A stretch of DNA of 64,000 bases from Schmidtea polychroa (Eukaryota): NCBI GenBank assembly GCA_044892525.1, contig CM097885.1:74772001-74836000 (forward strand). Direction: 5' to 3'. The translations under genes and the position numbers were made by a program. Each line of letters begins with the position of its first letter. Positions within the stretch are counted from its first letter, which is position 1. Positions 1 to 64,000 of this stretch are shown one piece after another. The notes beneath the pieces are model-generated. The model was not told the origin of the DNA. It worked only from the letters and a program-made list of their open reading frames with translations, and did no database searches.

Positions 1-348
1 TCAAAATCATTCCCTCTTGTTTGCCCAACTCTTTTAGTTTATTTAGCGATCGTTGTGCTACACAGGAGCCATCGATTTCTTGCAGGCTGTGGTAAACAGT
101 AAGGATCCGTTTTAGTGTATTCTTTGCACATTAATTGTAAAGCAACTTTTGTAAATTATTGAATACATTTTTGTAAAAAGAGAAAGAGTTTGTTTTGTTT
201 TAATTCAGTGATTTAAACTTATACGCGCAACCACATTAAATATAACTTATTTATATTTATTTTTATTTATTTATCTTAATTAACTTATTGGAGTCATTTG
301 TGTTAAGATCTGTAGTCCCCGTTTTTCGATCTTAACACTTGTTTTATT
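1..348 (+). mobile_element. 3' part of an LTR (runs off window start), ending ...GATCTTAACA
   Basis: Ends in CA. TTGGAGTCA lies ~60 bp before the end, as in other LTR-like ends here. Terminal hairpin GTGTTAAGATC...GATCTTAACAC. A second LTR-like end follows at ~349-483. Confidence 0.5.
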
Positions 349-499
349 TTGTATAACTGTAATTGTTTAATAAAATTCTTTAAACCATATTTGTTCTTTA
401 TTAATTTTTACCTAAAAGCGGTTTAAACTAATTTGGAGTCAGAACAATAATTATATTAGTTTGAATAAACAAGAACCTAACTCATGGCTTCATATTAGA

Positions 500-1900
500 A
501 GGTTTTAGACACACTTTATCGTTTACCTGAAATATATTATCTATGCTTTGCTGCAGATTGTCTTTTTCCTTAAATCGAAGTCTTGTCTCGTATGTATACA
601 TGAGATTTGCTGGCGTTTTAACGGAACTATTTACAGGGGTATTGTTTTACTAATAAATTGCTTCCTGAATTTGACATTGCGATCGCGGAACATTTACGTT
701 TTATTGTTTTGTGATTTCTTTCGATAATACCCTTCCCTGCTGATCTGTTTGCGCATCTGTATTCACTTTTGAATTTACATTTTTCATCAATGATATGATA
801 AGTATCAAGTATAAAATATCCTTCTTTGATAGGAGAAACTGAGACTGAAACTATTGTTATTAAATACTATAATGTAGAGAATGCATTTCGCCCTCCTTCA
901 GTACAATTATTTTCGCTTTTTACTGGATTTACCATTATTTTTACTGGGATATAAATTGAGTAAATCTTTCAATGGACTCACCACTGGAGAAATTGAGAGC
1001 AAATTTTCTATAGTAACTGAAGAATGCTATAAATGAATGTCAATTTGAAAATCATTGTAATTTATTCTAGTTAAAAACCTTTTCGATTTTCCTTGGGTCA
1101 GTATTTACACTATGTTTTCTGAAATAACATGACTCAAATATAAAATTTGTTTATGGAAAAAATTACGTTTTTCAGGTTTTTTTAATTTTACGCCTAATTC
1201 TTACTCTTTCTAGATACTATTCATATTTACTTCCATATATCAAACCATCATCAAAGTAATGCTCCCAATTTTCTTAATTTTAAAATTATGTACATTAATC
1301 GTTGAAATGTTACCGGTGATGACGACCGTTCGAATGACATTCCATTGAATTTAAGCTGTACTCGTCTAGTTATAAAAGCCGTTATAAAAACGGAATCTTT
1401 GACCGAAGACTAATTTAATGTACAAAGAAAATCGAAATGCAAACTTCGAGGCTTAGGCAGCGAAAACCCCAGATACTGGCAAGGGCCAGGAGCTCGTTGG
1501 AAGCATCAAGTCAAAAAATATGATATAACGAGCCAATATACGAGATGGCCGTTTCCCATTATTCATTTACAGATGTGGTAGAAATAAACGAGAGAAAATT
1601 CGTGGTCTCCATGATTATCTATTTAAAAGTGAACACCAGGAAGAACTTGGTTGTTAGCTATCACCGGGATGTGATCAAAGATTGTATCACTGCAGTGAAA
1701 CTCCGAGGCCAGCAGCGGAAGAAATACCAGCTATATGGCTAACGTATTCCAGCACCCAGTTCAGACAATTTTCAAAGCTAGCATTCTCATTTTACCTCAA
1801 CCCAGTATTCGCATATAGATATTCAACAATTAGTGACATTTGTGATTCGGATAATATGATTCGGACATTCGTAACTATTACATTCTGTGAACATTTTTAG
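500..1900 (-). mobile_element. Degenerate Ty3/gypsy pol remnant (RT to integrase)
   Basis: Minus-strand translation gives MSFERSSSPVTFQRLM...DDGLIYG (RT), TDPRKIEKV (RT connection) and GIIERNHKTIKR (integrase), with many stops and frameshifts. Boundaries approximate. Confidence 0.7.
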
Positions 1901-1990
1901 CCTGCTAGTTGGCACTCTATTGTTTATATTTTGTATATTTTTATGTCGCGTACCTTCTTGTAACCCTTTAAGTTTTCGGGTTGAAAATCT

Positions 1991-3063
1991 TGTTAGGGAG
2001 ATGTCATTTTAGGGTTGGGCCAACAGATAGTGGTGCATAATAACATAAATTGATAGATAAATAAAAATAGTAATTTTACAATTACTAAAAATAGAATATA
2101 AATATAAATAGTAATATTTAAACTACAAAAATAGGATTAGCCTACTTATACTAATTAATTAAGAAGAAAAAAATTTTTATAGAAATTTTATATTACTAAA
2201 ATTAGATTAATAGTGAATTAATATTATTTATTTTATTTATAAGATCAGGCGACCAAAGGACAACACACAACACATTCTAAAGTGAAATTTAAGAGTGATT
2301 GACGTGTGATAACTCAATATTAACGTCAAAAATTAAATTGGAGTTCACCTATAAACATTAAAATATTTGGTGAATAGACCAGAAAGAAAAAAATACAGCT
2401 AACTAGAAATTTACTAAGAATAAAATTGACGACTGTGATCTGGAAAACCTTTGGATTATATTGGGCAAATAGAAATTTGACAGAAAGTTATTGCACGAAA
2501 ATTAAATCTATTCGAATAGGTATTAGCTTTTTATATAAGTTAATTTACCTGATTGTTGAATAAACTTTACCGATTTACATTCAACAGAAAACGGTTATCA
2601 ATTTAAATTTGATTAAACTGTTAGGAACAGTTGCTTGGAACTTGTCGTAAATTAGAGCGGGGAATTGGAATAACAGTTCTTTTAGTAAAACTGTTTTGTC
2701 GTTTTTTTGCAAATTTAGCGTTTGGGAGGGTAGATTGACAGGAAACGTTGTTACCGATTTATGGTAGCAAGCGATCTCGTAAAATTTCTTGATCGCTCAT
2801 CTTTTACTTTACACTTTTGAGCGAAGCTGTAGATAAATTAGAATCTCTCACCATCTTAGAAATACCTGAGGACGGTTAGACAATACCGATATCTTTACTT
2901 CAGTGTTTTGTTATAAATTGTGTAAATTATATTTGTTTTATTTATAATTTAAATATATTTTATTATTGAAATCGAGTTGTTTTATTTACTTAAACGCGCA
3001 ATATCTTTTGGAGTTGGATAGTGCAAACAGTGTTAATCGTTTTTCTAGTCAACGAACTTAACA
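1991..3063 (+). mobile_element. Solo LTR (~1.07 kb)
   Basis: TGTTAG...CTTAACA termini and TTGGAGT near the 3' end. A related 5' end occurs at 11522. No clean TSD. Confidence 0.6.
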
Positions 3064-3647
3064 CATTCTTCTAGCGGAATACTTGAGATTCTTCCAAGGA
3101 ATCAAAACGTTATGTTGCTTCTGGAATTGAATAAAATGGTCTTACTGTTACTGAATTCAACTTTCTGTAATTGACACAAAGGATTAACTCCTAATTTAAC
3201 TTGAAAGTCATAAAAATCAGTTGATCCTCGCACAAAATACTCTTTATCACGATTTAAAACTACTGTTTCATCTAAAATAACATACATGAAACAATACCGA
3301 GTCTTTTCACTATTAGCACTCACGCCGTACCTCATCTAAGTAGTGTTTCTTAGTTTTTCTCATTTTATCTAATATAAAATATCGCTTTTCTAATAATTTA
3401 ATTTCATACTTGAAAAATGATCAAACCCTGTTTGGAACGCCATGTTATACAAAAACTAAAAGTAAACCTTTCAAAATAATATATTATATTACACAATTAA
3501 ATTTTGCGGTTTGGTAATATTATTTAAACACAACATTATCAAATTCAATTTTCACAATTAGTTATGATTAGATTGCCTTGTATCGCTACATTTATCCTTA
3601 TTATAAAACTTTCCATTATTTTGCCATATTCTTACTTTAGGCTAGGC

Positions 3648-4458
3648 CAGGGGTGGGCGAGTGCCGCTCTTTGATGAGCTGTGTGGCTCCCATTGAGATC
3701 TGATTCTATAGTAAATATTGTAATATGTTGTGGCTCATTGTAATACAGGGAAACCCTGTATTTGACTCTTGTGGAAATCATGTGTGCCCACTAGGTTTAC
3801 CACCAATTCGGTTTTCGCACGAACAGTTCGGTAATCAAATGAATTGTTCGTTGTTCGTTTGGCACCCCGACCGAACGTTAAAATGTTCGGTTATTGTATC
3901 AATTAATTAAATTCCATGTAAAAAAATTTTAAAAAATTAATTTAGCTTAAAAATATTGTTTTACGTTAACTTAATGCCAATACCTGTTTGTTAATAAAGT
4001 TAAAGTTAAGTTTTTGTAACAAGTTTTCTTCAATTTGTCTGAAGGGTAAAAATCAGCAACGCCTACACTGAAAGAGTGTTCTCAATAATGGGAAATATTT
4101 GGACTAATGAGCGGAATAGACTAGATTTAGAAGTTGTTAAAACAGAACTACAAGTGAAATTAAATTTTGAAATGTCTTGCTCAGAATTTTATGACTATAT
4201 AAAAACTAAACCAAAGCTTCTTGAGGCTGCCAAAAGTAACAAAAAATATATCTGGAAGAAGAAGTGATAATTCTTTCATAATGACTGATATATTTATTTA
4301 ATATATTATGAAATAAAAAGTGCTAATTTTAATTTTTTGTTTTTGTTTTTTCGTTTTATACATTTAATATTAATATTTAAATAAATTTTTTTATTAATTG
4401 GTTTGAGTGTTCATATATCGGTCGAGAAAAATGGTGGTAACCCTAGTGCCCACACCTG
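3648..4458. mobile_element. hAT (Buster/Charlie-type) MITE, ~149 bp without its insert
   Basis: TIRs CAGGGGTGGGC / GCCCACACCTG. 8-bp TSD GGCTAGGC / GGTTAGGC (7/8, central TA). Confidence 0.8.
3792..4445 (+). mobile_element. Internally deleted hAT (Blackjack-like) element with transposase C-terminus
   Basis: TIRs TAGGTTTACCACCA / TGGTGGTAACCCTA and a perfect 8-bp TSD GTGCCCAC. Encodes SNAYTERVFSIMGNIWTNERNRL (hAT dimerisation region), continuing as ORF 4076-4267. Confidence 0.9.
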
Positions 4459-5559
4459 GGTTAGGCAAAAAAATAATATTTATATAAACTATTTCACGTA
4501 AAATATTGCAATCTTTGAATAAAGCCATTTATTAATGATTTTATTGAGTTTTCTTCGATGTCTGTCTGATTTTTTTGCGACTTTAGCCGTGCCATGTTTA
4601 TAATATCCTCTCAAATTGAGCATTTAGTCCCCGAATATTTTTTCAATATATTGTATAATTTTGATACTGATTCTTGAACATTTAGAGAGGCTTAACAGCA
4701 TTCGAGTGTGCTGAAGAAAGGGGAGCAACTAATGCAATCAAAGCATTTTCAGATTTCGGAATTTCGTCCGAAAAACTTTCTAATGTGAAATTTTGATTTA
4801 TTAATGAATTGTTTATCTTAATCAGTTCCTACAGGAATGCAACAATTGTCGATTAAGGAATTCCTCAATCAGAATGCCATGTTATCATAACTTATGTATC
4901 ATCTGTTACCGAGTCCGATCATCCTGTAATATTTGTTCAACCCTCCTGAACAACACTTCTCTTTAATAATTAAATATGGATTATAAAATATCATTTTCTC
5001 AAAATTAAATATTTCTTTATCTATTGATAAAATTCTCAAAAGTCAAAAATTTATTAATGAAAAATATCAAATGCATAATCAATATGCAAGGCAAAATACA
5101 GTAGGCAAGCTACTGTATGGGGTGTTGGATCTGCTAGTGTGCCTTTTTAAGGATGCGGGCACAATCATCCGTCACACAGGCTTTCATGTTATAGGCAAAA
5201 ATTAAATAGTCGAATAAAGCAAAATGAATTTATTTTATATAACTCGAAAAATAATTCATATCTTTTTTTGAATAAATAATTAAACATGCATGGTAACGAT
5301 TTAATTATAAGAAAGCGTCAATCGAACTTTTGTTTTACGATCTATTTCGACATTTTTCACGTCATCGTTAGGTAGAGTGACAAGAAAACTGCCGATATAT
5401 ATCGTAAAACGAATGCTTGAGTGGCGCTTTCTTACAATATTTGTTTTATTTTCGTTATTTTTATTCTTATCAAAATCTGTTTTTTTTCTAAGATCTTACT
5501 GAACTTTGCTCTCCTCTAAGCATCCAAATGTGACTCCCATCTTAGATATTTCATTCTTA

Positions 5560-6840
5560 TGTATTTAACGTCAGGTTTATTGTCTTTTGATAAAAAGTTA
5601 TTGGGAAACCAAATTTGGTAATAATTATGAATGTGAGAAGGAATAGTTATCCAAGTTGCCGTCGCCTTGGCTGCTATAGTTTATGAATGTATTGGTGAAG
5701 TTATTTTAAATCAAAGAACTAATTCGGTTTTTTTTTGAAAAATTATTCTATCAGTGAAATCCATTGCATCATGGAAAGTTGGATACAGGTGAGTGCTAAG
5801 TTATTTGCGTAATGAAGTTAAATTATAAATGTTTTAATCAAATTTTGGCCAAAAATTGCTGAATTCTATTTGTCAGAAATATTTGATATTGGTTCGGCTT
5901 CAGGCCATTTTATTTTGCGATCGATCATCGTGAGAATGTAGACCTTTCTTTTTGATGAAGGAAGAGTACCAACTAGTTTTATATAAAGGACTTCGAAGCG
6001 ATTCCCTGGAAGTTATCGGAATATTGGAGGCTTTATGTACCTAGTAATTTTAGGTTGTTAGCATTGAATGCATTCTTTACACCACCGTTTAACATTTATC
6101 CGCGTGAAAGGCCAAATGTACTTTGTATAAAGAAGCGCGTAAAAGTTATGAATACTGGTATGATGAATTTCGTGAAGGCAAAATAACGCGAGAGCATCCC
6201 AGATTTGAAAAATCGTATTATATGTTATCAATTTGTTTGGCTTTTCACAAAAATGTGTTAAATCTCTCTCGGGAAAAAGTGAATGAAGATGAAATAATTT
6301 CTGGGAATAATGAACAACATCTAGAAATTGTAGATACGTTGGTTTGTGAAAATAAATCAGCTTTTACGTTATACTTGCCTGAAAGGGAATGAAGTTCGAA
6401 GTTGTATTCTGATAAGAAGGTAATCTGTCTATGTTGCCTGGATGATGGATTTTTAGTAATAGTGAGGTGGTCGGTGAAAATATTGAAACGTTTCTCCTCG
6501 AGGATAAAGCAAAAGATTGTTTTACGGCTTCTTTAATACCGAGTATTTCTCTATCGAAAACTGAAAATTTAGATTGCATGGAAGCTATTTTGAGAAGAAT
6601 CCAAGTGGTTCTTGCTTATTGTCTGAGATATGATGAAGAACTGTTCCAATGGTGTAATCAAATGCATCAGTCGTTAATTTAAGTTCGAGTTTGGGATTTG
6701 GAAATTTTAAAGAGACCATTCTTTTGGATACGTTAATATTTTCTTTGGTCCACTTTACTTCGAATTTTTTGGGCCTACTAATCAAACCGGACAATAGTAA
6801 TAAAAATTCAAAATCACCCTGGAGAAATTGGTGGTAAATG
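5560..6840 (-). mobile_element. Degenerate Ty3/gypsy pol remnant (RNase H to integrase)
   Basis: LTTDAFDYTIGTVL...EPLGFFSK and FSVFDREILGIKEAV (RNase H); YILTMIDRKIKWPEAEPISNI (integrase). Confidence 0.85.
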
Positions 6841-7066
6841 TTTACAGGTCCTTAGAAGCTGCGTAAATTAGTAATAGTTTTTGGTGATATTATGTGATTA
6901 TATTATGGGTCCAAGAAATCTTTTGGTGAAGAATTCGTAGTTTTCTAGATTAATGACGAGATTATTGTTGTCGGAACGTGAAAAGATTTGTTGGAGGAAA
7001 TGTGTTGTTTCGTTTTCAGAAAATGTCAGTATATCGTCTAATTATGTACTAGCAATAGTCTAATCT

Positions 7067-7979
7067 TGTGTTGGGCTAGAACTGATTTCTAGACCCAAAC
7101 TGATAATTGTGACTGAAATGTGTAGGTACACAACATGCAAAAAGCAAAAAGTATAGTTAATATTAAAAATACACCAAATAAACAATAATGATTAAAAGGG
7201 AAACAACAAAAAATATAAACACAGAAATTAAATAAAATTATACAAAAGCAAGAAGTTATGTAAAATCTAACTCAAAAATAACCAAATAAACATAGAATTA
7301 CAAAAAACAAACTCGAATAACTTAAAAGATGGTAAAAACCAGCAAAAATTTCCAGAAAAACCCAGAACATTCCATAAAAATGGCGATGACCATCATAAAA
7401 GCTACCTTAAACAACAAAATTTAGAAAAATAAATAAATTAGTAATAAAAATAAAAAATCTTAAAAAGAAATTCATAAAACATCAATTAAAATAAAAATTA
7501 AATTAAAAGTAATATAGAATGTTCTGGAACCGTTCCAAATCCATCATGGACGTAAAATTAACGAAAAATAATTAAAAAATAAAAATTTAAAAATAAAAAC
7601 AAAAATTATGGCACAAAAATTGCCATTAAAAATATCAAAATTACAAAATAGAAAATTCTGGAATAAAAAGAATTCGAGTTTGTTTTAATGCATCAATACA
7701 TACACGTGTACAAAATAGGTATATATACCGACGCATTTTAGTCACAATTTAATCTTTTTGTATGCCAAAAATTTTTATCGAAAATCTAATCGACACCGAG
7801 AGTAAGCACTGTTGATTATATTTATTTTATGATTGTTCTTTTATCATTATATTTCATTTTATTAGTTATATTTTTATCTTTTTCCATATTTGATTATTAC
7901 TGGACAAGAGTGACTAGCGTCGTCGTGAATGGGTAGCATCCACGACGCTGATCAGTCTTGTTTCCAACTAATAGCCACA
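7067..7979. mobile_element. Probable solo LTR
   Basis: TGTG...CACA termini, A-rich body, subterminal hairpins (AGCGTCGT...ACGACGCT). No TSD resolved. Confidence 0.45.
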
Positions 7980-8612
7980 TGCACAATTTTTGGGTCTACG
8001 ACCCCACATGCATAAAAATTTCAAATTTTTTTTTAACCGGAGGTCGCCACGAACAAATGGTTTCTAACCAGGAGTAGGGCGGTAAATCCATACCGGTAGT
8101 TGGCATAGTCATAGGGACTATGCGGACGAAATAAACTTCGGGAAAGTAATCGCGGGAAACATAACACAATAAGGCCTATCGTACCGTATTCAGTTGAGTC
8201 GGGAAAGTAGGAAAATTTTAATTAATTCGACCTTTCAGTAAACGACATACTAAAAATAAACACTTAATTCTTCTATAGGAAATATATCACTAGGAACATC
8301 TAAACGGAAAATATCCCAGACTCAAATTAATACAGAGGCTTTCGGTAGTCGGCTAATTGCATAAGCTAATCTCTAATATTAACAGATTTTAGTACTACTA
8401 TTCATAATTTTATTCAATGTAATCTAGTTCACGTTCGATGTGTCTTATTATCAACTAAAATCCCTTCAAAATTTTCATTCTTACCATTATGTGTATTGAA
8501 ATTTAGTTGATATAAAATCTTCAAAGATTTTTTTTTGTTGTGAGTCCTAATAATATTATCAACTTTGGCATCATTACTATTATCATTATTGATTTTCCAA
8601 AATTACATTAAT

Positions 8613-9090
8613 AAAGGGTATATCATCCCCATATGGCATATATAAGTATATTAAACTTTCTTAATACATATTTACATTATGTTTAGAAAATGATAAATTA
8701 TAAATTTTCTCAAATGACCCCCCGGAATATATATTCATCACCCAAATGTCCTAAATGAACTTATTTTAATATGTAATTTTGGATAGTAATATGTTAAAAA
8801 TGATAATCTAGCAATTTCCATCTTTAGGATCGTTATTATTATTATTATTAATTCTCTTAATAAGGTGTACATCATCACTATATAATAGTATATAGAAGTA
8901 TATTAAACTTCCTTAATATATATTTAACTTACAGTAGGATTAGGAAATGACAAATTATGAATTTTCTTAAATGACCCCCCCCGAAATATATATTCATTAC
9001 CCATTTCATAAATGTCCTAAATTAACTGTTTTTAATATATATTTGGATTATAATATGTTAAAAAGGATTATTTGAGAATTTGCATAAATG
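8613..9090. repeat. Diverged ~250-bp tandem duplication
   Basis: AGTATATTAAACTT-CTTAATA...AAATGACCCCCC-GAA-TATATATTCAT-ACCCA...AATGTCCTAAA occurs at ~8645-8760 and again at ~8897-9022. Confidence 0.75.
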
Positions 9091-9341
9091 CCCCTTACAC
9101 CAAGCGACTTGTTGTAATATATATTTGACTCGCAATATACCTGGAATGATTACCTATAAAATTTTATAAATGACCCTTTTTGACCCCTATGGTCCTTAAT
9201 GACTACCTAGAAGTATTAGTTTAATCTGCTTCTAGGCTCAGCTAGCTTACATTACTTTAGAAATATCGTTGCGTATCTCAGAGTGGAAAATGAGTCCATA
9301 ACTTCCCGAAAATGATTTCCCCTATGTAGTAACCTTATAAA

Positions 9342-9516
9342 TTACGAATCTACATTTACCATTATCATTATCATTAACCTTATTGTCATTGTTATTATTA
9401 ATCTGGCTATTATTATTAATATTACCATTATCATTATTATGGGTATTACTAGTCTTATTATTACTATTATCCTTATCAGTATTATTATTATCGTTATTAT
9501 TATTATTAGTATCATC

Positions 9517-9555
<39 letters not shown>

Positions 9556-9680
9556 GTTATTATAATTATTAATGTTAATATTATTATTGCCATTAGTGTT
9601 GTTACCACTAACAGTTTCGCCCTTATCATTACCATTAATGTTATCACCATCATTATTATTAAGATATTAAAATAATCATT
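9342..9680. repeat. Degenerate (ATT)n low-complexity tract
   Basis: Trinucleotide periodicity, which explains the poly-I/poly-L ORFs. Confidence 0.9.
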
Positions 9681-11521
9681 ATTTTTGTTTTTAAATTTAA
9701 ATTTTTGCTAATTGTTGATTTTGGGATCCCCCTATGTCTTAATTTAGTTACAATAACCCTACCCTCCAATAAAATTTCAGGAAACTACTGAATCTATTTT
9801 TAGTAACGACCCCCCCCCCGATAAACGACGTTAGGATCAATAATTTAAATTTAAGCTATGTATTTATGTTTGGACATGCGTATATGTCCGTGTGTGCACA
9901 TATGTCTTCCCATGTTAATAACAACCGCATCGAGGCACAGTTGTCTCCCAGATCATCGGAGGAGGAAACACTCCAGTTTATTTATCTACCTCAGAAAAAT
10001 AAAATTATGTCGAAGTTACCTTAGAAAATTGAATTAATTACTTAGGATTATGTAAAGACCAAAAACTCAAAAGTTTATTAACCAAAATAACCAAGTAAAA
10101 ATAGAAAACAACATAGAAAAAATAGAAACGCAAATTTGAATTCCATCGGAGGCTCGTTTCGTGAAAATTATCTGACCAATTACTTCCATCAGTGTAATCA
10201 CGAGAACAACTGAGAAATCCCTGAATATCTTCGGGAGTAAATAGAGAACTTAAAACTCACGGCATAGATCCCCAACCGGAAAGGAATAACAATTCCCAGC
10301 TAAGTATCTCATGAATTTAGCGTACTGGCATAGTCTAAACTACCATCCGGCAATAGTGTCATAAATCCATTAGTTAAGGTATCGTATTTACCGTGGAGCA
10401 TCAAGAGACTGTCCCTGAAATCAGACAAGTTAAAAATCAAACTTCAACTTACCCGTTAAGTGTCCGTTGAAGAGAAAGCCACTTACAACCATCCTGGCCA
10501 GGGACTCGCAAAGGGCTGAATATAAATTCAGGCAATTTACAATATCCGTTTCCCAGGATGGGTCCTAGTAGCACGATTTGATTGTTGACAAAATTATCAA
10601 CAGAGAGCAAAATTAGATTATAAAAATGAATGTTTACATTAAAATAAATGCAAATTAATATTTAAATTAATGTAACTTGATATAAATTAATAAAATAAAT
10701 CTTTAAAATGAAATGGTTTGAGTTATATTTTTGTATGTTTTTAAAGTGGCTGATACAGTGAAAAGACAGCAGCACAATGGATCTCTATACTTAGCGCTCC
10801 TTGTATTGGATTTTGTTAGTTTTTTTGGTAGGTGGAACTGTTGAGACATTTTCGAATAATTAATTTTTGGTGGGCTTTTAAAAATCAATCAACGATGTTT
10901 TCAATTTGTCGAAAAGTTTGACTTTTGGTGACTCAAATAACCTTCCAAAGTAAGTGAAGCTCTTATATAACTTAATATAATTTTCAAGTTATTGTTTTAT
11001 GTTTTCCTTTTTAATTCTTTTCTTGCCAATAGTATTATTTATATAATGATAGTCGACAGGATGACCACCAAAACGCATGGACGATAGAGTATGTTGTTGT
11101 CAAGACTTGCAGTCCCTGAATATAAGTATGATCGATCCATTCTAGAATCGTGGTCAAAATATGGCTTGCCGTTGGTCTTTGTAAATGTAAAGAATTCAGG
11201 ATCAATTGTGATCTGTCATTTATAGTCGATGGGGTCGCTTAAACGATTAGTTTTCTAAAATGATCATATTGACTTTCGAGGTGATACGATTTAAAGAAAA
11301 CTATTTTCCGCCATTCTGAGTCATAGTAAATGAAGAAAGGAGCGATAACTAAAATAAGCAAGAACTCATTTGTCTTCAAATTAACGAATTAGGTAAACAT
11401 CCGAATGCCATGATATTCACTAATTTGTTCCAAATCTAAAATCACCAACGAGGCAATCTAGTAAGAGAAAATGCATCGTGCTGATTCATATATAATAATT
11501 GTTAGAATAAATCCCGTGTAT

Positions 11522-11793
11522 TGTTAGGGTTGGCCCAATAGGGATTTGCATAAAAATAATATAAAACTATAGGAAATAGCAAGGAAACAAAAATTTGTTT
11601 TTATAATTACTAAAAATAGTACATAGGTGAAAATAGTAATTTTAAATACTAATTATAGTAATTATTTATTTATAGAAATTAATTATGGGAAAAAATATAC
11701 TAAGCAAATATTAAATAAAAATAGTCATTTATTATTACTAATATTATAATGTAACTAAATAATTTTAGTATTAAGGTCAGAATATAATCTTAC
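11522..11793 (+). mobile_element. Shortened LTR related to 1991-3063
   Basis: TGTTAGGGTTGGCCCAA...TTACTAAAAATAG resembles 2008-2095. Ends in CTTACA. Confidence 0.5.
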
Positions 11794-13654
11794 AGGTGGT
11801 AACAATAAACGACAACAATAGACAACAGACAAGAGACAATAAATAGTATCTGATCCAGGTCCGCCGACAGCAATTCCGGGCTCCTAGACAGAGCATTTCA
11901 TGGGCCCCTTAACAATTGTTAATCGTACAACGCACAAAATAGCAGATGACATTTTATTTGACGTAGTGGTTTGTGGCCCGTTGGTGTGTTCTATGGTACA
12001 CAAATGATACGCATGGTTTCAGTTTCAGTAATCATGGTTAGTAAATATAACAGTTTTTAATTCCAGCATATAATTTTTGAGTAGTAATGATCAAGACAAA
12101 ATTTAAAGACAAAAAAGTTATAGCAAACGTTGAAAAAGAGACACGGAACGAGAAACAAGCAAAGCACAAGTGGTCAAGAGGACAGGTAGTTTTCCTCAGT
12201 GAAAACAAGAAAACAAGGGTCAAAGAAATTATCTTTCAGTTAAATTACATTCTAAATATAGACATAGACTTTTGAAAATCTTTGATATGAAAGTGTCAGC
12301 AGCACCTATATAAGTTGACTCAATAGTTGATCAGAATGAAACTAGCAGAATGAACATCCATAATCTATGGAAATGTAACCCAACAAAAGAAACTAACATT
12401 GATCAACGAAAAACAAAAATAATCAGACATATCTAAAGTAAACTCAACAGAAAGAAAATTGCAAGAATCAAGGATTTGAAAGTAAAGAATCGTGATTTCG
12501 AAAATGAAACTCGAGAAACAAGCAAGCGCCAAATTCCAAAGGTTAATTAATCTATTAACGAACAAAAAAATTTCTACTCAGAAATTCGAAGAAGAAACGT
12601 TAAAGAATGGGAATGAAATTTAAATCCAAAACTTGAAAACTCAGAGATCAGAAGTAGTAAGAATCTAAGTTAAATAAATGTTGAAATGAGGAGAATTTAC
12701 CATCGAAGCGATAAAGGAGAATTTACCATCGAAGTGATAAAGGAGAATTAACTATCTAGAACAAAATAAATTTTTTTTTTTAATTGGAAAATAGGATACG
12801 GATAGACCAATGCAAGAAGAACGATGCAACCAAGTTTCATCGAACTGTTGGTGGGAACAAAAACAGTTAATTATGAATTAAGAATCCCTTAATGACACGA
12901 AACTATGGTGTTACTGAAATTGAAAGTTGTAATTAAAAGGAAATAGGACGTTACATCTTCTATGGTAAGCTTGTAAACCCAGAGACATTAGCTGTTCTTA
13001 TGATGGGACTCACCTGCTAGATCGCAGCACCATCGTCGGGCTTTTAATAGTCAAATAAATAGTTATGTGAGGTTGTGAAGGGAAAGTAAATGCAGCGGAA
13101 GAGTTAACGGGATTAGGGAAGTACATATATGAAATGTTTCCCCAATCGTAACTCACCAGGTGACCATAAAATCGTTTTTATTTCAATTCCTCAAATGTGC
13201 AGCTTTTAATAAGTCTAAGCTAAACAGGATCAGAGTAAAGTTAAATCAAGTTAAAAGCGAGTTAATCAAAAATAACGCCCAAAGAGTAACTGTAAGGAAC
13301 CAGTTCAAGATCTAACATAAAATTTATATTGAAAATGAAAAGGTAAAGAAACGAGGATTTTTTTGTTTAAGTATTAATTGTGGTTGTGATTGTTACTTTA
13401 TATACAGGGAAATAGTTAATTCGTTGAAAGACCAAATGTATGCTTTTTAAAACTGTTTTATCCCTGTTTTTCTTACGATTTTTCTCTTTACGAACAACTA
13501 ATTTTCATTTAAAATAAAAAGTAAGTTTTATATTTTGAGTTATGCCGCTTGTTTAAATGGATTAAATAAATATCAAAATGATTAAATTCACATTGAATAT
13601 TTGAAACAATTATTTTATTATATATATATCTGTAAATCATTGAAGTATTAATCC

Positions 13655-13906
13655 ATGCGAGGGGAAAATTTTGTTTATGAAATCGCTTATGAATTGGAAA
13701 ATGACTTAAAAAGTTTAAGTGAATCCTTAGATAAGATTGCAATAACACCGCTTATTCACAAAATTGTCAATGTTTTAGAAGAGTTGGAACGTCATTCACA
13801 ATTATATGAGATGAAAAGGAAGGAAATCGACAATTTAAAAGTATCAATTAAACGAATAGAGGATGAAGCTGTAAATAAGGAACAAGAACGTTTGTTTTAT
13901 GAAAAA
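13655..13906 (+). CDS. RILPL1: RILP-like exon 1 (RH1 domain)
   Basis: ATG preceded by an in-frame TAA; donor GTGAAT at 13907, phase 0. Confidence 0.85.
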
Positions 13907-16679
13907 GTGAATACTTTATTTGATATTTTACTTATGCAGTAATTATTATTATCTATATATATTAAAGATATATTTATCAAAAATTTTTAATGTACTTCGG
14001 TTAATGTATATTTCAATCTACTGAACACAAGGGGGTTAAATTAAAATCACCTGATCATTAATTAGGAGTTGTGTAAATTATAAGGGCTTTATGTGATTGA
14101 CATTAGAGTCCTATTCTCGAGTTTCTGTTAGTCGTATTATTTTCCCTTCTAGTGCATGAACTTGGGCTCGACTAAACCATGTCTCTAGCAGCTTGTATGA
14201 GTCCATAAGTTTTTGTGCGAGTTCTGCTCTAATCTCAGCGGTTTCTAACTTAATGAATTTCGAACATTACAAGTGGAAATCATTTAGACGGTCCTGGCAA
14301 CTGAATATGAGGGTGGTAATTAGATTTTAAATTTCTAACTCTAGATACGATTGTTAATTGCAATCACAAACATAATAGCTTCACATGATAAACGATAAGT
14401 GAAAAGTACTACAAATCCTGCACAAATAATTTATTGATACTCTTCGATCACTGACCTTGATGAACTCGTTTTCTCTTCTGCTCTTTTGTCGCACGTGTTT
14501 CTCCTATCTCGATTTACAACATCGACTCTGCAAAATTTTTAGCTTCAACTTTAAGCTTTCTATCTCTGAAATGTGATGTATAATATTCATAAACACTACA
14601 AGTGCCTGGAACCCTGTGACTGCCGCTCCTCGACTGCCCTGGCACAATGGAATCTTACACTATGGTGTTTTCTCCTAAATGAATCGGTGGCCAATCAGAA
14701 ATACCTTATCAAAACAATCTATTGCCAATTTCCCAAATTGGGTCAATTAATCTTATTTTAGTCTGCTCTAAAGATTCTCCTGGCCAAGTTCCTTTGTCAT
14801 TGTACATTGTTGCTGTTTATTAGAAATATTTTTCTTAGATAAACGAATTCAAAAATCTCTTTTCTTTAGTTAAATTAATAACTTTTAATGCCTCGTAGTT
14901 TTCCTCATCAGTCTAAATCATCCCGTTATTCAAATATTCCCTTTTGTAAGTTACACTAATGTTTTTAATCGGGAAGAATTCTCTTTAAATTTTCACATCA
15001 AACAAAATTTTATCGATGTAAGAAGAATATTAATATATTTATTTAATTATTGATTATATTTAATTTATATATTTATAATTATCAATGGAAGATTGTAAAG
15101 TGTTATGAATGAATTATGAATTATGATGAATTGCTCAAAATATTTAAAGATTATTTCTACAACAATTTGTCATTTTGTTTATTTAATTTGAATTCTAATA
15201 ATCGCTACGTAATGTTTAATGTCTCCTTAGAAGTAGACCAAAAGTAGTTTATTGTTAGATCTAAGCTATTAAAAGGGACTCTTATTTGAAGATTTATTCT
15301 CATTATTAAAGTCAGTTGGTTCCTTTGCATTAAGTCATTAATAAGACTTCACTTTAAGTGTTTAGGAGTTAATAAAGTCACAAGGGTGTTTTTATGCATA
15401 AATAACAGTTGATTTAACAGTATGACTCATTTCTTAACCATAATTATAGGCTTTATTTATACTACATTTTTTTTTACTATTTTCTTTTAATAGAAATTTT
15501 TTTTTATCCTTTTGTTGGCCAAATGCAGTGCACTTATTTGGCCATGTTTCAATTTAAATGATATATGCTTTCTGTGCTGCTTATGTTGAAAAATTCCAAA
15601 TTTTCATAGAATTGTTACGGTTTTCCATTTGTTTAGTTTTATTTGATCATTTTTCAATCATATTTAACTAGTGATGTACCGGTATCGTTTTTTTGAAACT
15701 TGCAGCAGCCGGAGCTGGTTTTTTAGAAAATAAACATGTATTTCCTTTTTACAGTATAAGTAGAAGGAACTCAGAATACATATCTTACTATTAAACAACA
15801 CAGACATCGAGGAAATGGAAATTAAATTTTAGAAAAATGAGTCGTTCTGCATTTAATAGAAGTAAACGCGAACGATGATCTGAAATGGCGTCGCCTATAG
15901 TACTAAAAACTCTCTAAGGGGACACTCGTTGAAGGTGAAGCCAGGCACCTGCGAGCTAAATTGGGCAGCGATGGGAAACGGTGCATATTCATATTCCACC
16001 TCTTTGCGAGGGGGAACACATTCAGCGAGGTACGTTGCAAGCTCTGCCTCCACTTGGGATGGTGCAGGAGAAGTAGGGGTGATGAGGACAATAGATCATT
16101 CAGAAAGGCCCAGGGACTATTCTCAAAAGCACATTCAATGCGTGAGTGCACTCCTGTATCTCTGCTTATATACGGGAGTGCATAATTTTGCTGGTCTGCT
16201 TGATTTGAAGCGTGAGTGCCACTTCACGTAATCTTTCGCAATTAAAATATGACATAGTCACAATCATTAGGCCTGATTAATAAGTGCACCTACTTACACA
16301 GTGAAAATGTGGTTATGTAAAATTGTGTGGGATAAAATAGCGTGAATACAAAAATATTGCAGAAATCATTTCCGTATTCCAATTTTCTAAAAAACCCTCG
16401 TGAAACAGGCAAAAATGCCGAAAATCCGACTTACCGGAACCTAAAACTGGTACATCCCTAATTTTAACTAACCAATCAAAATATTATACTATTTGTGAAA
16501 TAACGCGATCCTGTCTTATTGTAGGATCTTGAAAAGCTAGAAGAATCATGGCATGTTGAATCCTTGGAGTTGATGAAAACAATGGAAAAATTACAAGAAG
16601 AAAACAGTAATATGAAAACGTTACTGGAACAAGCTAATAAGAAACCTAAATTTAATTCCAAGAGATTTAGTTAGTTTTT

Positions 16680-16752
<73 letters not shown>

Positions 16753-19027
16753 CGCTTTCATAAAAGTTTAAAAATATATTATAGCATTTTAACTAGTAAT
16801 AAATGAGAAACAGTATGTCGTGTTGATAATTATTTATGAAATTTTTGATTTTTGTTTATTTAACTTTATAATAAAAATATAAATATTACTTAATTTCTCA
16901 ATTATTAATGGATGTTTTAAATTCAAGGAGTTCAGATCGAAACAGTAAGTTTATTACGTCTCATACTGCATTAGATATTCTCAAAATATAAATTACCTTA
17001 TGCAATCATTTCCGTAATAACTCTGTTTACAATGTTCTTCATGTCCTGCGCATAAATTTTTAACAAATTTAAAACACCTAAGTTTAATTCTTTATTTAGT
17101 CGGTTTAAAATATTCATAACTCCCACAACAGGATTCTTTTAAAAAGCCTCGCAAATAAATTCCGCATAATTTATTAGAAAACAACAAAAATCAGTGATAA
17201 TCGTGATTATACTCATTACTAGTGATGAAAATGAGTAATCACGAAATATAATGGTCGCCAAAGAGTAATAATAAAAAGAGTTAATCGTTAAACTTTTCAT
17301 GGAAACAATGTATTTTATGGATGAATTGTTCCTTTTGGATTACTTAAATCTGGTTAAACCATTAACGCAGGCCTTTATTATCAACGATTGGTCTTATTTG
17401 ATGAGCAAGTATCTATTGTGAATATATATGAAATAGTTTTTCAACATGATAATGTGAGACTCCAAACTACAAGGAACTTCACCATATAATCAAAAATATT
17501 TTAACTATTTTTATGTACCAATTTTTTGATAATATTTGAACATAGCCTTTGAAATGATCTAAAATTTATTTTTGTTACTATATTGTTATTTGATGAACAT
17601 TTGCTATTGCTGTATTATAATTGAACCAAGTAAAAATTTCAAGTACGAATGTCGATTATTTTGAACCTTACAGGTAAGCATCTTTGAGAAATAATAATAA
17701 TCCAAAATTTGAAATAGTAAATACCTTAAAATAGTTGAATAATTCTCAAATAAATAAAAGCAATTTCAGAATTTCTGGGAATAATCACTCTGAGTTTGCC
17801 CTGTTTCTTCACGAGGTCGTCCCTCTTTAAACATAAAACTGTGGTCATAAATTGCTAAATATTGATCAAATTTCCATCGTCTTCTAATCTTTTATATTTC
17901 AATATTCAGGTCAACAACTTGAAATTAAAAATGTACATTTAAAGCTCAAAGAAACAATGGATAAACAGGTTGAGGAAATCAAAGTATTGAAAAGGGAAAT
18001 TGCTCAAAGATGTATAGATTTTGATGCGGTAATATGCAAGTCAAACTTAGTTGTGCATGCTTTTTATGTGTTGTCCATTTATCGTCGTTATAATTATTTT
18101 TGGATAATCATATCTTATCAAATGAGGTTTATCATGAATGATCCCAATCACCATTAATTGTCATAATATTTAGAAAAGCTTTTTTTTATGGTAATTTATT
18201 TTTCTTACCTTTTCAATCACTTTGCCATTATATCAATGGAGGCATTTGAAAATCACTTTAATTTCCTCATTTCAATAAATTTAATAAACATGAAAAATTC
18301 ACCATTCATTTATTCATTACATCTGACTTTGTCTAATCCTAATATGTATATAATGAATTTGTTAGAATTGCGTCATTGTCATTATTAATCCATGGCTGTT
18401 TTCTATACATATATATAATATGTCTCATATATCAATTTATGATGCCCATTTTCACCATCATCTCCAATTCAGATGCAACAGCAATGTCTCAATCTCAGCA
18501 ATATAAATGCGGAAATTTGTGAGAATCACTGCAACAATAAAATGATGTCGAGACGATTAATTGAGGAAAAAGTTAACATTGAGGCTCAGATTCTTATTAA
18601 CAAGAAATCTTTTCAGCAAAACCATGTATGATATTATTAATACTATTGTTACTACTATTATTTATTATTATTTTTTATTATCTCTATTATTATGATTATT
18701 TAATTATTACTATTATGATTATTTAATTATTACTATTATTATTTTATTATTGTAATATAATAACTTATTTTCTAATTTCACCACTGATTTTTTTCCCATT
18801 GAATTTATTAAAAAGAGAGCTTGAAAACTATAAATCAGTGATATATCGATGTTTTTGATAATCACGAATTATCGGCACTGCCTTTTTCAAGTGAATTTTG
18901 AAAATTATGAAATTATGAAAATTCACTTGATAAAGGCAGTGCCGATAATTCATGTGTTTCAAAAACATCGATATATTACTGATTTATAGTTTTCAAGCTC
19001 TCTTTTTAATAAATTCATATTTTATTA

Positions 19028-19070
<43 letters not shown>

Positions 19071-22000
19071 ATTACTATTATTAATATTTAATTATTACTA
19101 TTATTATTTTATTATTAATATTATTATTATTAATTAAATTAACGAAAATAATAATTTTATTTAAACTAACAGAATATAGAGAAAATATTAACAGCTGTCC
19201 ATTGTCATTAGTTAAAAATAAAAATTAAATTCATACTAGTAGATTTATTGTTGCTAGTGGAGATATTTCCTTTTTCCTAGCGGTTGGATCAATATTTACA
19301 TTAACCAGCATGCGATTTTGCTATTATATATTAAAAGAAGATAGAATAATGCTGCAAATCAATATTGCTGGAATTGTTATCACAGCCTCATTTCGTCTCC
19401 ATGTAAAATAGTCAGTCAATATTATCTTATGCTTGGCGATCAAATTGTAATATTACATTGCTAACACGTAAAGCATTTGTTTCATAACGAACTATCCTGC
19501 ACTACATATTGTCAAGAGTTTATTTTTATTTTCACAATTTTTATCCAATTAGAATCGAATTCACAACTACGTTTGAGTAGTCTTGAATTTACACTCAAAT
19601 TGCAGAAATATTATTTAGGATTATTCAATATGTTATTCTATGTAATTATTATAATATTTTCTTGAATTTATACTTTAATCATTTCTTTCTTGGCTTTTCA
19701 GATTTTTTATGTATCTTCTTATCGAAACCTTCTCTCCATTCACTCTAAATATTGCCGGAAAACTGGAGCATAAATTGTAGAACCTGAGCGTGTAACCAAG
19801 CGTTATTTTAAATTAGATTATTTGAGACGAATTCATAGGTCATCATAGAATTAAAAATGAGGTTGTTGAAGTCGTTGTTTAATTCAGTACTTTAATATAC
19901 TGTTTTAATGAGAAAATATTATCCCTAAGGTGGGGATTTAAGTCTCTGATAAAACGTAATGTTGACCTGATTTTGATAATAGGAGAAACTTTATAAGGTT
20001 AATAAAAGCTTATAAGATTAATTTTTAATATTGGAGAAAATATGATCAGCATCTTTTAAAGACCTTCAAGATGTCGATATTTATATCTCCAAAGAGTCAT
20101 GTTAAAAGCTTTAAAATCTTATATAAAAATCAACTAATATTTCCATAAAAATAAATCATGTAAGTTCTATTAGGTTGTTCGGAAAGTAATTTCGTTTTTT
20201 TATGAAAATGAAATACGATTTTCTTACAGTGAATAAATATTTTATTGAATTACATATTGTTCATTCTGGTCTAATACCTTTTGTCGTCTTTCTGGCCATA
20301 TTATGATTCCACGATAATAAAACATTTGTTCTTAGATGGCCAAAACAACTGATCCATGTGATTTTCGACCTTATTTGAAGTAAAAGTTTTACCATCTAAA
20401 TATTTTTGTGGAGACCGCAACAAATATTTATCAGAAGGTGCCAGATTTATAAAATATGGTGGGTGTGGCAGTATATCCCATCCAAGTTGTAAAAGCTTTT
20501 GGCGAGTTATCAAACTTGTATGAGGTCTCGAATTATCTTGGTGGAACACTAAACCTATTCTATTGATCAATTCTGACCTTTTCTGTTTAAGTGAATCATT
20601 CAACTTGTCCAGCTGATGACTGTACACTTCAGAATTGATGGTTGTGTTATCCGGTAGAAGCTCAAAAAACGATTCCTTTGAAATCTCACCACTTTCGAAG
20701 TGCTTTGAGATGGTTCATCTTTTTTACACCATGATCTTTTGCATTTAACATTGTTTTAGTCAGTCCATTTCTCATCCCCAGTGATGATGCGCTTCAAAAA
20801 CGGATCATTTACTTGACGTTTGAGAAGCAAATCACAGACGTCAAGGGGATAGCACAAATTTCTTTCCGTAAGAACACGAGGAACCTATATGTCGAGATTT
20901 AAGATTAAATTTAGGCGTTTCAAATGATCATGAACTGTTGAATTCGATAAATGTAATCTCTCAGCGATATCATGAGTTGCTATTCGCTGCTTTGCATCAA
21001 TTAATGTCATTATTATGTCTTGATCAGCTTCAACCGGCCTTCCTAAACGTTGTGCATTTTCAACATCAAAATTGCCAAATCGAAATATTGTTAAACAGTT
21101 TTGACAATCTTTTCAACATTGGATAATTTTTTTCTTGATTGATTATCATTTTTACCTTTTTGATAGTAAATTAAATTTAAATTTATCTTTAAGTAGCTTT
21201 TGGCAAAATATTTAATTGTTCAGTTTTGTCTAGATTAGCATTTAACGAGTTCTTAATATCAGGTAATTCGTTTGTTGAGGTTCTAAATACAAAATGCTTT
21301 TTACAGGTGGATTAAAGATTAAAACTTTAACTATGAATGAACATCTTGCATTTCAACGAATAAAAATCAAGAGTGATCTATGTTCACAGTATGTAGGTAA
21401 CCAATAGTGCCTTTACAATCTTTTGGAATCTTTGGTTGTCATGGATTTTTCTATTTCATGATTTCTTTATATCGTTTTGTCTGTCATTCTCGATTTCAGG
21501 CATACTAACATTTTACTGATGTTGTAAGAAACAAGTTAAATGAGGCATGTAATTTATCTGAATTAATTAGCTAATTTAAATATTGTATATTTTTTTTAGA
21601 ATTTAATAAGTATGGTATGTAAATAATATATTCAAAATCTAAATTAATGGAATGATTGTAGAATGAAGTGTTGATATTTTCTTGCTCAAGATATTGTTGG
21701 CGTAAAGTAAAATACATTTTTCAATATTGAATCTATGAAATAAGAACTGCCAAATTCATACATGACAAATAAAATAACAGACAAATTTAAACTTGCCTAT
21801 AAACACAAATAAACATATCTAACACATAAAACGGAAGCGTCCGACATTCGTCACTTAAATATAATGAAAAAGGATGAATACGATCTTTGACTATTTCTCA
21901 AGTTTTTTTTTCACGGGAATATACTGTCTTCGACACGGAAAGGTTAGGCGGCATGTTGTTCAGGCCGGTGGTATATAACGAATTCCTGGATGGCCAGTTT

Positions 22001-25000
22001 TACAGCCTGTCATTATTAAACTGTTTTCCTATTTAGTTGTCCAAATTGCGTTTGACAGAGAAGAACAGGTGATAATCGCTTGGATTCAGGTCCCGACTAT
22101 AATGTGAATGTATAAGAACTTCATAACAAAACTCCATGAGCTTCTGGCAGGTCATAATGGATGTTTGAGGTCTTGCATTGTCCTGGTGGAACACAGCGTC
22201 TCTCATGTTAGCCTCTTCTAGTCGATTGGTGCTTTTAATTGGTCCACTTGCTGGCAAAAGAGATCTTTGAGAGAATTGAGTGATTGGCTATTGGGAGCAG
22301 CTCATAGTAAATGATTCCATTCCAATCCTACGAAACACACAGTAGGACTTTCCGGGCCGTCAATACCTATTTGGCCACCGTTTGCGCTGCTTCCCAGGCT
22401 TTCGACCATGAACGTTGTCGTTTGACAATTCTGTATGTGATCCATTTCTCGTCGTCATTCACCAACCTCTTTAGAAAGACCTCGATATCGTTCTTTTTTG
22501 CAAAGGCTTCGCAGATGGAAACACGGTTCATCAAGTTTTCTTATGTCAACTCGTGTGGTACCCAAACGCCAAGCTTCTTTTTGAACCTACTTTTATGTAG
22601 ATGATTTAAAACTGTTTTGTGGTTGATCTTTAGTTCCTGGGGGATGCTATGGCAGCTTTTATGCCGGTCTATGTCAACCATTTCCAAGATTTTATCCACA
22701 TTTTCGACGATAACCCTTCCAGAGCGTAGTGCATCTTTCACATAAAATTTACCGTAACCAAATTGTTGAAACCAAAATTGTTCTTGATTGGCTGTTACAG
22801 TATTTGAACTATAAACACCATTTACAATTTAAAATAAAATTGTAGAACATACCGAAAGTTATCTTTGTTCATCTCCATCTTTAAAGCTCTAACTCTCAAC
22901 TAAAGCTATCAATTACAACAATAGCAAAATGTACTTTTTTTGTAGGGAAATCCCTCTCTTCTACGAGTATAACTTTCATGTGATATGATAAATACAAACA
23001 AAATATATGCCGGTAATCCCATCTATCAACCAAATAATGGATTACTTTTTCCTAGACCTAATATTTTTGTAAAAGAAATTTGATTTTTATCCATAAATTT
23101 ATTTTTATCTTCATGATCTGAAAAATCACCGAAATTTTCTGCTTATTGTATAATTAAATATTTATTTGTGTTAGTGGTCTTGCTACTTATTGGACACAGT
23201 GGATGATCTGTGTCTTAGTATCGTGGCTGGGATATTTATTTATTATTTGACCTAATTGTAGTCCATTTATCAAAATTTAGGAAATATAAAGAATATAATA
23301 ATATTAATACAGCCTAATTCGTGTCAATAATCCAGTGTATGTGTAGATTGAAGCGAATCTTGACACAGAATAAAAGCCCAAGCTAATTAACTCACTCAAT
23401 TTCTTTCTAATATTATTTCAGACATATTTGTTTTTGTAACATTTTTGCATAAGTTACTACTGGTTTCCCTGTAATTTAGTTAGAAAGTATTTATTTTCCA
23501 ATGGAAGTCAGTTATAAAAATGTTTTAATACTCCTAAGTGCGATGGAAATCAATAAATTATAAATTTATATATTTTCATACATAGTTTCTCTGCGGCCCT
23601 CTGTATGTTTATTAATCGGATAATTATACTAATTCCTAAAATAATTATGTTTCTGCAGTTGCATTTGTTCCCCATTCTTAGTAAAATGATAAATCACTTT
23701 CTAGGCATATTAAATATGTCTCTTTTTGTATGGGATCTCATTAAATATTGTGGTACCGATACATTTAATCTTACATGAAATAATCTGGTATTTCGAGGAA
23801 TAGATTTTTATTTTATTTTAAATTTTTAATGAATGTCTATTAATGAGATTCGATGGTTTCTTATAATTTGGAATTTTAATAGGATCTACGGAGTAAATTT
23901 GTAATTTAAAATTTATATTATTCGTTTTGACTTGATGTCAGTCACCAACGAATTTATTAACTAGAACAGTAAGTCAAGCTCACGTTCACGATATTTCAGT
24001 ACTTTAGGAGTAATTTGCATGGAGGTGTTCACTCACTGTAGATTTGGTTCTGAATAGCAGACCCGTGTAAATTTGTTTCACCAATTTTTCTATGCTTATT
24101 CCAATGCTAGGTGTAATAGGATTTTTCTACTTTCAGGACGATGTTTTTATTGACGATTGCTTGAAAACTGATAAAATTTCTCAAAGTAATGTAAGCGATA
24201 TCAATTTCAGTTGGGAGGAAGTTCATGAATATCTGCAAGATTGTCGTAGATTGAAATCAGAAGTAAATGAGAAAGAGGGCCAATTGCTTATTTATCGGCA
24301 TAGCGTGTATCAAGAGATTTTATTACTATATCTTTTTACTATCGATATTCTTTTCAGCATTGAAGATGATGAAGTTCAAGGTCCAATCAATAAAGAGCCG
24401 GTGGATAAAATGAGTCCATCTTATTGTCAACGAAGTGGTATTAGACAATAGTATGTTTAAATTCCAAATTAATGAGATTTATTATTTGGTTCCTTTGGAG
24501 CCTTCTTCAGTTAATATTACACAATTTACTTTTTAAATNNNNNNNNNNNNNNNNNNNNNNNNNNNNNNNNNNNNNNNNNNNNNNNNNNNNNNNNNNNNNN
24601 NNNNNNNNNNNNNNNNNNNNNNNNNNNNNNNNNNNNNNNNNNNNNNNNNNNNNNNNNNNNNNNNNNNNNNNNNNNNNNNNNNNNNNNNNNAATTCACCAC
24701 TGATTTTAATAGATACAATGTGACTTTCTGTATGTCACAGCATAAATCTAAGCCTGATTAATAAAATAAGTTTAATTTATTGCTGTTGTAATTAGTCTAT
24801 CTTGATGTTATTAATTTTATTTTTATGAATTATCTGTTTATCGAGACCTAGAATTAAGGATTGGGTATTCAGTAACTAATATCAAATTTAAAATAATTTA
24901 TTTATCTTATAATAATTAATTATAAAAAATTTTATTTCTCCATTTATTCTTGTTATCAAATATTTATTAATTAAATCGTTAGTAAATCATGCAAAATCTT

Positions 25001-27354
25001 TATTTATAATTTGAGTAATATGACTATATATTTCATTGTCATTATCAAGTACAATAGGAAAAGCTAAATACCTTAAAAATGAAATTGTAAAACTATTATT
25101 ATTTTAATTTGAAAGATTAATTATTTTTCAAATTTTTTTAAATTAAAACATGCCTATGCTTATCATGGAGCCCTTTTTGAGCACGCTTTCATTGGTAAAT
25201 CTCTTCGGCCAAAAGTATTCAAACTCCTGTACTCCAGTATTTCAACACTGACAAACAAAGACATTGACCGATAATACTGAATGCAATAAGGATCGAATGA
25301 ATAACAGACATTGTGTTGTTAATGAAGTCATTGGCTCCGAAAATTAATATTGAGTTGAGTAGTTAAGTCAGTGGTTCTCAACCCGTGTTCCGCGAAAAAA
25401 ATGACATTTTATCTTTAAATATGCATTTAAGATACATATCATCAAAAACCTCAATTAATTTTTTTATAAGATGATTCAATAAGAAAGCCGTTACACAGAT
25501 ATATAAACATACAAATATAAAAGTGTTTTTATTGCTTGTTATTGTTGCGCGTGGTATTTTCTTTGCTTATAAGAAGGCATTGTTTACGTTTACGACAGAT
25601 TTATAGTAATTTGTGATTGGTCACTCATTGTGGTCAAGTATTATTTTGTCAGTTTTCCGCGTAAAAAAATCATGTGAATGGTGTTCCGCGCTTTTATATT
25701 AATTGTGAACCACTGAGTTAAGTGGTGGCCGGACAAAATGTTGCTGAACAAAATGTCATGGTATAAATGTTGTAGATAAAATGAGCTGATAAATTCACCC
25801 TGTTTAGAAATATTTATAGATTCATACATATTTATCTGAATATCTTAGGATATATTGGCGATATCTTATGGAGGGAGGCAAGCGAAGCAGATTGAAGGAC
25901 AAGGTGAATAATAATAATATACCATTGCGACATGTTTAGTGTGACCAATATCCATAAGGGACAAAATATCTTGTTGGATAAACTCTGAGTATATATAATA
26001 TTAATAATATTATGTTACATTTTGACCGTGACATTTTGTCCTGGTACCGGTTAAGTTGATATGTTAAATTATTTTGGTTAATTACTTAAAAATAATTATT
26101 AATATTTTTATAACTTGTTTACTAAATCTATAATATCTATAGTTTTCTTTATACTACATGATAATGACAGTGAGACTGTCGAAATATATCTTAAAATTGA
26201 TATTTGAGTAGTGCTTTCTAATAATTAAAACATGTTTAATGTAATATACTTATTATAATAAGTAGCTAATCCCTGTTTTTTAAAATTTTCCCCGAAATAC
26301 AGGTATTGCACTTGGTAATTAATATTTGATTATTCAAGATCAATAGAGATTTAAAGACTAGAGTTGATTAATATTGTTGATTTATTGCTGTGCTTGACAT
26401 AATATGAAGTCTTTAAAGATACTCGTTTCTATTATGATTTCGAATTGCACATGTCTCACATCTCACACAGGGATTGGGGTTATACATTGTAAATCTATGG
26501 TCATAGAGATCTTTATATGTTCATCAAATAAAATCTTCATGGTGGAATAACTGAATGGAAATAAGGAAAGTTTCAGATAAGTTTGTTGATCAGGACCATT
26601 ATTCTCAATCCTCTTATATAATAATTCCTTTTTTGTGTCAATATTTGTGGGACAATTATATTATTTTATCCTACTTAGTATTATAAGTAATCAACATTAT
26701 TTCATTTCCTTGAACAAACCTATCTCTAGCTTATAAATAGCCTAATTGAGGTAAGTGTTCAACTTTTATTTTCGAAATTTGTCTTCTGAAAAATCTTCAC
26801 TAGTAAATTTTAAAATGAAATGCTTATGTGAAAGGCATTTATGTTTGTAAGACTTTATATCAAAACAATATATAAGGTACAATATAAAGACTGCCGAAAT
26901 ATCGTTATATGATGTTTTGATCAGTGTCTTAGAAACATTAATATGAAAAGTATTGAATTTAAATCTAAGTCTTTCCTCATTTATAGTAGAGATCAATGTT
27001 TAATCCATTGTGCACTTATGGTCAATAAATAATAATAAAAAGATTGTAATTGTGCTGAATGTTTCTTAATTTTTATATATTATTTTGAGTACGCTTGGAG
27101 TCACATCGATAATTGTTCGTTTCCTTATTCGTCGGTTAATGAACATCTGATAAACGTGAACTTCTTAGGTATATATTAAGACCTTAGTCAGATTGGAAGT
27201 TCTATTTTGTGCATAGTATAAGTATTGATTTGCTATGCTTTTTGATTACCGTGTTATAAAAATAAGAAATCTAATGTTACTTTATAATTTTTTCTTTTGT
27301 TTGATTTATTGAATTTTCAGCTTTCAAAAATTGTTTCTCGGGATCAAAATCTAA
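13655..27354 (+). CDS. RILPL1: RILP-like protein (RH1 + coiled coil + RH2), 7-exon model, ~321 aa
   Basis: Exons 13655-13906, 16525-16669, 17910-18028, 18473-18625, 24137-24306, 24358-24450 and 27321-27354 join in phase via GT-AG introns (966 nt). Peptides resemble RILPL1: VYEIAYELENDL...ITPLIHKIVNVLEELE (RH1), KLKETMDKQVEEIK, LIEEKVNIEAQI, FSWEEVHEYLQDCRRLKSEV (RH2), VQGPINKEP, SGIRQYFQKLF. Extra exons are possible, and the last exon lies beyond a gap. Confidence 0.85.
15669..16460 (-). mobile_element. Internally deleted hAT (Ac-like) element in RILPL intron 1
   Basis: TIRs TAGTGATGTACC / GGTACATCCCTA; degenerate TSD TATTTAAC / ATTTTAAC; RWNMNMHRFPSLPNLARRCLASPSTSVPLESF (hAT dimerisation domain). 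Confidence 0.8.
16525..16669 (+). CDS. RILPL1: RILP-like exon 2
   Basis: TTGTAG acceptor; DLEKLEESWHVESLELMKTMEKLQEENSNMK resembles ELELVEDVWRGEAQDLLSQIAQLQEENKQL; GTTAGT donor, phase 1. Confidence 0.85.
16683..16750. repeat. (AAT)n microsatellite
   Basis: Near-perfect trinucleotide run just after the exon 2 donor. Confidence 0.95.
17910..18028 (+). CDS. RILPL1: RILP-like exon 3
   Basis: ATTCAG acceptor; (S)QQLEIKNVHLKLKETMDKQVEEIKVLKREIAQRCIDFDA; GTAATA donor. Confidence 0.85.
18473..18625 (+). CDS. RILPL1: RILP-like exon 4
   Basis: ATTCAG acceptor; MQQQCLNLSNINAEI...LIEEKVNIEAQILINKK; GTATGA donor. Confidence 0.85.
18800..19017. repeat. ~218-bp near-perfect inverted repeat (foldback/MITE-like)
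   Basis: Arms of ~100 bp: TGAATTTATTAAAAAGAGAGCTTGAAAACTATAAATCAGT... pairs with ...ACTGATTTATAGTTTTCAAGCTCTCTTTTTAATAAATTCA. Few mismatches and a short loop. Confidence 0.95.
20170..21090 (-). mobile_element. Degenerate mariner transposon
   Basis: TA followed by TIR TTAGGTTGTTCGGAAAGTAAT; FHQDNSRPH...HPPYFINLAPSD (DD34D region). Other end truncated. Confidence 0.9.
22020..23061 (-). mobile_element. Second degenerate mariner transposon
   Basis: TIR ...GGATTACTTTTTCCTAGACCTAA followed by TA; SGRVIVENVDKILEMV, KKKLGVWVPHELT (WVPHEL motif), FHQDNARPQ, DLNPSDYHLF. Confidence 0.9.
24137..24450 (+). CDS. RILPL1: RILP-like exons 5-6 (RH2 domain) separated by a short in-frame intron
   Basis: TTTCAG acceptor; INFSWEEVHEYLQDCRRLKSEVNEKEGQLLIYR, then IEDDEVQGPINKEP...SGIRQ; GTATGT donor at 24451. 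Confidence 0.85.
24539..24690. other. Assembly gap (N run)
   Basis: Run of N. Confidence 1.
25369..25715. mobile_element. hAT (Charlie/Buster-type) MITE
   Basis: TIRs CAGTGGTTCTCAA / GTGAACCACTG; perfect 8-bp TSD AGTTAAGT. Confidence 0.9.
25724..26048. mobile_element. MULE-like MITE
   Basis: TIRs GGTGGCCGGACAAAATGT / ACATTTTGTCCTGGTACC with repeated CAAAATGT subunits; flanks AGTTAAGT / GGTTAAGT. Confidence 0.7.
27321..27354 (+). CDS. RILPL1: Candidate terminal RILP-like exon
   Basis: TTTTCAG acceptor; a phase-2 join gives SGIRQ-YFQKLFLGIKI*, resembling the SGI(K/R)xxFxF C-terminus of RILP-like proteins. Confidence 0.55.
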
Positions 27355-27787
27355 TGTCTAAGGTTGGGTAAACTTCATTTGTCTTATTTTATTGACAATT
27401 TTTTTTATTTAAGTATCCGTATTTTGATTATTGAGTTTTAGATTGTATCGTCTTTACTTCCAGCAATTTAATTATTGATTATTTGATATTATCTGACTGT
27501 GTTCTACTATTACAATTATTATTACAATTATTAATATTTTGTTGCTTTTATTGTTATGTGATTTTTTTCCCTTGTAAGACTTATGTTAAAACATTTGTGA
27601 ACTTCGTAATTTCTCTGCTTTAATACAATTTAGTAAATCTTTCGTCTATCCTTGCAGATATATGTAAAATTGTTGAACTGAAAGCATTGTCTAGTTCATT
27701 TATAAGTATATTTTTATTTCGAAAATTACATTTTAAATTTTTATTTCTCATGTTCAATGAAGATAGTTATATTAATATGCTTTAATC

Positions 27788-28990
27788 CAGGGCTGTCCAA
27801 TTGGCGGCCCGCGAGTACATTTACTTTGAATAAATTTATGTTACTAAATTATTATTAATATTAAAATTATTTTACTATGTGAAAATTTAAATCTAATTTC
27901 AATTTAAAGTAGGTACTATTTAGTTTGCTTAACTTCACTTAACCTGGCTGAATACAGCAGCAATCCGTTTAACGTCTGATGTTGTTGGTGTCACATATTA
28001 TATTTGTGGTTGTTTGTTGTTTATTTATGGTTGGCGCACGTGATGCGCACACTACCCTGCGCTATTTGGTTGATTCATGCAATCGTGCGAGAGCAGTCTT
28101 GTCTAGAATTGGTTGGTGGGGGACTGTGTTATAATACTACACCTAAATCCAAAATATAAAAGTTTCGATAATACACGCAGGATTTTTATGACATGAGTGT
28201 TACTAATAAAAGAAAAATAGACCTCGAAAATCGGGAATTTCAAGATCGCTGGGAGATAGATTATTTATTTATTCTGAACAAGAATGGTAAACCACAGTGT
28301 TTGGAATGTTTACAAATCATAGTTGTGTTTAAAGAATATAACTTGAAGTGCCATTATCTTTCCATGCATGAAAAAAAAGTAGCATTCCTACACGCGAAAC
28401 ATGAAAATACCACTAGTGAAAAAAAATAAAAAAAGCACCTGGATCATAAAACGAAATATTTTAATCAAGAACTAAAATTTCAAGAAGCATCTGTAGATGC
28501 ATCGTTTGAAGTTTGTTTAGAAATAGTAAAGGCAAAGAAGCCATTTTTGGATGGAAAATTTATTAAAAAATGTGCCATAAAAATAAATGACAACGACTTT
28601 ATCACCTGTCTGTAAATGACATTAGCATCCATGTCACCAATAAATTAGAAAACCTAATCAATAGTTGTTATTGTTCGGTAGCATTGGATGAAAGCACAAG
28701 CATTTCTGATACAAGTCAAATGCTTATATTTATAAGAACTGTAAATGAAAATTATAATTATTCAGAAGAACTTCTAAATTTATAATCATTTCACGAAACA
28801 ACATAAGGTGAAGATATTTACAAACAATTAAAATGTGCAGTAGAGCAGTATGGCGGATTTGACAAGTGCACTGCTATTGTAACCGACGGTGCTAGAGCTA
28901 TGACCAGCAAAAATATTGGGCTCGCGTGACTTTTGCAAAAAAGAAGGAATCTCAATGAAATTATTTAAAAAATCTATCTTTTTCTTCTGT
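27788..28990 (+). mobile_element. hAT (GTF2IRD2/SPIN-like) transposon, 5' part
   Basis: TIR CAGGGCTGTCCAA...GCGGCCCGCG; MSVTNKRKIDLENREFQDRWEIDYLF...KPQCLEC...KEYNLKCHY; ALDEST, SEELL, VTDGARAM motifs with stops. Confidence 0.9.
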
Positions 28991-29008
28991 ATCAAAAACT
29001 ATCCTGAC

Positions 29009-32000
29009 TGTAGGAACAGTGTAATATAACGTAATATAATTTTATAAAAATGTTGTAAAATAGTATTTCAAAAAAGTGTTTAGTCTTACAAGCTATCCGG
29101 GCAATGGAAATCAACAAGATTATAATTGAAAATGTTGGAAATTTTGATTGCAAAAATACAGATGTGGAAGAATGGTTCGACAAACTCGAAATTATTTTTG
29201 AAGCCAAGAATGTGAAAAATGTCATGAATGTAATGCCATTTTTACTTGAAGAGCAATCGTATGCAGTTTTCAAATAGTTAAAGAAAAACAACACGACAAT
29301 CAATTTTGGTATGCTGAAGAAGGAATTATTGAAAACCTTCTGTATAAGCGAGCAAGAAGCCTTTACGAAACTTTTACAGAAAAAGTTATTAATGGGTGAT
29401 AACTTGGATGTTCATGTAAATGAATTAAGGTCACTGTTGGAATGTTCAGGTGATCTACTAACTCGATTTTTTGTAAATAGCTTACCAATTGATTTGTCAA
29501 ATCAACTAAAGATGTCAACAATGAATGAGTTAGTCGCTTAAGCAAAGAAAATCACAAGTCATTAATTTTATGACAATGAAACGGTTGCAGTAGTAATACC
29601 AAGATCAGATAGTGGAAGACAAGCCAATCGAAAATGCTATATATGCAATATTGCTAATCATTTGGTAAGATACTGTCCAGAAAGACGCAACATCAGATGT
29701 GCAAAATGCGGTATTATGGGACATATTTCAAGGTTTTACAAGTCGGGAAAAGATCAATGGGCTACACAATGTGGAGTTGGGTGTGGCCCCAAGAATTGTG
29801 AATATGTGAGACTCCTAGAAGTAAATGATGATGTAAAAGCATGTTTAGTTGATTCGGGCAGCACTACCACTATAGTATAAGGAAATCCATGAAAATCTAT
29901 GAATGCGGTAGCGATGCTTGATGGTTCAATCATATATGCTGAGAGAAGTAAAGTTGATATATTGGTTGGAGATAAGTTATTTAATATTAATTGTTTAATA
30001 TACCCGAAATTAGTATCCAATTATGATGTAATTTTAGGAGTGAATGCTGTTAATAGGTTTGGTGGAGTTCGATTGAATAAAGAAGCCATATTCGGTTGCG
30101 AAGAAGCATATTGTCATGTAGCGTGCTCTAGTAGTAGTATGTCAGAAATATTGAAGGAAAATTTCTCTGCGAGATTTGAAAACGAGAAATGGATTGTCAA
30201 ATGGGATTGAAAGCCAGAGCTACCGAAATTTCTACCTAATAGAAATTCAAACTTTTATGATAATTGTAGTAAAGATCAGGAGACGATGCGTATCTTGAAT
30301 TCTTGGATATCTAACAGCTATATAGTTAATTACGACGAGAAAAAATGGGCAAACCGATCGGATCAGTACCAATTTGTGGTATAATTCAGTTAAATAAAGC
30401 GAAAGTGCGTCCAGTATTTGACTTTAGGAGTATCAATAAATATATTGATGTATATAGTGGGAATGCAGATATCTGTTCTGAAAAATTACGATCATGGAAA
30501 TTATTTTGGAAGCCAAGAATGTGAAAAATGTCATGAATGTAATGCCATTTTTACTTGAAGAGCAATCGTATGCAGTTTTCAAATAGTTAAAGAAAAACAA
30601 CACGACAATCGATTTTGGTATGCTGAAGAAGGAATTATTGAAAACCTTCTGTATAAGCGAGCAAGAAGCCTTTACGAAACTTTTACAGAAAAAGTTATTA
30701 ATGGGTGATAACTTGGATGTTCATGTAAATGAATTAAGGTCACTGTTGGAACGTTCAGGTGATCTACTAACTCGATTTTTTGTAAATAGCTTACCAATTG
30801 ATTTGTCAAATCAACTAAAGATGTCAACAATGAATGAGTTAGTCGCTTAAGCAAAGAAAATCACAAGTCATTAATTTTATGACAATGAAACGGTTGCAGT
30901 AGTAATACCAAGATCAGATAGTGGAAGACAAGCCAATCGAAAATGCTATATATGCAATATTGCTAATCATTTGGTAAGATACTGTCCAGAAAGACGCAAC
31001 ATCAGATGTGCAAAATGCGGTATTATGGGACATATTTCAAGGTTTTACAAGTCGGGAAAAGATCAATGGGCTACACAATGTGGAGTTGGGTGTGGCCCCA
31101 AGAATTGTGAATATGTGAGACTCCTAGAAGTAAATGATGATGTAAAAGCATGTTTAGTTGATTCGGGCAGCACTACCACTATAGTATAAGGAAATCCATG
31201 AAAATCTATGAATGCGGTAGCGATGCTTGATGGTTCAATCATATATGCTGAGAGAAGTAAAGTTGATATATTGGTTGGAGATAAGTTATTTAATATTAAT
31301 TGTTTAATATACCCGAAATTAGTATCCAATTATGATGTAATTTTAGGAGTGAATGCTGTTAATAGGTTTGGTGGAGTTCGATTGAATAAAGAAGCCATAT
31401 TCGGTTGCGAAGAAGCATATTGTCATGTAGCGTGCTCTAGTAGTAGTATGTCAGAAATATTGAAGGAAAATTTCTCTGCGAGATTTGAAAACGAGAAATG
31501 GATTGTCAAATGGGATTGAAAGCCAGAGCTACCGAAATTTCTACCTAATAGAAATTCAAACTTTTATGATAATTGTAGTAAAGATCAGGAGACGATGCGT
31601 ATCTTGAATTCTTGGATATCTAACAGCTATATAGTTAATTACGACGAGAAAAAATGGGCAAACCGATCGGATCAGTACCAATTTGTGGTATAATTCAGTT
31701 AAATAAAGCGAAAGTGCGTCCAGTATTTGACTTTAGGAGTATCAATAAATATATTGATGTATATAGTGGGAATGCAGATATCTGTTCTGAAAAATTACGA
31801 TCATGGAAATTATTTTGGAAGCCAAGAATGTGAAAAATGTCATGAATGTAATGCCATTTTTACTTGAAGGGCAATCGTATGCAGGGCTTCAAACAGTTAA
31901 AGAAAAGCAACACGATAATGGATTTCGGAATGCTGAAGAAGGAATTATTGAAAACCTTCGGTATAAGTGAGCAAGAAGCCTTTACGAAACTGTTACAGAA

Positions 32001-32230
32001 AGAGTTATTAATCGGTGATAACTTGGATGTTCATGTAAATGAATTAAGGTCACTGTTGGAATGTTCAGGTGATCTACTAACCCGATTTTTTGTAAATAGC
32101 TTACCAAGTCATTTGTCAAATCAACTAAAGATGTCAACAGCGTCAACAGTGAATGTGTTAGTCGCTCAAGCAAAGAAAATCACAAGTCATCAATTTTATG
32201 ACAATGAAACGGTTGCAGTAGTAGTGGAAG
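29009..32230 (+). mobile_element. Gypsy-like gag-protease-RT start, tandemly repeated (1309-bp unit x2 plus a diverged partial third copy)
   Basis: Gag starts at ATG 29104 (DVEEWFDKLE). CCHC knuckles (CYIC...HLVRYC, CAKCGIMGH), protease LVDSG, RT start KVRPVFDFR. Units begin at 29188, 30497 and 31806. A possible short LTR remnant TGTAGG...CTTACA lies at 29009-29089. Confidence 0.9.
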
Positions 32231-32344
32231 ACAAGTTAGTCGAAAATGCTATATATACAATAGTGATACAGTTTGGAGATGATTATTATTAGTTAATTTG
32301 TTTAGATATTGCATATTTTATGTCATATTATTGATTATCCAGAT

Positions 32345-32388
32345 TGCGGCCTGACGAAGATTGTTGTACAATTGAAATATATCGCGTT
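32345..32388 (+). ncRNA. Minimal type I hammerhead ribozyme (Penelope-type), slightly degenerate
   Basis: CTGACGA(A) - stem II GATTGT/ACAATT with a 3-nt loop - GAAA - palindromic TATA stem III - TC cleavage triplet. Stem I is weak. Confidence 0.7.
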
Positions 32389-32429
32389 TATGTTGAATTT
32401 ATTGAGTTGGCGTTTCTGTATTATTAAAT

Positions 32430-32584
32430 NNNNNNNNNNNNNNNNNNNNNNNNNNNNNNNNNNNNNNNNNNNNNNNNNNNNNNNNNNNNNNNNNNNNNNN
32501 NNNNNNNNNNNNNNNNNNNNNNNNNNNNNNNNNNNNNNNNNNNNNNNNNNNNNNNNNNNNNNNNNNNNNNNNNNNNNNNNNNNN
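32430..32584. other. Assembly gap (N run)
   Basis: Run of N. Confidence 1.
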
Positions 32585-32749
32585 ATTTCATTTCAACAAA
32601 TCAAATGACTGTAATAATATGCAATCATTATGCATTCATTTCACAATATTCAATCAAATTAAATCATTTAATATATATAATCAAATTCTATGTTTCATTC
32701 ATAATAAATAAACTTTTAAAATAAATTATATAATCTTGATTTTCAACAA

Positions 32750-33047
32750 ATGTTTTATGGTAGTAATGATAAAACTGTTGAATGTCTGAACAGTCTAGTA
32801 CTGGAAGCTGAGAATCATTGTAACATTGATTTTTCTCCAGTTTTAGCTCCAAGAACTGACAACGAAAAAGAAAAAGCATTCAAGATTGTGTCCAATTCTT
32901 TATTTGAAGACGGTATTCATTGTGGTACAGTAATCGTACATTTTATGTATATTCGAAAATTTTTACATCGTGCCGGAATTAACATAAATATTTAAATTAG
33001 TCAGCAGAAGAAAAATTTATCCTTAGATAAAACAAAACGGAGAGTGG
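32750..33047 (+). pseudogene. Intronless Bcl-2-family pseudogene (BH3-like, BH1, BH2)
   Basis: ECLNSLVLEAE...TDNEKEKAFKIVSNSLFEDGIHCGTVIVHFMY aligns by eye to Bax ECLKRIGDELD...TDSPREVFFRVAADMFSDGNFNWGRVVALFYF. In the +1 frame, IFKLVSRRKIYP*IKQNGEW matches BH2 (WIxxxGGW) with TGG>TAG. Confidence 0.75.
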
Positions 33048-36000
33048 TAACATTTAACGAAATTACACAAAAGTTATTAAATATATAAGAATATTAAGAT
33101 TAGTTAAACATTTGTTACCAACTAACGAAATTGTTTAGTTACAAATTAAAATAAAATAAACATATCAAAAAATATTCTATTTTATCACTATGTATATTTA
33201 TTTAGTTACCTTCTAGTGATAATTGTCTAGTAATTTATCATTAATTCAAATTTAATTTTAAAAATCAATTAAAATTTTATAATCTACGAAGATTTTATTT
33301 TCTTTTCTATGTATACTAACTTATTTTCAGAAGAGTAAGAAAGCCATAATTAAAAGAAATTTTATTTTTGAGGAAGTGGAAATTATTTCGATTGCAATAA
33401 TAAAGGACACGCAGAGTTAGAAACTAACTAACTTTGTTAAATAATAACTCAAAAATAATATAGTTGATATCGTCTGGATCATCCCCGCCAGCATTACTAG
33501 GCTTATTCCTAACCTGATTACTATTATCATTAATGCTATTATTATCTCAATTTCTAGAATATTATGTTAACAACAAAAGAAATTAACTATAGCCGAATGC
33601 ACTTAAAGGGAAAATTATTGCAATAAATAATAAAATATTTTAGAATTAAAGATTTCTCTATATTAAAACGGTCTGGAGAAAATTAGTTTGACGAGCTTTC
33701 GAGTTATAATGAGTGTTATTAAATTTCAAATCTGTCATGAATTTGTTTATTATTATCATTATAGTTAATCATAATGAAATAATATCAACACAATATTTAT
33801 GCTTTCAGCCATCTTACCATCATCAGTACACTTTTTGTCATCAATTTTCCGGTGTCATCGTAGTGGCGATAAAAATTTGTATTTGGTTATAAAATGGGAA
33901 ATTTGGAACATCCTAACTCTTAAGTATCGTCACTAGTGTTATTTGACTATTATACTGAAATTGTAACATCACCTTTATAAAACCATAAAAATTGCCTGAA
34001 GTGCAACATACATTATTATATATTGAAACCAAATGACTGTTTAATGCAGGGGTAGCCAACTTGTTTTAACTTTCGATCGACTTTGGCATTATAAAATAAA
34101 TACTGATCTACCAAGTAAAAAAAGAACGAGTAAATAAATAGAGTTATAAAATAAAACAATTGATTTACAGAAAGAACTTAAAATGTTTTTATTAAATACT
34201 TTTGTTTGACAAATTAAGAAATTTTAATTAAAAACAGTATTAAATTAATATACAAAGTAAAAACATTAATAATAAAGTGTTCAATAATAATAAAGTGAAC
34301 ATAAATTGAAAAACTATTATTTTGATGTTTTACTTGTGTAATCATACCCTCTACCAATTTTTCAAATTCAGAAATGTAATTTGACAATGACAGTCTTAAT
34401 GAATCTGCTGTGTGCAAGTCTGTAAGTAAGGTGACCAACTATTTTTTTTTCAAAAAGAGTACACTTTGCAAGTATTTCATAGGTGAAAAAAAGAAGAAAA
34501 AACGATAAAAACTTTATTATCTTTTAAAAACATATTTTTCTTCGGAATGGATTTTTTTTGCTAAATGAGGATGTTCGTCTAATAATGTAGCTACATCCGA
34601 ACAACTTTCATTTTGCATATTAAATTTGACCGTTAAGACGGCAGATAATGTTTTTACAGAAAGTTGCGACTTCTCATTCCCTAGTGAAATTACCCTTTCA
34701 ACAGCAGCATTAGTACCTTGGCAACATAAGGAAATTTCTATTAAAACTTTTAAATTTTCATGTGGGATATGTTCTACTCTAAAATGCCGAAAGATTTCTA
34801 CCCATTTTTTGTCAAGTTCTATTTTCCCATCGTTTCATTTCTTCAATTTTTCTTCATTTAAATATAAATTTACTCTTCGAATTTCTCCAAAGAGAAAATT
34901 GTCATTAATAACAATATCTTTTACTTCCTTCATTACAAATTCGACTGCTGAAGAAACTTCTTTCCATTCAATTTTACTATTTAGAAGGGTCCATTTGAAA
35001 CAATTTAATGCTCTAAAGTTCGCTATCCATTCTTCGATATATTCATAGCAAATTTTATAAAAATTTTTAACTTCATTAAAAAATTCATTTTTTATTCCGG
35101 GATGGAAATCTTCCAAAACGGTCAGTTTATTCTTTAGAATTAGTAGTAAAAATCCATCATTAAATCTTGATTTACATTGCAGTATGAAATCGTTTAATAT
35201 AATACAAACTTCTGCTGCTGAAATTTTATTTCCTTCAATTTGTAAAGTAATTTTATGAAACAACGACGCCTGACTGTGAATAAAATAAAGCATAGGTTCT
35301 GACATATCGTTTTGAAAGAATTTCTTTAAAACGGTAGGACATTTGTCAAGGCTTAAAAAATATGAACGTAGTGGATCATATAACTGCAAAACGCGTTCTA
35401 ATGCTGGAGTTAAAGCAAGCCATCTGACTTTGGAATAACCAAGCAGTTTTTTGTATTGAACACCAGCTTCTTTACAAAATTCTTTCAAACTTGCTATCCG
35501 TACTGTAAACCGATTGAAATATAAATATATATTTGTAATAATTACTTACACATCTATTGACATTGAACTTGATGCTGTATTGATGGCATTTGATATAATG
35601 TGAGTATTACAACCATTTCCCAAAATATTTCGTTTCAGAAGATCTTGTAATTTTGTGTACACATTATTGACACCTTTACGGGTGCGTCCTCCAAAATTAG
35701 TATTTGTGTTATCAGCCGAGAGCGCTAAAATTTTCTTTTTCAAATTGTTGACTGTTATAACTCGAAATAAGTGATTAGACAAAATGTCTGATGTTTCCCC
35801 TTCCATTGATTCCAAATTTAAAATCTTAATTTGAATACCGTTTTTAATATCGAAATACCTTACTAAAATTGGATAAAGTTTTATTTCAGTGTGATTTGAT
35901 GCGTCGAATAGAATAGATATATATGATACAGAATCAAGATTTTCTGATAGCATTTTCTTGCAGTATTCATTAAATACGCTGGTTACAATAGACTCACATT

Positions 36001-36801
36001 TTGTTCGTGGACAAGAAAATTTTTCGTCACAAAATTTTTTTTAATGATTTTGTAGTACAGTCTATGCGGCCAAAACTTTCATTATGGATTATTGTGTGTG
36101 AGGTATTTTCAGCTCAGAGTTAAATATTTCAATGATTTATCAAAATAATTTTAAATTGTAAATAATTGACTATTAAAATAATTTTTAAATTGGATTTTTT
36201 AAGTTGAAATTTTTGAATTAAAAATTAAAATAGATTTTTAAAAAAGAAGTTTTATCAATGAAAAATTTTTAAATAAATATGTTTTAAATATTGAAATATT
36301 TTGATAAATGGTTTTGAAAATATTTTATTCAACGCTGAAAATTTGTTTAAAATTATACAATATGTCATATAATAAATACTTGGAATTATGTCGTTAACTT
36401 TTGAACCGGATTTAAAAAATAATTTAGAAGATGTTTTAGCAGCTTCTAATAGTGTGAAAAGCGAAAGTACCCTCCATAACTGCCAATTTGTTTTCATTAG
36501 TTCCAAAAGTATTCCCTTTAAAAAATGTTGTCAGTTTGGATGTTGACGCCGCAGTGTCATTAGACGTTTTATATACTTTAGTTTCAATGTGTGCCGTTAT
36601 TGCACTACGTCCATGAATTGCAATTGAAAATTCCCTATTGCAGATTGTGCATTTAACCAAGGAGTCATCATTTCCATTTTTAACTACAATGAACGGAAAC
36701 TGTTTTTTTAAATTTTCGTTTAAACGATTTTTTCTTCTTTTGTTATCGCTCATATTTGAATTAATAATCTAAAAATTATATTATAAAATAATTAGTAATA
36801 T

Positions 36802-39088
36802 GGTTGTACGACAATCCACCAAACGACAATCCGTCAAATCATTAATAATGTTGGGCTGAAGCCGAGAACTGAGAGTTTGTTTTAATCGATCGAAAATACC
36901 TAACACAAAAACCGCAAAGTTGGAAAATTTATGACCAAGGTTTAATTTAAAATAAATGAAATAAATTACATCACACATTAAGAACCAATAAACCCCGTAT
37001 AATAGAATAAGAGATAAATGAATTTAACAAAAAATTCAACACTTAAAAATTTAAATAGAAAAATAATAAAATATAAAATAGAATTAGTTGAAAATTATTT
37101 AAACAATATAAAAATTAAATCGTCAAAAATAATAAAATTGGTTAGCATTATATAAATTGTAAAGTTTATAGAATTAAATGGTTATTTAACTTATTAAATT
37201 TAAAGAATAAAAATGTTTAAATTAATGAAAATTAATATAACTCAAATTATTTAAATTATAAAATTTATAAAATTAAAATTAATAAAAATTAAATAAGAAA
37301 TTAATTAAATTTATTGAATTAAAACAAATAAACAATTGCACACACTCATGCATGTATGCAAGACTAATTAAAAATTTCTCGCACTCTGATTGGATAGAGT
37401 GGCAGCAAATGCATGAAAAATCAGTATAAATACTGATCACAAATTCATTTAAAGGGACTACTTTTTCTCTAACATCAAAATTTAGTTGTAGACAGTGAAG
37501 CTCTCAGTTTTCGATTTTATGCCCACGTGGATTTGGTAATTTATTTTTTATTGTTGTAGTAATTTTACGAGATGATTAAATTTAATATGCAATAAAATTT
37601 TTAGTTAAATTTTCTTTTGTTTTAATTGTTTAATTTCATTTAGTTGCAGATATTAAATAATAATTTTTTATTGTGTTCAATTTTTATACTAACTGATTAC
37701 GAACGTTAGTACCGCTGAATTGAGATTCAGCATATCATGGTTTGAGGTACCTTCGGGATGCTCAGACTGGTGGGTATGCTGGTTTTTCAATCGCGCAGCT
37801 GGATTGGGCCGGAATGTGGGGGCTTCCTCACGGGTCCTATCGCTGGAAGTACTGTGGTCAAATGTAGGTTAGGACTGAGAATACAGGCAGATCCCTGCTC
37901 AAATTTTTTGAAGTATAACGTAAATATTATGGGAAGCGTGGATTAACTTGAAAATAAGGGCCAATCCCTGCTCAAATTTTTCAAAGGATAATTTAGATAT
38001 TGTAGGAAGTGTAGAACAATAATTATTAGCTGGAAAATAAGGGCGGATCCCTGCACAAAATTTCATAAGAGAACAATTAGAAATACCCGTAATTGAGGAC
38101 CAACAACGATCCAAAAATAGCATACACAGTGAATAATGACGTAAGACCTTCTATCGGCAGTCTAGAACCCGAAAAGAAAATACAATGGGGAGTAGTTTTA
38201 GTAATAGAGCTCACCTGCTCATTGTTTTTTCGCCTTTGTGTACAGTACCAACATGGTCGTCGCCATGGGTACACAAATGGTTTAAAGTGCAACAGTCATG
38301 GAGGTGCTTAGGAAAGAGCCGAACGATTATGAGTACCCCTAACGTATTTTTAAAATGCAAAAATGATACACCCCTAAGTGACCAACAATAAGCTGGCGAC
38401 AATCCGCCAAATGACAATTCGCCAAATGACAATCCGCCAAATAGTTCAAAGTGACAATCCACCAAAGCGAAAATCTGCCAAAAAGTCGATAAATTTTTGT
38501 TTTAACATACATACATTTTAAATTTATAATATTTTTAAAATTTTAATAATAAATTCTCCGTTGAAAGATAAGAATCAACTAGTAATTGTTTAATATAAAA
38601 TTTTAATTAAATATTTAAACAATTTAACTGGCTGAGAGGTAAACAAGATTTTTTATCAAAATTTGTGATAATTTGACTGATTCAATGAGAAATTTGAATG
38701 AGTTAATTCGTTTTATTATATATACTCTGAGTTTATCCGACAAGATGTTTTGACCCCCTATGGGTATTGCTCACAAGAGTACTCACATTCAACATGTCGC
38801 AATGATACTGATCATAAAGGTACTGGTATTTGATTTTAATGCTTTTACTTGAATGATTATTTAGGCAAATTTGTTGTACAAGTACATGTGAATTAATTTT
38901 AATATGATGACCTACAAATATTTTTTTTATAAATGTCAGCGTTGGCCAATTTTTTAGTGTTGGCGGATTGTCATTTGGCGGATTGTCATTTGGCGGATTG
39001 TCGTTTGGCGGATTGTCGTTTGGCGGATTGTCGTTTGGCGAATTGTCATAATTGCTGGATTGTCGTGTTGGAGGATTGTCGGAATACG
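36802..39088. mobile_element. Non-autonomous MULE (Mutator-like) element
   Basis: Perfect 9-bp TSD TAGTAATAT (36793-36801 and 39089-39097). Termini are built from 15-bp GACAATCCGCCAAAY units in inverted orientation. Confidence 0.85.
37876..38065. repeat. Degenerate ~73-83-bp tandem repeat (about 2.5 units)
   Basis: GAAAATAAGGGC--ATCCCTGCTCAAATTTT occurs three times, and the intervening segments are also similar to each other. Confidence 0.8.
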
Positions 39089-41384
39089 TAGTAATATATT
39101 TTTTCTGTTGATTTTAAATAAATAATCTGATATTAATTAAGTAAAATGAAAATTAAACTATAATAAATCAAATCACTGTCAAAATAATTTTAAATATTTA
39201 ATTAATAAAATTGAAATAAAATAATCTAAAAAAATGTTTTAGAAATACAAATGAGTATAAAATTATACAAATGAGTACTTTCAGAGTTCAGGATTTGAAA
39301 AGAGTACGGTTTGCGAAAAAAGAGTAGAAAACTCAGTAAATTAGTATAGTTGGTCACCTTACACTAAGACAAGAATGATGTTTCATTTTGGTCGGCTTTA
39401 AATATGAAAATGTGGGTTCACATAATTAAGTGTATCCAAATCATGAATATATTCACAGCATTTTTTTATGTTTCAATACTACTCTCGACAAACGTACTCC
39501 CAAAAATTTACTTCTGACGCTCTGGCTTTAAGAAATACATCAGCATGCCATGTCAACATTTCTTTTTGAATGACATCTTTTTCAAAGTGGAGAATTTCAT
39601 TGCATTATTTTTTATAAAGATCCATATCTTACATATTTTTAGTTACAAGTTAAAATAATTTTAATTCTGAATTTTGACGAGTTCTCATAGATCGTTCCGT
39701 TTGGCATGACAATCTTCCTCCCAGGTAATTTACTTATTATATTACTTGCTATTTATGTATCCTCAACATATTCAAAAGTGTTTGCTTCTATATTTTCTAT
39801 ATTTTGCTTTCATTGCTTTGGCAGACATCAGCTGAAGTCATTTATCAGAATCTTCATTCCGCAACAGATTTTGGATTTAAATCAGATCTAACTGAACAAT
39901 GTCTTCGACTTTTCTAAAATCACTGAATCTAGCTTCGAAATCCTCGCTCTCAAAATCTTTGCAAAAATTAGTGCGGCCATCTCGCATCAGTGTGCAACAA
40001 TAAATCAGGCTGTCCTAATTGAATAAGTTATCTTTGTAGATATTTCCCTCGTATCGAATTGACTATCTTAAATGTTATGTCCATAATACTTTTTGTATCC
40101 AATCTTTTGCTTGCTAATACCTGTTGATGGATTGTGCAATGATAGCTCAAAATATTAGGAAAACCGTCAGATTTCTTTTATAGTGCGACAAATCCGTTAA
40201 TATAATATGATCAGTCATTGATTTGACTCCATCGGTTTTAATGGATACTAGCTTAAATATTGGTATTTTAAACTTATTTATAAATTCTTCAAATATATCG
40301 ACACCTCTGGTTTTCGCTTTCAAAGAAATCATGCCCAGTAGCTCCTCGTTATTAGTAAAATCATCAAATACCATACGAATAAACACAAGCAAATGGTCCC
40401 TATCACTTACATTGTTGATTCATAAATTTGCATAGAAAAACATACATACTTATTAACATCTGTATCTATTTGTTCTCTGATATTTTCACTCATATTCTCA
40501 ACTCGGCACATTATAGTATAGCTGTAAATTCCGCATAGCAGTTTTAATTTTAAAATTCAATAAAAAGCGTGTCTGATATTTCTGAGAACGCGTATTTCAA
40601 AAACTAACCATCAGAAAACATATCTTGTACTGAGTTAATCACGTTCAATTTGTTTTTTAAAAGTATTAAGTGGGTAATCTGTTTGATATTTACCATGAAG
40701 CGAGATTAAATGCCGTTCCAAATTTCCTTTTTGGGTAATGCCACTTTTGTATATCAGACAACAGTATTTTCCTTCCATAATATTGATTTTAGGTTTAAAG
40801 AAATTGAAGTTTTTTCGTTATTTTTACTGTAGAAATGGCATAACTTTCGACCAAAAATAGCTCGGCTATCTCTGGTTTAATGTATCACTTCAAAAAAATA
40901 CAATTTTAATTCATAAAATTAGAATTTCATCTCTTTAGGACCAATTGATTAAAGCTTTAGCTAAATTAGCTCAGAAGTATTTAATGTTTTAAAAAATTAC
41001 TAACAGAATAAAATCATTTAAATTGTCATCTTTATTTGACATTAAATATTTACAATATTTGATGAAATAAATGAAGCTTTTCCGATGAACACGTGCAACA
41101 GTATCACAATTGTTAATTTCAACTTAACGATAAATACTTAAAGTTACAAAATTCATTATGAAATTTTCAGCAGTCAACCGAAACACGTAATAAACACTGA
41201 TGACAAGTACAAAGTTCACAAAATCAGAGTATAAGTGGTACCACACACCATTCAATCAACCAATCAACGTTAAAACAAGATAACAATAATATTAAGTAAT
41301 CAAGTCAATAATTTATTTTGTTAACACACACAAACACTTAATCAACCAATTACATATCTGGATTTAATTTCTCTTTCCCATTGT

Positions 41385-42278
41385 TCACATTTGCTTCACT
41401 TTAGTTCCCACTATTGGAAATGTTGCTATCTTCTCTTTCATTCTAAGAGAGAATAAACCTATTCAATTGAATATAATAAAATTACATAGCGACAATATTA
41501 AGGACTCGATCACGTGCCTTGATAGCAACCTCGTCGATTTGTGTCTATTTAAAAGAATCAATAATGTAACAAACAATATTATCAAAATCTTACTCTGTAC
41601 ATAGAATATATTTTAGGACATGTCATTAACAAGAGTACAAAAACAGTTACCAAATCAATAAGATTAAAACACATGCCAATATATACCATTGCTACATTGA
41701 CTAAGAAAAACTGAGGAAAAAATAAATTCAACTTAATTTAATTAAGTATGGGTACCTTAACGCCATCTAAGTAGCTCTCTAATAAAAATATCGAATTTAA
41801 ATAAGCTATTGCTTTCTTGAAATGGCTATTATCGTTAGTTGTTTGATAATGTACATAATCAGATATCTTAGTTAAATAAACATTCATATCTTTTTCTAAA
41901 TATTCTTGGAATGGATTTGCTGCTTCATTGTTAATGAAGTTGGAATAAAATCGCAAAAGCATTGATGATATTATAAACAATAATCCAATGTATGCAATAA
42001 CAGAAATAAATGACAATGTTTTAACCATAATCACAAGCACTATCCATGAGACTAATAATGAACTAGTTAATATTGGACAATGCCAAGATATTATGTTCTT
42101 AACTATTTTTTAAAAATTTTTACAATAAAAAAATGAAAGATAAATAATTACTAGATCTGGGTAAGGATTCCAAACATGAACAGTTGAATTCATTTTCTAC
42201 ATTATAAGGTAATAAAATTTATTAAATCTAAATAAAACCTCCACCTATCATTTTTTCGTTAGCATCACAGGTCTCCAT
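41385..42278 (-). CDS. RTN: Reticulon (short RTN/Rtnl1-type), 6 exons, ~219 aa
   Basis: Exons 42278-42245, 42196-42152, 42102-41756, 41710-41594, 41544-41486 and 41442-41385 join in phase. NIISW...SFISVIAYIGL...NPFQEYLEKD...IFLLESYLDGVK|FFLVNVAMVYIGMCFN...CPKIYSMYR|TQIDE matches the reticulon homology domain, with intron positions like vertebrate RTNs. The first two exons are less certain. Confidence 0.9.
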
Positions 42279-42529
42279 TCTTTAAAAAAAATGTTATTAA
42301 AAACAAAACAATATGACTAACTAACTTTTCTTTGTTCAAATAATTTTAATTTATAGATTTAAAAAATATATTTAAACAAAATATATATCAGCCATCTATT
42401 TACATGACTTTCAAATTTAATAGCGTTGATTTTTCATTTTATAGTGTTTTATTATGATAGTGATTATTATAAAAATTTTGAAAACATTGTATAGTGCATG
42501 TGTAGTCTTTTTATTATGTTTTAATAAAG

Positions 42530-42900
42530 ATGCATATCTTACATATTTTTTAGTTACAAGTTAGAATAATTTTAATTCCAAATTTAGACTTTGATATATT
42601 TAAAAGTATTTGCTTCTATTTCATGTTCCATTGCTATTCACAGGCATCAGCTGAAGTCATTTATCAGGATCTTCATTCTTATCCTTGGTACTTAGAAAGA
42701 ATCTCCTTTTCCAATTTCTGTATTCTCGAACTTTTTCATCAATTCCTCCGCACATTTGGAAATCAGATGAATTATTAATCATATTTAAATATTATAATCT
42801 TCACTACTTACAATTGCTTTTCAGAACTGATCAATTTCCGTGCATTTTTAATCTTGTGCCACTTTCTGTGACGTTGAGCGCTACCTTTTCAATTTAATAT
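42530..42900 (-). mobile_element. Fragment of the same GTF2IRD2-like hAT family
   Basis: CATATCTTACATATTTTTAGTTACAAGTT...CATCAGCTGAAGTCATTTATCAG repeats 39622-39850. Confidence 0.7.
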
Positions 42901-43020
42901 CACCATTTAATGTTAGATTCTTTAGTTAGTTTAACGACTAATACAGTTGCACTATCTGACTCTAAAAGATAATGCGCGTTTTAAATAACTTAAGAAAACT
43001 CGATTTCTTTCATAGAAATG

Positions 43021-43803
43021 TGTTGGGGTTAGCGCAAAAACCAAAAAATTCATATATAAAAAGAAGGCATAACAAAAATGGGTAAAATCAATAAAAATGC
43101 AAAATTAATTAAAATTTAATAAAAATCAAAAATCAATATTGAACGGGAGTATCGGGTATGGTTGAACGCCTAATTGATAGGTGAATTCAGAAACTATAAT
43201 AAAAATTTATATAGATGTTCACAGGGATAGTTAAGGCGAAAAAACAAATTAATTAAAATTAATCAATCGGCAATGGAAACCCGAGTCAATGGGAAACCCA
43301 AGCGCTGTATGAAACCCGATGCGCAGTGAGACAGGAATAACAAGATAAAAGAAGGAATATTTTGAGCTCTAATCAAGGGTAAACAAATTAAAGTAATCTA
43401 AAAACCCTTATATATTGATTTTGGGTCCCGAGGAAATAATTTAGAGCAATTTTTTAGATAATCTGCCTCTTATGAAAGTATATAAAGAGAGCTCAGAAGT
43501 GAACAAGCCGCCATTTAGTCGAAGAAAGAAAAGAAAAACAAAGAAGCACAATCCGATGGTCAATAATTAGAAAGAGAAACATATTAATTCAAACAAGGAA
43601 AGACCAGAAAAGGTTACCCCTTGGGTTTTCTACCTTATCGAGTGAAAAGTATCTAGAGAGAAAGGTGCAAATAGTGACAAATTGTAATTGTGATAAAGAT
43701 TTAATAAAAAGTATTCTGTGGTGGGTTTGAGTTATTTGGCTGAATAAGAACACGAGGAGTCAGAAAGGTAGTCGAAATATAGATACAATAAATATGATTA
43801 ACA
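43021..43803 (+). mobile_element. Probable solo LTR
   Basis: TGTTGGGGTT start and AAACCCGAG motifs shared with the 50953 LTR; GGAGTCAG near the TTAACA end. Confidence 0.6.
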
Positions 43804-43833
43804 AAATTATATTATCAAAACACACGAATAAAT

Positions 43834-44850
43834 TGTTAAAAAAGATATCAGTTTTATCCAACCGGCCTCAGGTATTTTTAAGTCAGCGAGAACTGAATTC
43901 TAATTAATCTACAGCTTCGCTCTAATGTGAAAGATAAGAGACAATGTATTCCAAAAATTTACGCAATCGATTACTGCTAAGAATTGACAGCAACGTTTCC
44001 TATTACATTGACCTCTAAAATTTATAAACATTTTACGGTAAATCAGTTCCACTAAAACACTGTTGCCCACCAAATCCCTCTGAATAACAAATTATAATAA
44101 ACTGTTACAAGTGAGATTCTCAAATAAAGCTCGAGAATTACTTTCTGTTTGTTGGGTATTTTGTGTAAGTCGGTATCACTGTCTGACTCATTGGTATTTT
44201 TTATTAGGCAAATCTAATAATAACAATCCAATAATATTTATTCTAAATTACTACAATTACACTTTTATTTATTACACACTTTACTAAAACAATTTAATTT
44301 TACACCACTTTAAGTAACTCTTAATTCTGTACACTTTAAAATAATCAGTCTGGCGCAGGGATATATCTTCAAATGAGAGATCTCCCTTTCTGGTACTCTA
44401 AATGATTTGTTTAGCACTTAGTTTTAAATTCGCTTTTTACTCCCTTTCAATTTACTGTCAATCTTCTTTCTTCGACCAACTGGTAATTCTGTTAACTTGA
44501 CTGTTCTTTTTATAACCATCTTATAATTACATTATTTAATCATCAAATTAATTTTGGTATCTTTTGTCCGGGCTTTCCTTTGCCGACCTAATTGGGTTTT
44601 AGCCTTTAGGCCTCCGGACTATTTATTTATTTTTGACATCCTGGCAAAATTTAATTTTCCATCAGCTAATTTAATTTTCCTCATTCCCTTTCAATTTGAT
44701 TCTACCTAATTAAATAATAATGTTGATCACTCGGGTTTTTTTCGCACTGATCGGGTTTTCTATTAGCTAATTAATTTTTAATTAATTTTAGTCTTTTGTA
44801 ATTATATACTTCTAGAGACCCCCATTAATTTCATTTTTATTATATTTGAA
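43834..44850 (-). mobile_element. LTR-like sequence in opposite orientation
   Basis: Reverse complement carries AATTAGCTAATAGAAAACCCGA motifs like 51200-51260 and ends in TTAACA. Far boundary approximate. Confidence 0.5.
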
Positions 44851-45599
44851 CTTGTCTCATCGTTCGGCATCCGTCCATACCAGTTTTTCTAGAAAATATT
44901 CATTTTTAATTTTTTTGATTTTTAAATGAATATTTAAAACAATTAAATGATAATTTAAGCCTTTTGATGGAAATTATATATTTAATATAAATGAAAAAAA
45001 ATTCGACTATAAAATAGGTCTTGTCAATTTCCTGGAATTTTCTTCTATTTTCTAAATGCTTTTTGATTTTCTCTTTTTTCCCTTTTTCTTACTTCTCATT
45101 GGTTAGAAATAATAATAAACTTATTTGTTGAAGAATTTAAAATTTAAAAGATTTTTTTAATAAATATTCTCTAAAATTCAAAAAGAAACTAACAAAAATT
45201 TTAAAAATTTTAAAACTTCTATAATTAGCTCATAAAACCCTATTTTAATAAATAATATCTTAAAATATTTATAAAATATAGTTTCCAATAACTATTTATA
45301 TACACAATTTAAATATTTTTAAAAAAAGTTTTCATTTTGTTTTTTAGTCCTGATGATCTTTTAAAAGTATATTTAATCTATTTATCTATATCATTTTAAC
45401 TTTTAAATTATAAATTTTTAATTGACGCTATTCTCAAGGTAAATAACAACAAATTAAATTGATGATTTCATTGATCTCTTTTTTAGTGTTAATTGTTGGC
45501 CGTCTGTTTATGATGAGAATTGCTTCTTTGAATCTGATATTTATTTTGGACTTGTTGCATCACAAATTTCAACTAAGAAAGAAGACCAAACAAAACACA

Positions 45600-46044
45600 G
45601 AATTCAAGCACACTCACTAAAAATACATCAAAATGATATTTTCCAGTGCCTACAATGTTCGCCATATGATGCAAACATAAAAGCATGCTTTCCACTTAAT
45701 AAAATCACTGAACACATAAAAATAACCCAAATTTCAAATGCCCAATATCAAAAAATCCTAAAAATAATATTAAATGAAACAAAAATTACATGTAAAACAG
45801 ATTAACTATAAGGTCAACCTTGGAAGATATCGAAAGACATGAAAAAACACACAAGAAAAAAATGTATATTACACAAAAATCGAATGTCATTTTTGGATAT
45901 AAATGGAACAACATAACATACTTGAAAATTACAACATACATAACGGTACAAACAATCAAAAACAAGAAGAAGAAAAAATACCCGATAACATATCAGTTAA
46001 TTCGGCCGACATTGGATCGTATTGACTAAACCAGCATCAAATTG

Positions 46045-46099
<55 letters not shown>

Positions 46100-47500
46100 A
46101 CAACAATACTTCTAGAAAATCCTATAGGAATGTCACTATATAATAGAGACTTAAAAATCTTTTTCAACCTTCCCGTTCTCAAAATACACAAATTGAAATG
46201 AGATAATTTGGCCACTAAACATAACAGGTAAACTATGGATACTGTTCTACCTAAACAAAAAACAAAAACTTGTAACTATTATAGACCCAGCAACAGATAT
46301 AAGCATAGAAAAACATAATGTCATACTAAATAATGTACTCCAAGCAATACAAAACTTTCACGAAATAATAAACACAATAAATGTCACGATTAAAGATATA
46401 CAATACCCAAAATGTCAAAATATATCTGACTCTGGCTTCTACATATGCCATTTTGCCCTATATCTCAATACAAATTCCAAACATTAGGACTATTAGAGGA
46501 GATATAGATGGGCTTATCACCAAAATACTAAATAACAAGAAAACGAGAAAAAGACATTATAAAATATCCTAATTACAATAATATGCTTGCCACACAGCAT
46601 GACAGAGACATAAATAATCCAGACATGGAATTCGAAGAAATAGATAGGATAGATAAAATAATATATCCTAATAAATATAAAATATTAAATATAATGAAAC
46701 AAATTAATGAGACACAAACACCTAAAAATATACTCATATTTAAACTAAGAAACAATTACATTAAAAAATGCAAGGAAACAGTTGAAAAAATATTTGATAT
46801 TAAATCAAAATTTACCATCCCACCAACTACACAAATGGTAGCTACCTACCATCTATCATTAACACAAATAATAAAATAGAATATCCTCTATGTAAAGATA
46901 AAACTATTACAAATATTATTTCCAACATAGAAAAAACACCTACAATAAAAAATTAAATAAAAGATCTGCCCAGCGAAAGACAAGATCACATACGCGCACT
47001 TGGAAAATGTGTAACCCAACCGTGAACTGCTTACCGCAATATTTAACAACAAAATACGAAACAAAGCATGCCCTAAAACATGGAAATCATGCAAAACAAG
47101 ATTTACCCTTTAACCTAGTAGAGAAGAAAATAGCCATGGCATATATTCACGGAGGCCCTAAGCAATATTAGACACATCATATAGAATATTTTCTGCATCA
47201 TTAATAATAGGCTTCTCGGATGGATAAGACTAAGAAATTTACTTAGCACCAACGAGAAAGCAATAGGTATACCAGATGGCTGTTCTGAATATAACACATA
47301 ACTAACATTAGTTAAAGAGAGAGCCATCCGAACAAAAAAAGATATAAATATTATTTGGCTAGATAAAGCAAACGCATTTGGTAATGTCCCACATAAATTA
47401 CTATGGCACACACTACACAAAATGGCCATTCACAAAAACACATTAGAACTTATACAAAATATATACAATGAATGCTCAACATATTATGAATGTTAAGTGA
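45600..47500 (+). mobile_element. Degenerate non-LTR retrotransposon (R2/NeSL-like clade) N-terminus and RT
   Basis: CPKTWK, DGCSEYN and IIWLDKANAFGNVPHKLLWHTL (RT). Many stops; ends near the gap. Confidence 0.75.
46048..46097. repeat. (TA)n microsatellite
   Basis: Perfect dinucleotide run. Confidence 0.95.
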
Positions 47501-47572
47501 ACAAAACAGATAACATAGAAATAAATAATTTGGTAAGTGCTTATTATATCATATATTTGCTTAACATTTAAN

Positions 47573-47727
47573 NNNNNNNNNNNNNNNNNNNNNNNNNNNN
47601 NNNNNNNNNNNNNNNNNNNNNNNNNNNNNNNNNNNNNNNNNNNNNNNNNNNNNNNNNNNNNNNNNNNNNNNNNNNNNNNNNNNNNNNNNNNNNNNNNNNN
47701 NNNNNNNNNNNNNNNNNNNNNNNNNNN
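47573..47727. other. Assembly gap (N run)
   Basis: Run of N. Confidence 1.
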
Positions 47728-48202
47728 TTAAGTATAAATTGACTATATGAACAAAATATTTATTAAAAAGTATCATGACAGATTGAAGTCCTACGTCAAT
47801 GAAAGGTAATGTAATTTTTCATTAATCTTGAAATTTGAGCCGTCATGAGAAGGTCCATTAATAATTACATCTTATAATTGCAAGTTTCATAAATAATTAA
47901 AATATAATTGTGGCATGAAAAAAACACTGTTGACTAAATGCAATGCTCCTACCAAATGCAAATTTTACAATAAAATAATTTACATATATTTACATTTATT
48001 TAAATTTGGTTTAGTCTTCAGTGAAATTTTATCCTAAATTTTCTTATTAATAGTTTTTTGTTCTTTTTTGGCACACGAGAAATGCTTATACAAACAATGA
48101 TGGTATTTTTAGATTTTACCACATGTCTAGGTAAAATCGATTGTTTGACAGAAAACTTTGATTTTAGTTGTTCTAATATTTTCGTTCTTAATTCAGATTT
48201 AA

Positions 48203-48681
48203 CCCTTTGACCACTATCGGGACATATATGTCCCAGTCAAATTTAAAAAATATATAGATGCCTCATTCTCTGTGCTATTACAACCAACGCTTGTTCAACT
48301 CGTGTTTATAGTATTTTCGACTAGTTTCGTCTACTCGTTAATATACGTTCTGCCGGCAAGCAAACGTAACATTTTATTTCATTCGTTGTCACAGTTTACA
48401 GCATGTGCTTTGTGAAATAGTGGTTATAATAAGTATTTATATCGAAAGGTAAGCACATTTATTTTTTTGTGTATATGTTTATATTTTTTTATAAAACTGC
48501 ATGCAATAATAGTTTTTGCCTTACATTTAGTTAGTGGGACATATATGTCCCACACTCAAATTTCAAATTTGCAGCATAGGAAAATTTGAAATCAACAATA
48601 CACGTTTTAAACAAGCTATATAGCTGATTTCTATCGTAAAAGTTACAGAAATTTCATTTTTTAAAATTCACCGTCAAAGGG
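48203..48681. mobile_element. piggyBac-type MITE
   Basis: TTAA TSDs on both sides; TIRs CCCTTTGAC / GTCAAAGGG; subterminal palindrome GGGACATATATGTCCC present twice. Confidence 0.9.
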
Positions 48682-49139
48682 TTAAGTGGCTATTTCTTAT
48701 CAAAAGTGACATGATGGTCAACACTACTGCTGCACAATGCTGGACGCTTTTGATGAGTCCTCGAGTGATTTGTTATTGGGCTACAAATAGAAGAATTTTG
48801 ACTTTTTATTATACGTCGAAAACCATTTACATGCAACTGCATCAACTCAAATTAAAATTTCTGAGGACAATCAAATAAATCGTTGTAAAACATACAACAT
48901 GTTGAGGATCAATAAACACGTATAACATAAATTTAAAATATATGATAATATTATTCTGCAACTCTCAAGTTTATTTTAAAAAAATGAAAATTTTCGACTA
49001 TGAAATAGCTGTTTGAAATCTATTGAAGATTGAAGAGGTCTATCTCATAGTAAAAAATTCTCATTTTTTGTTTGAAATAAACTTGAAACTGTTTGCAAAG
49101 GGTTTTCATAATTTTTACTAATTATTTTAGTAAATTGAT

Positions 49140-49141
49140 TA

Positions 49142-49221
<80 letters not shown>

Positions 49222-49230
49222 TTATTATTA
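49140..49230. repeat. (ATT)n microsatellite
   Basis: Near-perfect run. Confidence 0.95.
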
Positions 49231-49495
49231 TTCAATAACCTGAAATTTTCAACTAAAATCTACCTTTTCAACCATTAAAACAAATCATCTCAACACTAAA
49301 TAGATCTAAATTGATCATTCTCTCAAATGTTGACTTTTAAACCGACCATTAAGTTGAAATAGAAATATTATTAATGACTAAAATGTAATAAATTAAATAA
49401 CTAAAGTAATTAATAATTACATATAATTTAAAATCCCACTTTACTTAGTAGTTGAATATTTATTGATTACTAATATTTAGTAAGTATTATGGAAG

Positions 49496-50828
49496 CAGTG
49501 GCTTAACTTCAAATTCTGGGCCCCTCCAAGATTTTCAAAATGGGCCGCACATACAGTCGGTGACAATCTGATAGACAATAATTTTATGTTCTTAATTATC
49601 GACTAATTTTTGAGATTATGCGCCAACCGCGCATCAATAGTAATTTCTACGTCATCTACCTGCTTGTCTGATTTATTGATTTTTCAAGGATTATAAGGAG
49701 TTTCGGTTTCCAGCTTTCTGTCGTGCATTTGTTGAGGTTATTAAATAATTAAAAATAAAAATTATATTTGCAATGAGAGAGGTGCAAGACTGGTCAAGGA
49801 GAAAAGTGACAATGCAAAGAAAAAAAATGGGTAGAAAAGCTCGAGAAGGTGCATCCATATATGGGAAGAGCACATAAAAGGTAAATTAAGGAAAATCGAT
49901 AAAAGATTCATAAATTCGAATTAAAGTGCGGGAAATTGGTCATGGGGAACAGGTAACGAGGAATAACATGGTGATAACAGAATTTTCAGAAGTGCTAGGA
50001 AAAGTGCGTAAAGGTGCTTAAAAGATGAAAAACAAGAAAATGAAATTAATTAATTAATTAATTAGATAGTTGAAAGAAATTTCGAGTTGGGTAAACAAAG
50101 AGAAAAGAAAACAGAAGGAAAATTTAGGCCCATTATCTTGTCACATTGATTAATGGGAAAAGACCAAGGAAAAGATAGTGCGTGCAGAAAGGCCCACGCG
50201 GGCCATAAATTATCTTTGTTCGTCGGATCATTCTGGGTGACAGCCGAAGCAGATATGTGGAGTCGAATGTCAGGAAAGAAATTGGCACGGCAATAACCAT
50301 TTGTCGTCCCGATTTCGAAGAGTATATAAGGAATGGGAAAATCAGAGTAAACCGGCATTTTGCCTCAGCTAGGGACGCGAAGAAACTGAGCTTAGGACAA
50401 TCAGGAAGTTAGGGAAACGAACGGATAGAGTTAGGAGATATTCACGACGTAAAAAAGAAAATTGAATTAGAAGCGAACCAGATCAAATAGTGCAAGTTCG
50501 ATTTAAAGGAAGTTAGTCAACAAAAGGTGAATATTGATAAAGATTTTGACAAAGCATCAGCGCCGAGCGTAAAACCTCTTAAACTTGTAAAGCTCTGTCG
50601 TTGATTGTATCTTTGGATTTTGAGAGATTTATGTGATTCAAATATATGTTGGGTAGTTTATTGTTTTGTTATTTACGATTAGGGGGACAAATGGAGTCAG
50701 AGGTAACCGACTTGAATTAATACAACCCAACCAATTTATTAATTAAAATATTTCATTTTTTCAGGCTTGAAAAGGAGCCCACTTTTGCCTGGGCCCACCC
50801 GCGTTGCAGGCCCATAGTTATACTACTG
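49496..50828. mobile_element. Old hAT-type non-autonomous element containing an LTR-like insert (~49690-50732)
   Basis: TIRs CAGTGGCTTAACT / AGTTATACTACTG with subterminal GGGCCC; TSD decayed (5/8). The purine-rich insert ends GGAGTCAG...ACCCAAC like other LTRs here. Confidence 0.5.
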
Positions 50829-50952
50829 AAGGGAATGGTACCAAAAGGTGCGCCAGGTTCAGAGATAACAAGAATTATCCCAGTTCTCAGAACCACATTA
50901 TTAACACCAATATCATAAAATTCCAAGCTCATATTTTCGTGTTTAATATCAC

Positions 50953-53900
50953 TGTTGGGGTTCAACAAAAGAGGTACAAAATTGAGGTGAAAATCAATAA
51001 AACCATCAAATTCACAATAATAATTTAAAGTACAAAAATATTAATTAAAAATTAAAAAAAAATTAAAAATGATTATTTTCCGGTGGAAACTGGTATGGGC
51101 GGATACCGAACAATCAGACGAGTTCAAATATAATGAAATAAAGTCAATGAAGGGTCACCAGAGGAAAATAATTACAAAAAATTAAAATTAATTTAAAATT
51201 AATTAACTAATAGAAAACCCGAGCTAATGGGAAACACGAGATAATGCAAAACCCGAGCAGTGTGAAAGGACTCTAGTGGTCAATCAAATTTGGTGGAGGC
51301 AAGTAAAGCAGCCAACGAAAAATTAAATTGGGGTAAGCCATCAAAAAAGACGAGCAAATTACCCAAACTAATTTGATCGATAAGAGATAGCCCGGAAAAA
51401 AGGATCCAAAGCAATTTGATTAGGGGATGATAAAATTATGAGATGGGTATAAAAGCGACCGGCAAGTAAACAGAATTGCCAGTAGGTCGAAGAAAGAAAA
51501 GTTGTTGAATAGCAAAAGAAAGCAGAGGCGAATTTACCTTAGTGTTTTTTTCTGCGTCATAAGATCCATCAATTTTTGATTGTTCTAATTTATAAGAGAT
51601 GCTCTTGTTATGAAACGTAACATTCAATTAATAAAAAATTAATATTTCTTTAGAATTTCAGAACTTAACAAAATCAGATTATTCAATTCAATGGAAAATG
51701 GGGAAGAATTTTTATAATTTCAGGAGATTAGATTATTAGGAATTCGCAAAGAATCAATCCTTAATATAATATATGTGAGGAAGTTGAAAGATTCTTAAAG
51801 ATTAATTAGAAATTTTGTTAAATTTAAAATATATTTTTATTGAAAAATATTTTAAGAAAAACTGAAATTTGTTTACATAACAAAAATAAGAAGAGACAAG
51901 TTTTTGAGTATATAATTTATTAAATAAAATTTATGGAATTATTTGGTGATTCGAAAACGGATATTAATGTTCTAATGGATGCGAATCCTAATATGGTGGC
52001 AGCGGTAAACACCGACGCGATTACCGAAAGATTATTGCCAAAGGTGTTCTGTCAAGGTGATGACTTGGAAAAATTCATTAGAAGATGCGAGATTGAATTA
52101 TAAAAGAAGAGGCGAAGAGATTGAACCATATTTAAAAAAAGTGGAGGACCTTATTGACAGGTTGTTTGAGAATAAAGAATTCACCAAAGAGGAAATAACA
52201 GCAAAGATGTTGATAGTATGCACTGAAAATAAAGAAGTTGAGAAAGAAGTAATATTGCGGAAGATAAAAAGCACAGAGGAGATAAAGGAAACATTAATTC
52301 TTATGGATAAAGTGGACAGGCAGAGAGATCAGATAAACGCTATGAAAAGTTATGCAAGAGTGGTCTATCAGGATCCACAGAGAAGAGGACAGTACAAGCA
52401 GAAAGATGAAAGAGAAGAAGTCAGGCGAGGAGAAGAACCAGAGTGCTGGCTATGCCATAAAATAGCCCACACGAAAATAGAATGTCCAGTAAGAAGTAAG
52501 ATAGAGTGCTGGACATGTCATAGAAGCGGACATATAAGTAGGAAATGTCCAGATAAAAAAGTGCCAAGATGTTTTGGTTGTGGGAAAGAAGGTCATATTA
52601 GAAAGTTATGTCAAGAAATACGGTGTGAAGCTGCAACAAAAATGGTCATAGATCTGAAGAATGTTATACAAAGTCGAGTTACAAGAAAACGATAGAGAAA
52701 TAAAGACCGACAGGAAACAGATACAGCCAGATTAATGGAATCAAAGAAGAAGAGGAAACGGAATCGTGCGTAGAGACAAAAGAAGATAATGTTAGTAGGA
52801 CGTACCCAAACAACAGAGCTCTACCAGTAGATGAGTTGTTTGGAGCCATATACTAACAGAAATGTTGATGGCATATCCTCAAGGGCTAGAAAAGTAGGAG
52901 AATGTAGGAAGGTTAAGTGAAAAAGTATACAGGTTCCTAAGGAGAGAAATGTTTGAAGAGGAAGTGGAAAGAATTGGAACAATTGAAACGGGGCAGGAGG
53001 TAGAAATTGTGTATAACAAGCTACAGGGAAGACCTAGTGTAACAGTAATGATGAATGGGGAAGTTTTTGACTGTATATTAGACACCGGAGCACGAATAAA
53101 CGTAATGAGTGTGAACTGTTTTAACAACTTACGAGGACAACAATTGATGAGAAGCGACGATAAGTTACGATGTGCAAACAAAAGTACGATAGAGACAATT
53201 GGAAGAACAAAGGTTAAAGTAACTATCGGAGATATTTCCAAGGAAGTTGGATTCATTGTGGCGGAGAAAGTGACACCAGAGGTGATTGGAGGAGAAGAAT
53301 TACAAGGAGCATTTGGATATAGGAAGGCAGAAAAGAAAGATATCGAATCTAGTGAAAAAGACAAGAACTATATTTGTAACATTGAAGCTAGATTCGGCAG
53401 ACAAATAAAGAATGGAAAACGATTGACGCGAGCGTTGGAACATCTAAAGATTGATGAGAATAGTAAGTTAAAGGAAATAATAACGAACAGTGGAAACGTG
53501 CTTATGGCGGATAAATGGGATGTGGGTCGCACGCATTTAGTAAAACATAAGATAATTACAAGAGGTGAACCGATAAACATAAAACCATTGAATTTGGAAG
53601 CAAAATTGAAGAAGCAATACAAAATTTGTACGAAAACGGGATAATACGAAAATGCAACTTCCCATGGAACACGCCATTAATCTGCGTATGGAAAAAAGAG
53701 AAAAAAGATATTATGTTATGCTTGGATTTCAGACAGCTGACTGCAGTAACAGAGAAGCAGGCATTCCCAATGCCAAACATAGACGAGATGTTAGATTTGT
53801 TAGGAGGGTCCGTTTAATTTAGCTCAATCGATCTTGGTAATGCATATTACCAAGTGGAGTTAGACGAAGGAGCGCAAGAGAAAACAACAAAGAAAGGGCA

Positions 53901-54007
53901 ATACTGTTTCAACAGAATGCCGTTCGGAATTGCTGCAGCACCAGGTACGTTCCAGGAAATGATGACAGAGGTAATAGGCAAAATAAATGGAGTAATGGTG
54001 TATTTGA
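50953..54007 (+). mobile_element. Ty3/gypsy LTR retrotransposon, 5' portion (LTR, gag, protease, RT)
   Basis: LTR start TGTTGGGG; gag ATG 51933; three intact CCHC knuckles plus a frameshifted fourth; protease CILDTGARIN; RT LCLDFRQL, SSIDLGNAYYQV, RMPFGIAAAPGTFQ. Truncated at the YL(DD) motif. Confidence 0.92.
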
Positions 54008-54009
54008 CA

Positions 54010-55168
54010 GAAGTGCAAAAACAGTAAAAAATCTTTCTGAATAATTTTCCAAGTATTTCCCTTCACTTGATTATAAAATGTATGAGTGGGTTATTAATCC
54101 AATTACAATTCACGAGACTACACATTTGACTTTAGAAGAAGAAGAAAATTTAAATGACTCGAAAAACGATCCGGTACACAGGGCATCTTTTGGTCTTTTA
54201 GGATTTCGCTTTGGAGCCAATATCCTCAATTAGCTAAGACAGCCATTAGATCGCTGCTGCAATTTGGATCATCGTATCTTTGTGAATTAGGGTTTTCAGC
54301 GCTTGTGAAAATGAAGTCAAAAAACGAGAGAGATTGCAAACGATTGATGAATATATACATGTTTGTTTGTCTACTCTTTCTCATTAGTAATATCATCTCT
54401 GCATATTTTCTATATATGTGCATTATATCTCAATAAAATGATATGTTGAGGATACCTAAATAACAATTTTTAAATAAATAAATAAAATTACCAGGGGAAG
54501 ATCGCCATGACAAACGGGACGATCTGTGGGAACTCAGAAAAGAAAACGGAAGTAAAAAGTAATTAAAAATGAGAAAGATAAAGGAAATAAAAGGAATCAA
54601 ACATTAAAACAAAAACTAAGGTCACTAATTAATGAGTACAAAAGGAATTTTGAAATCGGGGAAAAAGGAAAACAACAATATTCTTATTTCGACAGCCTGC
54701 CATTGATAACGTAATTACTGGGAGAAGGCTGTTAAACAAAAAAGGGAAAAGAAAAAATATCTCGACATCTGTCAGAGATAAGGCTGACATAGCGGGGAAC
54801 GCAGAAGAAAATGGAAATGGGAAAACAAAATCTGTCACCAGTGCCATAAACAAAATAACTATATAAAGGAAAACTGGTGGACACGAAATCAGAAAAAAAT
54901 TTGGAAAAGTGAGAGACAATTTGTGAGACAATTTGAGAGACAATTTGTGAGACGATTTGAGAGAGTCAGAGTAACATTTAAATTTATCACCAACTCAATA
55001 ACCCAACAAATATAAGGATTTATGTTATTACTACACTAAAAAATTTGTATATTTTTGCTTATATTGATAAGTCATATTTAATTTTTCCGATATTTTTTAT
55101 TTAGTGTTCCGCAAAACAAAAGGCCGTTTCTTAGTGTGCCACGAACGGAAAAAGTTTGGCAGACATTG
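54010..55168 (+). mobile_element. 3' part of a Buster-type hAT transposon, interrupted by a solo LTR
   Basis: FSKYFPSLDYKMYEWVINP and PQLAKTAIRSLLQFGSSYLCELGFSALVKMKSK; right end ...GTGTGCCACGAACGGAAAAAGTTTGGCAGACATTG. Confidence 0.85.
54444..55008 (+). mobile_element. Solo LTR (internally deleted), same family as 59651-60627
   Basis: TGTTGAGGATACC...ATAACCCAACA termini; near-TSD GATA / AATA; TATATAA box at ~54860. Confidence 0.9.
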
Positions 55169-55571
55169 GAATAAAGAATGAGAGTGAAGTAAATCCTATT
55201 ATTGATAATCAGAAACCACTTAGTGAGAATGGGATCGGGAGAAAATTTGGTAATGGAGCTCATCTGCGCATTTATTCCTAGCCAAATTATACATTTTCAA
55301 CATTCATTCGGTGAGTATGAATAACTATGGGAAGAAATTCATCTGATGGTTCAAGGTCAAGGTGGAATGAAGGTCATATAACCGTAATAAATTATCAACT
55401 CGGAACATCACCAAATATAATAAATAATAAATAAGTATTATAAATAAATTTTGAGTATTGCAAATTATAATAATTATGTTAATATTTTATTTTGTAATAA
55501 CTTTATTTCATATTTTTTTGAAATATTTTATTAATTTTTATTGATTGTTTTATCTTAAATGAATCACATTT

Positions 55572-57269
55572 ATGTCCACATATACCGGAACGGATCCAAG
55601 GAAATTATCTCTTGCGCCTCCTTCTCAGCCATCCTATTCGGCCTTTCAGAGTAATGAAGATAAGAAGAATGGTAAGTGGTTTACCATATGGAAAGAGTAC
55701 GCATCGTACACGACATTGCATGGACCAAATCATATCACGTCCACATCGGAACGTTGGCGGACATATTACATTGTTATATTTATTATTATGATTTGTCTTT
55801 TCACCTGTCACAGCGGATTTCTGATTTACCAGTATAAGCAATTTCCTATAAACACCGACGTAAAATTCCAGAACATTTTGTATTCCTATCCCGATGTGAC
55901 AATATGCCCCAATTCTGCCACTTCTGAGTACTTGCTTAATAAATCCAAAGAAGCGCAAAGCAGTCACAAGTCTAGCAAAGCATTCTGGGAAGGCAAAAAG
56001 ATTTATCGTGAGTCTCTGGAAAAATTGATCAAGAGAAATTATTTGAAATATTTTTACCGGTATTCCCACATCATTGGCCGGTTACCCCACCAACATATAA
56101 TATGGTGCCAAATACGTGATCAGAGCTGTCTGGATCAAATATTTATCACAGAACATCCAACGTATTATCGCTGTTTTACATTACGTGTTAATACCCAATC
56201 AGTTCTGGCCGGGCCAACGCACGGTATTACGATTTTGTTGCATAGAGGAGACCCTTCAAAACCATTATTACAAGTTAATGAACACCTTTCTTATGAAGAA
56301 CAAACTAGCATAAAAAAAGATAACATTAAAAACTTCACCGGATTTATAATAGGTTTTCATGAAAGAGGTTCCTTCCCAAATTTTCAATTGTTGGCACTTC
56401 CTGCAGTGACAGATGTGAGATTTGGTGACCAGATACGAATATCACTAGATTTGACAAGTTTAAAGGCTGCTAATTTAAAAATCAGACCATGTGAATTTAC
56501 CACAAATGTCCTACCTATCCAGTTGATTAAATCTGATCCCATTTCAACTAGTATTGACGATTCTAATTCGCAAATGTTGAAATTTGCTTACATCCGTCAA
56601 TCTTGCATTGCAATAAAACGGCAAGAGTTGATCTATAAGACTTGTGGATGTTTCAGTGAAGAATACAACATCCCCTACCACATGAAGCATTATGGTAATG
56701 TTTGGTGCTATGACATAATTGGGAAAACGGATAAAATCATCAATATAGACTCGACCATTACTTGCGTTGAGAAAATAAATCAGATGACAGAAAATGAAGT
56801 TTTATTCAATTACTTTAAAATGAAACCGGATCAAAACCTTTTAAACACCTTTAGTGTATGTCCATTGAGGTGTGACAGGTTTATTCACTTGATACAGTCG
56901 ATATTCAAGGATTCTATATCGCATTCGATTGCGTTGGTGAATTTTCAAAATTACTTTGAACATTTAGCTTTGAAGGGGTTGACCAATCCATTTTTAAAGG
57001 TGACGAGTGTTGTGGAGAGTGGTGATCTCATTGCTCTAGATATCAACACGATATCTGAATATGTCAACGAAGTGGTTGAGACCCAAGCATTTGATAAACT
57101 TAATCTAATCAGTCAAATTGGAGGAATATCGGGACTCTATATAGGAATCACAATCTTTACAATATTTGAAATATTGGATTTGATTTTACAATGGCTGTAT
57201 CATTTATTTCCAGGGGTCCAGACATGGTTATCATGGAATCGGTTGTCGGCCCTTTTTAAAAGAAATTGA
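55572..57269 (+). CDS. DEG/ENaC (amiloride-sensitive sodium channel family) subunit, 565 aa, apparently single exon
   Basis: Pre-TM1 TTLHG motif, TM1, YPDVTICP, RCFT, Cys-rich thumb (CGCFS, CPLRC) and TM2 LISQIGGISGLYIGITIFTIFE. AATAAA at ~57356. Confidence 0.95.
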   Translation: MSTYTGTDPRKLSLAPPSQPSYSAFQSNEDKKNGKWFTIWKEYASYTTLHGPNHITSTSERWRTYYIVIFIIMICLFTCHSGFLIYQYKQFPINTDVKFQNILYSYPDVTICPNSATSEYLLNKSKEAQSSHKSSKAFWEGKKIYRESLEKLIKRNYLKYFYRYSHIIGRLPHQHIIWCQIRDQSCLDQIFITEHPTYYRCFTLRVNTQSVLAGPTHGITILLHRGDPSKPLLQVNEHLSYEEQTSIKKDNIKNFTGFIIGFHERGSFPNFQLLALPAVTDVRFGDQIRISLDLTSLKAANLKIRPCEFTTNVLPIQLIKSDPISTSIDDSNSQMLKFAYIRQSCIAIKRQELIYKTCGCFSEEYNIPYHMKHYGNVWCYDIIGKTDKIINIDSTITCVEKINQMTENEVLFNYFKMKPDQNLLNTFSVCPLRCDRFIHLIQSIFKDSISHSIALVNFQNYFEHLALKGLTNPFLKVTSVVESGDLIALDINTISEYVNEVVETQAFDKLNLISQIGGISGLYIGITIFTIFEILDLILQWLYHLFPGVQTWLSWNRLSALFKRN

Positions 57270-57607
57270 ATTTGTGAATAATGCTTAATAATTTCTGAAA
57301 GTTTATGATGAAGGCATATAAAAGAGGAGCTGTAGGATGTTGTTTTTTAACATTGAATAAATCTGAGTTCTTTATTTCCAATGAAAGTAACATTTATTAC
57401 AATTAATCATGAATGAGGATGCCTTTCAAATATTCACCACGTTTATAGGCATCGATACGAATATTTGGCTATTAATCTTTTATGTCAGCCTGAGGTTATC
57501 CACAGGTCTAAATATAAATATGAAAGTTACGCGATCGTATAAAGGCCCAAGGCTAAAAAGGACCCTCATCATTGAAAACTTTATTTGAAACTGAATATTT
57601 GTATTAA

Positions 57608-57838
57608 CCGTTTGCGGACGAAATTAATTTATTAATATATTATTTTTTAGCATAAAATATTTTAGTATACGAAAGCTTGATATCGTGTTATGATTTATTT
57701 AAAGTTTGGCCAGCACAGCTGGTCATTGTACATTGTTAAACATCTGTAACCAAATTCGTGGCCAAAATTTCTGGCCTACCGTTCGCAACCGTATAAGCAA
57801 TTTAAGGCCAGCACTGCTGGCCTAGCGTCCGTAAACGG
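57608..57838. mobile_element. piggyBac-type MITE
   Basis: TTAA on both sides; TIRs CCGTTTGCGGACG / CGTCCGTAAACGG (12/13). Confidence 0.88.
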
Positions 57839-59043
57839 TTAAGACTAAGTTATTTTCTGATAAGCATTAATTTTGTGTTTTTTTGAGTTGTTTATCATTA
57901 TTTATAAATTTAATTCTTCACAATAAATATAAATGCTCTGTTTTTCAAAATTCTGCATTTATGATACTTCAAATACACTGGAAAACATTCAAATATTAAG
58001 TGAGACTTAAAGAATTCTTTTGCATAAGAGATCAAAATCTACAGTCGCACCGCTGGTTTTACTTTTTAAGTTGGGAACATGGTTTTTTCACAGCTTGTCC
58101 CATGTGGTGAAATATTTTGAAAATATCACGATTTCATATTCACATATTTCTTTTTTATTAGTATATTGTAAGTATATATTGTTGGGGATACACGAAAAGT
58201 TTGAAAAAATATAGAAAATAACAAATTATCAAAATCAATTAAAAATTAATTAAAAATTAATTAAAATTTAAAAATGTAAAAATCAGTATTTTCAGGGGGA
58301 AACTGGTGACAAATAAAATTTTAAAAACGTATCAAATATTTTTAAAATTGAAAAAAGCAAATTTGATATTGGATGAGAATCTCACGTCAGCCTAACTTGG
58401 GGATAATTTATTGAGGGAAGTTAAACCCAATATTTTATAGTCAGCAATTTGAACACTGGGATTAACTGCAAAAATAAATGGGGGAAATTCGTATACATAT
58501 TTAGAGCAAAGAATTAAATTTTGACATAAAATGTATTCAATTTTGTTGCAAATAAAGATTATTTGTTGGGATTGGAGTCTTATTTGCTTGATTATTGAAC
58601 ACAAGTAGTCGAATTGAGAGCTAATTTCTATCGACAGAATTATTTATATCCGAACATTATTAACGGGCAGTCTAACAGACGCAACTATGTTGCGTAGTTG
58701 GTGTAATTTGCCAGGTAAACAAAACATGCGCGTTTGAAAATGAAGTAATAGATTCCAAACTAATGGTTAGATTTTAATAAAATTGCATTAATTTTTATTG
58801 GTTTTGCTAAAAAAATCATAATGACTAAAAAATATATGTTTAGTAAATAAATAAACGAACAAAACGTTAACTGTATGGAGTAAGAAAAATAAATATTTTA
58901 ACATTTGCCTATTGAAAGGCAAAAATGAGTGGCCGATGAATATGCTATATAAGCAATAAATATGAAGGGAGAAGAAGGGATATTCCGACTATTTGATAGG
59001 TCTCGCTGTAACAGCTTTGGTTCTATACGTTCTACAATAATAA

Positions 59044-60841
59044 CACTGGACTACAGCAAATTTGGTGTCTAAGTTTTTCAGCTGATTTTGGACAATTTGC
59101 ATCTGCTGAATCGAAAATTCACATTGGTTTTGTTTAGTGAGGTCAATTTTTTTATATAGCGTCACATGAACCTTTTACGTGTCTACTTGCCATCGATATA
59201 ATAGTAATTGAGATATCCATGGGTTTTTAACTCTAGATTCAAGTTGGTTCTTTTATTTATTCAGGTAAAAGATCTTGTAAAAATAAACCTGATGTATTTT
59301 GCTACATCTGTGGTGAATAAACTCTTATTGCCAACAGGAACCAATTCACCAACTTTGTAAAGCGTATTTATGATTCATATGTCGGTATGAAGCTGGGTGA
59401 TCAAGATAAACTTCGAGCTCCTCACATGATATGCAAGACCTGCATAGAGTATCTTCGTCAGTTGACCAAATTAACAAGGAGTTCTTAGAAATTTGGAATC
59501 CCTATGGTTTGGAGAAAACCTTCCAACCATGCAACTGACTGTTACTTCTGTGCCATTGATGTAACTGGAATAAACAAGAAAAACCGGAGCTACCTCAAAT
59601 TTCCTGAACTGAAATCAGTACGTCGTACTCTGGCACACTACGATAAGATTTGTTGAGGATACCTAAATAACAATTTATAAAGAAATAAATAAAATTACCT
59701 GGGGGGAAGATCGCCATGACAAACGGGACGATCTATTGGAACTCAGTAAAGAAAACGGAAGTGAAAAGAAATTAAAAATGAGAAAGATAAAGGAAATAAA
59801 AGGAATCAAATAGGAATCAAATTAATTAGTACAAAAAGGAAATGGAATTTTGAAATCGGTGAAAAAGGAAAACAACAATATACTTATCTCGACAGCTTGC
59901 CAGTGATAATAGAATAGATGGGAGAAGGCGGTCAAACAAAAAAGGGAAAAGGAAAAACAACTTGACAGCTGTCAGAGATAAAAATGGGACAGTCGGGAAA
60001 AGCAGGAGAAGGAAAATGGAAAAACACTTGATTATCTGGAGTGCAACAAGAGAAGCGAACTATATAAGGGAAAACTGGTGAACATGAAATTAGAACAAAG
60101 GAGAGAAGAAAAATTAGAGACAAAGTGATGCGAAATTGAAAACGATTTGGAAGACGATTTGAGTAATAAAATTATTGGAGAAAATTAGATGTTGGACGAA
60201 GCGTGGTTGGACAAACGATTGTCAAAATAATTGTAAAGGAAATAATTGTGGAAAATAATTATTGGAGAAGAGGGAAGAAAAGAATTAGTTGAATAATGAA
60301 ACGAAAAGAAGTTATTTGATTATTTGAATAAAGTTTGGAAGAAAGTCAAAGGAAACAACCAGCTCAAAATCCCAGTTTAGAAACCAATCAGTAATTTGTG
60401 ATCTTTTAATCCGGTGTTATACATAAGTGGTATTCCTCACCGAGTGTTGTAATAAGAATTGTATAGTCACCTAGCAGAGTGTTGAATTTATTGTCAGTGT
60501 CAAGTGAAAGTTTATTTGTGATTATCAAATAAAGATTTCTGTTGTCAAGTGTTATTTGTGAATCGTATAAAGACATGCTTGGAGTCATAATAACATTTAA
60601 ATTTATCACCAACTCAATAACCCAACAGATTCCAGTGCCTGTATTTCGTAATATTCCTGACATAAGCGACGAAGAAGTTCTGATTTCCGATTTTCTATTG
60701 ATTTCTATAAAATCGAGTTAGCAGAATACATGACCTGATACAGAAAAATGGGTGTCATTCTTGGATTCAGCTTTGCCAAATTGCTATAAATCAGTTAAAA
60801 AATCTTAGACACCAGACAAAAACCTTTTTTGCACTCGAGTG
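59044..60841 (+). mobile_element. Internally deleted CMC-superfamily (Chapaev3-like) DNA transposon
   Basis: CACT termini with long imperfect TIRs (TGGTGTCTAAG...GCTGAATC) and a 3-bp TAA TSD. N-terminal Zn-finger SCKNKPDVFCYICGE...GDQDK...CKTC...PMVWRKPSNHATDCYFC continues after the LTR insert as IPVPVF. Confidence 0.75.
59651..60627 (+). mobile_element. Solo LTR nested in the Chapaev-like element
   Basis: TGTTGAGG...ACCCAACA termini; perfect 4-bp TSD GATT. Confidence 0.95.
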
Positions 60842-61271
60842 TAATCATTTCTTTTCTTTAATCTTTTTACTTAACTTGATCCTTTTCCTTTCTCTTTCGT
60901 TAATTCTATCTTCTGATTTTAATCTTCGCTTTAATCCTACGGCCAAATTGTTCGTCCCTACCTGAGGCAAACTGCCAATTATTTCTAAGTTTTAGTTCCT
61001 TTATGTAGTTAAAATATTCACATTGATTAACTAAGTCATCTCTATTTGATAATCTTTACCTCGTGGCCTATTTCATTTTTCCTACAGTGCGTCTTCCTTG
61101 TGATAATCTTTTTTCCGTTTCAGAGAAGAGATCTACTTTGCTTATTTATCTTGAAACCAGAAATGTACCACGATCAAGTGAATATTTCAATTATACGTCA
61201 AAAAGTTCTGCAAAATCTTAATCAGAAAATATTATGAAAAGAATTTACTAAAGAATACTCAATAATAAAGA

Positions 61272-61272
61272 C

Positions 61273-61330
<58 letters not shown>
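61272..61330. repeat. (AAT)n microsatellite
   Basis: Perfect run. Confidence 0.95.
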
Positions 61331-61334
<4 letters not shown>

Positions 61335-62083
61335 TATCAATGATGAAGATGATACACTAACACCTCCACTACTTGCTGAAATTGAAGACTCAATTAATAT
61401 ATCAGAAGAACATTTACTAAGAACATTTACTATAAGTAGCTATTTCTTCAATGATCCCCACAGTGGAAAGAAATTATATAACTAAACATCTTTTAACGGC
61501 AAAACTTAAAGGATATTTGCGATTCGTTGCATCCTCGTCATAAATTAATTAATTTTCTCGAAAATAAAGCTATGGCATCGATGAGAAACAAATAAAATTG
61601 GCTAAAGGACCAAAAGTATACATAAATAACCATTTCCATTACGTTAAGACCTGTTGAGCATTTAGAGGACTTTTTCGTAAATTTCTGAGGTTAAACACAC
61701 TAAGAAAAATTCATTTTACCACTTGTCATAACCGTTTTTTAAATGTTTTTATTTGTATCACTTTATTCAATGGCATAGGCAGCCTTTTCCAAAGGAGATT
61801 CACCAAAAATTTACTTTTATTAGTGATAAAAAAGTTCAATGATTTCCGATTTATTTAAATTTATTATTCAACTCAACTGATATTTACTGATATTTAATAT
61901 TTTGCATTATGCGAATAATAATTTGTCTGCTAATAATTGCGCGCATGCAACTTAATTGTTGATACTGCCTGTAAAAATTGGTGTACGTTAATAATAGCGA
62001 TCACAAAAAAAGCGAGTGGTTAGAAATAGCAACAATCAAAACAGCGATTTATTACATAAATTGAAAATTAACAAGGTTATAAT

Positions 62084-64000
62084 CAGGGATGCTTTCCCAA
62101 AATTTATCAACCGGTTCGCAGTGATATTTTCTTACAAATTTTTTTATTTTTTTAATATTTCCATCAAAATATTATGGTTTGTCAGAGTAGCAGACTTAGT
62201 CAAGAATATTTAACTATCGTTCATATTCATTGCAACAATAATGTAATAGGATAAAAGAGAATATAAAAATAATTCAACGAGGTAAAAATCACTTATTTTA
62301 TTTATTCATTTCAAGAGATACAAAAGTTACATAAAAAAAACTGAACATAACAAAAAAATTGTGAAATTGCATATATTAGTAAATATTATTGTTATAAAGT
62401 AATTATATTATTTAAAATATTTCCAAATAGCTAATTGATTTTCAGTATATTCTTTCGGTTTAGATTTTTTAACCTTGGTATCATCTGCCGAGTTATGGTT
62501 CCTCAACCAAGTTTTTACATAGGGAACTGCATTCCAAGTTTCTAATGGACGACCAACTAAGTTTAATGTCATCAAATTTGATACTGTCTGCACTGTTAAT
62601 CTGGCTCTTATATCAGCAATTATGAATTTCATCAATGAACATCCTCGTTCTGCTTCAGCACTGCTAACGGCAACCGTATTAACCATATTTTTCGCTTTTT
62701 GAATGTTTTCTGCAATTTTACTAATTTGATGATAGCCATTGTTTATTATATCTTCTACATAATCACGGAAATCATTCTTATCGATATCAAAATTAAAAAC
62801 TTTTCGAAATTTATCAAAATTCTTTTCGGCCTCTATCCACGGAACTACCATATCTTCAATTTTCCATGTGCTCGGCTCTAGCAAATTGGCTAGCTCATAA
62901 ATAATGCTATTATCAATATTTTTTTTGTTACTATTTGATCCGAGGTGAGAGCAATCCATCAATCTTAATTTCATATTTTTATGATGCTGTCAATAAGGGA
63001 ATCTTTGGGAAGGTTTCCATAAATTCTGTTTTCGACGAAGATAATGTTTTTGAATGCTTCAGAGTTTATAACTTCATCCACTGTTTTTTCGTAATGACCG
63101 CGACGATCTTTGAGAATTTGAAAAGTGTTAATTGATCTCCCCTTGCAACATTTATATTTCTAGCTTGAAGGGCATTAGATAGTAGAGAGCACTCCCGTAG
63201 GATGTCAATCATTAGAGCTAAATCTACTAGAAAACATTTGTTTTGTAGTCGTTTTGCCATTCCAGACATTTTTTGGTTAGAAGAGAACAACGTATACAAG
63301 CAAACGTATAGCAAGCAATACACCCAACAAACTTTGAAAAATAGTATTCGCATCTTGTGCGTCAAGCTCCACAATATCTACGAACATTATTGGGGATATT
63401 TCAGAAGATTCTACTTTGATGAAAACTATAAACGTTGATTTACTGGAAATGGTGGAAGCTTCATCAATAACAGTACAAATTTTTAAATTATTCTTAATAA
63501 TCGATATAAACAATTCTTTTTTAGTTTCTTGCGCGATATGCTCTACTATCTTACTTGGACTATGTCGAGAATGAAGTCCGGTTCCCATGTCCAACCCATT
63601 TTTTACTTGAAGCTCTATTACACTTTCTATTTCTGAAAACGGACGGTTTCTTTTCGCTAGGCTGTAAACAGTGTTGAAGATTCTTGTAGTAGAACTAATA
63701 AATTTCTCGTTCATCTTATCGATGCATGATGTAAAAGTTTGTTTTTCAAGTATCTTGGCATGTTCAACAGCTAGTTTGTGTGCTTTTGATGCAAAATGTT
63801 CACTCATTTTTTTCCTTAAAGGTGCTTGTTGCACTATTTTGTCTTTCCTCGATGTCGTAACTTTACATTTTTTCCATTCCTGAGATATTAGTTTTGATTC
63901 CATTTTTAAACAATACTCACATCCCAATTTCTGATTACTGACAAATAGCCCATCATATTTAATTTTAAACTCCTTCAACTGTTTCGCATTCCAACAGCTT
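62084..64000 (-). mobile_element. hAT transposon with KIAA1586/ZNF862-like transposase (disrupted, runs off window)
   Basis: ORFs 63978-63277 (CEYC...H, NTVYSLAKRNRPF, IDEAST), 63374-63066 (DLALMIDILRECSLLS) and 62974-62408 (VAVSSAEAERGCS); probable TIR CAGGGATG at 62084. Confidence 0.88.

Follow-up and report, generated by a model that had tools for sequence, protein, structure and literature searches.

Bcl2 cargo of Polintons and adintoviruses is already published. Homologues of Bcl2 and IAP were observed in adintoviruses, the animal Polintons/Mavericks (Starrett et al. 2021, PMC8502044), and the text of Fig. S2 in that work labels Bcl2 three times, once beside a Steinernema label. Its main text and the examined part of its supplement contain no Schmidtea, planarian or flatworm terms. 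Vertebrate Mavericks measure 12.7–24.6 kb, with terminal inverted repeats (TIRs) of 46–1,447 bp, AGT-type ends and 6-bp target duplications, and most copies are degraded, with an accessory region present (Barreat and Katzourakis 2021, PMC8097293); in the consulted part of that paper the genes of intact elements are reported to be intronless and the term 'Bcl' does not appear. A second system is formed by the Burro/GYPSM1 elements, giant planarian gypsy elements that carry a BCL2-like motif (review by Arkhipova and Yushenova, PMC6431247). Planarian Polintons are described as piRNA targets that become de-silenced or open during cell differentiation (PMC8532177), and Mavericks as expanded in Dugesia (bioRxiv 10.64898/2025.12.11.693146). 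No report of a Bcl-2 gene in a planarian Polinton was found in the openly accessible literature searched.

The stretch of DNA analysed here as a whole (the window) comprises 64,000 nucleotides of Schmidtea polychroa, with a G+C content of about 30%. Its forward-strand stretch 32585–33384 (800 bp) is the relic of an old Polinton/Maverick subfamily and consists of spacer, a Bcl-2 pseudogene and 3' non-coding DNA. The best explanation, to which a probability of about 0.88 is given, is that the relic is a fragment of a dead, old Polinton/Maverick and that its Bcl-2 gene was an accessory gene, likely captured from the host and likely apoptosis-delaying. The arrangement in the relatives of this gene resembles that described for adintoviruses, namely a small Bcl-2-family accessory gene in an element encoding integrase, FtsK and PolB (PMC8502044), the last being a putative polymerase in the relatives. 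In the present genome, by contrast, a likely host donor is identifiable and the gene occurs in several families, in some of them with an apparent intron, and the copy in the window is dead. The elements of this genome, of ~16.5 kb, agree in size, ends and duplication with the Mavericks of PMC8097293 as far as consulted, yet differ from the vertebrate elements in that sister families show an apparent GT-AG intron of 38–51 nt in Bcl-2 and that a TBP-domain gene is added. With Burro the window gene shares a planarian mobile element with a BCL2-like domain; in the review, however, that domain lies within a polyprotein of ~4,900 aa before env, whereas the window gene is stand-alone, belongs to a DNA element and sits on another branch of the tree. 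Cellular Bcl-2 proteins (PF00452; Bcl-xL; the host paralogue) share the helical fold, the BH1 and BH2 positions and the hydrophobic tail found in the relatives; by comparison the element gene is shorter (144 aa), has neither the BH2 intron nor the long loop, and its BH1 is not NWGR.

The pseudogene itself (32718–33065, forward strand) is intronless, as previously claimed for this copy, and extends from helix 1 to just past BH2, its tail being deleted. It contains an 81-aa ORF (32750–32995, forward strand) that runs from ATG 32750 to a stop at 32993–32995 and does carry the Bcl-2 motifs quoted for it in the first-pass annotation; it follows the Bcl-2 frame for ~70 codons from its start and is out of frame from there on. 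Taken alone, this ORF matched Pfam Bcl-2 at E 0.066 with 14.2 bits, under the cut-off of 31.4, and its best PDB match had E 0.52, with Bcl-2-family chains accounting for all 12 of the 12 matches at E≤10. The ORF falls under the Pfam cut-off, and the window copy is assigned to the family through its relatives. A frameshift-aware alignment of this DNA to three natural relatives, with X at the breaks, reached scores of 218, 274 and 147 and covered 32727–33065, while shuffles of the same DNA (n=12) aligned to the first relative scored 29–36, so that the Bcl-2 homology is not due to chance. Judged by these alignments, the Bcl-2 pseudogene is genuine. Identical residues were counted at 56 of 112 aligned positions with an open 144-aa relative, at 66 of 92 with an old-subfamily relative and at 43 of 95 with the host gene.

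The same alignment showed more damage than the single frameshift previously proposed, namely three frameshifts (near 32748, at 32954–32966 and at 33010–33016) and four stops (32980, 32998, 33024 and 33048), and the aligned start position lacks an initiator codon. The BH2 segment read as IYP*IKQNGEW is indeed present in another frame, with its stop at 33024. The stretch SFIINKLL, speculatively assigned as a BH4-like helix, lies 5' of the translation start of the relatives; the first helix is instead formed by YIILIFN (32727–32747, in a third frame). Two other supposed peculiarities are confined to this copy. A transmembrane anchor is absent here, as stated, but its absence is probably no family trait: a deletion at ~33065–33071 has removed ~110–160 nt that encode the tail in three relatives, and the closest relatives are hydrophobic-tailed. 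Likewise, HCGT is read in place of NWGR, which reflects the decay of this copy; the relatives and the host gene keep the BH1 tryptophan, none of them has NWGR, and the signature is degenerate in all element copies. The window copy makes no functional protein now, having decayed since it was inserted, and the remainder of the element has disappeared.

A search of the same genome with the 81-aa ORF gave 44 matches from 128 candidates scored, and 29 of the 44 were examined. The window copy belongs to an older group than the open 144-aa genes; it is 47% identical to the protein of a young group and 68–76% identical to its five best matches. Among 16 diverged copies read, 15 carried stops or frameshifts and the remaining one had lost its 5' part through an insertion. 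The search for intact copies, recommended at first reading, succeeded: the young group has an open, intronless, stand-alone gene of 144 aa whose product passes the Pfam Bcl-2 cut-off of 31.4 (E 1.1e-07, 32.7 bits). The C-terminal tail, scored as the best 17-residue Kyte-Doolittle mean, reached 2.2–2.4 in the old and closest relatives, 1.5 in the host gene and 1.25 in the young family. Beyond this genome, no homologue of the open 144-aa protein was found at E≤0.001 among 27 candidates, and a 9-row alignment as the query yielded 3/1,135 matches, and 2 in the 1.84-billion library.

The open 144-aa relative, rather than the broken window copy, was used for fold modelling. Its model (pLDDT 77.9) had Bcl-xL/Bcl-2 as the top Foldseek result, with a probability of 1.00 and a TM-score of ~0.6, and matched the PDB 25 times at E≤0.001, with Bcl-xL as every listed entry; by sequence, too, it matched Bcl-xL at E 1.7e-04. 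The product of the open relative is thus predicted to have the Bcl-2 helical fold. Against a viral fold library the best rows were viral Bcl-2 proteins, with E values of 0.02 or more and none at E≤0.001.

Inspection of the flanks around open copies, likewise suggested at first reading, revealed the genes of a DNA element (integrase, ATPase, TBP), TIRs and 6-bp duplications. Three copies of the young family share 14–16.5 kb at 96–99% identity, as seen across separate 10-kb tiles, and have long TIRs, giving elements of ~16.5 kb; AGTAG...CTACT ends with a 6-bp target duplication were found in two of the three, the third being without its left end. Near the left end of the element, the Bcl-2 gene is flanked on one side by a divergent 142-aa ORF and a mini-TBP gene and on the other by the putative polymerase gene. 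The elements encode an rve integrase (E 6e-12; 6.3e-12), a Pox_A32 ATPase (E 1e-08; 1.1e-08) and TBP (E 2e-14). An ORF of 1,389 aa shows the family B patterns of exonuclease I and II and polymerase motif B, with the patterns of motifs A and C as written unmatched, and has no match to Pfam PF03175 or the PDB; it would fit the divergent 'Beta' class in the consulted part of PMC8502044. A 421-aa ORF is capsid-like by way of a 66%-identical homologue, P0013, which falls at 0.98 among double-jelly-roll clusters whose members bear PF21738 in 30% of cases; the single-sequence model of the ORF itself reached pLDDT 35.7, and the capsid profile had no match in the PDB. No protease or minor capsid gene was identified, the ORFs of 352 aa and 129 aa beside the capsid-like gene having no Pfam match.

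Polinton genes were also frequent around the diverged relatives, occurring within 5 kb in 16 of 20 tiles compared with 7 of 20 evenly spaced control tiles, and the adjacent 142-aa ORF was present in 6 of 20 compared with 0 of 20. Four of the 20 relative tiles lacked a Polinton gene, and one of these four was the host gene. The frequency in the control tiles shows that Polinton debris is common in this genome, which weakens the count of co-occurrence; with such a background, the match between the non-coding flanks in the window and element spacers is the better evidence. Upstream of the pseudogene, 32585–32717 corresponds to the spacer that in relatives separates Bcl-2 from the 142-aa ORF read in the opposite direction, an ORF lost here; this spacer, which contains SFIINKLL, matches at 80% the DNA adjoining the 142-aa ORF in the relatives L040 and L041, whose DNA beside that ORF is matched by 32585–32791 of the window. 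Downstream, 33063–33384 corresponds to the interval between Bcl-2 and polymerase, with a 76% match to L047 and L048, where polymerase remnants start at least about 280 nt past the matching region. The 800 bp of relic DNA as the query matched dozens of places in the genome at 69–93%, and a different repeat starts beyond it.

Nothing else of the element was recovered at this locus. A tblastn search with 136 ORFs from seven element tiles found no remnant of a polymerase, integrase, ATPase, capsid or TBP gene in the window, no element genes were present in the 10 kb downstream of it, and neither TIR nor target duplication was seen around the relic. With no surviving core gene, TIR or target duplication, the element is assigned through the homology of its gene and flanking spacers. 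A TBP remnant (L105) 39 kb upstream of the relic has a layout like that of another family and was excluded from the relic's element. The run of N adjoining the Bcl-2 gene, formerly taken for an assembly gap hiding its 5' context, is none; the locus in the genome itself carries there a simple dinucleotide repeat and ~30 more bases of relic, to which the homology extends on the 5' side.

The nearest other mobile DNA is of a different kind. Gypsy-like debris with zinc-knuckle gag remnants occupies 29009–32263 on the forward strand, comprising a tandem triplication of ~1,309 bp (repeat spacing 1309/1310) with Pfam zf-CCHC matches (E 3.7e-06) at 29566–29877 and 30875–31186. As this debris lies 300–3,500 bp upstream of the relic, and as Burro elements have been reported with a BCL2-like motif (PMC6431247, as consulted), the pseudogene could be imagined to have been carried by the gypsy retroelement next to it or by a giant LTR element of the Burro kind, the type of carrier favoured in the first-pass annotation. 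Between the debris and the relic, however, stands an unrelated young, high-copy short repeat of 166 bp (32264–32429), 99% identical in all 39 of the 39 other matches listed (40 of 519 candidates scored), and the relic gene stands alone, flanked on either side by Polinton spacer DNA, which makes the gypsy debris a neighbour, not the carrier.

The Burro part of that explanation gains some appeal from the number of Bcl-2 domains in the genome. A Pfam Bcl-2 search gave at least 136 matches (150 of 909 candidates scored), the window relic not being among the matches listed, and the 42 loci read comprised host genes, domains inside very long ORFs and further Polinton families. Many of the matches lay inside such ORFs, as domains of polyproteins whose length reaches 3,058 codons; their assignment to the Burro type is based on agreement with the published layout rather than on a Burro sequence. 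A midpoint-rooted tree was built from 33 rows and 153 columns; it covers this genome plus P0003 and P0124, because the homologue searches gave too few outgroups. The window relic fell inside the intronless Polinton clade (100/99), whereas the Burro-type rows formed a separate clade (100/100) on a branch of 3.27, far from the window copy. Carriage by a gypsy or Burro element is extremely unlikely and, barring LTR-bounded copies of this subfamily, refuted by the tree together with the flank homology. The phylogeny with host and element-borne Bcl-2 proteins, envisaged at first reading, nests the relic among Polintons, and the idea of a decayed cargo gene of a mobile element or virus holds with a Polinton/Maverick as the carrier.

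The tree also bears on the origin of the gene. One host Bcl-2 paralogue, present as a single locus (G000:C1:268.544-268.548 Mb) with a Pfam Bcl-2 score of 46.4 bits, is spliced from two exons; immediately behind the BH2 GGW codon, a GT..AG joint skips 2,972 nt in four of four runs from two studies, and the second exon, 3 kb downstream, carries the hydrophobic tail. It is the nearest cellular relative of the Bcl-2 gene in the relatives and likely its donor. The intronless Polinton clade pairs with this gene and P0124 at 83/80, under the star threshold, and long branches meet among the host rows; all Polinton rows plus the host gene reach 85/35, so that deep support is weak. Every Polinton copy examined lacks the host BH2 intron, which suggests that the captured copy was spliced.

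A missing BH2 intron, together with a clear host relative (43 of 95 positions identical), would equally be expected if the window copy were a processed pseudogene of the host paralogue, made by retrotransposition with no element involved. This account is extremely unlikely, as the window copy resembles Polinton copies (66 of 92) far more than it does the host gene, and its non-coding flanks match Polinton spacers; neither host-UTR flanks nor a poly(A) tract with target duplication was seen around it. Selection points the same way. By NG86, which makes no correction for base bias and gives rough estimates here, the window copy gave dN/dS values of 0.26 and 0.22 against the young subfamily, too low for decay directly from a host mRNA. 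Across 18 old-versus-young pairs dN/dS was 0.19–0.45, with dS of 0.8–1.9 near saturation, compared with 0.32–1.85 in 36 pairs among dead old copies; against eight old relatives the window copy had a dS of 0.27–0.39 and a dN/dS of 0.37–0.76. These values fit a Bcl-2 gene that was under constraint as long as the element was active and decayed later. The spacers and the Polinton clade support the earlier view of element cargo over a plain processed pseudogene.

The opposite direction of transfer, in which the spliced host gene would be a domesticated Polinton gene, finds a hint in the free tree, where the host gene and P0124, grouped with the intronless clade at 83/80, nest among the Bcl-2 rows of Polintons. 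The AU test nevertheless does not reject a single Polinton clade (p 0.194) and does not decide between one and two captures. The host intron, moreover, directly follows the BH2 GGW codon, the point at which other host paralogues end their match as well, and no Polinton gene occurs within about 15 kb on either side of the host gene. Domestication is on these grounds very unlikely, and capture from the host is the preferred direction.

A pathway can be proposed for capture by the element. A Polinton may have taken up a spliced copy of one planarian-type host Bcl-2 paralogue, and purifying selection would have acted on the gene while it was element-borne; a different short intron may have been gained later in other Polinton families. 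The product would be a tail-anchored pro-survival protein that binds the BH3 helices of host pro-death proteins and could delay mitochondrial apoptosis in the cell where an active element replicates or integrates. The window copy would then have decayed after insertion, with the remaining element lost.

Characterised viral Bcl-2 homologues are mostly pro-survival. By analogy, the Bcl-2 protein of active elements probably blocks mitochondrial apoptosis, an assignment of lower certainty than the Polinton origin itself. Pro-survival and pro-death Bcl-2 proteins are indistinguishable by fold or sequence, and a Bax/Bak-like pro-death protein or a non-apoptotic membrane factor, active for example in particle release or against a competing pathway, would be compatible with the same Polinton origin. 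The best PDB sequence matches of the relic are Bax and Bak, albeit weak (E 0.5–1.7), and BH1 is degenerate in all families; the open relative is nonetheless nearer to Bcl-xL by both sequence and fold, and viral precedent also speaks for survival. Starrett et al. class the adintovirus Bcl2 among homologues of anti-apoptotic proteins in the consulted text of PMC8502044. A pro-death or non-apoptotic role is accordingly considered unlikely, though it carries appreciable weight. If the open copies do block apoptosis, planarians would offer an RNAi-tractable animal in which the function of a Polinton accessory gene can be tested.

The value of the window stretch is that of a fossil pointing to the Bcl-2 cargo of Polintons. 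It indicates that an older, now dead Polinton subfamily already had an intronless Bcl-2 gene, and it links Polinton Bcl-2 to a named, expressed host paralogue. A broader reading, which is tentative and doubtful as a whole, would hold that two unrelated giant elements in one planarian genome took up Bcl-2 independently; that the Polinton lineage captured the host paralogue twice, or once as a spliced copy that acquired a new spliceosomal intron; that selection kept the gene across several amplification waves and that it is still transcribed; that the element Bcl-2 proteins may tune cell death in stem-cell progeny; and that the window relic places the intronless form in an older, extinct wave.

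In two further Polinton families, which pair together in the tree (97/92), an apparent GT-AG intron (51, 45 or 38 nt) interrupts the Bcl-2 gene 13 codons upstream of the position of the host intron. Two tiles of one family contained ATPase, integrase and TBP genes, and three of the other contained polymerase genes. For the intronless family, no RNA dataset was among the sequencing runs listed as containing it, which carries no information on its expression. A contig from a presumed RNA run shows a non-templated A run just past the stop of an intron-bearing Polinton Bcl-2 gene, a weak hint of its transcription.

In the S. polychroa genome (G000), two further Polinton families have a Bcl-2 gene that is interrupted by an apparent short GT-AG intron, which was located at L088:1714-1764, L077:1714-1758 and L056:5202-5239 (L-numbers denoting loci of this genome) and lies at one common position that differs from that of the spliced host paralogue. 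In contrast, vertebrate Maverick genes are reported to lack introns (PMC8097293).

The Bcl-2-bearing Polintons also encode a TBP-domain protein of ~150 aa, which was found by Pfam search in L033 (8816-9283, minus strand; Pfam TBP, E 2e-14) as well as in L040, L041 and L101. A decayed remnant of a TBP gene is present 39 kb upstream of the Bcl-2 relic (L105:3341-3807; contig C1, 74.765 Mb), and its layout is nearer to that of another Polinton family.

Seven near-identical Bcl-2 genes form a tandem cluster on contig C4 (L059-L065, 89.9-90.8 Mb), in which the canonical NWGR of BH1 is present, a BH2 intron is absent, and two gene forms occur with open frames of 167 and 199 codons. Other copies are paired in opposite orientation 7-8 kb apart, namely L014/L015 (C1, 213.38 Mb) and L077/L078 (C1, 203.69 Mb), an arrangement suggesting that these pairs are internally inverted, palindromic element derivatives.

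L023 and L024 contain a different Polinton-like element, which adjoins a Bcl-2-bearing copy and encodes an integrase with a phospholipase A2-like domain at its N-terminus (L023:6730-8028, plus strand; PF08398, E 3.5e-09). Polinton debris is very common in the genome, since 7/20 evenly spaced 10 kb control tiles (L117-L136) matched a Polinton-family gene, two of the seven by an integrase match alone that may belong to a retroelement.

Elsewhere in the window, gypsy-like debris upstream of the relic forms a tandem triplication (29188-32268) with a spacing of ~1,309 bp, the first and second units being 99-100% identical. A Reticulon-domain exon or ORF lies at 41738-42109 (minus strand; E 1.4e-07), LTR-element ORFs with gag zinc-knuckle and aspartyl-protease domains at 52009-53644 (plus strand), and a 568-aa ORF without interruptions, assigned to the amiloride-sensitive sodium channel family, at 55563-57269 (plus strand; Pfam ASC, E 1.4e-38).
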